Made by a program: the position numbers and the translations under genes
Shown here: positions 1 to 64,000 of the stretch, one piece after another
Numbering within the stretch: the first letter of the stretch is position 1
How the letters are laid out: each line of letters begins with the position of its first letter
The notes under the pieces: generated by a model
What the model saw: the letters and a program-made list of their open reading frames with translations, nothing else
Databases searched by the model: none
What the model was told of the DNA's origin: nothing
Assembly: GCA_943357895.1 (NCBI GenBank)
Contig: CALRGO010000003.1
Location: forward strand, 15,389-79,388
Source: Parcubacteria group bacterium
GTDB taxonomy: Bacteria > Patescibacteriota > Minisyncoccia > UBA6257 > UBA11618
DNA length: 64,000 nucleotides
Direction of reading: 5' to 3'

Positions 1-413
1 CCAAAATCGACTTTTGAATTTTCCGGAACGATTTCAGGAAAGGCGGTGTGTTCGCGGATACCGATCGTAAGATTACCGTTCGCGTCGATATTCTTTGTGG
101 GGATGCCACGGAAGTCGCGCACACGAGGAAAGACGATAGCGTTAAGCCGTTCCAAAAAGTCGCGCATACGCTTACCACGCAAGGTCGCGTTCATGCCGAC
201 GACCGTCCCCTGCCGCAATTTAAAACCGGCGATAGACTTTGCCGCGTGGCGCAATGCCGGCTTTTGACCGGTGACCGCCTTGAACTCGGCGATGATTTCC
301 GGAAGCACCTTATCATCGAAGTGGGCATTCGAAGTCGCCATGCGACCGACGCCGGTGTTTACTACTATCTTATGTAATACGCTTTGCGCGGTTATGGTTT
401 GTTTTACTGCCAT
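1..413 (-). CDS. rplE: 50S ribosomal protein L5 (N-terminal part; C-terminus lies beyond window start)
   Basis: Reverse-complement translation from ATG at 413 gives MAVKQTITAQSVLHKIVVNTGVGRMATSNAHFDDKV..., a typical L5 N-terminus. Position directly after rplX in the S10/spc gene order. Confidence 0.8.
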   Translation of the reverse strand, partial: MAVKQTITAQSVLHKIVVNTGVGRMATSNAHFDDKVLPEIIAEFKAVTGQKPALRHAAKSIAGFKLRQGTVVGMNATLRGKRMRDFLERLNAIVFPRVRDFRGIPTKNIDANGNLTIGIREHTAFPEIVPENSKVDF

Positions 414-418
414 ATCTT

Positions 419-724
419 TTAGATTGCTGCCTTGCACTTTTTACACATACGCGCCTTTTTATCCCCCACGAGGGCACTGCCCATGCGCGACGGCTTGCCG
501 CACTTAGGGCAGATAACCATCACATTCGCCGCCGCAACGAAGCGGGGTACGGAAATAATCTCACCCTTACCTCCCTGCGCGCGCGGCTTCTTATTGCGCT
601 TTAGCATGTTCAAACCCTCCACAAGGACCTTGCCGGACGTTTTTTCAACGCGTAAAATTGTAGCCTGTTTTCCGGCATCTTTTCCTACCATCATCTGTAC
701 GAGGTCTCCCTTCCTGATCTTCAT
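419..724 (-). CDS. rplX: 50S ribosomal protein L24 (KOW domain)
   Basis: MKIRKGDLVQMMVGKDAGKQATILRV... is L24-like. Start trimmed to internal Met at 724; the ORF-track start at 787 is an upstream extension. Confidence 0.85.
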   Translation of the reverse strand: MKIRKGDLVQMMVGKDAGKQATILRVEKTSGKVLVEGLNMLKRNKKPRAQGGKGEIISVPRFVAAANVMVICPKCGKPSRMGSALVGDKKARMCKKCKAAI

Positions 725-852
725 GGGTTTAGTGAATAAGAAGAGTATATCCGATGTTGGCACTTTTATCAAGCGGAAAAAACGCAAGAAAAAACTGCGC
801 TTTTGACACAGTATTTCTTTACGCGGTAGGACTTATGAAAAGGGATGCAGTC

Positions 853-1221
853 CTACACGATTTCTTCGGCGAGGGAGAAGATACCGTCGAAGCCCTTTTC
901 CTTAATCTCGCGCGGGATCGGCCCGAAGATGCGAGTTGCGCGCGGCTGCTTCTTTTCGTCTACCAATACGACGGCGTTGTCGTCGAAGCGCACATGCGTG
1001 CCGTCGGCACGGACGAACGCCTTTGCCGTGCGCACAATAAGACACTTCACAATCTCTTTCTTCTTCACGGCCTTGCGAGGTTCGGCGCTCTGCACGGAGG
1101 CGATAACAATTTCACCCAAGCGTGCGTAGCGCTTACGGCTGCCGCCTAAGAGGCGGAAAATGCGCACAAACTTTGCACCCGAGTTATCCGCCACCTTCAT
1201 TATTGAACGTTCCTGTACCAT
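853..1221 (-). CDS. rplN: 50S ribosomal protein L14
   Basis: 122 aa, VADNSGAK motif, operon position between rpsQ and rplX. Confidence 0.9.
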   Translation of the reverse strand: MVQERSIMKVADNSGAKFVRIFRLLGGSRKRYARLGEIVIASVQSAEPRKAVKKKEIVKCLIVRTAKAFVRADGTHVRFDDNAVVLVDEKKQPRATRIFGPIPREIKEKGFDGIFSLAEEIV

Positions 1222-1231
1222 ATATTTTTTA

Positions 1232-1492
1232 TTACGCTCGGCTCACGATTATCCAACGCTTTTCTTTCGACATCGGTCGGGTCGCTTGAATGACTACCTT
1301 ATCCCCTTCTTTATATTCGTTCTTTTCGTCGTGCGCCTTAAAGCGAGAATGCGCGATGTACTGCTTTAAGTACTTCGGGTGGCGCTTCGTTATGGAAACT
1401 TCTACCACGCGCGTCTTTTGCATTTTATCGGAAACAACAACGCCTTCGCGGGTGCGAATTTGGACGGCTTTCTTTTCTATAGTTGTTTTCAT
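1232..1492 (-). CDS. rpsQ: 30S ribosomal protein S17
   Basis: MKTTIEKKAVQIRTREGVVVSDKMQKTRVV... is S17-like. Start set at internal Met (1492), 4 nt after the rpmC stop. Confidence 0.85.
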   Translation of the reverse strand: MKTTIEKKAVQIRTREGVVVSDKMQKTRVVEVSITKRHPKYLKQYIAHSRFKAHDEKNEYKEGDKVVIQATRPMSKEKRWIIVSRA

Positions 1493-1496
1493 TTTT

Positions 1497-1706
1497 TTAT
1501 TTGCCAGCGATCCGCAAACCGGATGCAACGGTAAGGGCGCGGGCGATCGTCTTTTTCGCCGCTTGGATTTCCTTTATGTTCTTCGTTTTACCCGCGGCTA
1601 AATCAATCCTATAATGCCACACTTTTGCGCGAAGTTCTAGGGCGAGCTTTTCGAGCTCGGCTCTTGTCTTCCCTTTAAATTCTGTAAGCTGCTTTTCGTG
1701 TTTCAT
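1497..1706 (-). CDS. rpmC: 50S ribosomal protein L29
   Basis: 69 aa, Lys/Glu-rich coiled-coil-like L29 sequence. Follows rplP. Confidence 0.85.
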   Translation of the reverse strand: MKHEKQLTEFKGKTRAELEKLALELRAKVWHYRIDLAAGKTKNIKEIQAAKKTIARALTVASGLRIAGK

Positions 1707-1714
1707 AGTTCTTA

Positions 1715-2128
1715 TTAGAGCTTACTTATCATCTTCGTCTTTACCGGCAGTTTGTGGCCGGCGAGGCGCAGCGCCGCCTTTGCCATTGTCGGCGTTACAC
1801 CATCCATTTCAAATAAAATCCTTCCCCTGCGGACGGGGCACACAAAATGGTCGGGACTTCCCTTACCACCACCTAAAGTAGTTTCAGGCGGGCGGGAAGT
1901 GATAGGCTTGTCAGGAAAAATACGAATCCAAATCTTGCCTTCACGCTTAATGAAGTTAGTAAGCGCACGGCGCGCAGCTTCGATTTGGCGGGAGGTGATC
2001 CATGCAATGCCTTCGGAGCGAAGGCCGAACGAGCCGTACGATAACGTCGTGCCACGGGTTTCTACCGTGCGCTTGCGCGAACGTCCTTTTTGCCACTTGC
2101 GGTGTTTTACTTTCTTAGGTAAGAGCAT
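1715..2128 (-). CDS. rplP: 50S ribosomal protein L16
   Basis: [19 protein letters not shown]... is the canonical L16 N-terminus. Confidence 0.9.
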
Positions 2129-2132
2129 TTGT

Positions 2133-2816
2133 TTATTTTTTAGCTACTTCCTCAAACACGTCGCCCTTGTAAATCATGACCTTAATACCGATGGTGCCGT
2201 AGGTCGTAAACGCCGTGTTTTCACTGTAATCTATGTTTGCGCGAAGCGTTTGGAGCGGCAGGCGACCCTTTGCAAGCCACTGACGGCGGGCAATTTCCGC
2301 GCCGTCGATGCGGCCCGAAAAGTGCAAGCGCGCACCAAGCACTTCCTTGTTCTGCATTATGAAATCCAAGTGCTTTTTCATCGTGCGGCGAGCGGGTAAA
2401 CGCTTTTCCAAGTCCGCGGCGATCTGCTGGCCAATGTTTACGGCCGAAATCTCGAAGCGGCGCAATTCGTCTATCGTGAGGTTAACGGAAAACTGGGGCA
2501 TCTTGCCGCCGCGCGTTTTAAAAAGCTTCGTAAGAGCCGTTTCCAAAGTCTTATGAAGCGTCTCAATGCCTTTACCGCCACGGCCGATAATAAACCCCGG
2601 CCGCGCCGCCTTAATCACAACGCGGAAGCTGTTGTTCATAGTGCGTTCGATATCAACGCGCACAACTCCTGCCGCCGCCATTTTTTCGTCGATTATATTC
2701 CTAATAAGCGTATCCTCCTCGAGATTATTGCGGAAGCTCGCACGGGCAAACCAGCGCGACTTCCATGTCCCGATAATCCCCAACCGAAATGAATCTGGCC
2801 GTATTTTATTTCCCAT
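2133..2816 (-). CDS. rpsC: 30S ribosomal protein S3
   Basis: 227 aa with KH/S3 C-terminal domain motifs ([11 protein letters not shown]). Operon position. Confidence 0.9.
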
Positions 2817-2822
2817 ATATTT

Positions 2823-3329
2823 TTATTCTCCTGTTTTACGCCTGAATACGCGGCGCATAAAGCCCGGATCCTCGGCCCTCTTCTTATCTTTCGTAATTAT
2901 CTTACCCTTTGCGCCCGCGACCTTCGGCTTTACTTCACGCTTAGAAGCGTCTGCCTTTTTAGCACGGATTACGGTAAAGCGTTGCGTAAAGTCCTTCTCA
3001 GCCTCGGAAAGGATAATAGTCACGTGGCTGCTCTTCTTATGAATAGGTGTTGCCATACCCTTCGCGCGCGGAAGTGAACGCTTTAATGTCGGTCCTTGGT
3101 CTACGCGAATAGTCGCGACTTTCAGCTTTGCACCCACCATATTCTGCGCTTTCGCGGAAGAGATGACTGAGCGGAGCAACTTTAAGATTGCCGGAGCGGC
3201 ACGCTTTTTCATCATCATAAGCTGGGCTTCGGCCTCGAACGCGGACATACCGCGGATTACATCAACGACAAGCCGCACCTTGCGGGGAGCCATACGGAGA
3301 TAATTAAGTTGTGCGGATGCGGTTGTCAT
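2823..3329 (-). CDS. rplV: 50S ribosomal protein L22 with Lys-rich C-terminal extension
   Basis: The L22 core (APRKVRLVVDVIRG...) is followed by a ~50-aa basic tail, giving 168 aa versus ~110 aa typical. Confidence 0.85.
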   Translation of the reverse strand: MTTASAQLNYLRMAPRKVRLVVDVIRGMSAFEAEAQLMMMKKRAAPAILKLLRSVISSAKAQNMVGAKLKVATIRVDQGPTLKRSLPRAKGMATPIHKKSSHVTIILSEAEKDFTQRFTVIRAKKADASKREVKPKVAGAKGKIITKDKKRAEDPGFMRRVFRRKTGE

Positions 3330-3339
3330 ATACTATATA

Positions 3340-3666
3340 TTATTTCTTTTTCGGAGCAGCGCCTGCGGCATCTTTCGTGGCCGCGCCCTTTTCTATATCA
3401 CGCTGGATCTTACCGCCGTGCTTTGTGAACTTACGCGTCGGCGAGAATTCACCTAAGCGATGGCCAACCATTTCTTCTTTAATAGAAACGGGGATGTGCT
3501 GCCTACCGTTGTGTACACCAATCGTGATACCGACCATATCAGGAGAAATTTCAGAATCGCGCGACCACGTCTTAATTCCTTCCGTTTCGCCAGCGGCGCG
3601 TAACTTCATAACCTTCTTCATTAGTTTTGGGTCGATGAACGGCCCTTTTTTAGAACTTCTGGACAT
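3340..3666 (-). CDS. rpsS: 30S ribosomal protein S19
   Basis: [19 protein letters not shown]... is the canonical S19 N-terminus, with a basic C-terminal tail. Confidence 0.9.
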
Positions 3667-3675
3667 ATAGTTGGT

Positions 3676-4518
3676 TTAACGGATCTTAGGACGACGGCGT
3701 ACGATGAGCGGGTTCGACCACTTGTTGCGGTTGCGGGTTTTTTTACCACCCGTAATGTTACCCCAGATGTCTTTCGGCCGACGCGTACCACGCGGCTGGC
3801 GCTGTTCGCCGCCGCCGTACTTGTGGTCGCAGGGGTTCATGGCAGTACCGCGAACAGTCGGCCTGATTCCCATCCACCGCGAGCGACCCGCCTTACCGAA
3901 GTTCGTAAGACCCCAGTCGACGTTCGATACTTGGCCCACGGTCGCTAAGGACGTCCATAAAACGCGGCGTACTTCCTTTGACGGCATCTTGAGCGTGGTA
4001 TAGCCGGCGTCGTGGCCAAGCACTTCGGCGGCCGACCCGGCAGAGCGGATAAGCTTACCACCGCAACCGCGCTGCATTTCGATGTTATGCACCTGCGCGC
4101 CTACCAAGATATTTTTAAGTACCATACGGTTGCCAGACTTAAGTGGCGTTGTTTCGGACGTTACAATAACGTCGCCTTTCTTCATTCCGTGGGGGGCTAA
4201 GACATACCGACGCTCGCCGTCTTTATATACCACAAGCGCGATAAACGCCGTGCGGTACGGGTCGTATTCAATAGTTTCTACACGGCCCGGAATATCAAAC
4301 TTATCCTGCTTAAAGTCCACCATACGGTAGGTTTTCTTATTGCCACCGCCTTGATGACGCACGGTAATAATGCCGCGGTGGTTGCGCGCAGCCTTGTTCT
4401 TTAAGTGCTTCGTGAGCGGCTTATAGGGGTTTGACTTAGAAACGGTCAAAACCGAATAATCCACGGTGGTCATCTGCCTCCGCGAAGCGCTCGTAGGTTT
4501 GTAGGTCTTGACTGCCAT
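3676..4518 (-). CDS. rplB: 50S ribosomal protein L2
   Basis: 280 aa with L2 motifs (GRNHRGIITVRHQGGG, GTAMNPCDHKYGGGE). Confidence 0.92.
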   Translation of the reverse strand: MAVKTYKPTSASRRQMTTVDYSVLTVSKSNPYKPLTKHLKNKAARNHRGIITVRHQGGGNKKTYRMVDFKQDKFDIPGRVETIEYDPYRTAFIALVVYKDGERRYVLAPHGMKKGDVIVTSETTPLKSGNRMVLKNILVGAQVHNIEMQRGCGGKLIRSAGSAAEVLGHDAGYTTLKMPSKEVRRVLWTSLATVGQVSNVDWGLTNFGKAGRSRWMGIRPTVRGTAMNPCDHKYGGGEQRQPRGTRRPKDIWGNITGGKKTRNRNKWSNPLIVRRRPKIR

Positions 4519-4522
4519 GTGA

Positions 4523-4804
4523 TTATTGCGAAAGTATATCGAGTTTCTCGCCTTTCTTCAAGGTAACGGTCGCCTTTTTAAAGCTAGGGCGCATGCCCAT
4601 AACGCGGCCACGGCGACGTTCCTTCGGGCGCGTGTTAATAACGTGTACCTGAGTGACATGTACCTTATATTCCGCCTCGATTGCCTTTTTAACCTCGGAC
4701 TTCGTCGTATCGCCCGCAACCACGAACGTGTACTTGCCTTGCGCAGACATTGCCGCGGTCTTTTCGGTGATAAACGGCTTTTTGATTATAAATAGGTTTG
4801 CCAT
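4523..4804 (-). CDS. rplW: 50S ribosomal protein L23
   Basis: MANLFIIKKPFITEKTA... is L23-like. Start trimmed to internal Met at 4804. Confidence 0.85.
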   Translation of the reverse strand: MANLFIIKKPFITEKTAAMSAQGKYTFVVAGDTTKSEVKKAIEAEYKVHVTQVHVINTRPKERRRGRVMGMRPSFKKATVTLKKGEKLDILSQ

Positions 4805-4811
4805 GTTTTTG

Positions 4812-5405
4812 TTATTTGATTCCGAGGGCAGCCTCACGGTCGATAAGGATGGTCTTAAACTTCAGTAAGTCATGAACGTTCAACGATTGTGGGTCGAGTG
4901 CCTTGACCTTTTGGATGTTTGCCGACGCGCGGAAGATATCCTTATTGCCCGTTGCAGGAATAAGGAGTGTGCCCTTCGGCACCCACTTTAATTCGCGTGT
5001 GCGTGGCTCCTTAATAGCTAACGTGTCGATGACTTTAAACTCGCCGTCGGCAATCTTTTTAGAAAGCGCAACATACACGCCTGCCTTTATCATTTTCTTG
5101 TTTATCTTTTGCGTGTAGTCGCGATCGTTGCGCGGACCGAATGTGGCGCCGCCACCCTTCCATAGTGGTGAGCGAGTCGAACCATGGCGAGCGCGACCCG
5201 TACCTTTTTGGCGCCACGGCTTTTTACCACCACCCGATACTTCGTCGCGTTGCTTTGTGTGCGCTAAAGGCTGGCGGCGGTTTGCAGCTGCGGCGACGAC
5301 GATTTGGTGAATTAAATCAGGGTTCCATGCGCGGCCGAAGATTGCGTCAGATACTTCGACGTCCCCTACCTGTTTCATAGCCCTGTCGTATACGGGAAGT
5401 TTCAT
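4812..5405 (-). CDS. rplD: 50S ribosomal protein L4
   Basis: 197 aa with the L4 motif GTGRARHGS. Confidence 0.9.
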   Translation of the reverse strand: MKLPVYDRAMKQVGDVEVSDAIFGRAWNPDLIHQIVVAAAANRRQPLAHTKQRDEVSGGGKKPWRQKGTGRARHGSTRSPLWKGGGATFGPRNDRDYTQKINKKMIKAGVYVALSKKIADGEFKVIDTLAIKEPRTRELKWVPKGTLLIPATGNKDIFRASANIQKVKALDPQSLNVHDLLKFKTILIDREAALGIK

Positions 5406-5409
5406 GGTT

Positions 5410-5832
5410 TTATGCGCTTATTTCGATACGGCCCTTTTTCGGCCCGGGGACTGCACCGCGCAGGTATACCTCGCGGGATTCAGGCTTTACTTCGACTACT
5501 TTCAAGTTCTTAATAGTCACGCGGATGACGCCCATGTGGCCGGCCATGCGGAGACCCGGAATAACGCGCTGGGCGGCAGTGTTACCAATGGACCCGGGGG
5601 CGCGAAAGCGGTTCTTTTGGCCGTGAGTCTTAGGCCCGCCGTGAAAGTCGTGGCGCTTTACCACACCTGCGAAGCCATGGCCCTTCGTAATGCCCGCGAC
5701 GTTTACCAAGGCGTTTTCGGTAAGGACGGAAAGGTCGCTACCCTCCGCCATCTTTAAGATCGTTACGGGCACCATAATATCGCCCTTCCAGATCTGCGTC
5801 ATATTCGACTTGGTGCCTATCAACTTGAACAT
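5410..5832 (-). CDS. rplC: 50S ribosomal protein L3 (short form, ~140 aa)
   Basis: MFKLIGTKSNMTQIW... and the L3 core motifs GFAGVVKRHDFHGGPKTHGQKNRFRAPGSIG and GLRMAGHMG are present. It lacks the usual internal insertion. Start chosen by alignment to L3 N-termini; 5841 is an alternative. Confidence 0.8.
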   Translation of the reverse strand: MFKLIGTKSNMTQIWKGDIMVPVTILKMAEGSDLSVLTENALVNVAGITKGHGFAGVVKRHDFHGGPKTHGQKNRFRAPGSIGNTAAQRVIPGLRMAGHMGVIRVTIKNLKVVEVKPESREVYLRGAVPGPKKGRIEISA

Positions 5833-5860
5833 AGTATTCATTGGTTGCAACAGTTTTTTA

Positions 5861-5889
5861 ATAGTACACGAAGATGCTTAATTTCGCAA
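5861..5889 (-). promoter_or_regulatory. Candidate sigma70-like promoter for rplC (TTGCGA-N17-TACTAT)
   Basis: The minus-strand sequence reads ttgcgaaattaagcatcttcgtgTACTAT, 19-28 nt upstream of the rplC start. It lies downstream of the rpsJ terminator. Confidence 0.4.
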
Positions 5890-5931
5890 GCCGCATAAAA
5901 GCCCATGGATACTGGGGTTTTGATGTTGTTT

Positions 5932-5963
5932 TTGACAACGTGTAAAAAGTGCATGATTATTAA
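5932..5963 (+). promoter_or_regulatory. Candidate promoter for the divergent small ORF (TTGACA-N17-GATTAT/TATTAA)
   Basis: TTGACA at 5932-5937 with -10-like hexamers 17-20 nt downstream, ~60 nt upstream of an AAGGAG SD. Confidence 0.35.
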
Positions 5964-6025
5964 TACTTAGTAACCTGCAGGGCGTTCCTGCGGGCATCTA
6001 CCACCAAAAACCAAGGAGACTTGGC

Positions 6026-6310
6026 ATGCGAACCAACCGATATAGAGTATTCATCTTTCCTCATGCCGATGATCGGGATACGGAAAACGGCAACCACGCC
6101 CTGCGCCACGCCGGATCAGAAGAAATTGTCACGTTCATCTCTATAAGCGACGCTCTTAAGGAGATGAACGAACGGCAAATTGACTATGGAGTATTCACCG
6201 AGATCATTGACCTCGATACAGGAAATTCCGTACTCGAAACGACCGACAAAGGACGGACATGGCGTACGCTAGCCTGCGCCCACAAGCCCGCTAAGTCCGT
6301 CCCCGCCTGA
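6026..6310 (+). CDS. Hypothetical acidic 94-aa protein, divergent gene between rpsJ and rplC
   Basis: Strong SD AAGGAG 8 nt before the ATG, own candidate promoter, and an intrinsic terminator downstream. I recognise no domain. Confidence 0.55.
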   Translation: MRTNRYRVFIFPHADDRDTENGNHALRHAGSEEIVTFISISDALKEMNERQIDYGVFTEIIDLDTGNSVLETTDKGRTWRTLACAHKPAKSVPA

Positions 6311-6339
6311 GGCGAGTCTACCTCCGCCTTAGGCACTAA

Positions 6340-6372
6340 CCCCGTCGCATAAGGATGTGCGCGGGGTTTTTT
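6340..6372 (+). terminator. Intrinsic terminator after the 94-aa ORF
   Basis: GC hairpin ccccg(t)cgca...tgcgcgggg followed by TTTTTT. Confidence 0.6.
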
Positions 6373-6421
6373 ACACCCGCCTTCGTAAAAACCTCAGGCG
6401 AGGTAAGGTTTTTTAGCTAAC

Positions 6422-6451
6422 AAAAAACCGCATATTATTGCGGTATTTTTT
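6422..6451 (-). terminator. Bidirectional intrinsic terminator immediately downstream of rpsJ
   Basis: AAAAAA-accgca-tattat-tgcggt-TTTTTT lies 15 nt after the rpsJ stop, inside what is normally one continuous S10 operon. Confidence 0.6.
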
Positions 6452-6465
6452 GTTAGAGAAAGCCC

Positions 6466-6792
6466 TTACATCATCTTTATCTCGATATCGACGCCCGCGG
6501 GAAGGCTTATTTTTGAAAGCGCCTCGACGATTGCGGGGTTGATATTCATTATGTCGATGAGGCGCTTGTGCACCCGCAGCTCGAACTGTTCACGTGAATT
6601 CTTATGGACAAAGGTAGAACGGTTAACCGTGTACTTTTGGATCTCCGTCGGCAAGGGAACGGGGCCGATTACTTCAGCATCGAGGCGCCGCGCGGTTTCT
6701 ACTATCTGCCGCGCGGAGCTGTCGATGAGCTTATGGTCGTACGCCTTTATGCGCAGGCGCAACTTTTCCACTTTTTGCTTTTCTTTGACCAT
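6466..6792 (-). CDS. rpsJ: 30S ribosomal protein S10
   Basis: 108 aa, highly conserved S10 sequence ([13 protein letters not shown]...). Confidence 0.92.
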
Positions 6793-6825
6793 ATAATTGT
6801 AAGGAGCTTACGGGTTAGTAGCGCG

Positions 6826-8025
6826 TTATTTTATGATCTTCGTGATGACACCAGCGCCCACCGTCTTACCGCCTTCGCGGATGGCGAAACGCTGCTTGTC
6901 TTCGAGCGCGACCGGCATGATGAGCTTCACGTTAAGCTTAATCGTGTCGCCCGGCATGACCATTTCCGTACCTTCCGGCAAAATGCATTCACCCGTAACA
7001 TCAGTGGTACGCATATAGAACTGAGGCTTATATCCCTTGAAGAATGGGGTGTGGCGACCGCCTTCTTCCTTGCTCAAAACGTAGATTTCTGTTTCGAACT
7101 CGGTGTGCGGCAAAACCGTTCCGGGCTTCGCCAAAACCTGTCCGCGCTCCACGTCTTCTTTCTTCAAACCGCGGAGAAGGATGCCGACGTTATCACCGGC
7201 GCGGCCTTCGTCTAAAAGCTTGTTGAACATTTCGACGCCCGTTACAATCGTCTTTTGGGTCGTACGGAGGCCGACAATCTCGATTTCTTCATTAACCTTA
7301 ATAATACCGCGCTCGATACGGCCGGTTACGACGGTTCCCCTGCCTTCAATCGAGAAAATGTCTTCTACCGGCATAAGGAACGGCTTGTCAATTTCGCGCT
7401 TCGGCTCCGGGATGTATTCGTCGAGCGCTTTCACGAGGTCTAAAATCGGCTGGCAGGCAGGGTCGTTAAGATCCGGCGCATCCAAGGCTTTCAAAGCAGA
7501 GCCACGGATGACGGGAATACTATCGCCAGGGAATTCATACTTTTTCAAGAGTTCGCGGACTTCGGCCTCGACGAGGTCAATAAGCTCCGGATCATCCACC
7601 ATGTCCACCTTGTTCAAAAACACTACAAGGGCAGGGACGCCGACCTGACGGGCAAGCAAAATGTGCTCGCGGGTCTGGGGCATCGGGCCGTCAGCGGCAG
7701 AAACAACAATAACCGCACCGTCCATCTGGGCGGCACCGGTGATCATGTTCTTGATGTAGTCAGCGTGGCCAGGGGCGTCGATGTGCGCGTAGTGGCGCTT
7801 TTCCGACTCGTATTCCGAGTGGTGGATGGAAATGGTGATACCACGGGCCTTTTCTTCAGGGCTCTTGTCGAGCTCGTCAACGGTAACTTCCTTGCCGGCG
7901 AAGCCCTTCATGTGAAGAACGTGCGTAATAGCCGCGGTAAGGGTGGACTTGCCGTGGTCGACGTGACCGATAGTGCCGACGTTAACGTGCGGCTTATTGC
8001 GTTCGAATTTTGCTTTTTCTGCCAT
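6826..8025 (-). CDS. tuf: Elongation factor Tu
   Basis: 399 aa with [10 protein letters not shown]-loop and full EF-Tu domains. Confidence 0.97.
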
Positions 8026-8087
8026 ATGTGCTGTTTTGCTTAATTAGTTATTTATATATGCGTGCTTTTTCGACGAAGTTGAAACTA

Positions 8088-8116
8088 AGCATACCAAGAG
8101 GCTTAAGGGGTGTCAA
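8088..8116 (-). promoter_or_regulatory. Candidate promoter for tuf (TTGACA-N17-TATGCT)
   Basis: The minus strand reads TTGACAccccttaagcctcttggTATGCT, starting 9 nt after the stop of the upstream Hint-domain gene. Confidence 0.5.
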
Positions 8117-8124
8117 TATGATTA

Positions 8125-9036
8125 TTATTTAAGCGTACTGCCCATTACAATGCCGTTTGCCCAGTAATAACCGGTTTCGCCTGCAGGCAAAATGTCGTAT
8201 GTTGCCGAACCTTCGTAAGCCTTCAAAACGACGCTTCTGACTATCGAGCCGTCATATGCTTCGCCCACCTTCAAGTCGCCCACCGTGCGCCCGTCTGCCG
8301 TTGGGTGAGGAGCGGATACGTCGAGCGTGCGGCCGTCTGCTAATACAAGGTGCACGACGCGGTGATTAATGGCTGGAATGCGCGAAACTTTCAAAAGGGT
8401 GCGGACGACACGGTTGCCGGTAGCGTCCGCAGTCCAAATAATATCGCCCACTTTAAGGCTGGTAACAGCTACATCGCCAATAGGAGTAGAAATTTTAGAG
8501 GTAAAAGAGAGACACTTCCAGCATAGTGTTGCTGTATCTGATGCGGAAATACAAATACCACCTGATCCCTGAGCACAGGATCTACATCCCGTAGTAGTAT
8601 TACAATTTCTAGCAGAAACGGTACTGCAGTCTACTGAGACACTACAAGAAGCGATGCAAGCGCCATTACTAAAAGTTGTATTTGATCCGCAACATTCGTC
8701 TCCAGTACAAGACCCGCCTCTTCCAACTGGCCCGCGCGACGTAGGACTTATTCCGTTAGCAGCAGGATCGGCTGACCCCGGTTGAGCGACTGATTCGCGC
8801 TGCACCGGAGCGCTCGTAACGCCCGCACTAGAGGGATAATTATTTACGGGAACCGGATTAGGCGTTCTAAATCCGAGCCAATTTAAAAAATTCACATAAG
8901 TCTGCCCCAATAAAGATTGCCTTTGTATTAAAACCCGCTGAGGATAGACCGTCTGCGCCGAAGCAAAAGGAATACCGACGCATGTAACGACTAATCCCAT
9001 ACTAAAAATACATACTATTTTATTTATTTTTTTCAT
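8125..9036 (-). CDS. Secreted cysteine-rich protein with C-terminal Hint (Hedgehog/intein-type, Hint_2-like) domain
   Basis: N-terminal signal peptide (MKKINKIVCIFSMGLVVTCVGIPFASA). A Cys-dense region follows (GGSCTGDECCGS...NCNTTTGCRSCAQGSGGICIS...LCWKC). The C-terminal ~130 aa begin CLSFTSKISTPIGDVAVTSLKVGDIIWT and end TYDILPAGETGYYWANGIVMGS, matching the Hint_2 pattern. Confidence 0.8.
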   Translation of the reverse strand: MKKINKIVCIFSMGLVVTCVGIPFASAQTVYPQRVLIQRQSLLGQTYVNFLNWLGFRTPNPVPVNNYPSSAGVTSAPVQRESVAQPGSADPAANGISPTSRGPVGRGGSCTGDECCGSNTTFSNGACIASCSVSVDCSTVSARNCNTTTGCRSCAQGSGGICISASDTATLCWKCLSFTSKISTPIGDVAVTSLKVGDIIWTADATGNRVVRTLLKVSRIPAINHRVVHLVLADGRTLDVSAPHPTADGRTVGDLKVGEAYDGSIVRSVVLKAYEGSATYDILPAGETGYYWANGIVMGSTLK

Positions 9037-9074
9037 ACCTTATATACTACTCCTTTATAAAAGCTCTAAGCAAT

Positions 9075-9102
9075 AAAAAACCGCCCCGTAGGGCGATTTT
9101 TT
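9075..9102 (-). terminator. Bidirectional intrinsic terminator downstream of fusA
   Basis: AAAAAA-cgccc-cgta-gggcg-TTTTTT, 5 nt after the fusA stop. Confidence 0.65.
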
Positions 9103-9106
9103 AAGA

Positions 9107-11212
9107 TTATTTCTTCCGGCCTTCGATGATAGCTAAGGCAACATTAGCAGGAACCTCATCATAATGATCGAATTCCATAGTAAATGAGGCTCTTCCCTGC
9201 GTTATAGAGCGGAGGGTTGTCGCGTACCCGAACATTTCGGAAAGCGGCACCTGCGAGTCAATAACCTTCGTGTTAAAGCGGTCGTTCATCGCCTCGATGC
9301 GGCCACGCTTGGAGCTGATGTCGCCTGTGATATCGCCCAAGAATTCCGTGGGCGCAATGACTTGGATTTTCATAATAGGCTCGAGTAAAATCGGCTTGGA
9401 GTTCTTAACACCCTCTTGGAAGCCCATAGAAGCGGCGATTTTGAAGGCAGCTTCAGACGAGTCCACATCGTGGTACGAGCCGTCGTAGAGCGTAACCTTC
9501 AAGTCCACAAGCGGGAAGCCGGCAACAACGCCACGCGTAACAGCCTCGTTAACGCCTTTCTCGACCGCTGGAATGAATTCGTTGGGGATCGATCCACCCT
9601 TGATTGCGTTCACGAAGAGGAAGCCCGCGCCGCGCTCCTGCGACTCAATCTTAAGCCGTACGTGGCCGTACTGGCCGCGACCGCCGGACTGCTTGATATA
9701 CTTACCCTCTGCTTCCGCGGAACCCTTAATAGTTTCCTTATAGGCTACCTGCGGGCGACCCATTTTTGCATCCACGTTAAATTCGCGGCGCATACGGTCT
9801 ACCAAAACGTCTAAGTGCAGTTCGCCCATGCCGGAGATAATAGTATCGCCGGTGTCAGGGTCGCCTGATACGCGGAACGTTGGGTCTTCTTCCGCCAAGC
9901 GGTGCAAGGCCATACCCATTCTTTCTTGGTCGGCTTTCGTTTTAGGCTCAACACGTGCGGAGATAACAGGCTCAGGGAAGTCGATCTTTTCTAATATCAA
10001 CGGCTTTTCAGGGTCGCAAAGCGTGTCGCCAGTCGAAGTATCTTTCAAGCCCACTAAACCGCCAATTTCTCCGGCGAAGATTTCGTCTATTTCTTCACGA
10101 TGGTTGGCGTGCAAGCGAATAATACGGCCAATGCGCTCCTGATGGCCTTTAGTGGAATTCAATACGTACGTACCTTTCTTGAGCGTGCCGGAATACACGC
10201 GGAAAAAGGTGAGCGCGCCCACGAACGGGTCGGCGGCGACTTTGAAAGCCAATGAGGCAAACGGCTCATCTTCTTTCGGATAGCGGAGTATTTCTGCGCC
10301 TGTTTCCATATCAATACCCTTTGTCGGCGGCAAGTCCTTTGGCGACGGCAAGTAATCAACGACGGCGTCGAGCACAAACTGCACACCCTTATTCTTTAAG
10401 GCGGAGCCGGTAACAACAGGGATTATTTTAAGCGCTAAAGTCGCTTTACGAAGTGCGGCTTTTAACTCAGCTACGGTTATTTCCTTCTTCTCAAAGAATT
10501 TGTTGAGCAATACGTCGTCTGTCTCAACAATCTTTTCGAGAAGCGCGTCATGCGCCATCTTAGCCTCTTCCTTCATGTTTTCGGGAATCTCGTGTTCCGT
10601 AATTATCTCCCCTTTCTCGCCCTCAAAATGGAAGGCTTTCATACGCAAAAGGTCGATTAAGCCCACGAAGTCGGCTTCGGCGCCGATCGGCAGCTGAATA
10701 GGAATTGCGTGCGGGTTAAGGCGGTCGCGGATAGACGCTAAGCTGTTTTCGAAGCTCGCGCCCATACGGTCGAGTTTGTTTAAAAAGCAGATGCGCGGCA
10801 CACCGTAGTCGTCAGCATAGTGCCAGTTCGTCTCCGTCTGCGGCTCTACACCAGAAACGGAGTCGAATACCACAACCGCACCGTCCAAAACGCGCAAAGA
10901 GCGCTTTACCTCAACGGTAAAGTCGATGTGGCCAGGGGTGTCGATGAGGTTTATGCGGTGTTCCGCCGTTTTATCGTCTTTGGCATATGTCGGCGTCCAA
11001 AAGCAGGTTGTTGCGGCGGCGGTAATGGTAATACCGCGCTCACGCTCTTGCTCCATCCAGTCCATTACCGTGGTGCCGTCGTGCACTTCACCAATTTTAT
11101 GCGAAACTCCCGTGTAAAATAAAATACGCTCGGAAACGGTTGTTTTTCCGGCGTCAATATGGGCAACGATGCCAATATCACGCACCTTTTCAATTGGGTA
11201 CTGCCGTGCCAT
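9107..11212 (-). CDS. fusA: Elongation factor G
   Basis: 701 aa with AHIDAGKTT P-loop and EF-G domains II-V. Confidence 0.97.
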   Translation of the reverse strand: MARQYPIEKVRDIGIVAHIDAGKTTVSERILFYTGVSHKIGEVHDGTTVMDWMEQERERGITITAAATTCFWTPTYAKDDKTAEHRINLIDTPGHIDFTVEVKRSLRVLDGAVVVFDSVSGVEPQTETNWHYADDYGVPRICFLNKLDRMGASFENSLASIRDRLNPHAIPIQLPIGAEADFVGLIDLLRMKAFHFEGEKGEIITEHEIPENMKEEAKMAHDALLEKIVETDDVLLNKFFEKKEITVAELKAALRKATLALKIIPVVTGSALKNKGVQFVLDAVVDYLPSPKDLPPTKGIDMETGAEILRYPKEDEPFASLAFKVAADPFVGALTFFRVYSGTLKKGTYVLNSTKGHQERIGRIIRLHANHREEIDEIFAGEIGGLVGLKDTSTGDTLCDPEKPLILEKIDFPEPVISARVEPKTKADQERMGMALHRLAEEDPTFRVSGDPDTGDTIISGMGELHLDVLVDRMRREFNVDAKMGRPQVAYKETIKGSAEAEGKYIKQSGGRGQYGHVRLKIESQERGAGFLFVNAIKGGSIPNEFIPAVEKGVNEAVTRGVVAGFPLVDLKVTLYDGSYHDVDSSEAAFKIAASMGFQEGVKNSKPILLEPIMKIQVIAPTEFLGDITGDISSKRGRIEAMNDRFNTKVIDSQVPLSEMFGYATTLRSITQGRASFTMEFDHYDEVPANVALAIIEGRKK

Positions 11213-11224
11213 GTATTCTTAAAC

Positions 11225-11692
11225 TTACCAGCCGAAGTGAGCAAATGCGCGATTCGCCTCTGCCATACGGTGCATGTCGAGCTTCTTTTTTACTGCCGTG
11301 CCTTCGTTGTTCGAGGCTGCAAAAAGTTCGTCCGCAAGCTTTTCAGCCATCGGCTTGCCCTTCTTGGCTGCTGCGGTAGCGATAATCCAACGGGCAGCTA
11401 ACATGTACTGCCGTTCGGGGCGCACGGGGCGCGGCACTTGGTAGTTAGCACCACCCACACGGCGACTTGCAACTTCAACAGCCGGCGAAATGTTCTCAAA
11501 AGCCTTTTCAAAAACCTCTACGGCGTTGCCCTTATGCTTCTTTTCGATGCGGTCAAACGCGTCGTACATAATCTTTTCGGCAACGGCTTTCTTACCGCCC
11601 TCCATTAAGTAGTTGATAAACCGGCCCACAGCAACATTCTGGTACTTGAGGTCTCCGGTATGTTCGCGTTTGTAATTACGTTTCTTTCTCAT
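11225..11692 (-). CDS. rpsG: 30S ribosomal protein S7
   Basis: 155 aa, conserved S7 sequence. Between rpsL and fusA. Confidence 0.92.
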   Translation of the reverse strand: MRKKRNYKREHTGDLKYQNVAVGRFINYLMEGGKKAVAEKIMYDAFDRIEKKHKGNAVEVFEKAFENISPAVEVASRRVGGANYQVPRPVRPERQYMLAARWIIATAAAKKGKPMAEKLADELFAASNNEGTAVKKKLDMHRMAEANRAFAHFGW

Positions 11693-11704
11693 GATATTTT
11701 AGGA

Positions 11705-12130
11705 TTATGCTGCTTTCTTGGCAGACGGGCGCTTTGCGCCGTACTTCGAGCGCTGTTGCTTACGATCCTTTACGCCGCTTGTGTCGAGTACGCCGCGGAT
11801 GATGTGGTAGCGCACACCTGGCAAGTCTTTAACCTTACCGCCACGGATAACGACTACGGAGTGTTCTTGCAAGTTATGGCCTTCGCCCGGAATGTAGGCG
11901 GTGACTTCGGTACCATTTGTAAGGCGGATACGCGCGACTTTACGGATAGCCGAGTTCGGCTTCTTAGGCGTCACCGTAAACACCTTCACGCATACGCCGC
12001 GTTTAAAAGGCGATACGGAATGAACCGGCTTGTTTAAGATGTTGTTGAAATACCGCAAAAGCGCGGGTGACTTAGACTTCACCTTTACGGACTTGCGTCC
12101 CTTGCGAACTAATTGTCGTGTCGTCGGCAT
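11705..12130 (-). CDS. rpsL: 30S ribosomal protein S12
   Basis: [13 protein letters not shown]... with the PNSA..K motif. A TTGCAA-N17-TACTAT promoter-like sequence ends 10 nt before the ATG. Confidence 0.92.
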
Positions 12131-12177
12131 GTAGGGTTTTATAGTAGCAAAGGACTAGCGGAATTGCAATATCAATT

Positions 12178-12870
12178 TTATGACGGGCAGGCGTATGCTT
12201 GGGCGGAGAGCTGTTTTACCTGCCCCACTGCATCACGGATGGAAAGAGGTATCCTCGTCGCCTCATAGCGCGGCGTCGCGACCCGTATTCCCCAGTACGA
12301 AGCATTACCCTCTACGCGCCTGAATTCAGAAACGTATCCGGGCGTCGTTATGGAATACGGCGGCTGACCGTCGGAAACCTTAACGACAATATAATCGTTT
12401 TTTAAATCAGCCTCGGCAGAATCCGCCGGGCAATTCCTAAAAACTATCCCAAAAAGTTCGGCTTTGAGCGTAAGCACGTACGCGGAAGAGCCACTCGGCC
12501 TGAAAACGGGCGTATTCGCGGCACCAATCTGCCTACCGAGCGCCCTAAGCCCGGCTAAGTATTGAGGAGTGCGCCAATTTAATTGCGAAGGAGTTGGCAC
12601 GATCGGCACTACCGGAGAAACAGGCGCGCCGTTTTGGGAATCACATTTCGTCGCCATGCAACGGTCTTTTGAAATAGCTTTAGAAACACATTCGTGATAA
12701 CGCGGATCGCTGCCGTCGTTAACGAAGTGACTTACAATACACTGCCCCGAATTCAACGGAAACGGATCCTGATTAAAAACGCGAGTCGTATTCATTTCTG
12801 GATAATCTATATGCGCGAACGCAATACCGAACGACCCTAATAATAAAACCAAAACAATTATTTTTTTCAT
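12178..12870 (-). CDS. Secreted hypothetical protein (signal peptide, Pro-rich linker)
   Basis: N-terminal signal peptide MKKIIVLVLLLGSFGIAFA. I recognise no domain. Confidence 0.6.
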   Translation of the reverse strand: MKKIIVLVLLLGSFGIAFAHIDYPEMNTTRVFNQDPFPLNSGQCIVSHFVNDGSDPRYHECVSKAISKDRCMATKCDSQNGAPVSPVVPIVPTPSQLNWRTPQYLAGLRALGRQIGAANTPVFRPSGSSAYVLTLKAELFGIVFRNCPADSAEADLKNDYIVVKVSDGQPPYSITTPGYVSEFRRVEGNASYWGIRVATPRYEATRIPLSIRDAVGQVKQLSAQAYACPS

Positions 12871-12896
12871 AGCATTATCAGTATAGCATTACCGCC

Positions 12897-13502
12897 CTAC
12901 GGCACGAGCACGCCATAAAGAATACCTACCACCATCTGCACCGCAGAAAGCCCGAAAAAGAGGAATGCTAAGAGTAAAACCATACTATTGCGCTCTATAA
13001 AGGAAATGATGGGCGAATAATGCGGTAAAAAAGCTGCAAGGATTTTTGAGCCGTCCAAGGGCGGAATAGGGACAAGGTTAAATATGGCGAGCATAAGGTT
13101 GATGAGGACTACGTATTGGAATGCCCCTGCCATCTGCGCGCCAATGGGGAGGGATGCAAGCATCCCCGCGAAAACGCAGGCTATAAGGATATTACTCGCC
13201 GGCCCTGCCCACGCGATAAGCCCCGCGCCGCTTTTAGGGTTCTTTAAGTTATTGGGATTGTACGGCACGGGCTTTGCCCAACCGATTATCACGGGCTGTA
13301 CACCAAAAAGGAGCGGGATCGAAAGCAGTAACGGCAGGACTACCGACCCCACGGGGTCGATATGACTTATCGGGTTCATCGTGAGCCGGCCCATGCGGTA
13401 CGCCGTCTCATCCCCTAACCAATAGGCAACCGCCCCGTGCGAAATCTCGTGCACGATTACAGAAACAATGAAAACCGCAAATTGGAAAATGATTATAGCC
13501 AT
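12897..13502 (-). CDS. Site-2 protease family (peptidase M50) membrane metalloprotease
   Basis: HEISHG (HExxH) inside the first TM helix and multiple TM segments. Confidence 0.75.
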   Translation of the reverse strand: MAIIIFQFAVFIVSVIVHEISHGAVAYWLGDETAYRMGRLTMNPISHIDPVGSVVLPLLLSIPLLFGVQPVIIGWAKPVPYNPNNLKNPKSGAGLIAWAGPASNILIACVFAGMLASLPIGAQMAGAFQYVVLINLMLAIFNLVPIPPLDGSKILAAFLPHYSPIISFIERNSMVLLLAFLFFGLSAVQMVVGILYGVLVP

Positions 13503-13524
13503 ATACTATCCAGTCTAACCTAAA

Positions 13525-13553
13525 TTGATTTTTAGAGCTTATATCAGTACTAT
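13525..13553 (+). promoter_or_regulatory. Candidate promoter TTGATT-N17-TACTAT for the small basic ORF
   Basis: Hexamers with a 17-nt spacer lie 55 nt upstream of the ATG at 13608. Confidence 0.4.
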
Positions 13554-13607
13554 TATGGCAGTACAATCAATATTTTCTCCTTTTTCGAAATAGAAGGCGA
13601 GATTTAC

Positions 13608-13772
13608 ATGGAAGGCACTGATTCTGCAGACATTCTTTCAAGACGGTACGAACAAGGAAAAATCGGAATCAAAGGAGATCTACAATCGAAGAAAAAACGA
13701 CGCGTAGCGAAACGAAAAAGAAATGCAAAGAAAAAGTCCGGGCGCTACCAATTGGCGCGCGCTAATTGGTAA
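13608..13772 (+). CDS. Candidate small highly basic protein (54 aa; MEGTDSADILSRRYEQGKIGIKGDLQSKKKRRVAKRKRNAKKKSGRYQLARANW)
   Basis: Below the ORF-track cutoff. GAAGG 10 nt upstream of the ATG, a promoter-like sequence upstream and a strong terminator directly downstream. Confidence 0.4.
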   Translation: MEGTDSADILSRRYEQGKIGIKGDLQSKKKRRVAKRKRNAKKKSGRYQLARANW

Positions 13773-13788
13773 TTATCCGTCATAAAAA

Positions 13789-13829
13789 GGCCGCTCCGAG
13801 AGATATCTCAGAGCGGCTCTTCTTTTTTT
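13789..13829. terminator. Bidirectional intrinsic terminator (shared by the small basic ORF and the livJ-like gene)
   Basis: AAAAA-ggccgctccgagag-atatc-tcagagcggc-TCTTCTTTTTTT. Confidence 0.65.
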
Positions 13830-13837
13830 ATATTCTA

Positions 13838-15052
13838 CTACTCCCTCACAGTCGTCGTTGCCGCATCCACTGCAACAGGCATCGCGTACAATTCCACTAT
13901 ACCGCCCTTAATGACTTTCAGTACATGGCCGCCTACGCGGTCGCCGTCGGCGCTAATCGTCACAGATCCGGAAGCGCCCTCCCAGTTAGTAACAGTCTTT
14001 AACCAATCGGCGATTTTTGCGCCGTCATTGCCCACGGCCATAAGCGCATCGCGGACAATATACACCGCGTCGTATTCCGTTTGTCCATAGCTCTGGAACG
14101 GCATATCGATACCATATTTTACCTTGTACGACGCGAGTAGATTCTGAAATTTCGCGTTATTTATGTCAGTTCCAAATTCAGCCACAAATGCACCCTCAAG
14201 AATTACTTTATTTGTCTCTAAGGTCTTTACATCACGAGCAACCACGTCATTCACAATAATACCCACCTTCCATTTAAGATCGCTGATCTGCTTTAAAATA
14301 CGATCTGCTGCGGCAGGCGTCTGCGCATTAACAAAAATCGCATCGGGCTTCATAGCCTTAAGCTTTGAAAGCATAGAACGGAAATTCGTCGTCGAAGTCG
14401 GGAATGATTCCTTTACGACTTTCTTGCCTCCCAACTGCTCAAATGCCGCTGAAAACGCGTTAAAAATACCAAGCGGGTAATCCAATTGCTCTTGAATCAT
14501 TACGACATTCTTCCATTTTTTGATAGTGTATGCGGCGTCAGCCAGCACTTTACCCTGCGCGGCATCGCTCGGGTAATTACGGCTAAAGAAACGGCTCTTA
14601 CCAGTTAAATCAGGCGAGCTAGAGGCCGGAGAAAAAAGCGCAACCTGACCGGCTTCAGCAACCGGAATTGCCGCAAGCGATTCGCTACTGCAAAAACCAC
14701 CGAGAATGACTTTTACTCCGTCTATAGTAACGAGTTTCTGCGCCGCGGCAGTCGCATCCTTGTCGTTACACTTCGCGTCTTCGTAAATCGGGATAAGTTG
14801 TGCGCCGTTCACACCGCCTGCGGCGTTAATTTCGCTAATAGCGAGATCCATAATGTTACGCATCGGCTCACCGTATGCGGCACTATCACCCGAAAGCGGC
14901 CCCATAAAACCGATCTTAATCGGCTCAGCGGGGACCACCGCCGCCGCTTCCTCTATTGGCATCGCCGGTTGGGATCCTAAGAGCGCGTACCCCGCCCACG
15001 CAACAACACCTAACACAACAACCCAAATAATCGCCTTAACGGTGGTATTCAT
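13838..15052 (-). CDS. ABC-transporter substrate-binding protein, branched-chain amino acid (LivJ/LivK-like, periplasmic binding protein type I)
   Basis: 404 aa with an N-terminal TM/signal anchor and type-I periplasmic binding protein fold motifs. No permease or ATPase partner genes nearby. Confidence 0.75.
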   Translation of the reverse strand: MNTTVKAIIWVVVLGVVAWAGYALLGSQPAMPIEEAAAVVPAEPIKIGFMGPLSGDSAAYGEPMRNIMDLAISEINAAGGVNGAQLIPIYEDAKCNDKDATAAAQKLVTIDGVKVILGGFCSSESLAAIPVAEAGQVALFSPASSSPDLTGKSRFFSRNYPSDAAQGKVLADAAYTIKKWKNVVMIQEQLDYPLGIFNAFSAAFEQLGGKKVVKESFPTSTTNFRSMLSKLKAMKPDAIFVNAQTPAAADRILKQISDLKWKVGIIVNDVVARDVKTLETNKVILEGAFVAEFGTDINNAKFQNLLASYKVKYGIDMPFQSYGQTEYDAVYIVRDALMAVGNDGAKIADWLKTVTNWEGASGSVTISADGDRVGGHVLKVIKGGIVELYAMPVAVDAATTTVRE

Positions 15053-15134
15053 ATGTATATTTTATAGTACAAGCGGAACCATAACCGTCAAGACTAGACG
15101 AAAGCAGAAAACAGTTTTAAATTAGGGACTTCCA

Positions 15135-15163
15135 TTGAAAGGAGGGCATAAAACGCATATACT
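15135..15163 (+). promoter_or_regulatory. Promoter for tRNA-Ser (TTGAAA-N17-TATACT)
   Basis: Near-consensus hexamers with an exact 17-nt spacer. The -10 ends 10 nt before the tRNA 5' end. Confidence 0.55.
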
Positions 15164-15173
15164 GTGAAAACAC

Positions 15174-15258
15174 GGAAGGGTCGCATAGAGGCCTAGTGCA
15201 CCATCTTGGAAAGGTGGCATACCGAAAGGTATCGAGAGTTCGAATCTCTCCCCTTCCG
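15174..15258 (+). tRNA. tRNA-Ser (anticodon GGA), class II with long variable arm
   Basis: Hand-folded. Perfect 7-bp acceptor stem GGAAGGG/CCCTTCC and a 3-bp D stem. Anticodon loop TTGGAAA (anticodon GGA). Variable-arm hairpin ATACC-GAAA-GGTAT. T arm GAGAG-TTCGAAT-CTCTC with discriminator G. No CCA is encoded. Confidence 0.85.
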
Positions 15259-15266
15259 CAAATAAT

Positions 15267-15299
15267 AAAACCCCTAGGAAAAGGGGTTTTATTATTTTT
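15267..15299 (+). terminator. Intrinsic terminator after tRNA-Ser
   Basis: cccct-aggaaa-agggg followed by TTTTATTATTTTT. Confidence 0.6.
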
Positions 15300-15372
15300 G
15301 GAGGAGAGATTCGAAATCGAGACTCGAAGAGCGAGACGACGTTGGAATTATCCCGCAGCGAAGCGAGGTTTG

Positions 15373-15449
15373 ATTTAAAAACTATCCCGAATGAAATGAG
15401 GTTTAAGTTTTTCAATCACGTCAGAAGGAAGTGAAACGATGATGACGAT
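15373..15449 (+). repeat. Conserved intergenic element, copy 1 (core GATTTAAAA..ATCCCGA..GAGGTTTAA..TTTTCAAT..GGAAG.GAA.CGA.GATGACGA); candidate sRNA or repeat
   Basis: ~75% identical over 77-78 nt to 32853-32930 in the same orientation. Bracketed by the tRNA terminator upstream and a plus-oriented terminator at 15639-15668. Confidence 0.5.
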
Positions 15450-15638
15450 TCAGCTTCGTTTACTCTCCCCTTCCGCTCATTTTTAATTACCCCCCGACCA
15501 GCAAGCTGGTTGGAATCAGCTAATTGAAAAAAATAAGCACGCATGATAACTTGTAATCAGTACCCATAAATATGGGGGGTGAGACCAGGAAGATTAGCTC
15601 CCCACACGTGCCACTACGTGATAGATCTTCCACCAACC

Positions 15639-15668
15639 CCGCCGAATTAATCGGCGGGTCTTTTTTTA
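15639..15668 (+). terminator. Plus-strand intrinsic terminator (cccgccga-attaa-tcggcggg + TCTTTTTTT)
   Basis: The U-tract is on the plus side only. The reverse complement lacks a T-run, so it does not look like the htpX terminator. Confidence 0.6.
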
Positions 15669-15674
15669 AATAAG

Positions 15675-16589
15675 TTACTTCCCCCGAAGCGCAGCAACCC
15701 GCTCCGCTACCGGCGGGTGGGTTAGGAAGAGCTTGGTGAACCACGGTATGCCTTTTTTGCCGTGACCTACGGCGTCGGCTTTGAACGGATTTTCGAACCA
15801 TAAGTGCGCTGTTGTGTTGCTTGCGGACTGGACTGCGTGCGGATCGGTAGAGATTTTTAATAATGCACTTGCGAGACCTTCGGGATAACGGGTAAGCAAG
15901 GCGCCCGAGGCGTCTGCTAAAAATTCCCGCTTGCGGGAAACTGCTAATTGGATAAGGGTTGCCGCTATGGGCAACAGGATGACGCCGACAATTGCCAAGA
16001 CGGCGACGATGCCATTCTTGGCGCCGTCCCGATCGCCCCTGCCACGCATACCACCCCACATAAACGAACGCATCGCCATATTACCGGCAATGGAAATAAT
16101 ACCCACAAGCACCACAACGACGGTCGAGACAAGCATGTCCCAGTTACCAATATGCGAAAGCTCGTGCGCGATAACGCCCTCGAGTTCTGTTTTAGTAAGC
16201 CGCTCTAAAAGGCCGGTAGTCACCGCAACCACTGCGTTTTTGGGGTTACGGCCCGTCGCAAAAGCATTAGGCGCGCTATCTTGCACGATATAAATCTTCG
16301 GCACCGGAAGCCCCGCGGTAATCGCCAAGTTTTCCACTATCGCATACAAGTCAGGCGCGGAACGGCGTTCTATAGGGCGCGCATTCGCCATGCTAAGCAC
16401 GATACGATCTGAATACCAATAACTTACAAAGCTCGTACCGACGCTCATCACAACCGCAATAACAAGAATCGCGGGATTATCAAAATAGATATTCAAGGCG
16501 TAGCCAAAGCCGATAACGATAACGAAAAAGACCGTGAGCAAACCCCACGTCTTTCGTATATTTGCGTCCTTATGCCCGTAGATGTCCAC
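15675..16589 (-). CDS. htpX: Protease HtpX (peptidase M48)
   Basis: HELSHI zinc motif, 4 TM segments, pairing with lemA. Confidence 0.85.
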   Translation of the reverse strand: MDIYGHKDANIRKTWGLLTVFFVIVIGFGYALNIYFDNPAILVIAVVMSVGTSFVSYWYSDRIVLSMANARPIERRSAPDLYAIVENLAITAGLPVPKIYIVQDSAPNAFATGRNPKNAVVAVTTGLLERLTKTELEGVIAHELSHIGNWDMLVSTVVVVLVGIISIAGNMAMRSFMWGGMRGRGDRDGAKNGIVAVLAIVGVILLPIAATLIQLAVSRKREFLADASGALLTRYPEGLASALLKISTDPHAVQSASNTTAHLWFENPFKADAVGHGKKGIPWFTKLFLTHPPVAERVAALRGK

Positions 16590-16590
16590 G

Positions 16591-17211
16591 TTAGAACTTC
16601 ACCGCTACCGGTGCGCGCTCCGCTTCGCTCAACCCTTCGAAAAATTTTCCTTCTTTAAAGCCGAATATGCCAGCAAGAATATTCGTAGGGAACGCGTGCA
16701 CCGCGCTATTTATTTCGAGCACCATTGAATTATAGAAACGGCGCGCGGCTTGGATCTTATTTTCAGTATCCGAAAGCTCGCGCTGGAGTTCGATAAAAGT
16801 CGTATTCGCTTTCAAGTCGGGATAATTTTCCGCGACTGCAAACAAAGACTTAAGCGTACCTGAAAGGGCGTTTTCGGCGCCTGCACGTTCTATGACATTA
16901 CCGCCTTGCGCAACACGCGCCCGCGCTTCCGTCACTTTTTCAAGCAAACTCGCTTCGTGCGATGCATAACCTTTTACCGTCGAAACGAAGTTAGGGATAA
17001 GGTCGAACCGGCGCTTCAACTGCACGTCGATATCCGACAACGCCTCGCGCACGCGGTTACGCAACCGCACGAGCGCGTTATACGACGTGACGCACCACAA
17101 AGCCGCCACAACTACAAGAATCGGGATATTAACGCTCCAGCTAATAGCGTCAAATAAACCACTTGCAACCAAAAGCACTACGACGACACCCCAAATAAAG
17201 TTCCAGATCAT
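16591..17211 (-). CDS. lemA: LemA family protein
   Basis: 206 aa with an N-terminal TM segment and a LemA-like sequence. Immediately upstream of htpX (conserved pair). Confidence 0.8.
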   Translation of the reverse strand: MIWNFIWGVVVVLLVASGLFDAISWSVNIPILVVVAALWCVTSYNALVRLRNRVREALSDIDVQLKRRFDLIPNFVSTVKGYASHEASLLEKVTEARARVAQGGNVIERAGAENALSGTLKSLFAVAENYPDLKANTTFIELQRELSDTENKIQAARRFYNSMVLEINSAVHAFPTNILAGIFGFKEGKFFEGLSEAERAPVAVKF

Positions 17212-18864
<1,653 letters not shown>

Positions 18865-18892
18865 TTAGTGGGTAGTGAATAGATACGACGAG

Positions 18893-19189
18893 TTACGATT
18901 CGAGAATTGCTAAAATATCGCTTTCTTCGGCGACTAAATATTTTTTACCTTCAAGCTCAATTTCGTCCGGCCCGTATTTTTTAAATAAAACGATGTCGCC
19001 AACTTTTACGGACACGTGCATAATATCCCCCCGATCATTACGTTTACCGGCACCCACAGCATATACGCGCCCTTTTATTGGCCGCTCCTTTTCGGCGGAA
19101 TCAGGCAGGACAATACCCGACTTAGTCATGCGATCCTCCTCCATAGCCTCAAGAAAAACGCGATCTGATAGGGGTTTTATGTTGCTCAT
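18893..19189 (-). CDS. groS: Co-chaperonin GroES
   Basis: MSNIKPLSDRVFLEAMEEDRMTKSGIVLPDSA... Start trimmed to the internal Met at 19189; the ORF-track N-terminal extension is non-coding. Confidence 0.9.
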   Translation of the reverse strand: MSNIKPLSDRVFLEAMEEDRMTKSGIVLPDSAEKERPIKGRVYAVGAGKRNDRGDIMHVSVKVGDIVLFKKYGPDEIELEGKKYLVAEESDILAILES

Positions 19190-19404
19190 AGTACCCACTA
19201 TTGTATGCGGTTTAGCACTCGTGTCAATTGCTTGCGAGCGAATAAGCAGTATTTTCTTATCCCAACAAAGCGGATACCAGGGAGCAACCACATATACTAC
19301 AATGCGGACGAATGAAAGCGGGAATCGAGAAGTAATAAAAATAAGGTCAAAGTCACTGCTTTCATCACCCCTCCGAACGGATTCAATAAATGGCGGGAGG
19401 CGCA

Positions 19405-20490
19405 TTACGCGCCATCATGCTCCCCTTCGTGCGGTTTTTCAAGCAAATTAACCTCAATACTCATGGCTGCGCCGCCAATCTTCAAAACGTCGCGATCAAT
19501 TTTCCCTAGCTCTTTTGCCGCCGCGTTCCACGCGTTTACCGTAGTCCCTAAGTGGCCACCCACTTTGCCAAAGTAACTTTCGTATGCCTTTAAGTGCCGG
19601 CCTAAGTCCTGCACGCGTTTGATGATGACCTCCACTTCCTTATGAAAATGCTCGCGGCGAATGCCTTGTATTACCGTCTGCAGATACGCAAGAAATGACG
19701 TAGGTGAAACGATTACCACCTTCTTATCTTTCATTGCGTACTCTATTAAATCCTGCGCGGCGCCGGCGCCTACGCGATTAACGAGTAAGTCATAATAAAT
19801 GGCCTCGGCGGGGATAAACATAAACGCAAAGTCCATAGTACCTTCTTGCGGGCGTACATATTTAGCCGTTTCGTCGATGCGATTTTTTAAATCCGCGCGG
19901 AACGCCTTTTCGAGTTGGCTGCGCTCTACGTCAGTCTTTGCCTCCACTAAGCGGTTATAGTTTTCCAAACTAAACTTAGAATCTATCGGGATAATCTTTC
20001 GATCCTCGCCCGCGCCATAAAAAACCACGGCGTCCACTATCTCGCCGTCTTTAAACGCGTACTGCATTTGGTACTGGCTGGGAGCAAAGACATTCTTTAG
20101 AAGCGTTTCTAAAAGATATTCGCCAAGTATTCCGCGCTGCTTCGGGTTCTTCAAAATATCCTCCAAGCCACGGATTTGCTCCATACCGAGCGCGACCTGC
20201 TTATTCGTCGCATCAAGCTTCACGAGTTTTTCAGTTACTTCTTTCATCATCGTCGCGCTCGATGCAAACTGCATATGAGACTGCTTATTAACATCCTGTA
20301 ATTTTTCATCAAGCGACTTACGGAGTAGCTCATTTGCGCGCGTAATTTCCGCTATCTGGTTTTGGAGCATTAAAAAGCCTTGCTCGGCGGACCGGTCGCG
20401 CGGCACGTCAAACTTAGACTTGATGAATAAAAAAAGTGCTATAAATCCAGCGATGATAATAACGGCTAGGGTGATGAGCGTATAATCCAT
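19405..20490 (-). CDS. rmuC: DNA recombination protein RmuC
   Basis: 361 aa with an N-terminal TM segment, coiled coil and RmuC C-terminal region. Confidence 0.8.
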   Translation of the reverse strand: MDYTLITLAVIIIAGFIALFLFIKSKFDVPRDRSAEQGFLMLQNQIAEITRANELLRKSLDEKLQDVNKQSHMQFASSATMMKEVTEKLVKLDATNKQVALGMEQIRGLEDILKNPKQRGILGEYLLETLLKNVFAPSQYQMQYAFKDGEIVDAVVFYGAGEDRKIIPIDSKFSLENYNRLVEAKTDVERSQLEKAFRADLKNRIDETAKYVRPQEGTMDFAFMFIPAEAIYYDLLVNRVGAGAAQDLIEYAMKDKKVVIVSPTSFLAYLQTVIQGIRREHFHKEVEVIIKRVQDLGRHLKAYESYFGKVGGHLGTTVNAWNAAAKELGKIDRDVLKIGGAAMSIEVNLLEKPHEGEHDGA

Positions 20491-20518
20491 AAGAAAATAT
20501 AGTACCGTTTTCCTCCTA

Positions 20519-21244
20519 CTACTCGCAACTCGGGTCCGCGGGGTTTATCTCACACAACTGAGACTTAACCACCTCCACTTTTTTTGAAATATCAACGGAC
20601 TGTCCGCCATCATTTTCACAATGAAGCGTGTATGTCGTCGTTGACTTAGGCGCTACGGTTATACCGCCGCCGGAGGCGGGCGTTACCGTACCTACGCCCG
20701 ATATTCTGCACCGCTCAGCATCATTACAACTCCACGTAAGGCGTGCAGTTTTTTGCGGTGCCACGAGCACACGCGGGCCGGCATTGAAGCTGCACAACAA
20801 GTCGTACGTCTTCGGTGGTTCCGGCGGCACGATACACCGCTCTAAATTTACGCCGTAATTTGCGCCCTTCATTTTAAGCCAGCCAACTACGTCTGACCCC
20901 CATGCGTAACCCGTAAGTGAACAGCCAGTTTCCGCCGTTCCCGTTATTTCCGTCTTATACGTAGCGCCCGCTAGCTTTATAATGCCATCCCAACCGGAAA
21001 CATTACTGCTAATTACATTCGAGCAATCCCCGCCCTCGGTAGCGGAACATACGCGCGCGCGATCACCGGCGAACTTAACCCAGCCGATATGCGAAGACCA
21101 TGCGTAGCCGCCATAGGCGCCCGTTTCGTCGTTAATAGTCACTTGGTGCGCCGGTCCCTGGAACGAAAGCCAGCCAATATTCTCGGACCATGCGTAGCCG
21201 TTAAGACCTATGAGAGCTACGACTGGAAGGAAAAAAAACCCCAT
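20519..21244 (-). CDS. Secreted repeat protein with three GYAWS-x-(N/H)IGW repeats and a Cys-containing C-terminal domain
   Basis: Repeats GYAWSENIGWLSF, GYAWSSHIGWVKF and GYAWGSDVVGWLKM, with an N-terminal hydrophobic anchor. Confidence 0.65.
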   Translation of the reverse strand: MGFFFLPVVALIGLNGYAWSENIGWLSFQGPAHQVTINDETGAYGGYAWSSHIGWVKFAGDRARVCSATEGGDCSNVISSNVSGWDGIIKLAGATYKTEITGTAETGCSLTGYAWGSDVVGWLKMKGANYGVNLERCIVPPEPPKTYDLLCSFNAGPRVLVAPQKTARLTWSCNDAERCRISGVGTVTPASGGGITVAPKSTTTYTLHCENDGGQSVDISKKVEVVKSQLCEINPADPSCE

Positions 21245-21247
21245 ACA

Positions 21248-21751
21248 TTAATAAAACCAAGAAACAGGGTTATACCAAACGTCGCTACTACTGCCGCTGC
21301 CACCGCTTACTATGTTCTTATAGGTATATAACGAGGCTGTGCATCCAGAAGGAGCTTTTGATCCACATGTTTTACCTTTAGAACTGATTTGTAAGTCCAT
21401 AATCCGCATATCACGCAACTGCCCACCAGAACAGTGGGCGCCATTCGTAATAGCAATCGAGGCAAAACTACTTCCATCGCTCCGGCAGTCGCACTTCCAC
21501 CCCTCCCAATTACACGCCGAGCCGGCATCGAGCCATGATGTGCGCGTGCTCTCACCGAGCGTTATGCTTGCAGACTTCATAGTCTGCATAACGAGGCCGC
21601 CGCTTTTTTCCTGCACACCCGCGCCGACGTTAAGCGGCGCCGCAACGTTTTTAGTGGGCGGCGTGCCCGTCGGTTCGGTAAACGCAAATGCCGTACTTAT
21701 AATGAGCGCGGATAATGCCGTCGCCGCAACGCACGAAAGAATTTGTTTCAT
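21248..21751 (-). CDS. Secreted hypothetical protein (signal peptide; FTEPTGTPPTKNVAAPLNVG N-terminal motif; Cys-rich)
   Basis: Signal peptide MKQILSCVAATALSALIISTAFA. 4-nt gap to the downstream GYAWS-repeat gene, so a likely operon. Confidence 0.6.
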   Translation of the reverse strand: MKQILSCVAATALSALIISTAFAFTEPTGTPPTKNVAAPLNVGAGVQEKSGGLVMQTMKSASITLGESTRTSWLDAGSACNWEGWKCDCRSDGSSFASIAITNGAHCSGGQLRDMRIMDLQISSKGKTCGSKAPSGCTASLYTYKNIVSGGSGSSSDVWYNPVSWFY

Positions 21752-21859
21752 ACCATAAGTATATCATATAAACCTTATTGACTGATTACATTACAAGGAG
21801 CATTCTAATCCCCAGCAATCTCCCAACTGAAAAATACCCCCTATTCAAGGAATCAAACC

Positions 21860-22543
21860 ATGGACTTGCCACTCTTATTCGTTGTCTACATCACAACTAA
21901 CAATAAAGAAATCGTTTGTATAAATCACAACGGACTACTCATCTTACCCCGCTACGAACCCGAAAGAATATACAGCAAGGAGGCAATCACGAGTGCTCTC
22001 ATGCGACAAATACAAGAGAGTATGCGGATAAATGGAAAGGTGAATCTTGTGGATGCGGAGCGGCATCGCGTACATGAGCCGAAAAAAAATACACTTACCA
22101 ACCTTCCTGCCGATGACAATGAAAATTGCGAAGATGACGATTATTTTGAAGGATTGTTACATGGAATCGATCCGCGGACGACCCCCGAAGAGATTGCGAT
22201 GAAGGATGACTCCCCCTTTCGTGTCTGCGTTGCCTACGATTGCATCCCCTGCGCAGAAGAGCCGAAAAATCCACGTACTTCACCGTACGGGCAATGGGCG
22301 AGTGAACTATTCACGTATCAAAAATTTGAGGAATGGGATGCGAATAGGAAGGCGCGTAAAGCGCAAGAAAAAAAGATTGTGCGCATGCCCGTCGAAGAAT
22401 GGAATACGAGGATCTCCTTAGGCACCATCAAAGACAAAATAAGCGTCATGGCAACGGAAATTGCCCAAGAGTGGATCGCCATGATCAAGCCCCCGTCATT
22501 CCCCCGCAAAACCAAAAAAAAGGCCATGGGGAAGAAAAAATGA
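21860..22543 (+). CDS. Hypothetical protein (227 aa, acidic patch DDNENCEDDDYFEG, Lys-rich C-terminus)
   Basis: AAGGAA SD 8 nt upstream and a terminator directly downstream. I recognise no domain. Confidence 0.55.
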   Translation: MDLPLLFVVYITTNNKEIVCINHNGLLILPRYEPERIYSKEAITSALMRQIQESMRINGKVNLVDAERHRVHEPKKNTLTNLPADDNENCEDDDYFEGLLHGIDPRTTPEEIAMKDDSPFRVCVAYDCIPCAEEPKNPRTSPYGQWASELFTYQKFEEWDANRKARKAQEKKIVRMPVEEWNTRISLGTIKDKISVMATEIAQEWIAMIKPPSFPRKTKKKAMGKKK

Positions 22544-22584
22544 AAAAAGCCGCTGCGCAGGATGCACAGCGGCTTTTCTTATTT
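22543..22584. terminator. Bidirectional terminator shared by convergent genes
   Basis: AAAAAA-gccgctg-cgcaggatgca-cagcggc-TTTTCTTATTTTT. Confidence 0.65.
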
Positions 22585-23229
22585 TTGTATGCTCATGGGG
22601 AACGAATACACCTTCTTACCGGACTCGGTGCCGGTTGTTTCTACGGTGATTAAATAATCGCCAGCCGCCGTCCACGCATGACTTAATGTTTTTTCGCTTT
22701 TCTGCGGCACTGTACCCGACGTCGTTTGCTTATCACCCCAATCAACCGTATATAAAATATCTTCGGTATCCGCGCCGACAACGAAGGACATCATCTGCCC
22801 CGCAGGCCTTACAATAGACACATTCGATGGTAAGGCGCTCACACCTGTTGCCGAAATGCCAAATATTTGTGTCGCTTCCTTACGGGCAGTATCAACCGCC
22901 GTCTTTGAAATATCTTTTATGAAATCCGTTACCGCCTCCTTTGGCTTTTCAAGCACCGTCTCGACTGCCGAATCAACGAGCTTTTTTCCCTTCTCCTGCA
23001 ACGTCTCACCCTCTTTTAACGTTGATGTTGCGGTAGTAAAAGAAACTTTACCGAACGAAGAAAAATCCCCCTTAAAAATCTTCTTAGTATTCGCCGCACT
23101 AAAATCCCCGCCCCATGCATAATAGATTCCACCAATCACGACTATGAACAAAAAAAGATACATGAGGGAATTACCACCCCCACCGGAACGCCGTTTTTGC
23201 CGGCGCGGAAAATCGTCGTCTTCGTACAT
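22579..23229 (-). CDS. Membrane-anchored protein with C-terminal PKD-like domain
   Basis: N-terminal TM segment. The C-terminus (YTVDWGDKQTTSG...HAWTAAGDYLITVETTG) matches the PKD pattern. Confidence 0.6.
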   Translation of the reverse strand: MYEDDDFPRRQKRRSGGGGNSLMYLFLFIVVIGGIYYAWGGDFSAANTKKIFKGDFSSFGKVSFTTATSTLKEGETLQEKGKKLVDSAVETVLEKPKEAVTDFIKDISKTAVDTARKEATQIFGISATGVSALPSNVSIVRPAGQMMSFVVGADTEDILYTVDWGDKQTTSGTVPQKSEKTLSHAWTAAGDYLITVETTGTESGKKVYSFPMSIQK

Positions 23230-23241
23230 AACTACAGTGTA

Positions 23242-24402
23242 CTAGTTTTTTAAAACAACCGCATCGCCTGCATCCATAAAGATAGCTTCGCGGTATTTGT
23301 TACGCGGGTTCCATATGAGCCACTGGCTCTTTAGCCCTGCGTCTGCAATAGCCCGCATCTGCTCGCGCACCATAAAGGGGGTATATACTGCACCCATATC
23401 AAAGTCCTGCACCCACGGGCGGATATTCGTAAACGGCACGCCCGCATCTGCAAAAATCTCCTTACCCTTCGCGAGCGTCTGTGCCATTACTTCGTACGGG
23501 TGCTCTGCGGGGTTCTTAAAATTAAAATTACCAGTGCTGTAATGTGACGGGTAGATCATGGGGCACACGTCATCAAGCACGGCTGCTAAAGCAGGCGCAG
23601 ACTGACCAATACCCATATCGTACTTGCGCATGAACGTGTAACCGAAAATATCTGCTGTAAGGCGCACGTCGGGATATTCACCCTTTAGGGTCTGCTTGAG
23701 GTATTTTGCTACGGAAACTATCACATCCGGCTTCGTACCGACAGCCTCGCTCCAAAAAGGATATACGGCGTTCGCTACCCCCTCGGATGGAAAACGGAAA
23801 TAATCGAGGTTAATTTCCGCAAAGCCCGCCTTAATAGCGTCGCGCGAAATCCCCGCCACGTATTCCCATGCCTTCTTATTGCTCGCGTCAAGCCAATACC
23901 GGCCGCCGTTATCGCGCCAAAGAGCGCCACTTGCAAGCTGTATCGCCCATGACGGGTTCGCTTTCGCCACCGCATTGTTTTGGAAGGCGACGACGCGCGC
24001 TATGGGGAAAATCTTCAAAAAACGCAGTTGGCGGACAAGCATACGCATCTCATCGTCCATCACCACACGGCCAGTCGCGTCCTGTATGTCTATTACGACT
24101 GCGTTCGGGGCGTAATCACCTTCTGAGGCCTTAATAAGCCGCACAATATCTTCCATGCGCGGGCTGTACGCAGTTGAAGCGGTAATATAGAGCGCACGAA
24201 CCTCTTCGGGATACGTTACGGGCGGCATCGGACTCGCAAGGGACACGGGGTGCGGCCCGCGGGCTATGTGGCGCGGCAGGCGGTACATGCCGTTCCACAC
24301 AACACACAAATAAATACAAAAAAGACCAAAGGCAAGAATAAGCGTAAGGGCGCACGCAAACGCACAATGCTTTTTTATGTGATGCTTAATTTTAATTGCC
24401 AT
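23242..24402 (-). CDS. Putative glycoside-hydrolase-like protein (GHL10/DUF4015-type TIM-barrel), membrane-anchored
   Basis: Start placed at the internal Met before the TM segment. An alternative start at 24438 would overlap cdaA by 47 nt. Confidence 0.6.
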   Translation of the reverse strand: MAIKIKHHIKKHCAFACALTLILAFGLFCIYLCVVWNGMYRLPRHIARGPHPVSLASPMPPVTYPEEVRALYITASTAYSPRMEDIVRLIKASEGDYAPNAVVIDIQDATGRVVMDDEMRMLVRQLRFLKIFPIARVVAFQNNAVAKANPSWAIQLASGALWRDNGGRYWLDASNKKAWEYVAGISRDAIKAGFAEINLDYFRFPSEGVANAVYPFWSEAVGTKPDVIVSVAKYLKQTLKGEYPDVRLTADIFGYTFMRKYDMGIGQSAPALAAVLDDVCPMIYPSHYSTGNFNFKNPAEHPYEVMAQTLAKGKEIFADAGVPFTNIRPWVQDFDMGAVYTPFMVREQMRAIADAGLKSQWLIWNPRNKYREAIFMDAGDAVVLKN

Positions 24403-25261
24403 GCGGGAAAACCAGAATAAACCACGCGACAACCGCAAGAAGCACCGCTAAGACCTTTTCGGGAATATTTTTAACCGCTCCAGAAAGCGGAAAAAATATC
24501 TTTTTTGCATGCTTTTCGCGCAAAAAACCGCTGATTGTAGTACGCAGATCCGCCCCTGACTTTACGGCCTTAAGCGTGCCATCCCGTGCGACGGAAATTG
24601 TCCCCTTTTCCTCCGAAACGATTACCGCGAGGGCGTCGGATACCTCGGCAATACCCAAGCCCGCGCTATGGCGCGTGCCATATATCTCGATCTGCCCGAA
24701 GTCCTGCGATAACGGCAAATGCACGCCGAACTTCGTAATCGTCTTACCCTCGATAATAAGCGCGCCGTCATGCCCTGGACTCGACGCGTCAAAAATGCTT
24801 TCGAGAAGCGGTTCGGAGATCTTCCCATACAGGTCAAAACCGCCCGAAAGGTGTCGCCCGAGCGATTCGCGGCCAGCGAATACCACAAGCATGCCAGTTT
24901 TTTCCTTAGCAAACCGTTCGGCGACGCGCACGACGCGGTCAATGTCTTCCGTCACCGGTTTTTTGCCTATATTTTTAGCCGTCGGGGAAAGGATAATAGC
25001 GATAATCTCAAAATAGCGACGCAGTTCAGACTGAAAGAGTATTACGATACCGATAAGGAAGACGCTAAAAAAAAGATTGAGCGCCTGCGCCGTAAGAGGA
25101 AAATCAAATATTTTTGCCGCGCCGTATACGAAAGAAACGATAATTATTCCGTAGACGATGAAAAGCGCGCGCGTCTGCTTTAAAAGCATAATAAGCCCAT
25201 ACACGAAAAAGGAAAAAATAAAGATATCGAATAACGCAGTGATGCTCATTGCATACATCAT
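24392..25261 (-). CDS. cdaA: Diadenylate cyclase CdaA (DisA_N domain)
   Basis: Three N-terminal TM helices plus the DAC motifs DGALII and GTRHSAGLG. Confidence 0.85.
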   Translation of the reverse strand: MMYAMSITALFDIFIFSFFVYGLIMLLKQTRALFIVYGIIIVSFVYGAAKIFDFPLTAQALNLFFSVFLIGIVILFQSELRRYFEIIAIILSPTAKNIGKKPVTEDIDRVVRVAERFAKEKTGMLVVFAGRESLGRHLSGGFDLYGKISEPLLESIFDASSPGHDGALIIEGKTITKFGVHLPLSQDFGQIEIYGTRHSAGLGIAEVSDALAVIVSEEKGTISVARDGTLKAVKSGADLRTTISGFLREKHAKKIFFPLSGAVKNIPEKVLAVLLAVVAWFILVFPHGN

Positions 25262-25272
25262 ACGGAATTGCG

Positions 25273-25301
25273 CAAAAAAAACACAGCCTTGTCGGCTGTG
25301 T
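25273..25301 (-). terminator. Intrinsic terminator downstream of the 25317-25907 gene
   Basis: The minus strand reads acacagcc-gacaa-ggctgtgt followed by TTTTTTTT. Confidence 0.6.
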
Positions 25302-25316
25302 TTCTCTGGATTCGCT

Positions 25317-25907
25317 TTATATTTCTATTGTGATAAGCGATTTCTCGTTTGCCATTACCGTTATCGGCATCATTTTCACGACTTCGTCGGGAATGCCCGA
25401 GGAGACGTTTAATGTCCTCACCCTTACCTCGTCGTACTGCATCGCCGAAAGCGATACGGTAAATACGAGCGTCGACTGACCTGCTGGTACCGCACGATAG
25501 CCATCGTAGACTTGAATCCACGCCGCATCTCCCTCGCTTGCGCGCGCCGGGTTATGTACGTATATCGCGCGTACCGCAACCGCATCCTTCGCGAGCACCG
25601 AAAACGCCACCTCGCCCTTACCCGCTGGCATAGGCGTAGTCACACTTCCTACCACTACTTCCGGCATTACATCTTCCTCTATCACGGGCATTACACCAGA
25701 CTCTTCCACACCCAATTCTTCTGCGTCTGCTACCGTCGAAGTTGCCTCCTCCGTCGCTGTTTCGCTTTCGGGGGCGATTGCCGAATTAGACGACATTAAA
25801 AGCTTTACGCCCGCAACCACGATAACGAGCACTAAAATTACGATGACGAGATTAGTCCCCGCCTGACTCTTTTCCGCATCATTCTGCGGCATATTTTTCA
25901 TATCCAT
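25317..25907 (-). CDS. Membrane-anchored hypothetical protein (196 aa)
   Basis: N-terminal TM helix, acidic linker, beta-rich C-terminal region. No motif recognised. Confidence 0.55.
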   Translation of the reverse strand: MDMKNMPQNDAEKSQAGTNLVIVILVLVIVVAGVKLLMSSNSAIAPESETATEEATSTVADAEELGVEESGVMPVIEEDVMPEVVVGSVTTPMPAGKGEVAFSVLAKDAVAVRAIYVHNPARASEGDAAWIQVYDGYRAVPAGQSTLVFTVSLSAMQYDEVRVRTLNVSSGIPDEVVKMMPITVMANEKSLITIEI

Positions 25908-25960
25908 ATGGGAAGTATCGTATGCCCCCTAAAAAATAGTGTCAATCTGTACAAACTATG

Positions 25961-25987
25961 AAAAAAGCGGGGATTTAGAATCCCCGC
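25961..25987 (-). terminator. Intrinsic terminator downstream of the 26014-26529 gene
   Basis: gcgggga-ttctaaa-tccccgc followed by TTTTTT on the minus strand. Confidence 0.65.
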
Positions 25988-26013
25988 CTTGAAAGACAGT
26001 GTACGACACAGCA

Positions 26014-26529
26014 CTACAATTGGGCGAACGCGAGGCAATCCGTATTAGGATAATAATCGCATGCAGGAATGAGTCGCGTGAGCCACTGGTCGGTATCGCT
26101 CTTACGCACCATCACGGGACGCAATTCTCCACCAGAAGATTCATACACAGAAAGCCCGTAAAACCAAATGCGGTGAATTTTTAGCAAACGCAAAAATGGA
26201 ATTTCATACTGATTGCGACACAGTTCCCACGCATGCTGAATTCCCAAAAGGGATGGCTGAAAGTAATTAAAGCGATCGTCGATAACCTGCGAAATAGCTC
26301 TATCCCCCCTTCTTGTCTTTTCCCCGATGATGGGCGCCCCGATATAGAGGGAGCATACAAGCGTCACCGAAGAATCGGGCCCAATACAATCGATCCAAGG
26401 AAATGTTGCCTGCAAAACCCCAAGCGATGGCCGATTAATAGCCTGAATAGCGACTGGCTCCGGCGGATGGACGAATGCCATAAAATGCTTACGGCTGACA
26501 TGCATCGACCTATCTAAAAGCGCGTTCAT
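26014..26529 (-). CDS. Hypothetical protein (171 aa)
   Basis: AGGAGA SD 7 nt before the ATG, and a terminator downstream. No recognisable domain. Confidence 0.55.
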   Translation of the reverse strand: MNALLDRSMHVSRKHFMAFVHPPEPVAIQAINRPSLGVLQATFPWIDCIGPDSSVTLVCSLYIGAPIIGEKTRRGDRAISQVIDDRFNYFQPSLLGIQHAWELCRNQYEIPFLRLLKIHRIWFYGLSVYESSGGELRPVMVRKSDTDQWLTRLIPACDYYPNTDCLAFAQL

Positions 26530-26606
26530 TCAGTTTCTCCTGTGAATGAGATGAAAAGGATTGTATCCCCATAAACGATCAAATAGCTAAATATATAATA
26601 TACCGT

Positions 26607-27623
26607 TTACTTTAATACGGCAATACCCGCTTCGCTTGCGAACCGCGCAAGCGGAAAAATGGCGGATAGAGTGCTATTACGCGAATAATCTTCTTTAGCG
26701 CTGACCACACCTATGACGTACCCGTGCCAAAATACCGGCGAGCCAGACCGGCCGCCGATTATCTCCATAACCGCCGTCATCCCCACGGGCTGATTCTTAA
26801 AAAGCTTATCACCACCCACAATATCCTTAATTTCCCCCATACTCCCCTGCAAATAAAAGTTATTTCCATACGACGGCACGCCGCTCGGGAAGCCAAAACT
26901 TACGACTTCGTCGCCCGTAACAGGAAGTTCGAAAATTTTCATAGGACTCGCGATAAACGAACGTGGCATTGTGCCGCTCACAGCCGAGGTAATACGCATA
27001 AGAGCGCTATCCGCGAAATCGTACTCCCCGTCGCTCATACCGCTTACCGTCGGCTCCGGCGACACGAACGCTACGTGGGCGACGTATGCGAATTCGGTAA
27101 CCGGCGTGAAAGAGTTAAGTCTACGGATATCTTCAACCGTCGGGGTTTTTATACCATCGGGCGGCACGGCGATGCGGCACGAATCCAAAGAATAATTCTG
27201 TAATCCCTGCTTGCCACCGGTTATCCCATATGTGTATTTTATATCGACGACATGACGCGCCGTCAGCACGTATCCTTCCGCGCCAACCATGACGCCCGAT
27301 CCGTACGTAGTCGTCTGATCACCCGCCGCGTTTTTAAAAAGGCATTTAACGACGACTACCGACCGGAGGTCTATGGGGATATCCGTAACGGTTTTTTGAA
27401 CGGGCGGAGTAGGCGCTTCGATAACGGTAGGCGGAGGCGAACTAGGTTGCGCAGAAACCTTAGGCGCAGACTGCTTTTTTTCGACCGGAATAACCTGCTT
27501 TTTTTCCATGACAGGCAAGGCGCGCTTCGGCACAGGAAAAGAAAATTGCGCTGTATGCGGGGGCGCCATGAGAATAGCCGTAACAAAGACACCAAACGCG
27601 ATACCGTACGGGATGTACTTCAT
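26607..27623 (-). CDS. Secreted trypsin-like serine protease (S1 family)
   Basis: Signal anchor. Catalytic His context TARHVV and Ser context GGRSGSPVF (GDSGGP-like). Confidence 0.75.
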   Translation of the reverse strand: MKYIPYGIAFGVFVTAILMAPPHTAQFSFPVPKRALPVMEKKQVIPVEKKQSAPKVSAQPSSPPPTVIEAPTPPVQKTVTDIPIDLRSVVVVKCLFKNAAGDQTTTYGSGVMVGAEGYVLTARHVVDIKYTYGITGGKQGLQNYSLDSCRIAVPPDGIKTPTVEDIRRLNSFTPVTEFAYVAHVAFVSPEPTVSGMSDGEYDFADSALMRITSAVSGTMPRSFIASPMKIFELPVTGDEVVSFGFPSGVPSYGNNFYLQGSMGEIKDIVGGDKLFKNQPVGMTAVMEIIGGRSGSPVFWHGYVIGVVSAKEDYSRNSTLSAIFPLARFASEAGIAVLK

Positions 27624-29212
27624 TCAGTGCGGATATGCGTGAACGCGTATTCTTTCGTACCGCCGACTTTTTTATTCGGATTAAAAATATTTTTAGGATC
27701 GAAGATATGCTTCGCTTTCGCAAATAAGGCGCAGATTTCTTTGCCGTACATCTGCTCTAAATAAGGCGTACGAATAATGCCGTCGTTATGCTCCGCCGTA
27801 ATCGAACCCTTATACCGCATGACAAGCGCATAGACGGCGTCCATAAGAACGGGAATAATCTGCCGCACGCGCGCGCTCGATAAATCCATAAGCGGTATGA
27901 TGTGGAAATTGCCGTCACCCGCATGGCCGGCAATCGTATACGTCATGTCGGCCATATATGGCGTGAAAAGGGCATTAAGTTCGGGTAAAAACGTTGGTAG
28001 GTATTCCGGTAAAACGATAATGTCGTCAACGAAGGGGGCCGTTTGTCGACCCCGTATTTTTGTGCGAAGTAAATTAAAACTCTCGCGCCGTATAGCCCAA
28101 TATTTTTCTGCGTCGCGGACAGTATTCGTAATACGCATAGTGCAACCGAAACGGCGTATGTCACGCATAGCCTGCCGCGCGCGCGCAAGCGTTTCTTCCT
28201 CCGAATCGCCAGTAAATTCGGCGAGCAATACGAGCTTGGGTAAGCCGCCATTACGCACCGCCATCCACATCTCGGGCAAAAACCGCAAACCGAACCGAAA
28301 AAGCATATAGCGCATTCCAAGCCACAACGTATTATTATCGTACGACTCGAAACTCTCGGGTTTAAAAGCGAGTATGCCATGCACAATATCCCCTAAACGC
28401 TTCGTGTCGTTTAAAAATATAATGAGCAGGCGCGAATACTTCTTCGGCCTAATAGTCCTAAACTCTATTTCGGTAATTATGCCGAGCGTCCCTTGCGAGC
28501 CGCTGAAAAGCCGCGTAAGGTCAAATATTTTTCCGTCATATACGTCCCACAACGCATAACCGGCGGAGTTTTTACTGACGCGCGGCTTTGCGGCTGCGAG
28601 TATGGCGGTATTGTCCGTAATAAGCTGATACATATCGCGATAGATACCACCCTCGAAATCTGCCTGCCGGAGCTTGGCACGTAATTGCATTGAATTAAGA
28701 GGCTGTAAAATATATTCCTTGCCGTCGGAAAGAACAACATTCAGACGCCGCACATAATCTGCGGTCTTTCCGTAGCGCAACGTTTTTTCCCCACCCGAAT
28801 TATTTGCCACCATACCGCCCACGGCGCACAAAGCTTTTGACGCGGTATAACTCGGCAATAAAAAATCCTGCGCTGCAATCGCCTTTTCGAAATCGCGGTA
28901 ATAAACGCCGGGCTCCGCAACCGCCATGCCGTACCGCACTTCGCGGATGGCGTTCATGTGCCGCGTGAAGTCTACGACGACAGACTCGGTTAAGGGACCG
29001 CCCGACATGTCCGTGCCCGCCGCGCGCGCGGTAAGAGAAATACCGAGATGCGCGTTAGCATTCGCAAACGCCACGAGCGCCGTAACGTCGCTTGCGTTGC
29101 GTGGAAACACAACCGCCTGCGGCATAACTTTAAACAAGCTTGCGTCGCGGCTGTATTTCGCGCGCGTCGCGCCGTCGCTCTCAACCTCCCCCTTAAAATT
29201 AGGAATAATCAT
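27620..29212 (-). CDS. FAD-linked oxidase (GlcD-like FAD-binding dehydrogenase)
   Basis: 530 aa with an FAD_binding_4-type N-terminal domain (GAGTDMSGG) and a C-terminal oxidase domain. Confidence 0.8.
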   Translation of the reverse strand: MIIPNFKGEVESDGATRAKYSRDASLFKVMPQAVVFPRNASDVTALVAFANANAHLGISLTARAAGTDMSGGPLTESVVVDFTRHMNAIREVRYGMAVAEPGVYYRDFEKAIAAQDFLLPSYTASKALCAVGGMVANNSGGEKTLRYGKTADYVRRLNVVLSDGKEYILQPLNSMQLRAKLRQADFEGGIYRDMYQLITDNTAILAAAKPRVSKNSAGYALWDVYDGKIFDLTRLFSGSQGTLGIITEIEFRTIRPKKYSRLLIIFLNDTKRLGDIVHGILAFKPESFESYDNNTLWLGMRYMLFRFGLRFLPEMWMAVRNGGLPKLVLLAEFTGDSEEETLARARQAMRDIRRFGCTMRITNTVRDAEKYWAIRRESFNLLRTKIRGRQTAPFVDDIIVLPEYLPTFLPELNALFTPYMADMTYTIAGHAGDGNFHIIPLMDLSSARVRQIIPVLMDAVYALVMRYKGSITAEHNDGIIRTPYLEQMYGKEICALFAKAKHIFDPKNIFNPNKKVGGTKEYAFTHIRTE

Positions 29213-29366
29213 TCCCCCTTAGTATACAGCACTGACTTATTACTTACATATAGGGTGATTAGCATGAACCGCCAGGTTTGAGAGCCGCCTCATATTCTAT
29301 TCTGCATTTTTTTATTTCTTTTCTTCTATTATATTCATCCATAGGAGATAAAATATACAGAATTAA

Positions 29367-30203
29367 TTAAATGATTCGGAATGTATATCCATCCTTTTTT
29401 ATAAGGCCATCACGCATGAGGCCGCCCAAAGCAGTTTTGATTTTATCTATAGGCTCAGACGCACGTTTTGCAAGTGCCGTTTCCGTAAACGAGCTGTTCG
29501 TGAGCAGCCTTACGATCTTCCCGCGCGTTTCGCGTACGGATCCTTCGAACTTTGATTGCTTTACATAGTGCGCTGAGGCGCGACTCGGGTTCTTATTAAC
29601 CTTCTTAAGCATCGTGCCGTAATCCATAAGCGCGTAGTACCACTCGCGCGCTTGCCCGCCGGAGCCTTGGCGAAGGCTGGGGAGTGGTAATGCCTTTTTG
29701 ACTAATGGGAGTATATCGCCATCCTTCACGCCTGACCTGCCGGCAAAAAAGTGATGTAAAAATACGGCACGGACGTTCGTTTCTATAAAAAATTCGGGGC
29801 TGTTCCAGGCAAAGACCGCGATAGACCGTGCAGTCGCAGGGCCGATACCGGCTAATTTTTCGAGCTCTTCCGGACTTTGCGGCAAGCGGCCGCGGTAGTC
29901 ACGCATTACTACTTCAGCCGCCTTCTTTAAATACAACGCGCGGCGGTTATAACCCATGCCCTGCCACGCACTAAGCAGTTCGTTAAGAGGTGCTTCCGCG
30001 AGCGCTTTGAAATTTGGAAATAGCTTTATAAATTGCGGGAATTTTTCCATAACGCGCGCAACCTGTGTTTGCTGGAGCATAACCTCCGAAACGAACACAT
30101 AGTATGGCGTTATTTTCTCCCGCCACGGCATAGCCCGCTTGTTTACGGCATAATAACCCCACACGGTTTTTTGAAACTCTTTTATTTCCACGCCTAGAAG
30201 CAT
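29367..30203 (-). CDS. MutY-like HhH-GPD adenine DNA glycosylase lacking the 4Fe-4S cysteine motif
   Basis: VSEVMLQQTQVARV... with HhH motif LAGIGPATARSIA. No Cys residues where the Cys4 cluster motif normally sits. Confidence 0.7.
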   Translation of the reverse strand: MLLGVEIKEFQKTVWGYYAVNKRAMPWREKITPYYVFVSEVMLQQTQVARVMEKFPQFIKLFPNFKALAEAPLNELLSAWQGMGYNRRALYLKKAAEVVMRDYRGRLPQSPEELEKLAGIGPATARSIAVFAWNSPEFFIETNVRAVFLHHFFAGRSGVKDGDILPLVKKALPLPSLRQGSGGQAREWYYALMDYGTMLKKVNKNPSRASAHYVKQSKFEGSVRETRGKIVRLLTNSSFTETALAKRASEPIDKIKTALGGLMRDGLIKKDGYTFRII

Positions 30204-30270
30204 AACAAAACCGCCACAAAGGGAAATCCTTATGGCGGTTTTGTCTATCCACTACTCACTACCCACTCCG

Positions 30271-30408
30271 TTAACCGAGGAACCACTCTACTATGTCGCT
30301 TAACGCCGCGAAGTGCATATCATCCTTCTTGCGGATATAGTGCACGATGCCGTACCCAAGATAGCCAACGAGAAATGGGGACGCGGCAACCAAAAGAACC
30401 TTTTTCAT
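30271..30408 (-). CDS. Candidate 45-aa single-TM peptide (MKKVLLVAASPFLVGYLGYGIVHYIRKKDDMHFAALSDIVEWFLG)
   Basis: Its ATG lies 3 nt after the stop of the upstream Cys-rich mini-ORF, and a terminator-like hairpin follows. Not in the ORF track (<60 aa). Confidence 0.2.
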   Translation of the reverse strand: MKKVLLVAASPFLVGYLGYGIVHYIRKKDDMHFAALSDIVEWFLG

Positions 30409-30411
30409 TCG

Positions 30412-30573
30412 CTACTTCTTAGCGCATTCGCAACCCACGCAGTTAGTGCCACAAGTCTTCCCACAGCACGCTTTACACCGCATGCAATCCGGACTGCCGC
30501 ACTTTCCGCATCCACACGTATCAGTACCCGCTACGCACGTTTCGCACTTATTTGCTTCTTGTATTTCATCCAT
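30412..30573 (-). CDS. Candidate 53-aa cysteine-rich metallothionein-like peptide (13 Cys)
   Basis: Reverse-complement translation gives MDEIQEANKCETCVAGTDTCGCGKCGSPDCMRCKACCGKTCGTNCVGCECAKK. It sits 42 nt downstream of truB with no obvious SD. Confidence 0.3.
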   Translation of the reverse strand: MDEIQEANKCETCVAGTDTCGCGKCGSPDCMRCKACCGKTCGTNCVGCECAKK

Positions 30574-30615
30574 TTGTAAAGCATACCACGTATGAAATTA
30601 AAAAACGCAATGATA

Positions 30616-31251
30616 TCATTGAATACACTGACTTTTCGTATATTCCCCGACGCGTGTACGCTCTAAGTCCACCATATAGGCGCCCGTACCGAGTGCCACG
30701 CCGATATCGCGGGCTAAGGAGCGGATATATACGCCCGCACCCGTTACTGCACGCACGCGGATAGCGGGATAGTCATACGACAATACTTCGATTTCCTTAA
30801 TGACAACCGGCCGCGCCTGCATCACCACATCCTTCCCTTCGCGCGCATACGCATACGCCGGTTTTCCTTTAATTTTTAGTGCGCTATATATCGGCGGAAC
30901 CTGCATTATTTCGCCCACGAACTTTTGCACAGCAGCATCCACCGCCTCACGCGAAGGAATATCCGCAACTTCATGCGGCGTTTTTTCGCCTTCTTCGTCG
31001 TCCGTAGAGCTCGTTGCACCTAAGCGTACCGTTGTTACGTATTCCTTTTCTTTTTGTACTTCTGCCGCAAGCCCGCGCGTGGCTGTGCGGCCAACGCCAA
31101 TAACTAAAACTCCTCGCGCTAAGGGGTCGAGCGTGCCCGCATGCCCTACAGTGCGGATACCAGACGCCCTGCGGACGCGGTTAATAACGTCATGCGACGA
31201 CATGCCCGCTGGCTTCCATACGGCTATGATCCCTTCTCGAATACAATCCAT
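30616..31251 (-). CDS. truB: tRNA pseudouridine(55) synthase TruB
   Basis: AVWKPAGMSSHDV and GHAGTLDP motifs. Start trimmed to Met 31251; the ORF-track extension overlaps a 36-nt palindrome. Confidence 0.8.
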   Translation of the reverse strand: MDCIREGIIAVWKPAGMSSHDVINRVRRASGIRTVGHAGTLDPLARGVLVIGVGRTATRGLAAEVQKEKEYVTTVRLGATSSTDDEEGEKTPHEVADIPSREAVDAAVQKFVGEIMQVPPIYSALKIKGKPAYAYAREGKDVVMQARPVVIKEIEVLSYDYPAIRVRAVTGAGVYIRSLARDIGVALGTGAYMVDLERTRVGEYTKSQCIQ

Positions 31252-31263
31252 TATTTTTTGAAT

Positions 31264-31299
31264 ATGTACTATTTTATGCGGTCGCATAGAATAGTACAT
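31264..31299. repeat. 36-nt near-perfect palindrome (family member P4; core TATGCGGTCGCATA)
   Basis: atgtactatt-ttatgcggtcgcatag-aatagtacat, with one mismatch. It lies 16 nt after the hpf stop. Confidence 0.75.
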
Positions 31300-31314
31300 A
31301 ATATCCAGAAACGC

Positions 31315-31674
31315 TTATTCCCCTTTAATTAATTTCTTTATCGCCCTCCCACCGGTCTTTACGCTATCTACGCTCTTTTCCTTAAGACGTTCTAATTCCG
31401 TACGCATATCTTCCTGCGCCTTATCCATAGCCTCAAGCACCGTTTTGCCCGTTGCCTCGGCACGCAAATCCCCACCCTTTACATGCACCATGATTTCCAC
31501 GCGGAACACGTCGCCCGTGCGGTGATGGCGCGTCGTGCGCCCCGCCTCTACCTGTGCAGTAACCGCACCTTCAAAATGGGCAGCAATCTTATCCAAGGCC
31601 GCCATCTTTTTACCGATATACTCCTGTACGGAAACCGACAATTCTATATCCGTTGCTTTCGTGGTGTATTTCAT
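31315..31674 (-). CDS. hpf: Ribosome hibernation promoting factor / RaiA
   Basis: 119 aa with an S30AE/HPF-like sequence (ELSVSVQEYIGKKMAALDK...). Confidence 0.8.
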   Translation of the reverse strand: MKYTTKATDIELSVSVQEYIGKKMAALDKIAAHFEGAVTAQVEAGRTTRHHRTGDVFRVEIMVHVKGGDLRAEATGKTVLEAMDKAQEDMRTELERLKEKSVDSVKTGGRAIKKLIKGE

Positions 31675-31702
31675 ATCTGTTACTACGATAAACCCGTTTT
31701 TC

Positions 31703-32332
31703 TTATTTCGAAAGTGCTACGGTCAAGGGGCAATCCGCATGGGCATGCGGCCGCGCCACGCAGTACGCGCGGCCGTAATCTATTAGCCGGTACGTGAATG
31801 AGAACCATTCTTTCTTGGGGATAGCAGCCATTAAGTCACGCTCAATTTTTATCGGATCTTTATATTTCGTAAGCCCGAGCTTTTGCGCCAAACGCATTAC
31901 GTGCGTATCGACTGCAATACCCTCCACTACGCCATAAGCGTTACCAAGGACGACGTTCGCCGTTTTCCGCGCCACCCCCGGAAGCGTAAGAATCTCTTTC
32001 ATGGTGCGCGGAATCTCGCCATGAAACTTTTCCTTGATAATCTTTGCCGCCGCCAAAATATTCTTCGTCTTATTCCTAAAAAATCCTGTTGAATGAATAT
32101 CCTTTTCGAACTCGGCGGGACTCGCCGCGCAATAATCTTCGAGCTTCGGATATTTTTTAAAAAGCACAGGGGTCACGATATTTACCCGCTTGTCGGTGCA
32201 TTGGGCGGATAGCTGTACGGCAACCATCAACTCCCAATTATTCGAATACGTCAAAGCAATTTCTGGCTTAGGAAACAGCCTTTTTAACTCCCGCAAAATA
32301 ATTTTTACACGCAAATCAAAACCGCTTTCCAT
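31703..32332 (-). CDS. nth: Endonuclease III (Nth), HhH-GPD; C-terminal Cys4 Fe-S motif incomplete (2 Cys)
   Basis: LPGVARKTANVVL HhH-GPD motif. 209 aa ending AYCVARPHAHADCP. Confidence 0.8.
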   Translation of the reverse strand: MESGFDLRVKIILRELKRLFPKPEIALTYSNNWELMVAVQLSAQCTDKRVNIVTPVLFKKYPKLEDYCAASPAEFEKDIHSTGFFRNKTKNILAAAKIIKEKFHGEIPRTMKEILTLPGVARKTANVVLGNAYGVVEGIAVDTHVMRLAQKLGLTKYKDPIKIERDLMAAIPKKEWFSFTYRLIDYGRAYCVARPHAHADCPLTVALSK

Positions 32333-32366
32333 ATCCCGAAAGGATAGCGGAAAGCGGCTTTGAAAA

Positions 32367-32753
32367 CTAATTACCTTTCTTTAACGCATAAATCGTTGCC
32401 GTTCCTGGCCCCGTAAACGCAATACCAAGTGCGACAAGGAGAAGTATGAGCGGGAATTCGTAGCCGCCTGTGAACCCGTTACCCCACGTGAAGTAAACGG
32501 CGCCCGCCATGATAATGGCGATACCAAACCCTGCCCACTTGATCCAAAGACCGAGAATCATCGCGATGCCAAAGGCGAATTCGCCGAGCGAAACGAGGTA
32601 TGCAACAAATGCCGGAAGTCCCACCGTTACGAAGAAATCGATTGTTTCCTGCAAGTGCGAAAGCTTTTCCCAGCCGTGCGCGATGAAAACGAGACCGAGC
32701 CCTAAACGAATAAGGAACATACCGGTGTTCGTGCAGATTATCTTGTCACGCAT
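32367..32753 (-). CDS. DoxX family membrane protein
   Basis: 128 aa with four TM helices, DoxX-like. Confidence 0.65.
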   Translation of the reverse strand: MRDKIICTNTGMFLIRLGLGLVFIAHGWEKLSHLQETIDFFVTVGLPAFVAYLVSLGEFAFGIAMILGLWIKWAGFGIAIIMAGAVYFTWGNGFTGGYEFPLILLLVALGIAFTGPGTATIYALKKGN

Positions 32754-32852
32754 ATATTTTTACAATTGAAAAAATCAAAATTAACAGCGACCCTTTTGTT
32801 ATTTTACTACCTATGCTCGCATGAGGCGAACCGTATTCGCTATTGCAACGCT

Positions 32853-32930
32853 GATTTAAAAGGTATCCCGAGTAGGACGAGGTTTAAACTTTTCAATACA
32901 TGTGAGGGGGAAGCGAAGCGACGATGACGA
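32853..32930 (+). repeat. Conserved intergenic element, copy 2 (paralog of 15373-15449)
   Basis: Same orientation. Followed by a plus-strand terminator-like hairpin ccccgcg-ttaaaat-gcggggagg-TTTTT at ~32975-33001. Confidence 0.5.
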
Positions 32931-33001
32931 ACTATTGTCTTGCCAGCACATCTCTGGAGCAAAAACCCCCTAATTCCCCGCGTTAAAATGCGGGGAGGTT
33001 T

Positions 33002-33457
33002 TTACGGTATCAGGGGAACTGACTCCATTGGAACAGGCGGATACAAGTCCTCATCCACCGCGCGCCTAAAGCAGAAAGAGCCCGCGGGATGATCCCAATT
33101 ATCCTGCTTATATACGGGGTCGCCCGCGCCACGATTTTCCATGCTGAAATCCGCACACAGGGAAAATACTGGCCCGTCGGAAGGAGCCTCTATCGCGTAA
33201 CCGTATTCCACACCCGTCGCGGGATCCGTCGGCACCCTAAAACCCCGCACGTCGTCACGTAACGCTTCGAGCCCAGATGGCAACTCGTATTTCTTTTGCC
33301 AATAATTGATTACCTCCCACTGAATTGTCTGCAAATCACTAACGCGCCGCTCGTCGAACCGGCGCACGCGCTCGGTGGTGGGCGAACCAACAACGAAAAA
33401 GCCAGCGACGACCGAAACCACCACTACCCCTATTACGATACTCGGAAGAATTTTCAT
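33002..33457 (-). CDS. Membrane-anchored hypothetical protein
   Basis: N-terminal TM helix. No motif recognised. Confidence 0.5.
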   Translation of the reverse strand: MKILPSIVIGVVVVSVVAGFFVVGSPTTERVRRFDERRVSDLQTIQWEVINYWQKKYELPSGLEALRDDVRGFRVPTDPATGVEYGYAIEAPSDGPVFSLCADFSMENRGAGDPVYKQDNWDHPAGSFCFRRAVDEDLYPPVPMESVPLIP

Positions 33458-33470
33458 ATGCGTAGTAACG

Positions 33471-33974
33471 TTACGCCACACCCCCGATACGGGGAGCTCC
33501 GCCCGCGCGTGGCGAGTAATGCCCGAAAACTGCCCCCGACACGAGGAATACCGTGACGGCTTTAAGCGCGAAGCGCGTGGTAAGGTCGCCGTTCAAAAGC
33601 GAATACACGAGCGACACCACGTCGCCGGCAATAATTACGGCCGCGAGGAAGAGCGTAAAGTATATAAGCCACTTGCGCGTTTTTATTTCGCGCATGGCGG
33701 GATTAGCCACGTATCCCCGCTCCAAAAGCAATGAACTGTAAATATAAGCGGGGAAAACCACCACAAGCGACGCAATCGCAAAGCGAATAGAACCGTATGC
33801 CGCCTGCGCTTCGTACGTATTGAGCGCGTCCGGCAAATAAATATTTATATAATCGAATATCAGCGAAACAAAAGCGCCGGCGGAAATATAGAGAGCGACT
33901 ATCGAAAATAGGTGCAAAAATACGTCTTTGGGCGAAGCTTGGTTTGTTTGTTCCATATGCATAAACCGTATCAC
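33471..33974 (-). CDS. Integral membrane hypothetical protein (4 TM)
   Basis: Hydrophobic helices. No motif recognised. Confidence 0.5.
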   Translation of the reverse strand: MIRFMHMEQTNQASPKDVFLHLFSIVALYISAGAFVSLIFDYINIYLPDALNTYEAQAAYGSIRFAIASLVVVFPAYIYSSLLLERGYVANPAMREIKTRKWLIYFTLFLAAVIIAGDVVSLVYSLLNGDLTTRFALKAVTVFLVSGAVFGHYSPRAGGAPRIGGVA

Positions 33975-34061
33975 GGTTGAAAACCATCAAGCAATATGAC
34001 ACTCTAAAAAAAGCCCTTCGGCACTATCGCACATCACCCCTCTTTTTTTGGAGCAATAGCC

Positions 34062-34748
34062 ATGAGCAGTGGACGCCTTATCACCATCGAAGGCATCGAC
34101 GGTGCCGGAAAAGGAACTCAAGTAGCATTACTTGTCACCCGCCTCGAATTAGAAGGGCATGCCATCGCCCTATTCGATTTTCCCCAATACAAAAAACCCC
34201 CGGCATGGTATGTTGAGCAATATCTAAATGGGAAATACGGTTCACTCGAAACCATTGGACCACATCTCGGATCGTTCTTCTTTATGCTCGATCGCCATGC
34301 GGCGGCAGTGAATATTCGCGATGCTCTCCATTGCGGGAAAATGGTGGTATGTAATCGATATGTGGGCTCTAATTTAGCGCATCAAGGCGGAAAAATCGCC
34401 GACAGCGGCAAACGCCACGCGTTCTTTAAATGGAATGACATAGTGGAATACCAAACGCATGGTATTCCCGTGCCCGACATCAATCCCGTGCTCTTTATCC
34501 CACCCGAAGCGAGCCGTACACTCGTCCTTCAAAAAGCCCGGCGAGCGCACCTCGAAGGGAAGGATCTTGACTTGCACGAAGCCGACATCAACCATCTGCG
34601 ACAGACATACACAGTCTATCGCGAACTCGTGGATATGTTTCCCGATAAATACGTTCCGGTGGAATGTTTCGAAGATGGACGGCATTTATCACCCCAAGAA
34701 ATCCACGAAAAGATTTGGGCAATCGTCGCCCCTGTCGTCGGGTATTGA
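34062..34748 (+). CDS. tmk: Thymidylate kinase
   Basis: IEGIDGAGKGTQ P-loop, a Tmk-like LID region, and GGAG SD. Confidence 0.85.
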   Translation: MSSGRLITIEGIDGAGKGTQVALLVTRLELEGHAIALFDFPQYKKPPAWYVEQYLNGKYGSLETIGPHLGSFFFMLDRHAAAVNIRDALHCGKMVVCNRYVGSNLAHQGGKIADSGKRHAFFKWNDIVEYQTHGIPVPDINPVLFIPPEASRTLVLQKARRAHLEGKDLDLHEADINHLRQTYTVYRELVDMFPDKYVPVECFEDGRHLSPQEIHEKIWAIVAPVVGY

Positions 34749-34899
34749 CGCCCTATCCGCAAAAAAAACCCTGAACGCTACACGAGCGCGTTCGGGGCTT
34801 TCTCTTGCCAAAAAATACCTTTCGCCGTATGCTGACCTCGGTTTTGTTGACAACTTTACGGCACTTTTGCCATCCGTCCCAACCCGAGGAGATAGACCA

Positions 34900-36618
34900 A
34901 TGTTTCAGCTTCCCGAAGATCGCAAGCAGGATCTGCTTGCCCACGCCGACGAATATATCGGCGCGAAAGTCAACTACAGCTTCACTCCTAAAGAAATGTA
35001 CGTATTGGAGCAATTTTTTACTAATTGCGACCAAAAGATTTTCTTCGTCCACGGACTGCCAGCAAATGTACTCGCCACGTTTGCCGCGATGTATTCGCGC
35101 ATGGCGAACCCCCGCGGCATCCGCGGGGTATTTGTTGACACCTACCTCATCTCGCTCATCGCTGGCACGTTACCGGAAGTCGAAACGGAGTATGGCGGCA
35201 AGATCGCTGATTTTCTTAAGGCGAGCGATATCACGTCGCTCGACGGCTTTTACGCCCACAGCGAAGCTACGCGCGCTTGTTACGAAAATTTTACGAGAAG
35301 CATCGTGATGGATCCCGACTACATCCAATCCATCACGAACACGAAGCGGACGAAAGGATTCTTAAGCACGTGGCTTGACGCCTACGGGCACAATTCCATC
35401 GCTCGCGTGGCATCCGTCACGATCTGCTTCGAAGGCATCTCTATCCTCGCGGCAAAGTCGCTTGAATGGTCACGCCCCGGAGCCGGATTCATAGAACGGT
35501 CCACGCGGTATGTCAACATGACAGATCCGCAATGGTACCCAATTGAAAACGAAATCAGAATTTTGGGAGATAGTCTGTTTTTTGCAGAAAGAACGATTAA
35601 ACGGGCCTTTGAGTTATACGCGGAGCTTCTTGGTGCTGATGTGGACGGTGCGTTTCCGCGCTATTTGTTCGACAAGTACGGCAATGATTACTCTAGCAAC
35701 GAAGCCGCGCTCAAGCTCGGCGTCATGGGAGAATCATTCGACGTGCTCGGTAACTTTCTACCAGCCGCCACGCTCACTTCGGTGTGCGCGACGGTCAGCG
35801 GCGAAGCCCTGCCAAGCGTCTTGCGGCACTTACTGCTCGACGGCACGCCCGAAAACAACGCTATCGTGCAAATGATCCTGAAAGAAGCTGCAAAAATCGG
35901 CGCGAACCAATTCTGTCGGCATTACGAGCCGACAATATCGGAACATGCCGGCTGGAGCTACCTTTCGACGGCGGCGTTCAAAAACTGCCGTCTGCCAATT
36001 TATTTAGAAGGAGATTACCCGACGCGGAACTTACTCGATATGTTCTGTATGAAAGAAGGATTCGCAAACGTTGCGAGCATGGAGGAAGTGCATACGCTCC
36101 TCTACGGTGCGGGGCGTGCGGACCACGACAAGCTACCAAACGAATTCGAGGCAGTCGGCGTCCGCTTGAAAGGCATGATGTCGTTCCGTGGATGGCGCGA
36201 TTTACACCGGCAAGGGTTTTCGACCCACCGGCGCACGCTACTCACGCCTGAACTCGGCTTTTATGTTTACGACAAGCCGCACCCCGTAGAATTAGATATC
36301 GGCTTCGCCGTTATCGAAGAATTCGCGCGAGAAGAATGGCAACGCCTGCTGAATACGCCCGTATTCATGCGGCAGTACATGCTACCGATCGGCTTCAACG
36401 TAGGTTTCACCTTTGGGTGCAACGCGCGCCAAGCCGAATTCTGTAATTGGCAAAGGACGGACTACAGCGTAAACCACGAAGTGCGTCAAGTGTTCCTCGC
36501 TATGGAAAATGCTCTTCGCGGGCGCTACAAATGGTGGGCGCAATTCTCACGGGCGGATATGACGCCAAAATACGTCTTCGCCCGCGGCAAACCGAAACGT
36601 GAGCTGATTGCCGAATAA
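34900..36618 (+). CDS. Large (572 aa) protein with two divergent Thy1/ThyX-like segments; putative flavin-dependent thymidylate synthase-like enzyme
   Basis: GAGGAG SD 9 nt before ATG 34900. The track ORF starting at 34459 overlaps tmk and is rejected. Segment 1 reads CFEGISILAAKSLEWSRPGAGFIERSTRYV...DPQWYPIENEIR, resembling the ThyX motifs FEIEGVS...LVRHRHFSFSQQSQRYV...HAQWEIR. Segment 2 has LHRQGFS...NARQAEF...HEVRQ. It sits between tmk and dcd. Confidence 0.45.
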   Translation: MFQLPEDRKQDLLAHADEYIGAKVNYSFTPKEMYVLEQFFTNCDQKIFFVHGLPANVLATFAAMYSRMANPRGIRGVFVDTYLISLIAGTLPEVETEYGGKIADFLKASDITSLDGFYAHSEATRACYENFTRSIVMDPDYIQSITNTKRTKGFLSTWLDAYGHNSIARVASVTICFEGISILAAKSLEWSRPGAGFIERSTRYVNMTDPQWYPIENEIRILGDSLFFAERTIKRAFELYAELLGADVDGAFPRYLFDKYGNDYSSNEAALKLGVMGESFDVLGNFLPAATLTSVCATVSGEALPSVLRHLLLDGTPENNAIVQMILKEAAKIGANQFCRHYEPTISEHAGWSYLSTAAFKNCRLPIYLEGDYPTRNLLDMFCMKEGFANVASMEEVHTLLYGAGRADHDKLPNEFEAVGVRLKGMMSFRGWRDLHRQGFSTHRRTLLTPELGFYVYDKPHPVELDIGFAVIEEFAREEWQRLLNTPVFMRQYMLPIGFNVGFTFGCNARQAEFCNWQRTDYSVNHEVRQVFLAMENALRGRYKWWAQFSRADMTPKYVFARGKPKRELIAE

Positions 36619-36649
36619 GCAAGTATTGCCGAAGCAGAAAACCAACCGA

Positions 36650-36687
36650 CCCCGACCGCGCGCTTGACGTGCGGTCGGGGTTTTCTT
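36650..36687 (+). terminator. Intrinsic terminator after the ThyX-like gene
   Basis: A 10-bp stem ccccgaccgc/gcggtcgggg followed by TTTTCTT. A TTGACG...TATGCT promoter-like pair is embedded in it. Confidence 0.7.
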
Positions 36688-36698
36688 ATGCTCGCACT

Positions 36699-37370
36699 AT
36701 GTTACTATCAGCACCCGCAATTGTACGGCATATCAAAAAAGGAACTATAACGATCGACGCGTATAATGAGAAAAACCTCGGTAACGCGAGCTACGACGTA
36801 ACGCTCGGCGCGCACTACTACCGCGAGCAAGCACCCACAGGAGGCAACGCGGTTTTTAATTTATATAACGAAGAAGACACCTACCGCGTATGGGGTAAAA
36901 AACATGCCGTGGCCGAAAAGTTCGGCAAGGATGGCGTAGCGGGCATTAAGAAAGACGATATGGTGATATGGCTTGCGCCGATGGAGACCGTCTTAGCGCA
37001 CACCGAAGAATTTATTGGCGGCACGGAAGTGGTAGACACGATGCTTAAAGCGCGATCATCGACCGCGCGCAACTTCATAAGCGTATGCAAGTGCGCTGGC
37101 TGGGGAGATGTTGGCTATGTTAACCGCTGGACGATGCAGATAACAAACCACAGCAGGTACTACCACATACCGCTCGTTGTGGGCCGCCGCATCGCGCAAA
37201 TTGTATTTTTCGAAGTAGAGCCGCTTCACGAAGTAGGCAATGCGGCATCATATGGCAAAAAAGATGACAGCAAGTACCAATCATCTGCGAACCTGAAGAA
37301 AATCAAAAAGGAATGGAAGCCGAGGGATATGCTGCCTAAGATGTGGAAGGACCGCGATGTTACGAAATAA
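36699..37370 (+). CDS. dcd: dCTP deaminase (dUTPase superfamily)
   Basis: MLLSAPAIVRHIKKGTITIDAYNEKNLGNASYDVTLG... is Dcd-like. Start at ATG 36699; the track's GTG start at 36669 lies inside the terminator hairpin. Confidence 0.75.
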   Translation: MLLSAPAIVRHIKKGTITIDAYNEKNLGNASYDVTLGAHYYREQAPTGGNAVFNLYNEEDTYRVWGKKHAVAEKFGKDGVAGIKKDDMVIWLAPMETVLAHTEEFIGGTEVVDTMLKARSSTARNFISVCKCAGWGDVGYVNRWTMQITNHSRYYHIPLVVGRRIAQIVFFEVEPLHEVGNAASYGKKDDSKYQSSANLKKIKKEWKPRDMLPKMWKDRDVTK

Positions 37371-37824
37371 TTTTCGATTTTCGAGTTTTAGATAGGGGGT
37401 GTAAGCGAGCCGCCACTGAAAGCGCAAGCGCAATAATAATCAAGTTCTTAATTATGTACTGGCCGGTAAAGGTGGGTACGAGGATGCTCGCCCACGTTTC
37501 GTTGGGCAATAGAACGAGCGGTAAGAATGCAGCGAGCATATGCGGTAATAAGAGCGCTATTGCAAGCCGTTCTGCGCCGGCAATAAGAAATGCTAACCCA
37601 ATAACCATTTCGTACGAACCGAAGAATATGCGAAATGCTTCGAAAGAAACGAATGGCAATGTATTTTCTAAAAGCGCTGCAACAAGCGGTTCGGCGGGGC
37701 TAATATCTAAAACTTTAAGCAGGCCGAACCAGAAAAATATTATAAAAAGCGCCCCGCGCGCGGCAGGCTCTGCGATTTTTTTAATGCGGTGGACGACGAG
37801 AGCGTCGAAACGAGCGAACTGCAT
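37360..37824 (-). CDS. Integral membrane hypothetical protein (154 aa)
   Basis: Four hydrophobic helices. TATGAT sits 11 nt before the ATG. Confidence 0.55.
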   Translation of the reverse strand: MQFARFDALVVHRIKKIAEPAARGALFIIFFWFGLLKVLDISPAEPLVAALLENTLPFVSFEAFRIFFGSYEMVIGLAFLIAGAERLAIALLLPHMLAAFLPLVLLPNETWASILVPTFTGQYIIKNLIIIALALSVAARLHPLSKTRKSKIIS

Positions 37825-37911
37825 AGTATGATGATATCATACGCCATTTTATGGACAGTAATCCTCTGCCATGCTATGCTCTAGGCAACGAAGATTTAAC
37901 GAACAAATAGG

Positions 37912-37977
37912 CGAATGCCGTTTGTCTTTAGTCTCGGAAAGTCGTTTATAAAGCAAAAAAGACACTAATGGCATTCG
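37912..37977 (+). promoter_or_regulatory. Long imperfect inverted repeat (8+7 bp arms, 28-nt loop) enclosing the start codon of the zinc-ribbon ORF
   Basis: cgaatgccgtttgtcttt...aaagacactaatggcattcg. The ATG at 37968 lies inside the right arm. A TGGACA-N17-TATGCT promoter-like sequence sits at 37852-37880. Confidence 0.4.
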
Positions 37978-38168
37978 AACGCAACAATGGCGGCATGGGA
38001 GGCGGTAACTTCCAGCGTCAGATGTTCTCGGGAGATTGGAAGTGCTCGAAGTGCGCCGGCCCGATAAAGGAACTTCCTTTTCAGCCCGACCCAGCTCGGC
38101 TCGACCAGCTTCTCTGCAGGGACTGTCACCGTCAGAACGCCCCTCGCAGGGATTTCGGCGGTAGATAA
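37968..38168 (+). CDS. Candidate small zinc-ribbon protein (66 aa; CSKC...CRDC)
   Basis: C-x2-C-x24-C-x2-C pattern with a strong terminator immediately downstream. The antisense 107-aa ORF is low-complexity. Confidence 0.4.
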   Translation: MAFERNNGGMGGGNFQRQMFSGDWKCSKCAGPIKELPFQPDPARLDQLLCRDCHRQNAPRRDFGGR

Positions 38169-38173
38169 ACAAT

Positions 38174-38210
38174 AAAAAACACCCCCGACGGTATGTCGGG
38201 GGTGTTTTTT
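38174..38210. terminator. Strong bidirectional intrinsic terminator
   Basis: AAAAAA-cacccccgac-ggtat-gtcgggggtg-TTTTTT. Confidence 0.75.
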
Positions 38211-38225
38211 GTTTGCCCGTAAAAA

Positions 38226-38693
38226 TTATGTATGCCGGTCGAGACGGCGCAAAATCTCCAAGATCATCTTATTCTGGTTTTCTAAGTGCTGGAGCACAAC
38301 CTCTATTTCGAATTCCGCCTTAGTATTTATTTCAAAGTCAGCCTCGGCACGCGCGTCCGAATGCCTGCCGTTTAAATTCTGACTAATCATTAAAAGCGGC
38401 ATCATCATAAGCTGAAAAATATTAACGATAAAAAGCCATAGCACGAACGCCGGATACGGGTCGAACCGCATCGGGGTGGGGGCAAGTATATTCCACCCAA
38501 GCCACAAAACGGTAACACATATAAGTGTCACAAAAAAACTCGCAGAGCCGATACAGCGCGCAATAGCAACTGCCACGCGATCAAGAAAAGAAAGCCGCTC
38601 CTTGTGCTCGATGTCCGTACGGCGCATCCTCTTACGTAAATGCTTCAGTTCGTTGAGCGTCGGCGGATTATGTAAAGAATATTCCATATACAT
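38226..38693 (-). CDS. DUF1003-like small membrane protein
   Basis: 155 aa with two TM helices and a charged C-terminal coiled region. Confidence 0.55.
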   Translation of the reverse strand: MYMEYSLHNPPTLNELKHLRKRMRRTDIEHKERLSFLDRVAVAIARCIGSASFFVTLICVTVLWLGWNILAPTPMRFDPYPAFVLWLFIVNIFQLMMMPLLMISQNLNGRHSDARAEADFEINTKAEFEIEVVLQHLENQNKMILEILRRLDRHT

Positions 38694-38752
38694 AAAATAA
38701 TATCACAAAATCAAAACAGTATAATAAAACTAAACTCACGTCTTATCCCCAC

Positions 38753-38788
38753 ATTATCGTCATATGCCGGTCGGCATATGACGATAAT
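38753..38788. repeat. 36-nt perfect palindrome P1: ATTATCGTCATATGCCGGTCGGCATATGACGATAAT
   Basis: Exact reverse-complement symmetry. 6 nt after the typA stop, and not followed by a T-run. Confidence 0.9.
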
Positions 38789-38793
38789 AGACC

Positions 38794-40587
38794 CTAGACT
38801 TTACGGCCGGCGCCCTTTAACTCACGCTTCCTGATGCGGATTGATTTTGGGGTCACCTCTACAAGCTCGTCGTCGCCGATGTATTCAAGTGACTGCTCCA
38901 AGGACATTACGCGCGGCGGAATTAAGTCGTCACTTACGGCTTCCGTCTTTGCACGGAAGTTATTTAACTGCTTTTCGCGGCAGACGTTCACAGATAAATC
39001 ATTATCCTTAGCGTGTTCGCCGCATACCTGCCCTGCGTAGACTTCTACCCCCGGCCCGATAAAGAGCACGCCGCGGTCGCGCGAGTTAAGTAAGCCATAG
39101 GCCGTCGTCGAGCCCGATTCATGTACTACGAGCGAACCATGCTTACCCGCCTCTATGGTTTCCCACTTAGGGAAGTAGCCGGCGAAGAGCGAGTTGATAA
39201 TCCCCTTACCTTTCGTGTCTATTATAAATTCGTTACGGAAGCCGATGAGTCCGCGCGTCGGCACGAAAAAGTGAAAATTAACGATGCCATTATCTACGCT
39301 CATATTGCGCATTTCGCCCTTACGGTTCGAAAGGCGTTCGATAACAATACCCGAATACGTTTCGGGTGCCTCGATCCACACGTCTTCCGCCGGCTCACAC
39401 ATCTTTCCGTCTTCAATCTTCATAATAACCTCGGGGCGCGAAACCTGCAGCTCAAAGCCGTCGCGACGCATTTTTTCTATCAAAATTGCTAAATGTAGTT
39501 CGCCGCGGCCGGAAACCACAAACTGATCCGGCGTGTCGCCCTCGTCAACGCGGAGCGCTACGTCACCATCGAGTTCGCGCATTAGGCGCTCACTGATGTT
39601 GCGCGACGTGCAGTACTGGCCTTCGCGGCCGGCAAACGGCGAATCGTTAACGCTGAAAATCATCTTCACCGTCGGCTTTTCTATGGTGATTGCCGGCAAC
39701 GCTTCAGGATTATCAATATCCGTCACCGTATCACCGATCGTAATGTCGGGAATACCCGAAAGCACGGCTATGTCGCCTGCCACGACCTCCGTGGCATCTA
39801 TCTTACCAAGACCAGAAAACATCATAAGCGAAGTGATCTTCGACTTACGTACCGTGCCGTCGTTTGCGACGATTGCCACCGGCTGAGTTGCCATAATTTT
39901 ACCGCGCGTCACGCGGCCAATACCGATCTTACCCTTATAATTATCGTACGATAAAGAAACTACCATCATCTGGAGCGGACCTTCCGACTGCGCCTTAGGG
40001 GCAGGAATATATTTCATGACCGCGTCGAAAAGCGGTACAAAGTCCGTCATTTTTTCCATCTCTGGCTCAAGGCCCGCCTTACCTAAACGGCCTGCAGCAT
40101 ATACTACGGGGAAATCGAGCTGCTCGTTTGTAGCGCCTAATTCTATAAAAAGCTCTAAAACCTTATCTAACGTGTAGTCGATGCGGGCGTTAACTTTATC
40201 TATTTTATTTACGACGACGATAATTTTATGTCCGATAGCGAGCGCCTTCTTAAGCACGAAGCGCGTTTGTGGCATCGGGCCTTCCTGCGCATCAACTAAT
40301 AAGAGCGATCCGTCTGCCATGTTCAAAACGCGCTCTACCTCGCCGCCGAAGTCGGCGTGGCCGGGAGTATCGATAATATTAATTTTCGCGTCTTTATACT
40401 GCACAGCCGCATTTTTAGAGAAAATGGTAATACCACGCTCACGCTCGATGTCGTTAGAATCCATTATCATTTCCACACCCGCCGACTTCCCTAAATCCGT
40501 ATTCGTCTGCTTTAAAAGACCGTCGACAAGAGTGGTCTTGCCGTGGTCGACGTGGGCGATAATAGCGATATTCCGTATGTCTGCCAT
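38794..40587 (-). CDS. typA: Translational GTPase TypA/BipA
   Basis: 597 aa, [10 protein letters not shown]-loop, EF-G-like domain organisation with the BipA C-terminal domain. Confidence 0.9.
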
Positions 40588-40640
40588 AAAAATAAAAGAG
40601 GGCGTGGCCCTGATTCGTAAATCAGAATACCACGCCCTCT
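40588..40640 (-). terminator. Intrinsic terminator downstream of the FKBP gene
   Basis: An 11-bp stem agagggcgtgg/ccacgccctct followed on the minus strand by TTTATTTTTAT. Confidence 0.6.
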
Positions 40641-40655
40641 AGTATTATTCAACTG

Positions 40656-41126
40656 CTATTCAACCTTCAATAATTCTATCTCGAACTTCAATGTCGCGTT
40701 CGGGGGAATTTGGCCTCCGGGCGTGCCCGTTTCGCCATAGCCGAGCTCCGAGGGAATAACGAGCGTTCGCTTACCGCCAACTTTCATGCCGGCTACGCCT
40801 TCGTCCCATCCTTTGATTACTTGACCCTCGCCGAGCGTAAAGGAAAACGGCTGGCCGCGGTCCTTCGACGCGTCGAACTTTGTGCCATCCGTAAGCGTTC
40901 CTACGTAATGCACCGTCACTTTCTTGCCCAAAACCGCTTCGGCTCCGGTACCTACTACAACATCCGTCGATTGTAATTCGTTTATCATATCTAACGTTGA
41001 GGTTGCCACAGAATCGTTACCACCCGCAAACGGAAGCGAAGCGGGCGTTCCCGTAAAGCCCAAATATGCGACATATCCCACGAATGCGACGAGTGCCACG
41101 AGCGCGATGCTTAACAGTATTTTCAT
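40656..41126 (-). CDS. FKBP-type peptidyl-prolyl cis-trans isomerase (secreted or membrane-anchored)
   Basis: N-terminal TM/signal segment. FKBP motifs VHYVGTLTDGTKFDAS and GWDEGVAGMKVGGKR. Confidence 0.8.
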   Translation of the reverse strand: MKILLSIALVALVAFVGYVAYLGFTGTPASLPFAGGNDSVATSTLDMINELQSTDVVVGTGAEAVLGKKVTVHYVGTLTDGTKFDASKDRGQPFSFTLGEGQVIKGWDEGVAGMKVGGKRTLVIPSELGYGETGTPGGQIPPNATLKFEIELLKVE

Positions 41127-41165
41127 AATTCATTAATGCTATCCGAAGATCGTTAAAATATCAAA

Positions 41166-41198
41166 AAGAAAAACAGCGGGGATATCCCTGCTGTTTTT
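41166..41198. terminator. Bidirectional intrinsic terminator downstream of the DEAD-box helicase gene
   Basis: AAAAAAA-cagcggg-gatat-ccctgctg-TTTTT. Confidence 0.65.
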
Positions 41199-41216
41199 CT
41201 AATATGCAATTCAGTC

Positions 41217-42590
41217 TTAGCGATGATTGCGCGATACTGCAGATCCACCGGAGCGCGGACGCGGGCTTGCGAAGCGGCTTGTACCGCCGAATCCCGGTTT
41301 AGATACGGCCCCACGGCCGAAGCCCGCCCCACGCGGCGCATACGCTGCGCGCGGCGCAGTAGAAGCAAAGCGCGAAGAAGGGCGGCTCGAGCCGAAGCGC
41401 GAACGGCCACCTACCTGCGGCTCGTCGTCTGCCACATATACCGGCGTACGGTATGCGGGTAATACTGCCGGCAACTTAGAAACCGCAATCGGCATACGGA
41501 TAAGCCGCTCGATAATCTTTACCTTGTAATACTGGTCGGCAGTGACCAAAGAAACGGCTTTGCCGGCCAAACCTGCGCGGCCGGTGCGGCCGATGCGGTG
41601 CACGTAGTCCTCCGCTTGTTCCGGTAAGTCGTAGTTTACGACAAGCTCAATACCCGTTACGTCGATGCCACGGGCGGCAATATCTGTCGCTACAAGCACG
41701 CGCTTAGCGCCGGACTTAAAGCTATCGAGCGCCTCGCGACGCTGACCGAGCGAACGATTGGAATGAATTTCTGAAGCACCGTGACCCATAACGCGAATAT
41801 TCGCGCACAACTTCTTTGCGCCATGCTTAGTACGGCAAAAGATAAGCACGGGGCCTTTATATTCCATAAGAAGATGCTCGAGTAAACGGTTTTTCTGGTC
41901 TTTCGTGACCACGAAGATTTCTTGATCCATACGGTCGGCAATGGTACCGGCGCGTGCGATTTCGATACGCAAGGGCGTCTGCATATGGCGCGACGCTAGC
42001 GTAAAGATTTCTTGCGGCATGGTTGCCGAGAATAACAACGTTTGGCGCTCGCTAGGCAACGTAGAAATAATATCCTTGATCTGCGGCAAGAAGCCCATGT
42101 CGAACATATGGTCTGCCTCGTCTAAAACTAAGATCGCAACCGTATCGCCCTTAAACGTACCCTGCGATAAGTGGTCGTTAATGCGCCCTGGCGTACCGAT
42201 AATAACGTGCGGGCCGCGGCGGATAGAACCGAGCTGCGGGCCCATGGCCGCGCCGCCGATAAGAAGCGCCGTGCGCACGCCCAAAGGACCACCAACCTTA
42301 ATAAAGGTCTCTTCGACCTGCGCCGCGAGTTCGCGGGTAGGCACGACGACGAGCCCAATTTTGCCTTTCATCTCCATAAGGCGCTGCAACATCGGCACGG
42401 CGAACGCGAGCGTTTTACCCGTACCGGTCTGGGCTATTCCCACGACATCCTTTCCCTCGATCGACGGCAAGATAGCCTTCTGCTGAATCAGCGTAGGCGT
42501 CGTGTAATGCAACTTTTTAAGCACCTCTAAAATCTCGGACGAAATGCCGAGATTTTCAAATATAACTCCCCCTTCTTGTGTGTTTTCCAT
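41217..42590 (-). CDS. DEAD-box ATP-dependent RNA helicase with RG-rich C-terminal tail
   Basis: Q motif, AQTGTGKT, DEAD, SAT and HRIGRTGRAG motifs. The C-terminus is Arg/Gly/Ser-rich. Confidence 0.9.
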   Translation of the reverse strand: MENTQEGGVIFENLGISSEILEVLKKLHYTTPTLIQQKAILPSIEGKDVVGIAQTGTGKTLAFAVPMLQRLMEMKGKIGLVVVPTRELAAQVEETFIKVGGPLGVRTALLIGGAAMGPQLGSIRRGPHVIIGTPGRINDHLSQGTFKGDTVAILVLDEADHMFDMGFLPQIKDIISTLPSERQTLLFSATMPQEIFTLASRHMQTPLRIEIARAGTIADRMDQEIFVVTKDQKNRLLEHLLMEYKGPVLIFCRTKHGAKKLCANIRVMGHGASEIHSNRSLGQRREALDSFKSGAKRVLVATDIAARGIDVTGIELVVNYDLPEQAEDYVHRIGRTGRAGLAGKAVSLVTADQYYKVKIIERLIRMPIAVSKLPAVLPAYRTPVYVADDEPQVGGRSRFGSSRPSSRFASTAPRAAYAPRGAGFGRGAVSKPGFGGTSRFASPRPRSGGSAVSRNHR

Positions 42591-42679
42591 AACAATTCCT
42601 ACCTAGTCGTCACAAAAACATATGCTTTTGCAAGATAAGCCGCCTTCCCTTTAATTAATTCGTTAGGGGCGAGCTCTAT

Positions 42680-42713
42680 ACGACATGTGACCCGATACCG
42701 GTCGGCATGTCGT
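42680..42713. repeat. Degenerate palindrome P3 (acgacatg...ccgataccggtcgg...catgtcgt)
   Basis: 8-bp outer arms around a core that shares CCGGTCGGCAT with P1. 64 nt after the bcp stop. Confidence 0.6.
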
Positions 42714-42776
42714 TACGTGAACGAAAGCGCGGTCCAAGTCCTTAGTAGTGGGTGTACTATATAACGGAAGCCTACC

Positions 42777-43235
42777 TTATGTCAAGTCAGTTATGATATC
42801 CGCGGCGTGCGTTTCAGGCTTCACGTTTTCGTAAATCTTTTCGATAACGCCTTCAGGGCTTATTAAAAACGACGTGCGGAGCGTGCCCATATACTCTCGC
42901 CCCATAAACTTTTTCTTCGCCCATACGCCATATTTCCCCACAACCTCCTTGTTTTCATCAGATAAGAGCGTGAAGGATAGTCCATATTTTTGAGCGAACT
43001 TAACGTGGCTTTTAACAGGATCGACGCTTACGCCGAGCACTACTACACCGAGCGTGCCAAAATCTGGCAACATCTCCTCTATACCGCACGCCTGCTTCGT
43101 GCAACCTTCCGTATCGTCCTTGGGGTAGAAATATAAAAGTACGCGTTTACCCGCGTAATCCGCGAGATTATGAATAGCGCTGTTTTGGTCCGGCAGCGAA
43201 AATAACGGGGCTTTTTCTCCTATGGAAAGTTTCAT
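42777..43235 (-). CDS. bcp: Peroxiredoxin Bcp (thiol peroxidase)
   Basis: FYPKDDTEGCTKQAC peroxidatic Cys motif. 152 aa. Confidence 0.85.
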   Translation of the reverse strand: MKLSIGEKAPLFSLPDQNSAIHNLADYAGKRVLLYFYPKDDTEGCTKQACGIEEMLPDFGTLGVVVLGVSVDPVKSHVKFAQKYGLSFTLLSDENKEVVGKYGVWAKKKFMGREYMGTLRTSFLISPEGVIEKIYENVKPETHAADIITDLT

Positions 43236-43259
43236 ACCGTAATAGTACTATAAGCACAT

Positions 43260-44480
43260 ATGAATTACCTCCTACACATGCGCACCCGCACGTGGATTAT
43301 CATCCTCGTTATCGCCATCGCCCCACTCTACGGCGAATACCGGTATATCGGCGCTAAAAATACAACTGTGACGCCAACCGAAACCGCCACGAGCACCGTT
43401 ACACAAATAGAAAACTCTATCACGGCGGTCGGGTCCGTTGTCCCCTTAAAAAGGGCGGATACCGGCTTTAAGCGCGCGGGTATTGTGGTATCACTCCCCT
43501 ATGCTATAGGGGCACGCGTTACGGAGGGCGCTGTCATTGGCACGCTCGACGCAAGCGAAGCACAGGCTGACCTCACAAAAGCTAAAAGCGATGTCCTTGC
43601 CGCGCGCGCTGAATTAACCAAAGCCGAAACTATTCTCGCTAATTACGAAAGCCAAAAAGGCACGGTAACGAGCCAAGCGTACGCAAAGGCGGAAGATGCC
43701 GTGCGTAAGCAACTCGACCCATTATTTATGGACGACGATACTACCCCCCGCCTTACCTTCCAAGCCAAGGACTCGCAGGTAGAAAATGATATCTATACCG
43801 CCCGCGGCGCGGCAGGTCGCTCGATTACCGCATGGCAAAAAATTCTTGCAAGCGGAGACCTCATAGACACAACGAAGCGTCTGACTGATATCCGCGCCCT
43901 GCTCTACCTCGCACAGAATGCCCTTACCGCACAGGCAAGCCTCGACGCAACGACGCTCGCCGCTTACAAAGCCGCCGTTACCGCAGGCCTCGACGAAACG
44001 AACGCAGCGATAGCCTCCGTGAGCGACCTTACGCAAAAACTACGCGCGCAGGCGGCGGATATACAAACGCAAGAGGCACGTATCGTAAGTGCCGACGCTT
44101 CTGTGGCGCAATCATATGCACGTCTTGACCAATCATATCTCCGCGCACCCTTTGCGGGAATAATTACCGACAAGAAAACCGAAATCGGCCAGTTTATCGG
44201 CGCAGGGCAAGCGGCATTCTCGCTTTCGGGGACCGCGTTCGAAATACAGTCTGATATTCCGGAGGCCTATATCGGTAAAATCCGTTCGGGCATGCCGGTA
44301 ACCATCCTCCTCGACGCCTACGCAGACGAAACTATTAAAGGGACTATAACATCCGTCGAGCCCGCCGGCCGCCTGATTAACGACGTCATCTACTACCGTA
44401 TTACAATTTCCGTAAGCAACGGAAAGTATGGCGCATTCTTAAAAAATGGACTCACCGCGAATATTACTATCACACCATGA
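43260..44480 (+). CDS. HlyD-family periplasmic adaptor (membrane fusion protein, MacA-like)
   Basis: N-terminal TM segment, long coiled-coil, beta-barrel and MP domains. First gene of a three-gene efflux operon. Confidence 0.75.
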   Translation: MNYLLHMRTRTWIIILVIAIAPLYGEYRYIGAKNTTVTPTETATSTVTQIENSITAVGSVVPLKRADTGFKRAGIVVSLPYAIGARVTEGAVIGTLDASEAQADLTKAKSDVLAARAELTKAETILANYESQKGTVTSQAYAKAEDAVRKQLDPLFMDDDTTPRLTFQAKDSQVENDIYTARGAAGRSITAWQKILASGDLIDTTKRLTDIRALLYLAQNALTAQASLDATTLAAYKAAVTAGLDETNAAIASVSDLTQKLRAQAADIQTQEARIVSADASVAQSYARLDQSYLRAPFAGIITDKKTEIGQFIGAGQAAFSLSGTAFEIQSDIPEAYIGKIRSGMPVTILLDAYADETIKGTITSVEPAGRLINDVIYYRITISVSNGKYGAFLKNGLTANITITP

Positions 44481-45730
44481 GCTTAGGACCCGTTTTCCGC
44501 GTAGCGTTTTTTATAGCGCTCCGTGACACCGTGCGCGGCAACCGCTGGGCGTCCGCACTCACAATACTTCTTATAACGCTCACGTTCGTGAACCTCGTTA
44601 TCGTAGGCGGCGTTCTCGTAGGCCTTATCGAAAGCTCGAGCCTTGCAAACCGCGTGCGCCATTCTTCAGACATCTTGCTTTCCACCCCCGCCTCGAAATC
44701 GTATATAGAACAAAGCGCCGCTATTATATCGCTCATCGAACGAACTGACGGCGTTGTAAAATATTCCGCTCGCTATGCCGAGCCGGCAACCATAACCGCC
44801 GGATATAAAACGAAGCTCAACCCGAAAGACGTCGAAGACTACGCGCGCGCCGTCGTCGCAGGTATCGACCCTGTGCGCGAAAATGACTTAACAGGAATTG
44901 CGGAAAAAGTCGTCGAAGGACGCTTTTTAAAACCCAACGAATTCGGCGCTATCGTGCTCGGCTCGAACCTCCTCTATAAATATATCCCTATCGACTCGCC
45001 GGGATTGCAGACGCTCGACATAAAAGGCGTGGGAGAGAAAGTACGCTTAACGGTAGGTGGTAATAATAAAGAACTCACAGTCGTCGGCATCATAAAAAGC
45101 AAGGTGGGCGAGATAGACCAGCGTATGTTTATGAACGGGGCAGAACTACGCCCTTTGATACGCCGAAACGACCTGAACGTAGACGAGATAGCCGTACAAG
45201 TTACGGACGACGCGGCTATTGCAAGCGTTAAGGCTGCGCTTATTGCAGGAGGCGCCGGAAAATTCGCCCGTATACAAACATGGGAAGAAGCCCAGCCGAA
45301 ATTTATACAAGACATTAAGAACACCTTCGCGATACTCGGCAACATCATCGGCTCGGTGGGCGTCGTCGCTTCGTCCATTACCATTTTTATTATCGTTTTC
45401 GTCTCCGCTATCGTCCGCCGTAAACAGATCGGCATCTTAAAGGCTATTGGCATCAACTCGAACGCCATCGAGCTCGCGTACGCCATGCAATCGGTCTTCT
45501 ACGGCATTGTGGGCATTACCCTCGGCATGGTTATTAGCTTTCTCGTCATCAAGCCGTACGTCGATTTGCACCCCATCAACTTCCCGTTTAGTGACGGCAT
45601 TATAGCCACTACGTGGCCCTCGACTATCGCGCGCATCGTAGCGCTCTTTGCCGCAACGTTATTTGCCGGCTACATTCCCGCAAAACTTATTGTGCGCAAA
45701 AATACTATTGATGCCATTTTAGGCAGATAA
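44477..45730 (+). CDS. ABC transporter permease (FtsX/MacB-type)
   Basis: 417 aa with an N-terminal TM segment, a large periplasmic domain and a C-terminal 3-TM FtsX domain. It overlaps the adaptor gene by 4 nt. Confidence 0.8.
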   Translation: MSLGPVFRVAFFIALRDTVRGNRWASALTILLITLTFVNLVIVGGVLVGLIESSSLANRVRHSSDILLSTPASKSYIEQSAAIISLIERTDGVVKYSARYAEPATITAGYKTKLNPKDVEDYARAVVAGIDPVRENDLTGIAEKVVEGRFLKPNEFGAIVLGSNLLYKYIPIDSPGLQTLDIKGVGEKVRLTVGGNNKELTVVGIIKSKVGEIDQRMFMNGAELRPLIRRNDLNVDEIAVQVTDDAAIASVKAALIAGGAGKFARIQTWEEAQPKFIQDIKNTFAILGNIIGSVGVVASSITIFIIVFVSAIVRRKQIGILKAIGINSNAIELAYAMQSVFYGIVGITLGMVISFLVIKPYVDLHPINFPFSDGIIATTWPSTIARIVALFAATLFAGYIPAKLIVRKNTIDAILGR

Positions 45731-45734
45731 AACT

Positions 45735-46415
45735 ATGGCGCTTATACAGGCAGAGCAACTGACTAAAAAATACCAAGACGGCGAGACGGTTATTACCGCG
45801 CTCGGCGGCGTATCGCTGTCTATCGAGCACGGCGAATTCGTCGCGATTACCGGCCGCTCAGGGTCAGGTAAGAGTACGCTCTTTCACCAACTAGGACTCA
45901 TCGACAACCCCACGAGCGGCTCGCTTATGGTAGATGGCACGGATGCCTTGCGACTTACCGAAAAACAAAAGACGGGCTTTCGCCTTAAACACATCGGCTA
46001 TATCTTCCAAGACTTCGCTTTAATCCCCACGCTTACGGCGCTTGAAAACGTAGTGCTCCCGCTTTTAATGGCAGGCGTACCGCATGCGAAAGCCAATGAA
46101 ATTGCCGCCGCTACTTTAGCATCTGTCGGCCTCGAAGGCCGCGGCAAACACTTACCGAGCGAACTCTCGGGTGGTCAACAGCAACGCGTATCTATTGCCC
46201 GCGCCATAAGCCACAACCCAGCTTTGATATTAGCTGACGAGCCGACGGCAAACTTAGATCACGAATCATCCATACGCATCATGGGCATATTCAAAGCGCT
46301 CCGCGACCGCGGTATTACGGTAGTGATGATCACGCACGAAAACGAATACGCTAAAATGACGGACCGCGTCATCACCTTATTCGACGGCGTGATAGAAAAA
46401 GAAGAACGGAATTAA
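45735..46415 (+). CDS. ABC transporter ATP-binding protein (MacB/LolD-like)
   Basis: Walker A GRSGSGKST, signature LSGGQQQRVSIARA and Walker B ILADEPT. Confidence 0.9.
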   Translation: MALIQAEQLTKKYQDGETVITALGGVSLSIEHGEFVAITGRSGSGKSTLFHQLGLIDNPTSGSLMVDGTDALRLTEKQKTGFRLKHIGYIFQDFALIPTLTALENVVLPLLMAGVPHAKANEIAAATLASVGLEGRGKHLPSELSGGQQQRVSIARAISHNPALILADEPTANLDHESSIRIMGIFKALRDRGITVVMITHENEYAKMTDRVITLFDGVIEKEERN

Positions 46416-46690
46416 TTCCCCCTCTTACTTTTCCAGTTATAAATTGAAGCGAGTACACGGCCGATAGCATAGCCCACACAAAAACCTAAAACGACGAGCG
46501 CTACGGCACCGCCGAACGAAAACGGCTGAACTACCACGTCCATCTTTATGAAATGGAGCGCGAGACGAAAATTGACGAGCGCCTGCATCACGTCGGGCAT
46601 AAGCCACATCCCTAACGCCAAAAGAGTATGTAGTGTCGCTACTACCGTACCGACGGCGAACCCCGCCGCATTTTTATTTAATGTATGCAT
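46412..46690 (-). CDS. Small hydrophobic hypothetical protein (92 aa)
   Basis: Two or three TM helices. Convergent with the ABC ATPase gene, with a 4-nt overlap. Confidence 0.4.
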   Translation of the reverse strand: MHTLNKNAAGFAVGTVVATLHTLLALGMWLMPDVMQALVNFRLALHFIKMDVVVQPFSFGGAVALVVLGFCVGYAIGRVLASIYNWKSKRGN

Positions 46691-46710
46691 GATTAGAGTA
46701 TAGCAAGACG

Positions 46711-47667
46711 CTACACCGTAATCGAGTTCAAAAGCTTCTTGATATCCGCAAGCGACGCGTCGTCAAGCACGGAAATAGGAAGGATCTCCCGCTTAAGCGA
46801 CTTCAATGATTTAATAATTTCTTTAAGACGCTTTTCGTCAACATTATCCGTACGGGAAATAATTATGAATTCCGGCTTTTCGAGAAGTCCGGCGCTATGC
46901 GCACCAAGTTCCGCACGGATCACCTTATAGTCGGCTAACGGGTCGACAGCTGCCGCATCGATAAAGTGAAATAAAATACGCGTGCGCTCTATGTGCCGCA
47001 AAAACTTAATACCAAGCCCTTTGCCGGTCGAGGCGCCTTCGATGATACCCGGAATATCCGCAATCACCACGCCGTAATACATACCGAGGTGTGGCTCGAG
47101 CGTAGTAAACGCATAATCCGCAACCGGACTTTGCGCATTCGTAACCGCGTTCAAAAAGCTCGACTTGCCGACGTTCGGCAAACCGACGAGCCCCACGTCT
47201 GCAATAAGCTTAAGCTCGAGTTCGAGCGTAGACCCTTCGCCCACTAAACCTGCTTCCGCCCCCTTGGGCGTTGTATTAGTTGGCGAACGGAAGTGGAAGT
47301 TGCCTCTACCACCTACGCCGCCTTTCGCGACTAAGAGCCGCTGGCCGACGGTCGCGAGTTCGCACCACGTATTAGTGATTAAGTTCTTTACAAACGTACC
47401 GCGCGGCACAACAAGGGTAAGTTCTTTACCACGGTGCCCGTCGCGAAAGGACGAGCGCCCTGGCCGGCCATCGTCTGCCTTAAATGACTTTATGCGACGG
47501 TATTTACGAAGCGCACCTAAATCCGCCACCGCCTCCAAATAAATATCGCCCCCGTTGCCGCCACTGCCGCCGGTGGGCCCGAGCATCATCTTTACGCCAT
47601 TGAACGCAACAACACCGTCACCACCACGGCCCGCCTTCACCTTGATTATCGCGGTATCTATAAACAT
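46711..47667 (-). CDS. obg: GTPase Obg (short form without C-terminal OCT domain)
   Basis: Obg fold with Gly-rich GGDGG repeats plus G1 GLPNVGKSS and G3 DIPG. Confidence 0.85.
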   Translation of the reverse strand: MFIDTAIIKVKAGRGGDGVVAFNGVKMMLGPTGGSGGNGGDIYLEAVADLGALRKYRRIKSFKADDGRPGRSSFRDGHRGKELTLVVPRGTFVKNLITNTWCELATVGQRLLVAKGGVGGRGNFHFRSPTNTTPKGAEAGLVGEGSTLELELKLIADVGLVGLPNVGKSSFLNAVTNAQSPVADYAFTTLEPHLGMYYGVVIADIPGIIEGASTGKGLGIKFLRHIERTRILFHFIDAAAVDPLADYKVIRAELGAHSAGLLEKPEFIIISRTDNVDEKRLKEIIKSLKSLKREILPISVLDDASLADIKKLLNSITV

Positions 47668-47676
47668 GGCTTCGTA

Positions 47677-49143
47677 TTAAAAGGCGCCCAAGTCGAGCGT
47701 TTCGTCGAATTTTATTTGCTCGGTAAACTCGGCCATGTGGCTTACGACGATAAGCGCGCCCTGATATTCATCGAGCGCCTTAGCAATAATCGGTAAATGG
47801 CGGAAGTTGATGTGGTTTGTGGGCTCGTCTAAAATCAACAAGCTCGGCTGCTGCGCCATAAAGCGCGCGAAGCATAAAAGGCCTTTTTGCCCTTCTGATA
47901 AGGAACCGACGTGATTACGGAGTAATGCGTCGTCGAATAAGAAGCGCGATGCGCACGAGCGAAGCTCTTCTTCACTACCCTGCTTCATTACCGACAAGAG
48001 AGATTCGAATACCGTTTTCGATTCGTCGAGTGCCGAAAAGTCCTGTGCGTAGTAGCCAAGCGTTACGCCGTCGCCAAATTCCACGTCTTTAGCTTCACCC
48101 GCCGCAAGCTTTTTCAAGAAGGTAGTCTTACCCACGCCATTCGGGCCGCTGATTAAAAGTGCCTGACCTTTCTTAAGCGTCACATTCGTCTTCTTCGAAA
48201 CCGATTTGCCGTTCTTTACAATAGAAACAGCGCCGAGCTTCACGATAGGCCCCACAATATCGGGCGACGGAATGCGGAACTGCGCGATAGTCTTGTCTTC
48301 GTGCCGCATCTCCACCAACTGCTCTTCAAGCTCTTCAATTGCCTCGCGCATTTTACGCGCCACGTCACGCATATGGCCGCCCTTCTGCGCAAAAAAGTTC
48401 ATCTGGTCTTTGCGGTTAGAAATATCACGTTCTAAACGGGCGTTCTCACGGCGCTCACGGTCGATCTGCAAACGAATTTCCTCGACCACCTTCAAGTAGT
48501 CGCCTACGTACTGCTCGATTTTTTGCTTATAAATATCTAAATACAAAACGCCTTGCGTAAACGCGTTCAAAAACTGGGCATCGTGCGAAATAACGATAAC
48601 CGTCTTTTCATATTCCACGAGGAACTTTGTAAGGTGGGCAATACCCGCCTTGTCGAGGTTGTTCGTCGGCTCGTCGAGTAATAAAATATCGGGGTTTTGG
48701 ATAAGGGCGAAGGCTAAAAGCAAACGCGCCTGTTCGCCGCCCGAAAACTGACTGACTTTCTTTTCGATGGGCGCCGTAAGGTTAACGGCATCAAGTGCCT
48801 TTTTGGCGCGCGGCTCTATGTCATACACTTTCTGCTTAAAGGCGCCCTGAAAGAAATCGAGTACGGTCTTTTCCAAATCCTCGCGAGCGACCACCTGCGC
48901 GGCAATGGCGATTGAGGCGCCTTTGCGGATGTTCACCGCGCCTTCGTTCAACTTCAACTGCCCTAAGACCATTTCGAAGATGGTGGACTTGCCGGAGCCG
49001 TTTTGCCCCATAAGGGCGACTTTTGCCCGCTCACGCACGGCAAAATTAACCTCATCGAGTATCGGCCGGCGCTCGTTGTACGCAAACGACGCATCGCTAA
49101 AGCGAAGTATTACGTCGCCGTGGTTGTATTGTATCTGCGCCAT
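47677..49143 (-). CDS. ABC-F family ATPase (two tandem ABC domains, no TM domain)
   Basis: Two Walker A motifs (GQNGSGKST, GPNGVGKTT), two signatures (LSGGEQARL, LSEGQKGLL), and an inter-domain linker. Confidence 0.85.
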   Translation of the reverse strand: MAQIQYNHGDVILRFSDASFAYNERRPILDEVNFAVRERAKVALMGQNGSGKSTIFEMVLGQLKLNEGAVNIRKGASIAIAAQVVAREDLEKTVLDFFQGAFKQKVYDIEPRAKKALDAVNLTAPIEKKVSQFSGGEQARLLLAFALIQNPDILLLDEPTNNLDKAGIAHLTKFLVEYEKTVIVISHDAQFLNAFTQGVLYLDIYKQKIEQYVGDYLKVVEEIRLQIDRERRENARLERDISNRKDQMNFFAQKGGHMRDVARKMREAIEELEEQLVEMRHEDKTIAQFRIPSPDIVGPIVKLGAVSIVKNGKSVSKKTNVTLKKGQALLISGPNGVGKTTFLKKLAAGEAKDVEFGDGVTLGYYAQDFSALDESKTVFESLLSVMKQGSEEELRSCASRFLFDDALLRNHVGSLSEGQKGLLCFARFMAQQPSLLILDEPTNHINFRHLPIIAKALDEYQGALIVVSHMAEFTEQIKFDETLDLGAF

Positions 49144-49245
49144 ACTATGAGAAAATTATAATAACACGATTTTCTGCATAAAAAAAGCCTCGGGCGTACA
49201 TGATACACACCAAAGGCTAAAAGCACGTCCATTAAAAAACAACGT

Positions 49246-49815
49246 CTATACTTGAGCACCCTTAAAGAATTGCGCGTTGATGAAAATGGCAGATGCCACC
49301 ATAATCGCCTGCTGCGTAACATCCTCACGGGTTACTGCATTATTCGTTACAACGCCAACATAGCCCTCTTTTTGAGCAACGTCGTCCCGAGAAAGAAGAT
49401 CGTTCATAATACAACCCAAGCCGCTTTTGTCTTTCACAATCCGATCAACGATGTACTGAGGGGTAAGGCAGCCGGCGCTCGAGGCAAGTCCCTCCTCACG
49501 GCTATCCTTATTAAGGATAGCCACCCATGTGCGATCAAACCAACGCCCACCGCCATATGAAATACGACATAGACCCGCTTCCACACCAATGGAATAATCG
49601 GCATCAGGCACTAATCGCAATGCAGTTGCGGCACGATTAATTGCCCCCTGAACACATTCATTGTCGCTCATCGGTTGAGGCGCAATACCAGAATTGCACG
49701 CAAAGCCAAGAACCTGCAATTCGCAAAAAACACCGAACAGTCGCTGAAATGCAGCTTGCACGGCATCAATCTTTACGGGATTAGAAGACCCAACGACTAT
49801 CTTTATACGCTTCAC
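49246..49815 (-). CDS. Inosine/xanthosine triphosphatase (YjjX/Maf-Ham1-like non-canonical NTPase)
   Basis: 189 aa with the N-terminal motif VVGSSNPVKIDAV. Confidence 0.7.
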   Translation of the reverse strand: MKRIKIVVGSSNPVKIDAVQAAFQRLFGVFCELQVLGFACNSGIAPQPMSDNECVQGAINRAATALRLVPDADYSIGVEAGLCRISYGGGRWFDRTWVAILNKDSREEGLASSAGCLTPQYIVDRIVKDKSGLGCIMNDLLSRDDVAQKEGYVGVVTNNAVTREDVTQQAIMVASAIFINAQFFKGAQV

Positions 49816-49893
49816 GAAACACCTCCGTTTCTGGGTGAAAAAATTTCAATGAGCCACGCGTATAACCTACTCCCCTTTCTTTTTCAGTTCAAG

Positions 49894-50427
49894 TTAGATG
49901 GCGGCGAGCAGACTTTTGAATTTTTCTTTAAGGAGGGCGAGCTTCGGATTGATTACGATTTCGCAGTACGGGGCTGTTTTATTATTTTCGTAATAGTCCT
50001 GATGATAATCCTCCGCGTCGTAGAAGTCAGTAAGTGGCTTTAATTCCGTGACGATCTTGCCGCTCGCACTATCAGCGTTTAACTTCGCGATGAATGCTTC
50101 GGCCGCCGCCTTTTGCGCATCGTCCGTGTAAAGGATTATCGAGCGGTATTGTGTACCTACGTCACTACCCTGCTTATTAAGCGAAGTTGCGTCGTGCATG
50201 GCAAAAAATACCGTAAGGAGGTCGCTGTACGAAATATGCGCGGAGTCATAAATGACTTTCACGACTTCCGCGTGACCCGTGTCGCCAACACTAATACGCT
50301 CGTACGTGGGGTTAACAGTCGCACCGCCGGCATAACCAGAGATAACGCCCATGACGCCCTTCAATTCCTTGAATGCGGCTTCGATACACCAGAAGCATCC
50401 TCCGCCGAATACTGCTATCTCAGGCAT
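49894..50427 (-). CDS. msrA: Peptide methionine sulfoxide reductase MsrA
   Basis: GGGCFWC active-site motif. 177 aa. Confidence 0.9.
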   Translation of the reverse strand: MPEIAVFGGGCFWCIEAAFKELKGVMGVISGYAGGATVNPTYERISVGDTGHAEVVKVIYDSAHISYSDLLTVFFAMHDATSLNKQGSDVGTQYRSIILYTDDAQKAAAEAFIAKLNADSASGKIVTELKPLTDFYDAEDYHQDYYENNKTAPYCEIVINPKLALLKEKFKSLLAAI

Positions 50428-50436
50428 TAGTTTTTG

Positions 50437-51456
50437 CTAGAGAAGGTTAGGACGGTTAAAGAAGGAATTCTCTGCCTCTTTCGTGATGCGGATCAACATC
50501 TGTAATGCCTCGAGCGGGTAATTACCTGCCGCCGTTTCGTCTGAAAGCATAACAGCGTCCGTGCCGTCCCATACCGCGTTTGCGATATCCGAAACTTCGG
50601 CGCGCGTCGGGTACGGGCTATTCATCATCGACGAAAGCATCTGCGTGGCGGTAATAGAACCCTTGCCGTACCATGCGGCGGTGCGGATAAGGTGCTTTTG
50701 TACGTACGGTACTTTTTCGAGGGTTATTTCCGTACCCAAGTCGCCGCGGGCAACCATAACGGAATCAGACGCCTGCATGATAGCGTCGAGGTTCTTTAAG
50801 GCTAATGCCATTTCGATCTTCGCAACGATCTTCACCTTAGGGCCCACGAGCTCGCGCAGGCGGATGACGTCGTTAACATCCTGCACAAAGGAAAGCGCCA
50901 CGTAATCAACACCTTCAGCTACCGCAAACTTTACGTCCTCGATGTCCTTGTCCGTAAGGCCAGATGTCGTAAGTTTAGTATTAGGCACATTAACGCCCTT
51001 ATTGGAGAATAAGCGGCCGCCGCGGACAACCTTCGCGGTAAAGCGGTCGCCCGTAACGCCCGTAACGACTAATTCCATTTCGCCGGACGAAAGGTAGAGC
51101 GGGTCGTTAACCTTGATATCCTCGTGAATGCACGGGTCGCTGATATAAATTTCTTCGGGCTTACAACCTTCTTTATCGGTAGTGAATGTTATTACTTCGC
51201 CGTTCTTCAGCTCACGGCCTTCTGCGGGCATCGTGCCCACGCGCAGGCGCGGGCCCTTTAAGTCCTGCTGGATATAAACTGTCTTCCCGAGCGCCTTACA
51301 GGCTTCGGTAATGAGAGCCTTACGACTCCGGTACTCGTCGTACGTGCAGTGCGAAAAGTTCATACGGGCGATATCCAAGCCCGACTCGACGAATTTATAG
51401 ATCATCTCCTTCGACTCCGACTTCGGCCCGATTGTAGCAATAATTTTTGTACGCAT
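50437..51456 (-). CDS. pyk: Pyruvate kinase (339 aa; lacks the C-terminal allosteric domain)
   Basis: PK barrel motifs (IIATIGP, MVARGDLG). It ends after the A domain. Confidence 0.85.
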   Translation of the reverse strand: MRTKIIATIGPKSESKEMIYKFVESGLDIARMNFSHCTYDEYRSRKALITEACKALGKTVYIQQDLKGPRLRVGTMPAEGRELKNGEVITFTTDKEGCKPEEIYISDPCIHEDIKVNDPLYLSSGEMELVVTGVTGDRFTAKVVRGGRLFSNKGVNVPNTKLTTSGLTDKDIEDVKFAVAEGVDYVALSFVQDVNDVIRLRELVGPKVKIVAKIEMALALKNLDAIMQASDSVMVARGDLGTEITLEKVPYVQKHLIRTAAWYGKGSITATQMLSSMMNSPYPTRAEVSDIANAVWDGTDAVMLSDETAAGNYPLEALQMLIRITKEAENSFFNRPNLL

Positions 51457-51498
51457 AGGAAAATAAGCTTAGCACGGCGCATTAAAATAAACAAAAAA

Positions 51499-51530
51499 CC
51501 GCCGCACACGAAGTGTACGACGGCTAAAAA
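51499..51530 (-). terminator. Candidate intrinsic terminator downstream of pgeF
   Basis: The minus strand reads agccgtcgtacacttcgtgtgcggcgg followed by TTTTTTG. Confidence 0.45.
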
Positions 51531-51534
51531 AATG

Positions 51535-52290
51535 CTACTTTCGCGGTTGCATCCACGCAAGCACGAGATTTCGTCCGACTGACTCCCGATTATACAGATT
51601 CGAATGGTATGCCGGCTCGCCATTGATCGTGGCGCATGCCGTACAGAGCGGCTTCGTCTCCCGAAGAATTTGGCTATGTTTCAAGCCAAGCTCTAAAAGT
51701 TGGGAACGCATTAATGAAAAGAGATCGATTGATTTCTTCCCCACCGCCGGACCATTAGTTGCCGCAGCAGTCGGAAATTGACTGATGAGTGCATTTATAT
51801 GGCACTCTGGCAACCAATCAAGCCCGTAACAGCACGGACCGATGCCGTACGCAAGCCGCACCTTAACGGTTTTTCCATTAAACTCATGACGCTCGAAAAA
51901 CGTTTGCAAGATCCCCAAACCGCCATCCGGCTGGACAAGGCACTTCAGCCCGCAATGTAGAAGAGCGAGTCGATGCTCATCTTCATCGTAAACAATTGCC
52001 GCCGGACAATCGCCGTTTGTCATGCCGAGCGCCACGTTTGACTGGTTCGTCATTACACCATCAGAACATTCTTCTGACTGGAAAACTTTAGGCATAAGCT
52101 CTTTCCAACCAGCCGACGCCACAGACAAGCACTGCGTCGTAAAATTAGGACGCATGAGATGCATACGATCAAACGTATGCCCCGTGATCACTGATTTTTG
52201 CATCAGCTCCTGCCATACTGGCATTTCTTCGGCTTTCTTCGGCACACGGAAATTACCCTGCATCTTCCCATAAAGGGTATGGAATAACAC
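51535..52290 (-). CDS. pgeF: YfiH/PgeF family protein (Cu-oxidase_4 / peptidoglycan editing factor)
   Basis: Conserved motifs LLHCGLKC and GIGPCCYG. GTG start with a GAGGAG SD 6 nt upstream. Confidence 0.7.
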   Translation of the reverse strand: MLFHTLYGKMQGNFRVPKKAEEMPVWQELMQKSVITGHTFDRMHLMRPNFTTQCLSVASAGWKELMPKVFQSEECSDGVMTNQSNVALGMTNGDCPAAIVYDEDEHRLALLHCGLKCLVQPDGGLGILQTFFERHEFNGKTVKVRLAYGIGPCCYGLDWLPECHINALISQFPTAAATNGPAVGKKSIDLFSLMRSQLLELGLKHSQILRETKPLCTACATINGEPAYHSNLYNRESVGRNLVLAWMQPRK

Positions 52291-52397
52291 GACATTCTCC
52301 TCTCAAAAAAAGGGTTCTGAAAGTTGGAAACTTGTAAGTTTTCAAAGATACTCACGCAAATATATTATGGCATTAATATCTATATACGTCAACTTTT

Positions 52398-53591
52398 TTA
52401 CGGCAGAAAATCTTTCGCGCGGCGGCGGATGTGGCGAGCGCGGCTCACGCGGTGCGCCTCGTCGCGGACGCGGATCATGATTTCTTTCGTGCCGCACTTT
52501 GGCATAGTGCCTATAAATACGTTGTTTTTTCTCTCTGCTCCTTTTGCGATACCCACCACGGGGATTTTTAAATTAAATTCATTAAGGACAACCCGTGCCA
52601 TATTCACTTGGCCTAATCCACCGTCTACCAAAATACCGTCTGGTAACGGCCACGCCTTGTTTTCGAACCGGCGCGTTAAAACTTCGCGCATCATACCTAC
52701 GTCGTTTGGCCCCGTAACGGTACGGATATTAAACGTACGATATTCGGCTAAATCCCTAACGCCGTCCGTAAACACAACCATCGCGCCCACCGCGTTTGTA
52801 CCTGATATATTCGATATGTCGTATCCTTCGATACGACCTATAGGACCACCCAGATCTTCGTCTTTACCGATAAGGGCGGTTTCTTGGATGTGCTGTAGGG
52901 CAAAGAGTTTGCGTTTTATGGACTCCGCTTTCTCAAACTGCAAGGACTTTGCGTACTTTTGCATATCCGCCTCGAGCCCACAAATTATTTTTTTCTTTTC
53001 GCCACGGAAGAATAATTTAAGATTACGGATGTTCTTCGCATAATCAGTTTTGGTTATACCGCCCGTGCAAACGGCGGGGCATAACCCCAACTGGCAATTA
53101 AAGCAGGGCTTATCCCCCCTTTTACCTTCTTTTAAGTGATCGCTCCACGGAAAAATATTACGGATTATGCGGAGTGCCGCGCGGGCAGATGAGGCGGAGA
53201 CAAACGGACCATATAATTCACCTTCGTCGCCCGCCAAATCTTTACCCCGCACAAGAAGCACTCGCGGAAAGATATCTTTAGTAAAAACGACGTATAAAAA
53301 ACTTTTATCGTCCTTCTCGCGGATGTTGTAGGGCGGCATATGCCGCTTAATGAGCTGGCTTTCAAGAATCAACGCCTCGATAGAGGTATCCGTATCCTCG
53401 TGGTCGATGGTAACTATTTCAGAAACTAAGCTTTCTATACGACTGTCATGTGGGCGCAAAAAATAACTCGAAACCCTGCGATGCAGGTTTGCCGCCTTAC
53501 CAACGTATAAAATGCCGCCCGCGGCGTTTTTCATGATATAGACGCCTGCTGTTGTCGGCAGGTTTTTATATAAGTTCTCGCGCGAGCTCAT
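52398..53591 (-). CDS. uvrC: Excinuclease ABC subunit C (compact 397-aa form without C-terminal HhH2)
   Basis: GIY-YIG domain (YIMKNAAGGILYVGKA), Cys-rich plus UVR motif, and RNase-H-like domain. It ends before the (HhH)2 region. Confidence 0.85.
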   Translation of the reverse strand: MSSRENLYKNLPTTAGVYIMKNAAGGILYVGKAANLHRRVSSYFLRPHDSRIESLVSEIVTIDHEDTDTSIEALILESQLIKRHMPPYNIREKDDKSFLYVVFTKDIFPRVLLVRGKDLAGDEGELYGPFVSASSARAALRIIRNIFPWSDHLKEGKRGDKPCFNCQLGLCPAVCTGGITKTDYAKNIRNLKLFFRGEKKKIICGLEADMQKYAKSLQFEKAESIKRKLFALQHIQETALIGKDEDLGGPIGRIEGYDISNISGTNAVGAMVVFTDGVRDLAEYRTFNIRTVTGPNDVGMMREVLTRRFENKAWPLPDGILVDGGLGQVNMARVVLNEFNLKIPVVGIAKGAERKNNVFIGTMPKCGTKEIMIRVRDEAHRVSRARHIRRRAKDFLP

Positions 53592-53592
53592 A

Positions 53593-56127
53593 TTATTTCA
53601 TCACCCGCTTCAAATATTCCCCCGTGTGACTTTTGGGGGAATTCGCTATCGCTTCGGGGGTACCGACAGCGACGACTGCCCCACCGCCAATACCACCTTC
53701 TGGCCCCATGTCTATCACCCAGTCCGCGGTTTTTATAACGTCCAAGTTATGCTCAATAACGACTACGGTATTGCCGCGGTCGACGAGGCGGTTTAAAACC
53801 GTAAGCAAATTTTTAATGTCCGAAAAGTGTAAGCCCGTCGTCGGCTCGTCGAGCAAGTACAACGTCTTCCGCGTATCACGTTTACCGAGCTCCGCCGCGA
53901 GCTTTATGCGCTGAGCTTCGCCGCCCGAAAGCGTCGTAGCCGACTGACCGAGCGTTATATAGCCCAAACCGACTTCGTTTAAAATCTTTAACTGGTCGTG
54001 CAACCATGGAATTTCTTTAAAAAATTCTTCGGCTTCTTCGACAGTAGTTTGAAGCACATCGTAAATATTTTTGCCTTGGTATTCCACCTCGAGCGTTTCA
54101 CGGTCGAACCGCTTGCCTTTACATACTTCACAGGTCACATGTATTGTGGGCAAAAAATGCATCTCGATGGCTATTTCGCCATGACCTTCGCAGTTTTCGC
54201 ACCGGCCGCCTTTTACGTTAAAGCTAAAACGGCCGACCTTGTACCCACGTACCCGCGCATCGGGCGTTGCGGCAAAGAGCTCGCGGATGTGCGTCCATGC
54301 GCCCACATAGGTGGCGGGGTTAGACCGCGGGGTACGGCCAATAGAGCCCTGGTCGACGTTTATCACGCGCGTAAGGTATTCCCCGCCGAATATCTCTTGA
54401 TCGGGAATCAATTTATGATTCGCACCGTTAAACGAATTAGCAAACTTTTTATACAGCACGTCGTACACTAAGGAGCTTTTGCCGCTGCCAGAAACGCCCG
54501 TTACAGCAACGAACCTACCAAGTGGAATATCAACGCTAATATTGCGCAAATTGTTCATATGCGCATTGCGGATTTTTAACACCGGCGCGTTTTTTACCAC
54601 TTTGCGACGTTCGGGGATCTCGATCTTTACGTCGCCGCGCAAATAATCGAGCGTAAGGGATTTTTGCTTAGCGTCCTTGAGAATAGCCGGTATCGGGCCT
54701 TCTGCTACGACCATTCCCCCATGCACGCCTGCCGCAGGGCCGATATCTACCAACCAATCTGACGCGCGAATAGTATCCTCGTCGTGCTCCACAATGATTA
54801 TGCTATTGCCCAAGTCGCGCAGTTCTTTAAGCGTAGCTATCAGCCGGTCGTTATCTCGCTGGTGCAACCCAATAGTAGGCTCATCTAAAATATATAACGT
54901 GCCGACGAGCCGCGAGCCGATTTGGGACGCCAAGCGAATGCGTTGGCTTTCGCCGCCGGACAAGGTGCCCGACTTACGCTCGAGCGCTAAGTAATCGAGG
55001 CCGACGTTTATCATGAATTTAAGACGGTTCCTAATTTCCTTAATCGGCAGTTCCGCCACTTCATACACCGTGTTTTCTTTTTTCTCCGCCTGCTCGAATA
55101 ATATAACGTCGAGCTCGTCAAAAAATGCGTACGCGTCTTTTATCGACATGTTGACGACAGTCGAAATATTTTTGCCGTTTATTAAAACCGAAAGCGCTTC
55201 TTCCTTAAGACGTTTACCTAAACAAACTTTACACGGGTCTTCGCTCCATACGCTCTCCGTCCCCAACCCATGGCATTCGGCACAGGCGCCGTACGGACTG
55301 TTGAACGAAAATAAGCGCGGCTCAATTTCGGGGAAGGAAAAGCCGTCACGCGGGCACGTAAACTTTGCCGACAAGGCGACCTCTTCGTCCGTAATTATCG
55401 TTACTACGTCCTGCCCGTATTTAAGCGCCGCACCGATGGCCTCTGATAGACGTAGGCGATTATCTTTTTCACTGAAGTCGAGCGATGTGGGGATGCGGTC
55501 TACCACTAAATCAATGGTATGCGCCTTATTACGGTCGAGCACTACCCGCTCGCGGAGCGACCGCAACTCGCCGTTAATACGCGCTTCGGAATAGCCGGCG
55601 TTTAAAAAGTTATAAAACATTTGGTAGTACTCGCCTTTACGCCCCCGTACCACCGGCGCCATAATCACCATATTCCGTTTGCCCTCGGCTTTCTTTGCGA
55701 TATTCACGGCTACATCCACTATCTGCTCGTTCGTCATCTTCCGTATTTCCGACCCGCACTTGGGGCAAAACGGCGTGCCGACGCGCGCGTAGAGCACGCG
55801 CAAGTAATCGTAAATTTCGGTAATGGTTGCGACTGTGGAGCGCGGATTACCCGAATGACTCTTTTGGTCAATCGAAATTGCGGGCGACAAACCCTCAATT
55901 TCATCTACATCCGGCTTATCGAGCGAACCTAAAAACTGCCGCGCATATGCGGAAAGCGATTCGATATACCGGCGCTGGCCTTCGGCAAAGATTGTGTCAT
56001 ACGCCAAGGACGATTTGCCGGACCCCGAAGGGCCAGTAAAAACCACAATCTTATTGCGCGGAATAATAAGCGAAACGTTTTTAAGGTTATGCTCTCGTGC
56101 GCCTTTTATACTAATTACGTCTTTCAT
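53593..56127 (-). CDS. uvrA: Excinuclease ABC subunit A (844 aa)
   Basis: Two ABC modules ([18 protein letters not shown]), zinc-finger Cys pairs and signature motifs. It overlaps uvrB by 4 nt. Confidence 0.92.
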
Positions 56128-58112
56128 TGTTTTATTTTTTCCAGTTCTTTCTTAAGTTCTTTTATCTCTTCGCGTAATAGTGTTGCAAGTTCGAAGTTAA
56201 GCTCACCTGCCGCTTCGCGCATATCACGCTCTTTTTCTTTGATAAACTTCGCTAAGCCAGTCTTCGAGCCCATTAAAGGCGCGGCTTCGAGGGATGCGAC
56301 CGCGGCCGGCATCATATCACGAATCGCACGCACCACCGTACGCGGGATTATGCCATGTTCCTTATTGTACGCAAGCTGGATTTCTCTGCGGCGCGCGGTT
56401 TCCGAAAGCGCGCGTTCGAGCGAACCCGTCATAGTATCGGCATAGAGGAGTACCTCGCCGTCCACATGGCGGGCGGCGCGGCCAATGGTCTGGATAAGAG
56501 ACGTTTCACTGCGCAAAAAGCCCTCCTTGTCGGCATCTAAAATAGCGACAAGTGAAACTTCCGGCAAGTCCAACCCTTCGCGGAGCAGGTTAACGCCCAC
56601 TAATACGTCGTACTCGCCCCTACGGAGCGCAGTCAAAATCCGCACGCGGTCTAAAGTCTTTATGTCGCTGTGCAAGTACGCCGCCTTGTAATTCTTTTCT
56701 TCCAGATACATCGACAAGTCCTCCGCCATCTTTTTGGTAAGGGTAGTGACCAAGATACGCTCTTTCTTTTTAATGCGTGCGTCGATGCGCGGAATAAGGT
56801 CCTCAATCTGCCCGCGCGCAGGCAATACCGTCGTCTTCGGGTCTACCAAGCCCGTGGGGCGGATAATTTGCTCCACAATTTTATCACTCACTTCGTATTC
56901 GTATTTGGACGGTGTGGCGGATGTGAATATCACTTGGCCGACGCGTTCTTTAAACTCTTCGAATGTCAGTGGGCGATTGTCTGCGGCGGAGGGTAAACGA
57001 AAGCCGTAGTCGATAAGCGTTTTTTTGCGTGCCGCATCCCCCGCATACATTCCCCCTATTTGCGACACGGCAACATGCGATTCGTCGATAACCGTCAAAA
57101 AATCTTTAGGGAAATATTCAAGCAGAGTCTCCGGTGGCGCGCCCGCATCGCGGCCAGACAATACGCGCGAATAGTTTTCAATACCATTGCAATAGCCGAT
57201 TTCGCGCATCATCGCTATATCAAAATTAGTGCGCCGCTCTAAACGCTCGGCTTCTAAAAACTTCTTTTCTTTCTCGAATATCGTAAGTTGCGCCTTTAAT
57301 TCTTTTTGGATTTCTAAAATTGCCCGCGCACGGTCGGGGGCGCTTGTCACATAGTGCTTAGCGGGCGCTATCACCGCTTCTTCGACTTCCGGTGTCTTCC
57401 CCGCCATAAAACCCTCGACGGGGTTCACCTCGTAAATCTTTTTGATTATTCCTTTCTCCGTTTCTATTACGTAGATAAGCTCGCGGTCTGGCGGCATTAT
57501 CTCCCACTGGTCGCCAATAAGGCGAAAGGTACCGCGCTTCAAGTCGGCCGTCGTGCGGGTAAAGTGCAATGATATAAGCTTGCGCGACAACGCCGCGCGG
57601 TCGAGCGGCGTATCTTTTTTAAAATGCAAAATATTCGCGGCATATTCCGCGGGCGCACCTAAACCGTAAATGCACGAAACGGAGGCGACCACTATCACGT
57701 CCTTGCGCGTTAAAAGAGCTGTTGTTGCCGCATGGCGCAAGCGGTCTATCTCGTCGTTTATCATCGCCTCCTTCGCAATATAGGTATCAGAGGTGGGCAT
57801 ATACGCCTCCGGCTGGTAGTAGTCGTAATACGAAACAAAGTAATGCACGGCATTATCGGGGAATAATTCGCGGAACTCGTTACAGAGCTGAGCCGCTAAC
57901 GTCTTGTTGTGCGCTATCACGAGCGTGGGCCGCTGTACGGCTTGAATGACGTTTGCAATAGTAAACGTCTTGCCGGACCCCGTAACGCCCAAAAGCGTCT
58001 GTCTATCCAAGCCTTTTTCAAGGCCTTCTACTAATGATAAAATAGCAGCCGGCTGGTCGCCCGCGGGTTTATTATCTGACTTAATCTTGAATAATTGAGC
58101 CATATGAAACAT
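56124..58112 (-). CDS. uvrB: Excinuclease ABC subunit B
   Basis: GVTGSGKT Walker A, helicase motifs, the beta-hairpin region and a C-terminal UVR domain. Confidence 0.95.
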
Positions 58113-58174
58113 TTAAGTATGCCATATATGGCAAAGATTACCAATATGCCACATCAATTAAACTCAAGCGTTGC

Positions 58175-58204
58175 TTGACAAATATTCAATTACCATGGTA
58201 TATT
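58175..58204 (+). promoter_or_regulatory. Candidate promoter TTGACA-N17/18-GTATAT/TATATT for the 93-aa gene
   Basis: Hexamers ~55 nt upstream of the AAAGGA SD. Confidence 0.5.
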
Positions 58205-58260
58205 ATATATCGAGTAAGTAACCCGCTCGTTCCCATTTCACGTTTAGTAAAGGACAGAAA

Positions 58261-58542
58261 ATGCGCTTGTTTCAATGGCTCGGAAATTTATTGAATCCTC
58301 TTACCTCACAATCCCCACATTCGATGGTCTACGTCGTGCATAAACTGCCGGCAGGGACGCCGTGGACGCGTGAAGAGGTCGACCATTTCCGCGGAAAAAA
58401 TCTTCGCGGATCGGGCGACGGAATGATCGCGCTCTATCACAATCCCGGTGCCGCGATCCTATCCGACTTGCTTGGACACAGCCACTTTGCTATCCGGGAA
58501 GCTCCGATGCACGGATGGCATCGCATCGCGCTCAAAGCTTGA
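58261..58542 (+). CDS. Hypothetical protein (93 aa)
   Basis: Own promoter-like sequence, SD AAAGGA 7 nt upstream, and a strong terminator downstream. No domain recognised. Confidence 0.55.
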   Translation: MRLFQWLGNLLNPLTSQSPHSMVYVVHKLPAGTPWTREEVDHFRGKNLRGSGDGMIALYHNPGAAILSDLLGHSHFAIREAPMHGWHRIALKA

Positions 58543-58573
58543 GCACTTCCCGCACGAAGTAAACTGCGAAAAC

Positions 58574-58604
58574 TCCGGCCGACCAGCTCGACCGGAGTTT
58601 TTTT
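58574..58604. terminator. Strong bidirectional intrinsic terminator
   Basis: AAAA-ctccgg-ccgaccagctcga-ccggag-TTTTTTT. Confidence 0.75.
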
Positions 58605-59334
58605 ATTTAAAGAACTCGCGTTTTATCTGCCGGACTTCGCGCATGAAGGGCAGGGCGTGCTCATGGCGCGGGCGCGGCAAGTCGATATCAAACACTTTCT
58701 TTACGGCATAATCCTTTACGAGAATTACCATAGTACTAAGCGCAACAGCTTCTTCAATAGAGTGAGACACCATTACGATAGTCTTCCCCGTCTCCTTCCA
58801 GATTTTAATAATGTCTTTATGCAGTTCGTCCGTCATCTGTGGATCGAGCGCCGAAAACGGCTCATCGAGTAAAAGCACGTGAGGGTTTACCGCTAAGGCG
58901 CGCGCAATACCCACCCGCCCGCGCTGCCCCCCCGACAAATCGCGCGGCAATTTACCCTCAAGTCCTTGTAAGTCCAGCATCTTGAAATATTTAAGCGCTG
59001 TGGAACGGATGCGGCTCATAGATAACCCCTTACCGTGCAACCCAAAGGCGATATTTTCCATTACTGTGAGCCACGGCATCAAGGCGCCCGTTTGGAACAC
59101 CATCGAAACGAGCTTGGGTTTTACAACAACACCCGAAGAAGCGTCTGTAATACCCGCAATTATTTTAAGTACCGTGGACTTTCCGCCACCCGAAGGGCCT
59201 ATGACGCACGCGAATGCCCCCTGCGGTACGGCAAAGCTTGCGCCCACGAGGGCAATATCTTTACCATCATACGTCTTTGAGACATTTTCAAATGAGATAA
59301 TCATAGGGTTATTCAAAGCGGTATTTTTCGGCAT
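58603..59334 (-). CDS. ABC transporter ATP-binding protein (NitT/TauT family, SsuB/TauB-like)
   Basis: Walker A GPSGGGKST and signature LSGGQRGRVGIARAL. Confidence 0.85.
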   Translation of the reverse strand: MPKNTALNNPMIISFENVSKTYDGKDIALVGASFAVPQGAFACVIGPSGGGKSTVLKIIAGITDASSGVVVKPKLVSMVFQTGALMPWLTVMENIAFGLHGKGLSMSRIRSTALKYFKMLDLQGLEGKLPRDLSGGQRGRVGIARALAVNPHVLLLDEPFSALDPQMTDELHKDIIKIWKETGKTIVMVSHSIEEAVALSTMVILVKDYAVKKVFDIDLPRPRHEHALPFMREVRQIKREFFK

Positions 59335-60103
59335 GATTTAATAGCCTCTGCCACACGAAGAAATTAATAAGGGCTATCGAGCCGACCAAAAAGACGACAG
59401 CGGTTATGAACGTGCCAACTTCCCCCGCTACTACGGAATCGACGAGTATGCTCCCTATACCGTACAAATCGTCCGCGCCCGTGCCGAACGGAATATAGGT
59501 ATGTAAAACTTCCGCAACGATGATGATGTTCCACCCCTGCGCCCACGCAAGAAGCGACCCCGTAACCAAGGACGGCGTAACGGCGGGTAAAAGCACGCGC
59601 CGGCCGTATGCCCACCCCCGTACACCAAATACCTTTGCCGCCCACGAAATGTCGCGCGGGATCGCCTTTAGCCCCGCAACGAGACTGAAGACGATATTCC
59701 AAAGCATGGAAAGGAAAATAACGAATACCGCCGCCGCATCCGTTAGCCCGAACCGCAAGAATATCCCCGCAATAAGCGGAAAAAAGGCGAGTACAGGAAT
59801 AGACTGCATGACGTCGAAAAACGGCAGAAATATATTCTCAGCGAGCGGGCTACGGCGCGAAAGAGCAACCAACGGAACGGCGGCGGCAAGTGCTAAAATA
59901 TACGCAATAAAAAGACGCGTCAGCGTGGCGAAAAAAGCGCCGGCAACGTACGACGCAGGCAAAGAAACGCTAGACCCAAACGGAAAAAGTGAAACGGCGC
60001 GAAGCGCGACCAAAAGCACGAGCACCGAAACAACGGGAATAAGCGCAGAATGAACGCGCGCAAAAAAAGTTTTAGGCGTAGGTGCGTTGCCATGAATAAC
60101 CAT
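59309..60103 (-). CDS. ABC transporter permease (NitT/TauT family, SsuC/TauC-like)
   Basis: Six TM helices and a BPD_transp_1 pattern. Start placed at ATG 60103, which has TATACT 6 nt upstream. The track's TTG start is at 60121. Confidence 0.8.
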   Translation of the reverse strand: MVIHGNAPTPKTFFARVHSALIPVVSVLVLLVALRAVSLFPFGSSVSLPASYVAGAFFATLTRLFIAYILALAAAVPLVALSRRSPLAENIFLPFFDVMQSIPVLAFFPLIAGIFLRFGLTDAAAVFVIFLSMLWNIVFSLVAGLKAIPRDISWAAKVFGVRGWAYGRRVLLPAVTPSLVTGSLLAWAQGWNIIIVAEVLHTYIPFGTGADDLYGIGSILVDSVVAGEVGTFITAVVFLVGSIALINFFVWQRLLNHAEKYRFE

Positions 60104-60194
60104 AGATATAGTATACACCAAGAAAAATAACCCCCACTATCCACTGTTTTCTGAATCCAACTCGCCTACCCCGAAAAACAAAAGTTATCCACAG

Positions 60195-60230
60195 ATTATC
60201 GTTATATGCCGACCGGCATATAACGATAAT
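60195..60230. repeat. 36-nt perfect palindrome P2: ATTATCGTTATATGCCGACCGGCATATAACGATAAT
   Basis: Differs from P1 only at symmetric positions (C/T plus partner; centre GA-CC vs GG-TC). 36 nt after the dsbB-like stop. Confidence 0.9.
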
Positions 60231-60265
60231 GAATTATTTTATCACTCTTATGCATCCCGTATTTA

Positions 60266-60805
60266 TTAGTTTTTATGCCTATGCACTCTGCCCGCAGCGA
60301 GGGTCGCCGCGATAAGCGCGAATGCGGTTAAAGACATTACGGGGATCGTCACGTAGCCAAACATGATAAAAAATATGCGAGCGCATGATTCACCCGAGGT
60401 GGGGCAGGGAATGAATGTGTTACCACCCAACTGGACGAACCAGTTGTACGCGGCGACACCAGAACCGATTATTGCGGCGAGAAGCGCAACGCCCTCGGTG
60501 CGCCGACTACCCCCGAGCCATGCGTAAAGTAAAATAAACGGCAATGGAAACATGAATACGCGTTGAACTACGCACAAAGAACATGGCGGAAAACCAGCGA
60601 CTTCGGAATAAAAAAGACTCGCGAGCACGGCGAAGAGGGATATAAAAAAGGCAACGGCGGGGGCATGCATACGGAGTATCCGGTGTACTATCCACTCACC
60701 TTTTTTATGAAATATAACGGACAAAGCAATTACAATAATCCCCGCTTCGGCAACTATTGTAAGCGCCGAAAGCGCATATGTAAGAAATTCGACGGACGGT
60801 GTCAT
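60266..60805 (-). CDS. Disulfide bond formation protein B family (DsbB/BdbC-like)
   Basis: Four TM helices with Cys pairs in the predicted outer loops (PPCSLC, IPCPTSGESC). Confidence 0.7.
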   Translation of the reverse strand: MTPSVEFLTYALSALTIVAEAGIIVIALSVIFHKKGEWIVHRILRMHAPAVAFFISLFAVLASLFYSEVAGFPPCSLCVVQRVFMFPLPFILLYAWLGGSRRTEGVALLAAIIGSGVAAYNWFVQLGGNTFIPCPTSGESCARIFFIMFGYVTIPVMSLTAFALIAATLAAGRVHRHKN

Positions 60806-60808
60806 ACC

Positions 60809-61192
60809 TTAATTATCCGCCGGCAAAACGCAACCAGTTTTTTCTGCCAACTTTTCAAGGCTTAATAAACCGCTTTCGCGCGTGCCGTCTGCGAAATGCC
60901 ATACAGGATAACCCTCCACTTTCTTTTCTGCGCATACGGGGCGCTGGCTTTTGCCGTCGGGCGTAGAACATTCCACGTACGGCAATAACCGCTTAGCCGT
61001 GCCGAAGAGCTTCTTTTGATCCTGACAGTGCGGGCACCAGAACGCGCCGTAGAAGGTCGCACCCTTATCTTTCAAGCACTGCGCAAACCCATCGAGCTTA
61101 GAGGGTTTCGATTGCTGAATTACCGCCCATGCAACGAGCATGACTATGGCGACTAAGAGCAATGCGAGAATAAATATGGTTTTAATCTTCAT
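60809..61192 (-). CDS. Membrane-anchored thioredoxin-fold protein (WCPHC active site)
   Basis: N-terminal TM anchor and the motif FYGAFWCPHCQDQK. Confidence 0.7.
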   Translation of the reverse strand: MKIKTIFILALLLVAIVMLVAWAVIQQSKPSKLDGFAQCLKDKGATFYGAFWCPHCQDQKKLFGTAKRLLPYVECSTPDGKSQRPVCAEKKVEGYPVWHFADGTRESGLLSLEKLAEKTGCVLPADN

Positions 61193-61203
61193 GTATATGA
61201 CTA

Positions 61204-61452
61204 TTACTTTCTTGCGTAATCATCTTCGTAGCGGATAATGTCTTCTTCGCGCGGTTTTCCTATCGCGATTTCGAGAAAAAGACCGTGCTGAAGACGGTGT
61301 TTCTCCCCCGGCAGTACCTTATAAAAACCGAAGTGATATTCGGTACGGTCCGCGTGCGACTGGAGACTTAACCGCCCCTTTGCCCAAATTATTTTAACCC
61401 AGAACGTGGGCGTAGCTATTAACTTCCACATCCTCCCCCACGGGCGTTTCAT
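61204..61452 (-). CDS. Small cupin-domain protein (82 aa)
   Basis: Cupin-like His motifs (SLQSHADRTEYHF...GEKHRLQHG). Confidence 0.5.
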   Translation of the reverse strand: MKRPWGRMWKLIATPTFWVKIIWAKGRLSLQSHADRTEYHFGFYKVLPGEKHRLQHGLFLEIAIGKPREEDIIRYEDDYARK

Positions 61453-61499
61453 ACATCCATAGAGTAGCTAAAACTATTGAAAATTACTACTCTTAGTAT

Positions 61500-61871
61500 A
61501 TGAATACACTAAAAGAATTGTTACGGATTTCGGGGATCCCTGTCGTCGTGGCATCGCTCTGCTGCCTTACGCCCGTCGTGCTTGTTGCGCTCGGGCTCGC
61601 CTCGGCATCCTTTGCCACGTCGCTCGCAACCACGCTCTATGGCACGTATAAATGGTACTTCCGCGGTGCGGGCGTGATACTACTCGCCATAAGCCTTATC
61701 ACGTACTTCCGCCGGCAAAAGGGCATCTGCACAATAGACGAAGTCGTGCGGCGCAAAAACGAAATTATAAACACCGTGGCACTCGCGCTGATTGCGGGCA
61801 TCCTCGGCTACTTTTTCTTCCTCTATGTCGTCGTCGAATACGCCGGCATTATTCTTAAGATATGGGAGTAA
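61500..61871 (+). CDS. Small integral membrane protein with intramembrane CC motif (CcdA/MerT-like?)
   Basis: Three TM helices with SLCCLTP in TM1. It overlaps the msrAB start by 10 nt. Confidence 0.5.
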
Positions 61872-63052
61872 AAATAAAAGTAGTCGTAGGTTTAGCTATA
61901 ATCACCTCAAGCGCGTGGGGATATTCGGCATTTAATGCCATGCGCTCGCACCCCACGGAACTGGCGCCGGAAATAGCTGCCATTGAAGAATCGCCTGAAG
62001 TTCTACCTACAGAGGCAGCTGCCACATTCGCCGGCGGATGCTTTTGGTGCACGGAAAACGATTTTGAAAAATTAGACGGTGTGCTCTATGCCGTATCCGG
62101 CTATACGGGCGGCACGGTCTCAAACCCTTCGTACAAACAGGTGTCCGGCGAAAATACGGGGCACCGTGAGGCCGTTAAAGTACATTATGACCCTCGGGTA
62201 GTTTCATACGACGAATTACTTGATTACTTTTGGCGGCACATCGACCCCACGGACCCAAACGGCCAGTTCGTCGATCAAGGGTCGTCGTACCGGAGCGGTA
62301 TTTTTTACCGAACTGAAACGGAGCGACTAAAAGCTGAGAAATCGAAGGCGACACTTACCGCAAGCGGTATATTCACTAAACCCATCGTAACGGAAATTAT
62401 ACCCGCCGGTGCGTTTTACGAAGCCGAAGACTATCATCAGGATTATTACAAGAAAAATCCCGTGCGCTACACCTATTACCGATCTGCGAGCGGGCGCGAT
62501 GCGTTCTTGGAAAAGAATTTTACGCCCGAATCAGTTGCAAAATACCAGGCGCTGCGGGAGAATGCGGTTATGGAACAATCAGCGAAACGGAAAGACGGAT
62601 ACTGCGGACCGTGCTTTGTAAAGTCAACGGACGCAGAGCTTAAAGCGAAACTGACGGACATCCAATATACCGTAACGCAAAAAGAAGGTACGGAATCGCC
62701 GTTTAAAAACGAATACGATAAAAATTATACGGACGGCATCTATGTGGATATCGTCTCCGGCGAACCCTTATTTTCCTCCAAAGATAAATTTGACTCCGGC
62801 ACCGGCTGGCCGAGCTTTGTGAAGCCATTAGCACCAGAAAATATCGTCGAAAAAACCGACTACTATCTCCTCTATCCGCGTACAGAAATACGAAGTCGGT
62901 GGGCAAATTCGCACTTAGGTCACCGCTTTAATGACGGCCCCGCCGCCCGCGGCGGCAAAAGATACTGCATGAATTCTGCCGCGCTGCGCTTTATTCCCAA
63001 AGCTGACTTAGAAAAAGAGGGATACGGGGAGTTTTCAGTGCTATTCCAATAA
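61862..63052 (+). CDS. msrAB: Exported bifunctional methionine sulfoxide reductase MsrA-MsrB fusion
   Basis: N-terminal TM/signal segment. MsrA domain (GGCFWC) followed by an MsrB domain (CGPCF...GWPSF...[10 protein letters not shown]...RYCMNSAAL). Confidence 0.85.
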
Positions 63053-63064
63053 AAATAAAAAATA

Positions 63065-63100
63065 CCCCGTCAAATGACGGGGTATTTTTTATAGTACCTA
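63065..63100. terminator. Strong bidirectional intrinsic terminator
   Basis: AAAAAA-taccccgtc-aaat-gacggggta-TTTTTT. Confidence 0.75.
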
Positions 63101-63607
63101 TTCCGTGACGGTTACCGTGCCGCCGAAGCTTTCGCCTACGTGATTGTGGTATTTCCAAACACCCACCTTGTTGAAAGTGAACGACCACTGACTACCGGCA
63201 GCCGAAGCTACGCACTGGTCGAACGATGCCGTAGAACCCGCAGCGCAATGCGTTTTGCGATCCGTACCGTCGTAGCCCGCGTGCGTCGGATGCTCGTTAC
63301 CCGCAACCCACATACCGCCTGAGCTTATGTTCGTCCACATGACAGCCTCGCCCTCTTTTACCGTAACGTTCGCGGGCGAAAAACCCGCCAAGGAATACGT
63401 AACCGAAGCCGGACCCGTTACTTCTATTTTCTGCGCAGGATCCGCAGGCGCGCCACCCGTAACGGAATCAAGGGCGCTTACCGTACCTATCTGCCCCGCC
63501 GTGCTCGTTTGCGACTGCATCTCCCCTGCGCGTGGCCTGAAAAATTCCCACCCGAGGTAGATAACCACTACTACGATAACCACATACCAAAGTTTTTTCA
63601 TATGCAT
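63098..63607 (-). CDS. Membrane-anchored hypothetical protein with possible cupredoxin-like C-terminal domain
   Basis: N-terminal TM helix. His/Cys/His spacing (HPTHAGY...THC...YHNHVG) is suggestive only. Confidence 0.45.
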   Translation of the reverse strand: MHMKKLWYVVIVVVVIYLGWEFFRPRAGEMQSQTSTAGQIGTVSALDSVTGGAPADPAQKIEVTGPASVTYSLAGFSPANVTVKEGEAVMWTNISSGGMWVAGNEHPTHAGYDGTDRKTHCAAGSTASFDQCVASAAGSQWSFTFNKVGVWKYHNHVGESFGGTVTVTE

Positions 63608-63613
63608 AGTATA

Positions 63614-64000
63614 TTATTCGCGAATGGCGTTTGCAACTGCGGGGACGACGGCCTTATTAAACGGATCAGGGAGAATATTTTCTGGGGTTGGGTTAGGCAC
63701 AAGCCCTGCTAAGGCTATAGCAGCATTTATAAGCATCGCGTCTGTAATTACACTGACTTTATTATCGAGCGCGCCACGAAAGACCCCCGGAAACACCAAA
63801 ACGTTATTTATTTGGTTGGGGAAGTCGCTACGGCCGGTTGCAACCACAAGCGCGCCCACTTCTTTTGCTACGTCGGGCATTATTTCGGGCACAGGGTTCG
63901 CGAGGCCGAAAACTATTGGCCGGTCTGCCATGCTTTTTACCATATCCCCCGTTACAATATCCGGTGCGCTCACGCCAACGAACACGTCCGATCCCTTCAT
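63614..64000 (-). CDS. NAD(P)-dependent malic enzyme, C-terminal part (N-terminus beyond window end)
   Basis: The motif VATGRSDFPNQINNVLVFPGVFRGALD is characteristic of the malic-enzyme NAD-binding domain C-terminus. The ORF is truncated by the window edge. Confidence 0.75.
   Translation of the reverse strand: MKGSDVFVGVSAPDIVTGDMVKSMADRPIVFGLANPVPEIMPDVAKEVGALVVATGRSDFPNQINNVLVFPGVFRGALDNKVSVITDAMLINAAIALAGLVPNPTPENILPDPFNKAVVPAVANAIRE

Follow-up and report, generated by a model that had tools for sequence, protein, structure and literature searches.

The S10-spc cluster is the textbook frozen operon: rpsJ-rplC-rplD-... is among the most conserved co-transcribed units in bacteria, and in E. 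coli the S10 operon is autoregulated by L4 acting on the S10 leader. In the genome studied here the gene order rpsJ...rplC is kept, and a 624 bp spacer between the two genes holds a 94-aa open reading frame on the opposite strand, a layout that departs from the contiguous, short-gapped, one-strand arrangement of the E. coli-type S10 operon. This raises the question of whether rpsJ still belongs to the operon that follows it, and what kind of gene has settled between them. A sequence-only reading of the locus had proposed that a terminator, an inserted small gene and a new rplC promoter split the operon and that S10 is transcribed apart from L3 through L5. We consider it likely, from signals shared with relatives, that the spacer is a true boundary module, conserved in a genus-level Paceibacteria clade (Parcubacteria, 'Harrisonbacteria'-like). 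Coordinates and strands (Table 1) refer to positions in the window, that is, the whole 64 kb stretch of DNA analysed.

Table 1. Annotated and predicted features around the rpsJ-rplC spacer (window positions).
Feature	Position	Strand	Evidence or remarks
rplC (uL3), short 143-aa form	5410-5841	-	Internal region missing; heads rplC-rplD-rplW-rplB... unit
rplC leader (predicted)	5842-5860	-	Short, SD-less, clade-invariant; contains palindrome GTTGCAAC (5844-5851)
rplC promoter (putative)	5861-5889	-	TTGCGA (5889-5884)-N17-TACTAT (5866-5861); 8/12 consensus matches
A-tract / short hairpin / T-tract between back-to-back promoters	5897-5921	unstranded	Sequence conserved
Small-gene promoter (putative)	5932-5960	+	TTGACA (5932-5937)-N17-GATTAT (5955-5960); 10/12 matches
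Small-gene 5' UTR (predicted)	5966-6025	+	Hairpin 5974-5994, then conserved motif CUACCACC at 5998-6005
Canonical SD AAGGAG	6013-6018	+	7 nt ahead of ATG
94-aa protein gene	6026-6310	+	Family homology, dN/dS, conserved signals
Stop-codon hairpin, including UGA	6307-6332	+	Loop 6315-6324 = AGUCUACCUC
Small-gene intrinsic terminator (predicted)	6340-6372	+	CCCCGUCGC...GCGCGGGG then U6; stem 6340-6366, U-run 6367-6372
Weak hairpin with T-run, between small-gene and bidirectional terminators	6374-6412	+	-7.2 kcal/mol, z -1.4; alone not significant
Bidirectional intrinsic terminator (predicted), end of tuf-rpsJ	6417-6456	both	Core stem 6427-6444, A-run 6422-6427, T-run 6445-6451
rpsJ (uS10), 108 aa	6466-6792	-	Pfam Ribosomal_S10, E 1e-34; SD absent
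tuf (EF-Tu)	6826-8025	-	Pfam annotation of identical locus L002
tuf-rpsJ unit promoter (putative)	8088-8116	-	TTGACA-N17-TATGCT, TG ahead of -10 box; 10/12 consensus matches

A Predicted Stop after rpsJ and a Predicted Start at rplC

The rpsJ gene, whose stop codon occupies 6466-6468 on the minus strand, directly follows tuf on the same strand across a gap of 33 nt that is free of a terminator (no hairpin plus T-run). The putative promoter of this pair lies between a 303-aa ORF and the tuf start (8025), and at the tuf-fusA boundary fusA has its own terminator while tuf has its own near-consensus promoter. Judged by these signals, rpsJ is grouped with tuf rather than with rplC, and a transcript from the tuf promoter would cover tuf and rpsJ and end at the intrinsic terminators just beyond rpsJ.

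Both the small-gene terminator and, on either strand, the bidirectional one consist of a G+C-rich stem-loop with a U-tract directly behind it, both being conserved among relatives. The bidirectional hairpin, which the sequence-only reading had placed behind rpsJ, is present there and folds equally well on either strand (-17.8 kcal/mol, z = -6.8; -17.1 kcal/mol, z = -6.2); it may also be a backup stop for the small gene. Equivalents occupy the same position in L089, L091, L098 and L008; in L001, the closest ORF-bearing relative, the rpsJ-proximal bidirectional terminator is missing and one hairpin lies between the convergent genes. The small-gene terminator (helix 2) is paired in 98.8% of cells, with six of nine pairs invariant and two showing compensatory changes. 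The sequence of the weak hairpin between the two terminators is common to L097 and the window. A candidate repeated element between the terminators has no further copy elsewhere in the window. As a pair, the convergent terminators could provide mutual insulation of tuf-rpsJ and the small gene.

A terminator-like hairpin with a T-run within 200 nt after rpsJ was found at 48 of 68 related Paceibacteria loci versus 3% of shuffles. Because this hairpin is clade-wide, the break between rpsJ and rplC is older than the small gene, and the insertion is not, as had been supposed, the cause of the split.

Downstream of the break, rplC has a candidate promoter of its own. The TTGCGA-N17-TACTAT sequence noticed earlier is indeed present, and 11 loci keep both hexamers, always 17 nt apart, around a spacer of variable sequence. 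TACTAT is the typical -10 box of this genome: in the window it lies upstream of 9 of 63 start codons vs 0.8 expected, a more than 10-fold enrichment. From this promoter, rplC and its downstream genes would be transcribed via an SD-less leader of ~13-19 nt. The small-gene promoter, among the top two promoter matches over 5 kb, has an invariant TTGACA in nine lineages and a -10 box of the form nAyTAT, and would give rise to a monocistronic mRNA of ~400 nt. Both promoters show the hexamers, 16-18-nt spacer and conservation that characterize Sigma-70-type sites. Their -35 boxes stand back to back, 42 bp apart, and the conserved A-tract and T-tract between them, whose hairpin stem is not kept in L001 and L089, probably act as two UP-like elements or as a weak insulator. 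Having the divergent promoter region in common could couple small-gene expression to the rplC operon.

Generic scans of the 5-kb region showed no overall enrichment over shuffles, with 10 promoter-like sites vs 5.1 expected and 8 terminator-like sites vs 6.4 expected. The rplC promoter was not listed by the scan because it has only 8/12 matches. The individual sites are judged to be above chance because they are conserved in relatives, and also because TACTAT is enriched at starts. The clade-wide terminators, the conserved rplC promoter and the tuf-rpsJ linkage together support, at the level of sequence, a stop between rpsJ and rplC with an independent start at rplC, as the proposal of separate S10 and L3 transcription had it. 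Co-transcription of rpsJ and rplC should not be assumed for these organisms in operon predictions or in ribosomal-protein expression proxies.

A Fast-Evolving Protein Family at a Fixed Position

The 94-aa ORF belongs to a family of ~25 clusters (24 further homologous ones) of 90-96 aa with no prior annotation, in which 11 residues are invariant across 25 clusters. With dN/dS values of 0.10-0.49 and substitutions between the window and L001 distributed 18/12/47 over the three codon positions, an excess at the third, it is a real protein gene under purifying selection. The suggestion of a lineage-specific protein gene, for which absence from relatives had been named as the refuting outcome, is thus borne out. 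Its position is constant: the small gene adjoins rplC on the opposite strand in 11/11 protein clusters with visible context, and rpsJ lies on its other side in 10/10 clusters where that side is visible. The family evolves fast, with identities of 40-71% vs 85-98% for L4. The protein may perhaps act within the translation machinery or upon it. Its conserved position is weak evidence of a functional linkage because the clade is narrow, as the L4 identities show, and partly reflects recent common ancestry.

Members range from mildly to strongly acidic; the window protein, earlier called acidic, is so only mildly (pI 5.7). An AF2 model of moderate confidence (pLDDT 63.5) predicts a small, mixed strand/helix fold with a beta-beta-alpha-beta-beta-beta core. 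Searches of Pfam, NCBIfam, PADLOC, PHROGs and PDB sequences returned a single Asp-box-like motif, TTDKGRTW, and nothing else (best E-value 0.049; 12 bits vs a Pfam cutoff of 27; PDB matches limited to residues 63-86). This motif resembles the C-terminal (S/T)-T-D-x-G-x-T-W of BNR/Asp-box proteins (PF02012), and sialidase and Ycf48 structures match that stretch only. Unlike the multi-blade propellers of PF02012/PF13088, the protein has one motif, below the Pfam threshold, and the likeness is a shared beta-hairpin motif, not family membership. No informative homolog or fold match emerged from the database and structure searches, which linked the protein to no ribosomal protein, defence or phage family. 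A metagenome scan for additional loci returned two. Hits of seven members to the MC3 conflict-system family scored 12-17 bits over 45/159 positions against a cutoff of 23 and are not significant.

We also considered whether the ORF could supply the internal segment that the short uL3 lacks. This was ruled out because the short uL3 also occurs in many relatives without the small gene, because the 94-aa protein has no L3 similarity, and because a short uL3 is already on record for the candidate phyla radiation (PMC9297842).

A Strong SD and an Anti-SD-Like Hairpin in an SD-Poor Genome

The AAGGAG SD, the TTGACA-based promoter and the separate terminator that the sequence-only reading had assigned to the small gene are all in place and conserved in relatives. 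The SD is exceptional for its surroundings. Any SD-like 4-mer precedes only 8 of the 69 long ORFs in the window, and a 6-mer SD at optimal spacing ahead of a true start is essentially confined to the small gene. Among nine lineages GGAG is retained in eight, L001 having GGAA; the genome is almost SD-free, yet the small gene keeps a strong SD. Its translation would depend on SD/anti-SD pairing, unlike that of nearly all other local genes.

The flanks of the ORF are structured. In the 5' UTR a conserved hairpin is followed by the CCUACCACC motif, and its CUGC/GCAG stem is conserved with slight covariation. At the 3' end, the stop-codon hairpin (helix 1) shows compensatory changes in 4/8 pairs with 90% of cells paired, a covariation score reached by 0/500 shuffles. 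The G-U pairs of the conserved 3' UTR hairpins fit the plus strand only, the whole small-gene 3' UTR folds with -35.3 kcal/mol (z = -5.0), and a covariance model of it scores 72-90 bits solely downstream of 94-aa family members. Mean pairwise identity is 63% for the 5' flank and 74% for the 3' flank, with pS (synonymous-site difference) at 0.43-0.84, showing that the regulatory elements are conserved well past synonymous-site divergence. The loop of the stop-codon hairpin reads CCACCUC in most relatives and appears to resemble the 16S anti-SD, taken here as the general bacterial consensus, which may not be the host's own; no rRNA genes lie in the window or in the related loci compared with it.

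Rfam gave no gathering-threshold match in the window, and sub-threshold hairpin look-alikes (RNAI, Leu leader; E up to 5, 5700-6600) were rejected as chance. Long-range pairing between the SD and the 3' loop was likewise dropped, since whole-mRNA folds of three lineages disagreed and the complementarity is a basic 4-5 bp. The resident gene is a regulatory outlier. Its strong SD, paired with a 3' hairpin that looks like an anti-SD in an otherwise SD-poor genome, offers a handle on translation initiation in the candidate phyla radiation (Patescibacteria), for which we know of no genetics.

A close parallel to the SD is found in the Flavobacteriia, where rpsU (bS21) is a lone strong-SD gene in an SD-blind lineage and is autoregulated via anti-SD availability (PMC9976891, PMC7797042, PMC13000453). 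As there, an SD-poor genome carries one small gene with a strong, conserved SD among translation genes. Unlike rpsU, its product has no bS21 similarity and is acidic rather than basic, and the anti-SD-like 3' UTR hairpin has no rpsU counterpart. A bS21 motif search of the window gave no match, the 64-kb span being too small for this to be informative, and bS21 is often missing in Parcubacteria (PMC9297842). By analogy, in a genome where nearly all mRNAs have no SD or no leader, the small protein might be a lineage-specific translation factor whose synthesis reports the availability of free 16S anti-SD, with the 3' hairpin as a competitor, decoy or protein-binding mimic in an autoregulatory loop. 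Such a loop, analogous to the rpsU/bS21 circuit and molecularly distinct from it, is a long shot.

Turnover of the Spacer

The content of the spacer changes rapidly among relatives. In L008, with S10 99% and L3 94% identical to the window, the small gene is lost and the cassette swapped; identity to the window stops exactly at the rplC -35 box. The small gene is dispensable, as its loss in so close a relative indicates, and it is kept in every other lineage of the ORF94 clade examined. Homology of the 88-aa gene of L008 with the 94-aa family is unsupported (hhalign probability 0.6%), whereas homology is moderately supported for the 124-aa ORF that occupies this site in L009 and L010 (probability 68%, E 5e-5). 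Additional, unrelated genes lie within the spacer in L088, L091, L095 and L097, and more distant relatives have a ParE toxin pair and other ORFs there. Every opposite-strand cassette gene carries a strong SD, in contrast to the core genes. The rpsJ-rplC spacer therefore looks like a cassette hot spot, an operon boundary that would serve as a landing pad on which fast-turnover small genes accumulate. The earlier reading had been silent on this turnover, on the SD-poor genome and on the anti-SD-like 3' UTR hairpin.

Alternative Explanations

This turnover is also what would be expected if the small gene were an accessory or conflict cassette unlinked to ribosome biology, for example an immunity or antitoxin-like gene, and if such genes gathered at a permissive operon boundary via recombination between conserved ribosomal flanks. 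The fast evolution of the protein relative to L4, the L008 swap with its edge at the rplC -35 box, the unrelated extra genes and the ParE pair in other spacers, and the strong SDs of the opposite-strand cassette genes, which the core genes do not share, all fit. Against this stand the want of a consistently associated partner gene and of any defence or phage family match, the single loss within the examined clade together with a remote homolog at the same site in L009/L010, and a promoter and UTRs whose conservation exceeds that of the protein, an unusual pattern if the cassette were drifting. We regard both the accessory role and this route of gathering as possible, if somewhat unlikely. The conservation of the UTRs might instead mean that the RNA is the main product, as a structured mRNA or a 3' UTR-derived small RNA, with the ORF secondary (a dual-function RNA) and the CCACCUC loop pairing with SD-like sequences or titrating a 16S 3'-end-binding factor. 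Conservation at the locus peaks in the 3' UTR (74% mean identity), an element specific to the small gene; its terminator, nearly invariant, is better conserved than a generic terminator needs to be, and the loop is conserved over a covarying stem. The ORF, with its 11 invariant residues in 25 clusters, is nevertheless clearly selected at the protein level, and no target with extended complementarity was found, CCACCTCC with its complement occurring once in the window, at chance level; an RNA-centred function, by either mode of action, is improbable. That the ORF arose by chance in a long non-coding spacer with fortuitous promoter and terminator look-alikes would agree with the unenriched generic scans, but is refuted by the family size, a dN/dS well under 1 and the conserved, covarying signals, and has next to no probability left.

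The remaining alternative concerns the break itself. In noncontiguous operons and excludons, an opposite-strand gene is embedded within one functional operon (PMC11034616, PMC7154746), and rpsJ...rplC on one strand with such a gene between them is the defining layout (PMC11034616). The terminators would then be leaky, rpsJ and rplC would be co-transcribed across the antisense gene, the overlapping transcripts would cross-regulate each other, for instance through cleavage by a double-strand-specific RNase, and the rplC promoter would be supplementary. L001, with its single hairpin between rpsJ and the small gene, is in line with this, as are short-spacer relatives that lack an obvious promoter past the post-rpsJ hairpin, for which reason the hairpin there must be an attenuator and not a full stop. 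In the window, however, two to three hairpin-plus-U-tract elements follow one another, one of them bidirectional, the rplC promoter is strongly conserved with a genome-typical -10 box, and the G-U pairs of the conserved hairpins suit the plus strand only. Unlike an excludon, the strong terminators and internal promoter predict separate transcripts, and we hold co-transcription, and with it such cross-regulation, to be unlikely. The conserved boundary module is the reading that we prefer.

Comparison with Other Ribosomal-Protein Clusters

S10 lies beside elongation-factor genes in cyanobacteria (Spirulina str operon) and in archaea. In glaucophyte plastids the genes form the conserved clusters rps12-rps7-tufA-rps10 and rpl3-rpl23-rpl2-... 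(PMC6330054). As with plastid tufA-rps10, rpsJ here comes right after tuf and apart from rplC, and therefore the supercluster breaks between S10 and L3. Unlike in the plastid, the two clusters are still neighbours on one strand, and only terminators, a promoter and an opposite-strand gene come between them; what marks the break is a clade-wide intrinsic terminator, not a relocation. The boundary of the S10 cluster would thus be movable in bacteria, as it is in plastids, with a cut after rpsJ across many Paceibacteria.

A terminator hairpin also stands ahead of the bulk of the genes in the E. coli S10 operon, which is equipped with an L4-responsive leader/attenuator (PMC3616713). Here the hairpin comes after rpsJ, not before it, and rplC has its own putative promoter and a very short leader; no Rfam match to an L4 leader was found upstream of rpsJ (in the window, and in 5700-6600 at E up to 5). 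Another lineage-specific small protein, the ribosomal protein bL38 of Bacteroidia, is co-transcribed with bL28 and bL33 (PMC11851116). Like bL38, the 94-aa protein is small, clade-restricted and encoded amid ribosomal-protein genes. Unlike that of bL38, its gene is read from the opposite strand under signals of its own, is fast-evolving and has been lost in one relative.

Boundary between rpsJ and rplC

The str-S10-spc supercluster lies on the minus strand of the window, whose source is a member of the Patescibacteria with Parcubacteria/Paceibacteria and 'Candidatus Harrisonbacteria' MAGs as nearest named relatives. We consider it probable that its rpsJ-rplC spacer is a conserved boundary module, in which convergent terminators and back-to-back divergent promoters accompany a genuine gene for a small protein, monocistronic and equipped with post-transcriptional signals of its own. 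The elements listed by the sequence-only reading (terminators, small gene with Shine-Dalgarno (SD) sequence, rplC promoter) were all recovered from the window sequence where it had placed them. The rpsJ-proximal hairpin (core stem 6427-6444, flanked by A- and T-runs) folds equally on both strands (z = -6.8 and -6.2), and the small-gene terminator with its preceding hairpin folds at -35.3 kcal/mol (z = -5.0). Generic promoter and terminator scans gave no enrichment over shuffles and the rplC promoter agrees with the consensus at no more than 8 of 12 positions, so that the case stands on comparative evidence.

Genes around the rpsJ-rplC spacer
Feature	Coordinates	Strand	Remark
rpsL	11705-12130	-	
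rpsG	11225-11692	-	
fusA	9107-11212	-	
303-aa secreted Hint-like ORF	8125-9036	-	between fusA and tuf
tuf	6826-8025	-	
rpsJ	6466-6792	-	
spacer, 624 nt			between rpsJ and rplC
small gene, 94 aa	6026-6310	+	in spacer
rplC	5410-5841	-	then rplD and further genes

Comparison of rpsJ-rplC spacers in relatives revealed a hairpin with a T-run within 200 nt past rpsJ in 48 of the 68 related Paceibacteria loci that contain rpsJ and rplC (shuffled spacers, 3%), among them loci with gene-free spacers of merely 65-135 nt. The claim that S10 is transcribed apart from L3 onward thus holds at the level of sequence, through the terminators and the conserved rplC promoter, with one revision: the break predates the inserted gene. 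The tuf-rpsJ gap is 33 nt and lacks a terminator, the tuf promoter is near-consensus (8116-8088) and a bidirectional terminator follows fusA (about 9079-9100); together with the post-rpsJ hairpin, these features give the predicted transcription units rpsL-rpsG-fusA, 303-aa ORF, tuf-rpsJ, small gene, and rplC with its downstream genes. S10 is likewise grouped with tuf, apart from L3, in plastid clusters (PMC6330054).

The fusA-tuf junction (8026-9106, minus strand) is split too, like rpsJ-rplC. Its 303-aa ORF has a signal peptide, a Cys-rich region, a weak Hint_2 match and its own promoter (TTGCTT-N18-TAGTAT); relatives carry other genes there, such as ParB-like and PaaX-like genes in locus L088.

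The small gene and its signals

The 94-aa ORF is a genuine gene, in keeping with the proposal that the spacer encodes a lineage-specific protein. A word-indexed search found one homolog at 71% identity, an exhaustive profile search added five representatives (91-96 aa; E 1e-11 to 1e-18), and profile search of a 90%-clustered database gave a family of 25 clusters (90-96 aa), none of them named or carrying a Pfam domain, across which 11 residues are invariant. Every pair with unsaturated dS has a dN/dS of 0.10-0.49, and codon positions 1, 2 and 3 differ by 18, 12 and 47 substitutions between the window and the related locus L001. An AF2 model of moderate quality (pLDDT 63.5) predicts a small domain of mixed strands and helices, its core being beta-beta-alpha-beta-beta-beta; a search with it gave no structural neighbours, and the sole recognisable protein feature is a single Asp-box-like motif, TTDxGxTW.

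Synonymous sites are near saturation (pS 0.43-0.84), and the flanks are nonetheless conserved (mean identity 63% on the 5' side, 74% on the 3' side). Alignment of relatives revealed a promoter with invariant TTGACA, a 17-18-nt spacer and a -10 box nAyTAT, followed by the predicted start region TTAG(A/T)(A/T)AC, a CUGC-loop-GCAG hairpin with slight covariation, the motif GCCUACCACC, and an AAGGAG(G) SD 7-8 nt upstream of the ATG, whose GGAG is retained in 8 of 9 lineages. The stop codon lies within the 5' arm of a hairpin with compensatory changes in 4 of 8 pairs (90% of cells paired), a covariation score that none of 500 shuffles reached; its 10-nt loop is AGUCCACCUC in most lineages and AGUCUACCUC in the window. 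A short A-rich linker leads to a terminator of near-invariant sequence (6 of 9 pairs constant). G-U pairs assign both structures to the plus strand. When this 65-nt 3' UTR was captured in a covariance model, a hit of 72-90 bits followed each family member, and 700 kb of related loci gave no other match of at least 26 bits.

The SD is itself anomalous: the window has 69 long ORFs, of which just 8 show GGAG, GAGG or AGGA at -20 to -4, several of these 8 being spurious, and such 4-mers are absent before rpsJ, rplC, rplD, tuf, fusA, rpsG and rpsL. No other true start has so clear a canonical 6-mer at the best spacing as that of the small gene. The general bacterial 16S 3' tail has the core CACCUCC, and the conserved loop CCACCUC matches this general core. 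The nearest known parallel is rpsU of the SD-blind Flavobacteriia, a lone strong-SD gene autoregulated via anti-SD availability (PMC9976891, PMC13000453); its product is bS21, which the small protein is not, so the small gene falls outside that type.

The rplC promoter (TTGCGA-N17-TACTAT) retains its hexamers, with TACTAT, TAGTAT or TATTAT as -10 box, and exactly 17 nt of variable spacer in 11 loci. Of 63 gene starts in the window, 9 have TACTAT in the 45 nt before them, more than 10-fold above the 0.8 expected, and this hexamer is therefore taken as the -10 box of this genome. It precedes the ATG of many genes by 10-17 nt (starts at 12130, 15052, 20490, 43235, 43260 and 44477, for example); this distance and the scarcity of SDs suggest that leaderless or very short-leader mRNAs are widespread. 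From the rplC -10 box to the ATG there are 19 nt, invariant in the clade, including GTTGCAAC, a perfect 8-nt palindrome (5844-5851, minus strand) that may act as an operator or as a determinant of translation initiation on an SD-less mRNA.

Position, spacer turnover and alternative explanations

In each of the 11 protein clusters whose context is visible, the small gene adjoins rplC divergently; rpsJ lies on its other side in all 10 that show this side, and the start-to-start distance to rplC is 182-199 nt unless an extra gene lies between. The clade is narrow, with identities to the window of 98-100% for S10, 90-95% for L3 and 85-98% for L4; the small protein, at just 40-71%, therefore evolves fast, and, given the narrow clade, conserved position alone is weak evidence of functional linkage. 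One lineage further out, L009 and L010 (L4 75-83%) have a 124-aa ORF at the same site and in the same orientation, with a similar 5' UTR; hhalign matches it to 75 columns of the family profile (probability 68%, E 5e-5). That the small gene is a conflict or accessory cassette with no tie to translation is a doubtful but arguable reading, and the spacer is a hot spot for cassettes. In L008 (S10 99%, L3 94%), the match to the window breaks off exactly past the rplC -35 box; the 94-aa gene is absent and a different module (1360-2248) supplies a promoter, strong SD, unrelated 88-aa ORF (MRRYIMFLYS...) and terminator. In L095 the 88-aa gene (2506-2772) and the small gene stand in tandem. Extra plus-strand genes occur in L091 (222 aa) and L097 (122 aa), and one on the rpsJ strand in L088. 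Distant Paceibacteria carry a ParE toxin (E 1e-6) with a small ORF upstream (L039:4937-5424), a conserved, weakly TrpR-like 114-142-aa ORF (L034:~5605-6033, L035:~4792-5136, L064:~6140-6559) or a 3.6-kb insert that includes a 367-aa ORF (L075:4325-7989). Opposite-strand cassette genes all have a strong SD; the single one on the ribosomal-protein strand has a leaderless layout. The divergent promoter, SD/anti-SD features and gene location hint, weakly, that the small protein is tied to translation.

Leaky terminators would turn the split into a noncontiguous operon; rpsJ and rplC do share a strand around the small gene, and we think this unlikely beside the conserved terminator and rplC promoter. 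A function centred on the 3' UTR as RNA, to which its covariation could point, seems less probable still beside the coding constraint. Because these alternatives overlap with the boundary module that we favour, their likelihoods need not sum to one.

Other features

A 222-255-aa family (motif LMVH.YGF...LLGGW) without a Pfam match lies in the spacers of L091 (4118-4786), L009 (~4960-5727) and L010 (5036-5743), opposite to rpsJ and with a strong SD. Between the two terminators, the element 6374-6412 (CCCGCCTTCG...CAGGCGAGGTAAGGTTTT) has no further copy in the window, a near-identical one in L097 (~2590-2630) and similar forms (..CTTCG-hairpin-CTTCGAGGG.TAAGGTTTT) in L091, L095 and, twice, L008. 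No Rfam family reached threshold across the 64 kb, and the sole tRNA is tRNA-Ser(GGA) (15174-15259, plus strand). The 143-aa uL3 lacks an internal region of ~60 aa relative to typical bacterial L3, as in many related loci; this short form is known in the candidate phyla radiation (PMC9297842).

Follow-up and report, generated by a model that had tools for sequence, protein, structure and literature searches.

Hint domains underlie protein splicing, the lipidation of Hedgehog and the release of toxins, and have become common protein-engineering tools. In the window (the whole 64,000-nt stretch of DNA analysed here), an open reading frame whose product ends in such a domain lies between fusA and tuf, which raises the question of what this gene, here called gene X, makes and what it does amid genes for translation. 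We propose, with a probability of roughly 60%, that gene X encodes an exported cargo with a Hint tail that cuts itself off by chemistry at its N-junction only. The slot and its flanks contain the following features:

9107-11212, minus strand: fusA (EF-G, 701 aa), upstream neighbour of gene X; ORF with Pfam GTP_EFTU/EFG domains
9074-9103, no strand assigned: intrinsic-terminator-like hairpin past fusA; 13-bp stem, A- and T-runs on both sides
9044-9055, minus strand: AAGGAG (9050-9055) followed by TAGTAT (9044-9049), read from the sequence
8125-9036, minus strand: gene X, predicted 303-aa exported precursor (stop codon 8125-8127); ORF, homologues and dN/dS
8088-8116, minus strand: predicted tuf promoter, TTGACA-N17-TATGCT with TG upstream; promoter scan
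6826-8025, minus strand: tuf (EF-Tu, 399 aa), downstream neighbour of gene X; ORF and Pfam

The Pfam labels of fusA and tuf were taken from the same genes on an identical contig. The original prediction had placed a 303-aa frame between these two genes, and it was recovered there, on the minus strand. The hairpin anticipated right after fusA proved to be strongly folded (-18.6 kcal/mol, z = -5.3 versus shuffles) and, flanked as it is by A- and T-runs, could work in both directions; relatives carry a different hairpin at the corresponding place. The proposed tuf promoter, which starts 9 nt past the gene X stop, was in turn the best promoter-like site of the scan (10/12 matches), with hexamers and 17-nt spacing conserved in a filled-slot relative and in strains with an empty slot. 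Since terminator and tuf promoter are also found in the empty-slot strains, neither was brought in by gene X. With a predicted strong terminator past fusA and a predicted promoter before tuf, the str operon (rpsL-rpsG-fusA-tuf) does not read as a single unit here, and the two genes appear to have separate signals, as had been claimed. The TAGTAT suggested as a -10 element does sit 7 nt before the gene X ATG, but the sigma-70 scan returned no promoter-like site for this gene. Either AAGGAG is a candidate ribosome-binding site at long spacing, or TAGTAT is a candidate -10 box of a near-leaderless transcript; in the GCA_021733325.1 allele, TATAGT precedes the ATG by 6 nt.

A late insertion into the str operon, for which an AT-rich 5' end of the gene had been invoked, did not hold. 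A genome at ~84% nucleotide identity carries a diverged gene X allele in the same fusA-tuf slot, and dS of the Hint part (0.95) is in line with that of the flanking genes (0.58-1.18); the AT-rich dip exists but is modest (45.8% GC in the N part against 52% for the Hint part, the window averaging 50.3%). In strains whose EF-Tu is 100% identical, the slot is empty. Together, the diverged same-slot allele, the matching dS and the empty-slot strains indicate that gene X is an old but dispensable, strain-variable cassette. Searching the empty slot by blastn and tblastx for a gene X remnant retrieved only the shared tuf-promoter region, and also the terminator when the GCA_021733325.1 allele was used. 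Relative to this allele, the Hint part gave a dN/dS of 0.20 and the N part one of 0.44, which evidences purifying selection on gene X; values for tuf, fusA and rplD were 0.02-0.05. In this lineage, the fusA-tuf spacer marks a permissive slot that recombines, with a terminator on one side and a promoter on the other, and it does not tie gene X functionally to translation. The cargo evolves fast, and strains differ in whether they carry the gene; its product most probably acts as an accessory factor at the surface or in host interaction of this Patescibacteria (CPR) bacterium and does not belong to the translation operon around it.

The empty slots of sister strains, along with weak sequence similarity to inteins, would also suit a decayed intein, the remains of a mobile element or an ORF wrongly called in a long spacer between fusA and tuf. 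This explanation is extremely improbable in view of the purifying selection, of the 953 homologues that share the same terminal architecture, and of the lack of an interrupted host protein, a C-extein or a homing endonuclease; moreover, no paralogue or repeat of gene X was found within the window, and viral contigs gave one weak match (IMG/VR). Phage carriage, considered in its own right, was rejected on this last result, the family being essentially absent from viral contigs.

We therefore turn to the protein itself, in which the following segments were delimited:

8956-9036, minus strand: residues 1-27, putative Sec-type signal peptide, cleavage predicted at ASA|Q; sequence reading and conservation among full-length homologues
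8710-8955, minus strand: residues 28-109, RVLIQRQSLLG motif (conserved in the alignment), followed by a Pro/Ser/Gly-rich stretch of predicted disorder
8515-8709, minus strand: residues 110-174, cargo segment rich in cysteine (11 Cys); Cys count, family search and AlphaFold
8512-8523, minus strand: Cys172-Trp-Lys-Cys175, CxxC across the predicted junction Lys174|Cys175; homologue counts
8128-8514, minus strand: residues 175-303, Hint domain of a BIL-like subfamily, C-terminal in all members; fold and family alignment
8305-8316, minus strand: block B, Ser241-Ala-Pro-His244, counterpart of the TxxH of inteins, with invariant Ser and His; alignment to known inteins
8134-8202, minus strand: blocks F/G, Thr279-Tyr-Asp281 ... 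Ala-Asn-Gly-Ile-Val-Met-Gly299-Ser300-Thr301; Cat intein alignment, 79/79 conservation

The signal peptide of the original prediction is probable from sequence reading: the N-terminus, MKKINKIVCIFSMGLVVTCVGIPFASA|QT, displays n, h and c regions (MKKINK, an 18-residue hydrophobic core and ASA|Q), and homologues keep the AxA-Q site. The cysteine content had been overestimated, since the ~19 Cys attributed to ~90 aa are in fact 11 within residues 110-172 (63 aa); with Cys175, the mature protein has 12, an even number. Upstream of this segment, the RVLIQRQSLLG region forms a short helix at residues 42-53, whereas pLDDT falls below 50 over residues 62-171 of the full-length AlphaFold model, which gave no confident cargo fold. 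The cargo segment belongs to no recognisable family, and an exhaustive search of the N-domain against 1.84 billion representatives returned two matches, a fragment of another allele and a spurious repeat protein. Its homologues are confined to a narrow clade, so that, with no predicted fold and no relatives beyond this clade, any role assigned to the cargo is a guess. NCBIfam matched neither the window protein nor its homologues, and PADLOC gave no match.

The Hint-like segment begins at Cys175 (CLSFTSKISTPIGDVAVTSLKVGDIIWT) and ends with ...YWANGIVMGSTLK303. It was correctly foreseen to start with Cys, but its length had to be amended to 129 aa, with the junction at Lys174|Cys175. An AlphaFold2 model of residues 165-303 (pLDDT 94.5, pTM 0.87) predicts an all-beta, horseshoe-like fold that places the domain in the Hint (Hedgehog/intein) superfamily, and Foldseek matched it in the PDB to the Ssp DnaB mini-intein (E = 5.9e-8, TM 0.80) and to BIL 2lwy (TM 0.80). 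These matches, together with the presence of the residues for an N-to-S acyl shift, uphold the Hint assignment of the C-terminal 129 aa. The Pfam search that had been put forward as its test did not: the window protein scores 19.7 bits against Hint_2 (PF13403) at full length and 21.6 bits with the Hint part, below the gathering cut-off of 28.4 bits, and the match spans HMM positions 2-42 of 147. As a family, 77/79 members match Hint_2 (best E = 1.2e-11), mostly over positions 1-45 of 147 only; some homologues exceed the cut-off (35-40 bits), yet they too cover only positions 1-45. Hint_2 is the sole Pfam family matched consistently, the Pfam Hint model (PF01079) hitting 1/79 members (E = 5e-4), and the family profile matches blocks B-G of the Cat intein (E = 0.0014). 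Because the protein's own Pfam match is sub-threshold and partial, we identify the domain by its structure and its family rather than by the HMM.

Conservation at the active site is consistent with chemistry at the N-junction. Cys175, the position-1 nucleophile, is present in 78/78 ungapped alignment rows, and Ser241, His244, Thr279, Asp281, Ser300 and Thr301 in 79/79 sequences. The block-B His aligns with that of BIL 2lwy, gp41-1 and the Cat intein, and block B (Ser-x-x-His) and the block F Asp complete the predicted set; the Ser in place of the usual Thr counts against N-cleavage. At the other end, Gly299-Ser300 replaces the intein His-Asn, Thr301 occupies +1, and the protein ends three residues beyond where an intein has its terminal Asn. 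Within the Hint domain, none of 114 sequences has a further Cys.

On these grounds, we envisage the following course. After Sec export and removal of the signal peptide, the protein would consist of a cargo of ~147 aa (residues 28-174), that is, a disordered linker and then the segment with 11 cysteines, and of the 129-aa Hint, which would be limited to the first step of intein/Hedgehog chemistry. Cys175 would attack the Lys174-Cys175 bond in an N-to-S acyl shift assisted by Ser241, His244 and Asp281, and resolution of the thioester by water or a small nucleophile would part the Cys-rich cargo from the Hint tail. Splicing is precluded by the lack of a terminal His-Asn and of a C-extein. In the most speculative step, Cys172 (-3, CxxC) would probably be disulfide-bonded to Cys175 outside the cell, and cleavage would then be blocked until reducing conditions. 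A Cys-3/Cys1 disulfide is an established block on intein N-cleavage until reduction, as in the redox trap engineered into the Ssp DnaE intein and in the Pab MoaA intein, where it is native (reviewed in PMC3922620).

The junction data bear on this step and on a competing view. CxxC spans the junction in 95/114 homologues, the remaining 19 lacking an upstream Cys; among species-representative genome copies, Cys is found at -3 in 71/77, of which 68 show CP[IV]C|L. In the window's own clade the spacing varies (CxC, CxxC, CxxxC or none), and a Cys-parity test for the Cys-3/Cys1 disulfide was suggestive in this clade, with an odd upstream count in 6/6 members, but ambiguous across the family. Were Cys175 permanently disulfide-bonded in the oxidising extracellular setting, the Hint could be chemically silent, a structural, binding or folding module with Cys175 as half of a structural disulfide. 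The even number of Cys in the mature protein and the Cys usually lying 2-4 residues before Cys175 would fit this, and the 50-57% identity of the domain between phyla would also suit a binding surface. Nevertheless, the full N-cleavage set (Cys1, Ser-x-x-His and block-F Thr-x-Asp) is invariant, the domain start coincides exactly with Cys in all members, and Cys1 is retained in the 19 members without upstream Cys, which a structural disulfide would not demand; a silent Hint is thus decidedly unlikely.

Self-cleavage being our preferred reading, the fate of the thioester may still differ from simple release. The Cys175 thioester could be attacked by a specific nucleophile, such as an amine or hydroxyl group in the cell wall, a lipid of the membrane or a molecule on the surface of a host cell, and the Cys-rich cargo would thereby be anchored covalently. 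Such a transfer, which would require the same chemistry and the same conserved residues, has precedents in the addition of cholesterol to Hedgehog and in the conjugation to lysine carried out by the BUBL BIL2 domain of Tetrahymena. The centring of the family on Chloroflexota and Patescibacteria speaks for it, as does the invariant Ser300-Thr301 pair, which takes up the Asn and +1 sites, is left unaccounted for by simple N-cleavage and hints at a second acyl-transfer step. However, the protein stops three residues past the Asn equivalent without any adduct-recognition region, and ORF clustering of 80 related loci revealed lineage synteny and spurious high-GC ORFs only, with no conserved partner gene. 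Furthermore, the Chloroflexota members are already lipid-anchored by an N-terminal lipobox, so that a second anchor is not needed. We accordingly regard transfer as improbable, though less so than a silent domain.

Across the family, the Hint is the final ~129-137 aa of every member, ending in GSTL[RK]; the gene X domain ends Gly299-Ser300-Thr301-Leu-Lys-stop, and 59/79 homologues have nothing past that position. The N-parts are unrelated across lineages, those of Chloroflexota being lipoproteins and those of CPR bacteria Cys-rich Sec proteins, and this combination of variable N-parts with a constant tail is the pattern expected of a portable processing module on variable cargo. Members of this subfamily would probably cleave off their own cargo. 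The nearest named homologue of gene X stems from a Ca. Saccharibacteria MAG, and an EF-G of the same 90%-identity cluster carries the label Ca. Paceibacterota, the taxonomic placement being approximate. A bolder proposal, which we consider rather doubtful, is that the subfamily is a natural, widespread redox-gated processing/ligation module of monoderm-type bacteria (Chloroflexota, Dormibacterota, Patescibacteria) for freeing or covalently attaching cargo. The Cys-Pro-Ile-Cys junction would lock the exported precursor as a disulfide, a reducing partner (host cell surface or cytoplasm) or anoxia would trigger the Hint, and the cargo would be freed or bonded covalently to a target via Ser300/Thr301 and the thioester. 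If true, bacteria would have their own equivalent of Hedgehog lipidation or BUBL conjugation, serving an episymbiont in host interaction.

Collectively, these data define a large, uncurated bacterial Hint subfamily that is compact (129 aa), C-terminal throughout and predicted to act at the N-junction only. Our literature search found no description of it in CPR bacteria or Chloroflexota, nor of bacterial C-terminal Hint proteins. The CPxC junction motif of most members is the geometry that engineers built into inteins for redox switching; if active, the domain would be a ready-made reduction-triggered self-cleaving tag and a handle on the maturation of secreted and surface proteins in ultra-small CPR bacteria and Chloroflexota.

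Among known Hint systems, the B-type BIL/Hint_2 group resembles the gene X family as a bacterial Hint in variable, often secreted proteins, with the intein N-terminal and middle motifs kept and the C-terminal motif absent. B-type BILs are defined by intein motifs A, B and F, no intein C-terminal motif and occurrence in variable secreted bacterial proteins (PMC7765530), and are reported to cleave at their own N-terminus (PMC7765530, PMC5874633). The gene X family has these qualitative features, the profile comparison amounting to the partial Hint_2 match alone; it differs in being strictly C-terminal, in its CP[IV]C junction and invariant Gly-Ser-Thr tail, in blocks F/G closer to canonical inteins, and in its occurrence mainly in Chloroflexota and Patescibacteria. 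A-type BILs have His-Asn at the C-terminus and no +1 nucleophile (PMC7765530); compared with that of Clostridium thermocellum (PDB 2lwy), the gene X family is the reverse, with His-Asn missing and the +1 Thr invariant, and so falls outside this type.

Class 1 mini-inteins share the gene X fold (TM 0.7-0.8), Cys1, the block B His, the block F Asp and the ANG(I/V)(L/V) core of block G, and the CxxC over the N-junction is the arrangement that makes N-cleavage reduction-dependent in the Ssp DnaE trap and Pab MoaA (PMC3922620). Unlike them, gene X has Gly299-Ser300 for His-Asn, only Thr-Leu-Lys beyond in the C-extein position, and neither a host protein for religation nor a homing endonuclease, and it is predicted to be exported rather than cytoplasmic; lacking the terminal (His-)Asn, a C-extein +1 residue and a host protein, it is not an intein. 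The BUBL BIL2 of Tetrahymena, a Hint fold whose thioester conjugates the upstream domain to other molecules (PMC8616854), is a close structural match at 10% sequence identity; unlike gene X, it is eukaryotic, internal between ubiquitin-like domains and retains the terminal Asn (crystallised as mutant N143A).

Finally, the Hog-like architecture originally envisaged stands as to layout only. Hog proteins consist of a signal peptide, a variable N-domain and a Hint with leading Cys at the C-terminal end (PMC2362128), a layout shared by gene X with its signal peptide, variable Cys-rich N-part and terminal Hint; in both, the N-domain often contains Cys, and chemistry is confined (by prediction in gene X) to the N-junction. 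Nonetheless, Hog proteins have a ~70-aa sterol/adduct-recognition region past the Hint, with motifs K and L (PMC2362128), whereas gene X stops right past block G and is therefore not a Hog protein. It further departs from Hedgehog in its -1 residue, Lys or Ile instead of Gly, in the lack of a second catalytic Cys, and in a Hint sequence only ~16-17% identical to that of Hedgehog 1at0.

X, the 303-aa ORF in the fusA-tuf slot, lies among translation genes, and the scan of a public contig identical to the window at 100% (ENA ERZ27280257 k141_1965571, 206.6 kb) returned the expected Pfam domains on the rpsL-to-rpsJ genes.

11705-12130, minus strand: rpsL
11225-11692, minus strand: rpsG
9107-11212, minus strand: fusA
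8125-9036, minus strand: X, 303-aa ORF (residues 175-303, proposed Hint module; junction, Lys174/Cys175)
6826-8025, minus strand: tuf
6466-6792, minus strand: rpsJ

Two elements of the original prediction were recovered here: a strong hairpin 3' of fusA (9074-9103; -18.6 kcal/mol, z = -5.3), flanked on either side by runs of A and U, and tuf's own promoter, TTGACA-N17-TATGCT with an upstream TG, which begins 9 nt past the X stop codon. The proposed -10-like box before X stood only as a hexamer, found 6-7 nt 5' of the ATG in the X alleles of both the window and GCA_021733325.1, but the promoter scan called no sigma-70-like site for X. The hexamer position would fit a near-leaderless mRNA; alternatively, AAGGAG 13 nt upstream of the start could be a candidate ribosome-binding site. 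The Rfam scan of the window (1-64000) returned no family at gathering score and called no tRNA, rRNA, riboswitch or ribosomal-protein leader. Further along (34459-36618, plus strand), a 719-aa ORF has ThyX (Thy1) as its sole Pfam match (residues 269-478), with long N- and C-terminal extensions lacking annotation and a 5' end overlapping the thymidylate-kinase ORF at 34062-34748.

Synteny comparison revealed both filled and empty slots. GCA_021733325.1 (~84% nucleotide identity; protein identity of 96% for EF-Tu, 97% for EF-G and 100% for S10) carries a 276-aa X allele in the same slot, with its own terminator and with the tuf promoter hexamers and spacing unchanged. The two alleles are 75% identical in the Hint part and only 31-39% in the N part, with dN/dS (NG86) of 0.20 and 0.44, respectively, versus 0.02-0.05 for tuf, fusA and rplD; the cargo (residues 28-174) thus evolves non-synonymously ~25 times faster than the neighbouring genes. 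Hint dS (0.95) falls inside the flanking-gene range (0.58-1.18), so X has probably occupied the slot since before the two lineages split. The late insertion originally proposed is therefore unsupported as stated, as is the AT-richness argument for it (45.8% versus 50.3% GC).

Four assemblies with 100% identical EF-Tu (GCA_943359315.1, GCA_943359565.1, GCA_943355175.1 and ERZ27280192) have an empty slot, a 338-nt spacer. The two empty slots that were read consist of a terminator, ~185 nt that do not resemble X, and the tuf promoter. GCA_943359315.1 matches the window at 99.5% from the base after the X stop onward and at 96.5% on the fusA side, and the identity switch (window 8026-9106 versus 3101-3439 of its locus L090) coincides exactly with the stop codon of fusA on one side and lies one base past that of X on the other, which suggests a homologous-recombination junction at the slot. 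Collectively, the diverged same-slot allele, its dS and the empty-slot strains indicate that X is an old, dispensable, strain-variable cassette between terminator and promoter. Both of these elements exist irrespective of X, and its position is a permissive variable slot rather than a functional coupling. The rpsJ-rplC gap (~615 nt, 5851-6465) is a second variable slot, within the S10 ribosomal cluster: an opposite-strand 94-aa ORF without Pfam match (6026-6310, plus strand) recurs there in close relatives, and GCA_021733325.1 has 91-aa and 222-aa ORFs instead.

The N-terminus of X (MKKINKIVCIFSMGLVVTCVGIPFASA, then QT) is, as judged by eye, a textbook Sec signal peptide. Within residues 28-109 are the conserved motif RVLIQRQSLLG and a stretch rich in Pro, Ser and Gly, and 11 Cys lie within residues 110-172, Cys175 being the twelfth of the mature protein; the earlier figure of ~19 in ~90 aa was an over-count. 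No Pfam match was found in residues 28-174, and the full-length AlphaFold model gave no confident cargo fold (pLDDT below 50 at residues 62-171). An exhaustive search with the cargo among 1.84 billion representatives returned two matches only, a fragment of another X allele and a spurious one. A Saccharibacteria MAG (locus L001) encodes a 54%-identical X homologue amid other secreted Cys-containing proteins with the same signal-peptide style. A 230-aa ORF immediately 5' of rpsL (12178-12870, minus strand) shares this style; it has several Cys, no Pfam match and a Sec-like signal peptide (MKKIIVLVLLLGSFGIAFA); the contig of empty-slot strain GCA_943359315.1 ends at the equivalent place.

Taken alone, X did not pass the HMM check originally proposed: Pfam Hint_2 scored 19.7 bits (E = 0.0012; cut-off, 28.4 bits) over HMM positions 2-41 only, NCBIfam matched nothing, and the best solved-structure sequence was a consensus intein (E = 0.011). 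However, most of the 953 database homologues, which largely align over the last ~130 aa only at ~55% identity, have a precomputed Hint_2 match, and rescanning recovered it at E <= 0.01 in 77 of 79 (best 1.2e-11). An AlphaFold2 model of residues 165-303 with the homologue alignment as input was very confident (pLDDT 94.5, pTM 0.87), and Foldseek matched it exclusively to Hint structures, namely Ssp DnaB mini-intein (E = 5.9e-8, TM 0.80), the C. thermocellum bacterial intein-like (BIL) domain (TM 0.80), Tetrahymena BIL2 and Hedgehog 1at0 (TM 0.71). Structure and family evidence together thus establish residues 175-303 as a Hint domain, as originally predicted.

The subfamily is encoded at 353 loci of species-representative genomes. 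The best 80 of these are mostly from Chloroflexota (Limnocylindria, Anaerolineae) and Patescibacteria (Saccharibacteria, Microgenomates and several Parcubacteria groups), with one Dormibacterota match and a few oddly labelled MAGs. The Hint domain is always C-terminal (129-137 aa), behind N-parts unrelated to one another; Chloroflexota members are low-Cys lipoproteins, and those of the candidate phyla radiation are Sec proteins with 5-25 cysteines. A Cys typically stands at -3 from Cys1: 95 of 114 homologues have an exact CxxC, and 71 of 77 genome copies have the -3 Cys (Cys-Pro-Ile-Cys/Leu in 65, Cys-Pro-Val-Cys/Leu in three); the X junction reads Cys172-Trp-Lys-Cys175. At L080 (302-3335), a MAG contig labelled Gammaproteobacteria, three tandem genes each end in such a domain, which shows that the module can form arrays. 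Members match the Hint_2 model over its first ~45 positions only, for which reason we treat the subfamily as distinct. No describing paper was found in the literature, NCBIfam has no model for it, and the sole database name is the generic "Hint domain-containing protein". X belongs to a large BIL-like Hint subfamily that is uncharacterised and is set apart by its terminal architecture and CPxC junction. The selection data (dN/dS), the family size (953 homologues) and this architecture all rule out that X is a mis-called ORF or an intein that has degenerated.

Catalytic-residue conservation was read from a 79-sequence alignment. No ungapped row lacks Cys175, and Ser241-x-x-His244 (intein block B) and Thr279-x-Asp281 (block F) are invariant, as are Gly197, Trp201, Arg236, Tyr291, Ser300 and Thr301. 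Both the His of block B and the core of blocks F/G (YDILPAG-TGYYWANGI) line up with their counterparts in inteins and in BIL 2lwy. Conservation of Cys175 and the two motifs indicates that the family keeps every residue that an N-to-S acyl shift requires. In place of the intein His-Asn and C-extein, the family has Gly299-Ser300, then Thr-Leu-Lys and a stop codon, exactly where 59 of 79 homologues terminate; the elements required for splicing are absent. Nor does a Hedgehog-type sterol-recognition region follow the Hint domain in X, or a second Cys occur inside it in any of 114 sequences. Given these three absences, the domain can act only on its N-terminal junction.

We give a probability of about 0.6 to X being exported as a precursor in which the terminal Hint domain would form a thioester at Lys174/Cys175 and so separate the Cys-rich cargo from the Hint tail, a Cys172-Cys175 disulfide possibly gating the cleavage. 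A chemically silent Hint fold holding Cys175 in a structural disulfide is improbable. In the alignment, Ser300 and Thr301 (Gly299-Ser300-Thr301, window 8134-8142) stand opposite the terminal Asn and +1 nucleophile of inteins, and simple N-cleavage leaves their invariance unexplained. This leaves room for a covalent link, made through the thioester, between the cargo and a nucleophile of the envelope or host, for which Hedgehog and the BUBL BIL2 domain set a precedent (PMC8616854); X has no adduct-recognition region, which counts against a specific substrate, and we regard such a linkage as rather unlikely. Interest would be greater were redox-gated cleavage or covalent transfer demonstrated.

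Compared with known systems, the X domain is not an intein, a Hedgehog C-terminal autoprocessing (Hog) domain or an A-type BIL. Inteins have His-Asn and a C-extein, whereas the X family closes with Gly-Ser and Thr-Leu-Lys-stop; Hedgehog has a sterol-recognition region after the Hint domain and X has none. X rather resembles B-type BILs as described in reviews: these have all intein motifs but the C-terminal one, undergo N-terminal cleavage and belong to variable bacterial proteins (PMC7765530, PMC5874633). The Cys-3/Cys1 placement of the X subfamily is shared with the Ssp DnaE intein, where the disulfide was engineered in and blocked N-cleavage until reduction, and with the Pab MoaA intein, where the arrangement is native (PMC3922620); by analogy with both, natural redox gating of the subfamily junction is a reasonable proposal.

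Follow-up and report, generated by a model that had tools for sequence, protein, structure and literature searches.

What do two similar stretches of about 78 nt represent that lie in the 64-kb window, i.e., the whole stretch of DNA analyzed here: paralogous small RNA genes or copies of a dispersed regulatory or repeat element? A sequence-only reading of the region had left both options standing. When 15301-15668 was compared with the window by blastn, the sole non-self match linked 15371-15448 to 32852-32930 with 78.5% identity over 79 columns including one gap (E = 3.2e-12), and the Smith-Waterman score of this pair was 71; 1002 other 248-nt tiles, taken from both strands, scored 15.2 on average (sd 2.2) and 27 at most. 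The similarity is borne out by these values, with the earlier coordinates off by 1-2 nt and the earlier identity of ~75% slightly too low. Both copies are located on the + strand, in agreement with the shared orientation seen before, and the internal duplication noticed in copy 1 is also present (ATCCCG-N9-GAGGTTT at 15350-15370, ATCCCG-N8-GAGGTTT at 15384-15404). Searches of the 64-kb window with nhmmer and with a covariance model yielded exactly two full copies plus a half-unit, 'a' (partial nhmmer match 15334-15375, E = 2.6e-5), which may be compared with the single-unit forms in L029 and L024c. Copy number is low, and the copies within the genome are only ~80% identical.

The evidence collected below favors a blend of the two options. 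The element is regarded as a repeat because three relatives lack copy 2 at the orthologous site and copies reside in unrelated contexts elsewhere; it is regarded as an RNA because its hairpins covary, free-standing copies keep their terminators by compensatory change and the core is far better conserved than its own flanks. Coordinates are collected in Table 1.

Table 1. Features of the two copies and their surroundings in the window
Feature	Position	Strand	Basis or remark
tRNA-Ser(GGA), anchor of copy 1	15174..15259	+	ARAGORN; Rfam tRNA model, 48.3 bits
Direct repeat 1, last 14 nt of tRNA-Ser, CTCTCCCCTTCCGC	15246-15259	+	exact 14-mer only twice in window
A/T-flanked terminator hairpin AAAACCCCT-AGGAAA-AGGGGTTTT	15261..15299	not assigned	inverted self-match of 15236-15318
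Inverted copy of tRNA-Ser T-loop, T-stem and acceptor 3' strand, GGAGGAGAGATTCGAA, with 3-nt deletion; left end of frame X	15300..15315	+	
Small hairpin CTCG-AAGAG-CGAG	15323..15335	+	relatives' sequences
Half-unit 'a', TTGGAATTATCCCG-CAGCGAAGC-GAGGTTT; 5' part of outer unit, H1 nested inside	15342..15371	+	
Copy 1 H1, A/U-rich stem GAUUUAAAAAC/GUUUUUCAAUC enclosing UAUCCCGA-[AU-GAA-AU]-GAGGUUUAA	15371..15418	+	
Copy 1 purine-rich module 2, CGUCAGAAGGAA-[GU-GAA-AC]-GAUGAUGACGA	15419..15448	+	
T-arm-like hairpin GACGA-UUCAGCU-UCGUU	15444..15460	+	present in L022, L029; not in L030, L024c
Direct repeat 2 of tRNA 3' end (15463-15476), then CTCATTTTT; right end and closing-stem 3' strand of frame X	15463..15485	+	
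Terminator, T-run on + strand	15638-15668	+	
End-to-end helix of the tRNA-linked frame of copy 1, 5'-GGAGGAGAG...CUCUCCCCUUCCG-3'			
TTAC, left junction of copy 2	32804..32807	+	filled-versus-empty site comparison
Copy 2, complete 194-nt 'type 2' element	32808..33001	+	
Copy 2 conserved 5' segment	32808-32826	+	GCAUG can pair with CAUGU 32899-32903
Copy 2 variable hairpin	32826-32840	+	
Copy 2 H1	32852-32898	+	
Copy 2 module 2	32899-32930	+	
Copy 2 hairpin	32920-32939	+	
Copy 2 second variable hairpin	32942-32960	+	
Copy 2 A-tract, terminator hairpin and T-run	32966-33001	+	terminator scan
TTAC, right junction of copy 2	33002..33005	+	on minus strand TTA = TAA stop codon of 151-aa gene
Copy 2 ends joined across TTAC (form of a circle or excision junction), ...GGAGGTTT[TTAC]TACCTATGC...			

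Architecture, strand and conservation of the core

The core is part of a larger, modular and undescribed family of non-coding, hairpin-rich elements of ~95-330 nt from a clade of Paceibacteria (Patescibacteria/CPR), with members in other genomes and contexts (L022, L024, L025, L029, L024c and L030). The conserved unit is larger than 78 nt and consists of hairpin H1 followed by the purine-rich module 2. H1, which carries UAUCCCG-N8/9-GAGGUU, has an A/U-rich stem as well as CC/GG pairs, an internal loop of pyrimidines and, flanked by GA...GA, a 2-bp mini-stem whose loop measures 3-4 nt; module 2 contains a second GA-flanked 2-bp mini-hairpin. The sequence-only reading had found no consistent fold, which is true of the 3' tails alone, since the core hairpin is common to all members. 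The core occurs in different vehicles, namely a 194-nt TTAC-flanked unit with its own bidirectional terminator (vehicle A: copy 2, L024, L025), a frame adjoining tRNA-Ser that is opened by an inverted tRNA end and closed by a direct copy (vehicle B: copy 1, L022, L029, L030) and a fusion to a duplicated tRNA-Gly 5' half (vehicle C: L024c). The family is rare, and exact patterns of 21-22 nt retrieved one genome among 185,579 species representatives and two JGI metagenome contigs.

The stems covary across four sequence variants. In the family alignment, 9 of the 17 tested pairs change on both sides, a count that rests on ~4 independent sequence variants, part of whose differences may stem from one ancient duplication and not from repeated compensation. 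Paired states account for 87.4% of alignment cells, as opposed to 27-48% with partners slid, and the observed values were reached in 0 of 500 shuffles. Both mini-stems are always Watson-Crick (AU/AU, GU/AC, GC/GC, AC/GU). Such retention of base pairs by compensatory substitution, seen here among only ~4 independent variants, is expected of structured RNA, and judged from the sequences the hairpins probably fold as RNA. In thermodynamic terms, neither the core alone (z -0.3 to +1.8) nor the whole of copy 1 (z ~0) is unusually stable. The hairpin stems are devoid of G-U pairs, so that single-stranded DNA or the opposite strand would adopt them as well; on the opposite strand, the GA...GA flanks of the mini-hairpins and the purine-rich module would become pyrimidine mismatches. 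This purine asymmetry, the terminator of L025, which precedes a gene on the same strand and serves no convergent gene, and the fusion in L024c, where tRNA promoter and 5' half lie on the strand of the core, support reading the + strand as that of the candidate RNA.

Between species, the core is 95-96% identical (76-77 of 80 positions), while the peripheral hairpins are 27-55% identical and yet still pair (left hairpin 3-4 of 11 positions, terminator 9-11 of 18-20). On the left, GCGAA/TTCGC forms the hairpin in the window and GGGC/GCCC takes its place in L024 and L025; on the right, the hairpin varies between CCCCGC, CCCCATGC and CCGTGCC from copy to copy. Every free-standing copy has a terminator kept by compensatory change. 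The core has remained stable while the hairpins around it turn over in a compensatory manner, which argues for selection on the core and not for recent spread alone.

Known RNA families (SRP, 6S, RNase P, tmRNA, ribozymes, riboswitches) were ruled out by permissive Rfam searches and ARAGORN. Neither core matched any Rfam family, SRP, 6S and RNase P included, at the gathering level or even at E<=10, searches of seven related loci against Rfam 15 at E<=1 gave only tRNAs and long-hairpin artefacts, and ARAGORN found no tmRNA. With no match to any Rfam SRP model, the loose likeness to SRP RNA domain IV suggested earlier lacks support and the decision not to call ffs stands. Readings as K-turn, hammerhead, box C/D, DnaA box or IHF site were dropped by eye because spacing or order of the defining elements did not fit, and the literature offered no relevant described RNAs or MITEs from Patescibacteria.

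It is hardly credible that the element is a regulatory site in duplex DNA, such as an operator, promoter or DnaA-box-like array, or that it encodes a small protein. A/T-rich blocks, the partial palindrome ATTTAAAA...TTTTCAAT and TTATCCC(G/A)C do resemble protein-binding sites, the DnaA box being TTATCCACA, and an SD-like GGAAG precedes ATG in both copies. However, no gene starts on the + strand downstream of copy 1 or copy 2, and compensatory changes in stems are unexpected for duplex binding sites. With regard to coding, one frame is open across both cores (DLKTIPNEMRFK... vs. DLKVIPSRTRFK...), but type 2 has no start codon, and inspection of the alignment revealed no third-position bias between the two types. 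The duplicated half-units are spaced by N8 vs. N9 and so are not in one frame, and the peptides encoded downstream are unrelated, their frames being broken by indels. The short ORFs following the conserved ATGAC had already been described as unconserved; indeed, a 1-nt indel shifts the frame among homologs of copy 2.

Copy 2 and its TTAC junctions

Copy 2 is located between the gene for a 151-aa protein and doxX and was gained by insertion. The spacer measures 248 nt in the window species vs. 51-57 nt in L033-L035, L036 and L037, where the flanking genes are conserved (identity of the 151-aa protein 77% in L033-L035, 83% in L036 and 60% in L037). At the empty orthologous sites of three related genomes, a single TTAC, TCTAC or TGTAC is present. 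This is the one clean comparison of filled and empty sites (n = 1); that of the L024 site with its relative L038 is only suggestive, as a different gene is found there, and the terminator T-run of L038 ends in TTTTAT without an element. TTAC lies to the left of the copy in all three cases (copy 2, L024, L025) and the right junction is TTAC in L025 and TTAT in L024. A duplication of TTAC is indistinguishable from the insertion of a TTAC-ending element after a TTAC target. The bidirectional terminator is present in all type-2 copies (copy 2, L024, L025).

These observations bear on the first option of the sequence-only reading, vertically inherited paralogous genes for trans-acting sRNAs with a conserved seed, variable tails and no mobility. 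Same-strand terminators kept by compensatory changes, the strongly conserved core with variable 3' tails and the position of the copies in gene-free intervals would all suit such genes. In OmrA/B and Qrr, paralogous sRNAs combine an invariant core with tails that vary, and the tRNA-like domain of tmRNA and YrlA are examples of tRNA-like RNAs. The family resembles OmrA/B and Qrr in its multiple copies, strongly conserved core and own terminator, and it resembles tRNA-like sRNAs in that the 5' and 3' ends of copy 1 pair in a helix copying the tRNA acceptor/T stem. Unlike any of these, it matches nothing in Rfam or ARAGORN, has no promoter that could be found and forms new copies by insertion. 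No sigma-70-type promoter was detected by scan or by eye inside the core on either strand, or in common to the copies; there are only -10-like A/T stretches, namely TGATAT(A/T) in L026, L027 and L031 and, upstream of copy 1, TATTAT at 15290-15295, which lies within the arm of the upstream terminator and may act as a -10-like element. Purely vertical inheritance is further rendered improbable by three relatives that lack copy 2 at the orthologous site although their gene order is otherwise the same, by near-identical cores in unrelated contexts and by the partial tRNA gene duplications flanking two kinds of copies.

BOX, RUP, ERIC and Correia elements are other small dispersed non-coding repeats of bacteria. 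Prokaryotic MITEs have been reviewed (PMC10969869), and in Coxiella QMITEs have been found to seed sRNAs (PMC5896051). Like MITEs and other small repeats, which may contain terminators and act as sources of small RNAs, the element is small, non-coding, intergenic and hairpin-forming; a short repeat at both junctions together with presence or absence between relatives was observed for copy 2. Unlike MITEs, it is conserved in its interior and not at its termini, occurs in low copy number and is framed by tRNA ends in some copies. Neither repeat search nor inspection of copy 2 brought terminal inverted repeats to light; when TACCTATGCTCGCAT of the left end is set against the right end in reverse complement, AAACCTCCCCGCATT, only ACCT...CGCAT is common to them, a likeness that does not recur in L024 or L025.

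A selfish element acting at the DNA level, i.e., a non-autonomous derivative of an IS200/IS605-like or other transposon with hairpins in single-stranded DNA, a transposase encoded elsewhere and no function as RNA, would explain insertion with empty sites, and we judge it unlikely. TTAC stands directly 5' of the left end in 3/3 copies, with TTAC or TTAT at the right end, and IS608 inserts 3' of TTAC (PMC3201880). The foot of the left hairpin is 18-19 nt from TTAC and that of the right hairpin 10 nt from the end, matching the 19 and 10 nt of IS608 (PMC3201880). Lack of terminal inverted repeats and a structured single strand with non-canonical pairs are further traits in common with IS200/IS605. 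Stems without G-U pairs point in the same direction, and mini-hairpins with a GNA triloop, for instance GCGAAGC, are highly stable as DNA. On the other hand, the ends of IS200/IS605 elements are similar hairpins served by one TnpA, whereas the two subterminal hairpins found here are mutually unrelated and differ between copies, and the tetranucleotides 5' of their feet (ATGA/ATAA left; AATT/GATG/GATT right) lack the initial AA that pairing with TTAC would call for. Accordingly, TTAC-specific insertion without inverted repeats was observed, similar end palindromes and guide pairing were not, and as the right end of the element also ends in TTAC, a 4-bp target duplication is equally possible. 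Conserved ends would furthermore be expected of a selfish element, but in this family it is the interior that is conserved while the ends drift, and low copy number with ~80% identity within one genome does not fit either. No Y1 (HUH) transposase domain, other transposase, integrase or reverse transcriptase was detected in the 64-kb window, a Pfam scan of 50 ORFs returning housekeeping functions only.

Copy 1 and the tRNA-Ser gene

Copy 1 is linked to tRNA-Ser by an arrangement that we term frame X. The terminator hairpin at 15261..15299 is the tip of a palindrome of ~35 bp, the arms of which are the tRNA 3' end and its inverted copy; the palindrome gives rise to long-hairpin 'miRNA' artefact matches in Rfam, and its terminator stem exhibits compensatory changes relative to L022. 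The inverted tRNA copy is also present in L022, L029 and L031 and, in variant form, in L030 and L027, and the direct repeat of the tRNA-Ser 3' end closes the frame in L022, L029, L030, L027 and L031 too. At least five genomes besides this one (L022, L029, L030, L027, L031) have frame X, and the cargo it holds differs. Counterparts of the small hairpin are GCUC-GAA-GAGC in L022 and L030 and GCCC-GAA-GGGC in L029, a compensatory change from U-A to C-G. In copy 1, module 2 directly adjoins the 3' tail because ~113 nt found in L022, and fewer in L030, are missing. Copy 1 and L022 are ~97% identical over 15301-15447, as compared to 70% for the adjoining gene. Frame X reads like a tRNA-Ser acceptor/T-arm minihelix with cargo inserted in the T loop. 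An antisense relationship of the core to tRNA-Ser was rejected, as duplex energies did not differ from those of shuffles.

Sublocations within tRNA genes have reportedly been described by Williams in 2002 for tyrosine-integrase islands and cis-mobilisable elements. The copies might be scars left by integrases at tRNA genes, i.e., the attP-arm remnant (with arm-type sites such as TATCCCG-N8-GAGGTTT) of a larger gene-stripped element, maybe CIME-like and mobilisable in trans, an explanation to which we assign a low likelihood. Direct repeats of tRNA gene segments do bracket the element (14 nt of the tRNA-Ser 3' end in copy 1, 20 nt in L027, and exactly 25 nt of the tRNA-Gly 5' half twice in L024, or 27/29 with its flanks), bracketing being a feature that does not apply to copy 2. 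As in integrative elements, the tRNA-proximal part provides a terminator in the 3' case and a promoter in the 5' case, and in L029 the terminator after the distal repeat is similar to the one native to the tRNA of L027. The direct repeat enclosing foreign DNA, the regeneration of the tRNA with a new terminator and the varied cargo at one tRNA-Ser site in different genomes are likewise reminiscent of tRNA-integrated islands. Unlike these, the element measures only 130-330 nt and has the tRNA end a further time in inverted orientation; in one case a tRNA 5' half is duplicated, and copy 2 is not located at a tRNA gene at all. No integrase is encoded in the copies (130-330 nt, without ORF) or their flanks. 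An origin from phage, plasmid or virus was rejected, since pattern scans of IMG/VR gave one chance match and blastn searches against plasmids (copy 2) and phages (copy 1) were empty. Covarying hairpins and purine asymmetry would not be expected of double-stranded arm sites either, and in L031 the inverted tRNA copy covaries with the T-arm of that genome's own tRNA, which suggests long co-residence and not a scar.

Cassettes for a structured RNA as the favored reading

The explanation we favor, with confidence and doubt in equal parts, is that the elements are insertion-prone cassettes for a small structured RNA encoded on the + strand. Selection would maintain the core as a platform to which a protein or RNA binds. 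Transcription of the element would end at its own terminator or, in copy 1, at the closing stem and U-run, and new copies may be made by an enzyme encoded outside both element and window. The tRNA-derived ends and TTAC junctions would then be marks of recombination or insertion sites.

A bolder and quite improbable version sees a bacterial counterpart of SINEs, a structured RNA that borrows parts of tRNAs and is copied via an RNA or single-strand intermediate. The borrowed parts would be the tRNA-Ser acceptor/T-arm minihelix and the tRNA-Gly 5' half, and the invariant core might serve as handle for the copying enzyme. The 194-nt insertion has a fixed first nucleotide and stops within the U-tract of its intrinsic terminator, the point at which a transcript would finish, and it is flanked by the short TTAC repeat, which adjoins T-runs.

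The genomes of Patescibacteria are tiny, few mobile elements have been recognized in them, and hardly any of their regulatory RNAs have been described. One family that unites strong sequence constraint, covarying hairpins and entry into new sites with repeated entanglement with tRNA ends is unusual, and it offers a handle on birth and spread of non-coding RNA genes in reduced genomes and on the attraction of insertions to tRNA genes. Should the core bind a protein, this could be the sign of an unrecognized RNA-protein system in the phylum; were the element nothing but selfish DNA, it would still be a small element of a new type that lacks inverted repeats.

The sequence-only reading had missed the tRNA 3'-end repeats, the insertion of copy 2 and the larger modular unit. 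The 370-nt interval does not make up a single terminator-bracketed gene: copy 1 stops at ~15485. The 3' half of the interval (15525-15668), also overlooked as such, looks like a separate promoter-plus-terminator unit, and its terminator has a T-run on the + strand only, just as had been described.

The paired core and its relatives

The sequence-only reading had described two similar stretches in the same orientation, and blastn of 15301-15668 against the window bears this out: the cores of copy 1 and copy 2, both on the plus strand, align across 79 columns, one of them gapped, at 78.5% identity (E=3.2e-12), which is the sole non-self match within the window. Their Smith-Waterman score is 71, as against a maximum of 27 among 1002 other window tiles on both strands. 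Searched with a profile HMM and a covariance model, the 64-kb window contains exactly two full copies and one half-unit. The tRNA-Ser beside copy 1, the plus-only U-tract of the following terminator and the internal duplicate in copy 1, where ATCCCG-N8/9-GAGGTTT occurs twice, had likewise been seen correctly. The suggested likeness to SRP RNA is unsupported, since neither core has a match to any curated family in Rfam 15, even at E<=10. A gathering-threshold Rfam scan of the whole window gave zero hits, yet tRNA-Ser scored 48.3 bits (threshold 29) in a scan restricted to its region, an effect of the tool's filter that makes the whole-window result weak evidence.

Relatives of both copies were found in other genomes and metagenome contigs. 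Exact-pattern scans, with matches in 1 of 185,579 species-representative genomes and in two JGI contigs, recovered L022, a copy-1 ortholog after tRNA-Ser in a MAG, as well as L024 and L025, copy-2 homologs from one JGI metagenome whose surrounding genes are unrelated. Loci L026, L027, L029, L030 and L031 were added through synteny of the neighbouring substrate-binding protein, whose homologs carry the source names Pacebacteria, Paceibacterota or Parcubacteria, and profile searches added L024c, a diverged copy in L024 adjoining tRNA-Gly. Because a copy of the copy-2 type (type 2) lies on the same 4.6-kb contig as L024c, one organism holds at least two kinds of copy. The window comes from a MAG of Patescibacteria (Paceibacteria-like), and DUF5671 and housekeeping genes are among its gene content; Pfam scans revealed no integrase, transposase or reverse transcriptase among 50 of its ORFs. 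ENA samples ERZ272802xx and GCA_943355175.1 contain near-identical contigs. The element family is rare and limited to one clade.

Coordinates of the features discussed (window positions unless a locus is named)
Feature	Position	Strand	Remarks
tRNA-Ser(GGA)	15174-15259		
Inverted tRNA-Ser copy GGAGGAGAGATTCGAA	15300-15315		beyond tRNA-Ser terminator; reverse complement of T-loop, T-stem 3' strand and acceptor 3' strand, 3 nt missing
Copy-1 core	15371-15448	+	
Direct tRNA-Ser copy CTCTCCCCTTCCGC	15463-15476		end of copy-1 element; exact copy of last 14 nt of tRNA-Ser
Putative separate unit	15525-15668	+	TTGAAA 15525-30; TG-n-TAACTT 15547-52
Terminator	15638-15668	+	T-run on plus strand only
Copy-2 element	32808-33001		194 nt, between two TTACs
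Copy-2 core	32852-32930	+	
ORF pair	34062-36618	+	thymidylate kinase 34062-34748; 719-aa ORF 34459-36618
Palindrome CATTATCGTCATATGCCGGTCGGCATATGACGATAAT	38752-38788; 60195-60231		37 nt
BipA-like GTPase	38794-40587	-	
DsbB-like	60266-60805	-	
L024c region	L024 2514-2748	-	JGI Ga0209542_10061094
Frame in L026	1590-1720	-	different cargo
Frame in L027	3085-3215	-	different cargo
Terminator duplication in L031	2590-2960	-	GCA_039739235.1

Copy 2 as an insertion and the conservation of its core

The order DUF5671 - 151-aa protein - DoxX - HhH-GPD is kept in three related genomes, whose 151-aa proteins share 83%, 77% and 60% identity with that of the window. Between the 151-aa gene and doxX lies a spacer of 248 nt in the window species vs. 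51-57 nt in the three relatives. Empty sites read (C/T/G)TAC followed directly by TGTATCA, whereas the filled site reads TTTTAC, TACCTATGC...GGGGAGGTTT, TTAC and GGTATCA, which delimits the copy-2 element; the TTA of its right junction serves the 151-aa gene as stop codon. Copy 2 is thereby shown, from one clean filled/empty comparison, to have been gained by insertion, and the empty sites contradict the view that the copies are ordinary vertically inherited sRNA paralogs. The L024 and L025 copies have TTAC at the left and TTAT or TTAC at the right. That in L024 lies directly 3' of the T-run of an upstream terminator; in L038, the nearest available relative, the same terminator ends in TTTTAT without the element, and the downstream gene is different.

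IS608 uses a TTAC target and has hairpins 19 nt and 10 nt from its ends (PMC3201880), and the same target and distances in our element would suit a purely selfish single-strand-DNA element. However, its end hairpins are variable and unrelated to each other, the guide bases are unfit, and the matched subterminal hairpins that define IS200/IS605 are missing. The element resembles some MITEs (PMC5896051, PMC10969869) as a small non-autonomous insertion element with a terminator and probably an sRNA, but copy 2 has no terminal inverted repeats, the defining MITE feature.

Compared with L024 or L025, copy 2 is identical at 76-77 of 80 core positions vs. 3-4 of 11 in the left hairpin and 9-11 of 18-20 in the terminator stem-loop, both of which keep their pairing in every copy. 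Over 15301-15447, copy 1 is ~97% identical to L022, as against 70% nucleotide identity in the adjacent protein gene; the intervening tRNA terminator has been rebuilt through compensatory changes. Recent spread by itself would leave all parts of the element equally conserved, so the conserved core and drifting periphery argue for selection on the core, which this pattern shows to be under sequence constraint.

Modular architecture and fold of the unit

Joint alignment yields one unit common to all family members. According to the family alignment (A5), it consists of an A/U-rich stem of 7-13 pairs, H1, around UAUCCCG-N8/9-GAGGUU and, 3' of it, a purine-rich module, (C/A)GUCNGARGGAA-mini-hairpin-GAYGANGACGA. 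Mini-hairpins, each with a 2-bp stem and a 3-4-nt loop, occupy the N8/9 of H1 and the module centre, with (G/A)A as 5' flank and GA as 3' flank. A single 95-nt unit is present in L029 and L024c; in the long forms of L022 and L030 a second H1 is nested within the first and the module occurs twice. Copy 1 is such a long form after deletion between two GAYGACG repeats.

With only about four independent variants in A5, nine of the 17 pairs tested changed on both sides; standard pairs fill 87.4% of its cells vs. 27-48% with the 3' partners slid by 1-3 columns, and none of 500 shuffles came up to the real alignment in pairing or covariation score. The stem of H1 alternates between GAUUUAAAAAC/GUUUUUCAAUC and GGAAUUAU/AUAAUUCC in unchanged register, its mini-stems are AU/AU, GU/AC or GC/GC (AC/GU, one register off, in L029), and those of the module GU/AC, GC/GC or AC/GU. 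A helix 5' of the module keeps, by eye, its complementarity despite sequence change (GACGU/ACGUC, CGACG/CGUCG, GCAUG/CAUGU). G-U pairs are absent from the stems in A5, and the folding stability of the core by itself is not unusual. The GA...GA flanks and the module, both purine-rich and strand-asymmetric, seem to point to the plus strand.

Short ORFs from the conserved ATGAC had been judged not to be conserved, and they do change frame between homologs through a 1-nt indel; the frame open through the core has no start codon in type 2 and no third-position bias. A role as duplex DNA site or small protein is opposed by these broken frames, the compensatory changes and the lack of a downstream gene.

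The tRNA-derived frame and neighbouring units

Copy 1 is framed by an inverted and a direct copy of the tRNA-Ser 3' end; tRNA-Ser end, terminator and inverted copy form a palindrome with arms of ~35 bp. On the plus strand the frame equals the tRNA-Ser acceptor/T-arm minihelix, GGAG-GAGAG-AUUCGAA ... CUCUC-CCCUUCC-G, with a cargo of 130-300 nt in its T loop. This frame recurs 3' of tRNA-Ser in L022, L029, L030, L027 and L031, is truncated in L026 and is absent from the more distant relative L032. Its cargo varies by genome: some carry H1 plus module (M unit), and L026 and L027 hold unrelated hairpins. The inverted copy of L031 has changed along with that genome's own T-arm (GAGGG/CCCTC); the direct copy is unchanged and keeps CTCTC. 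L024c has its M unit fused to 29 nt copied from the tRNA-Gly(GCC) 5' half; this copy has its own TATAAT, matches at 27 of 29 positions (25 in an exact block) and lies upstream of the intact tRNA-Gly.

Direct repeats of tRNA ends would fit remnants of integrase-borne islands at tRNA genes, but neither copy 2 nor the hairpin covariation does, and a search for integrase and phage relatives found none. The loci compared show that a modular family exists, with covarying hairpins and, in some copies, tRNA-derived ends. We favour, at about an even chance, an insertion-prone cassette for a small structured RNA: the element would be transcribed from the plus strand, its core may be a binding platform, and a trans-acting enzyme would make new copies.

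Several further observations concern these loci and the window. In L024c a second promoter-like site, TTGATT-16-TACTAT, and then the intact tRNA-Gly lie 3' of the fused M unit. The L026 and L027 cargo (neighbouring protein 86% and 80% identical) comprises an A/U-stemmed hairpin, GUUUUUAAG-AAGGCG-UUU-CGCCGAC-UAUAAAAAC, with GA-type flanks, and further hairpins; the L027 region has a folding z=-2.1, and the L026 frame is cut off at its 3' end by the neighbouring gene. The tRNA-Ser terminator of L031, AAAATATCGCGCAGCTGATATTTTTTT, is duplicated ~100 nt past the tRNA-linked element (AAAAATATCGCACAGCCGATATTTTTTT). Of the gene-free interval assigned to copy 1 by the sequence-only reading, the 3' half looks like a separate unit, for which the available copies were all from the same species: two promoter-like boxes with a 16-nt spacer precede a ~110-nt stretch with three hairpins and the plus-only terminator at its end, with an MFE of -38 kcal/mol vs. 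-26.2+-3.2 for shuffles (z=-3.7, 0/200) and no Rfam match. The thymidylate kinase ORF overlaps a 719-aa ORF with a ThyX (Thy1) domain on residues 269-478 only, an unusually long ThyX-containing protein; the Thy1 protein as called in related contigs has at least 572 residues. The two palindromes, a 95% match, each lie just downstream of a minus-strand gene, for the BipA-like GTPase and the DsbB-like protein, and are paralogous and terminator-like; they may form another small repeat family.
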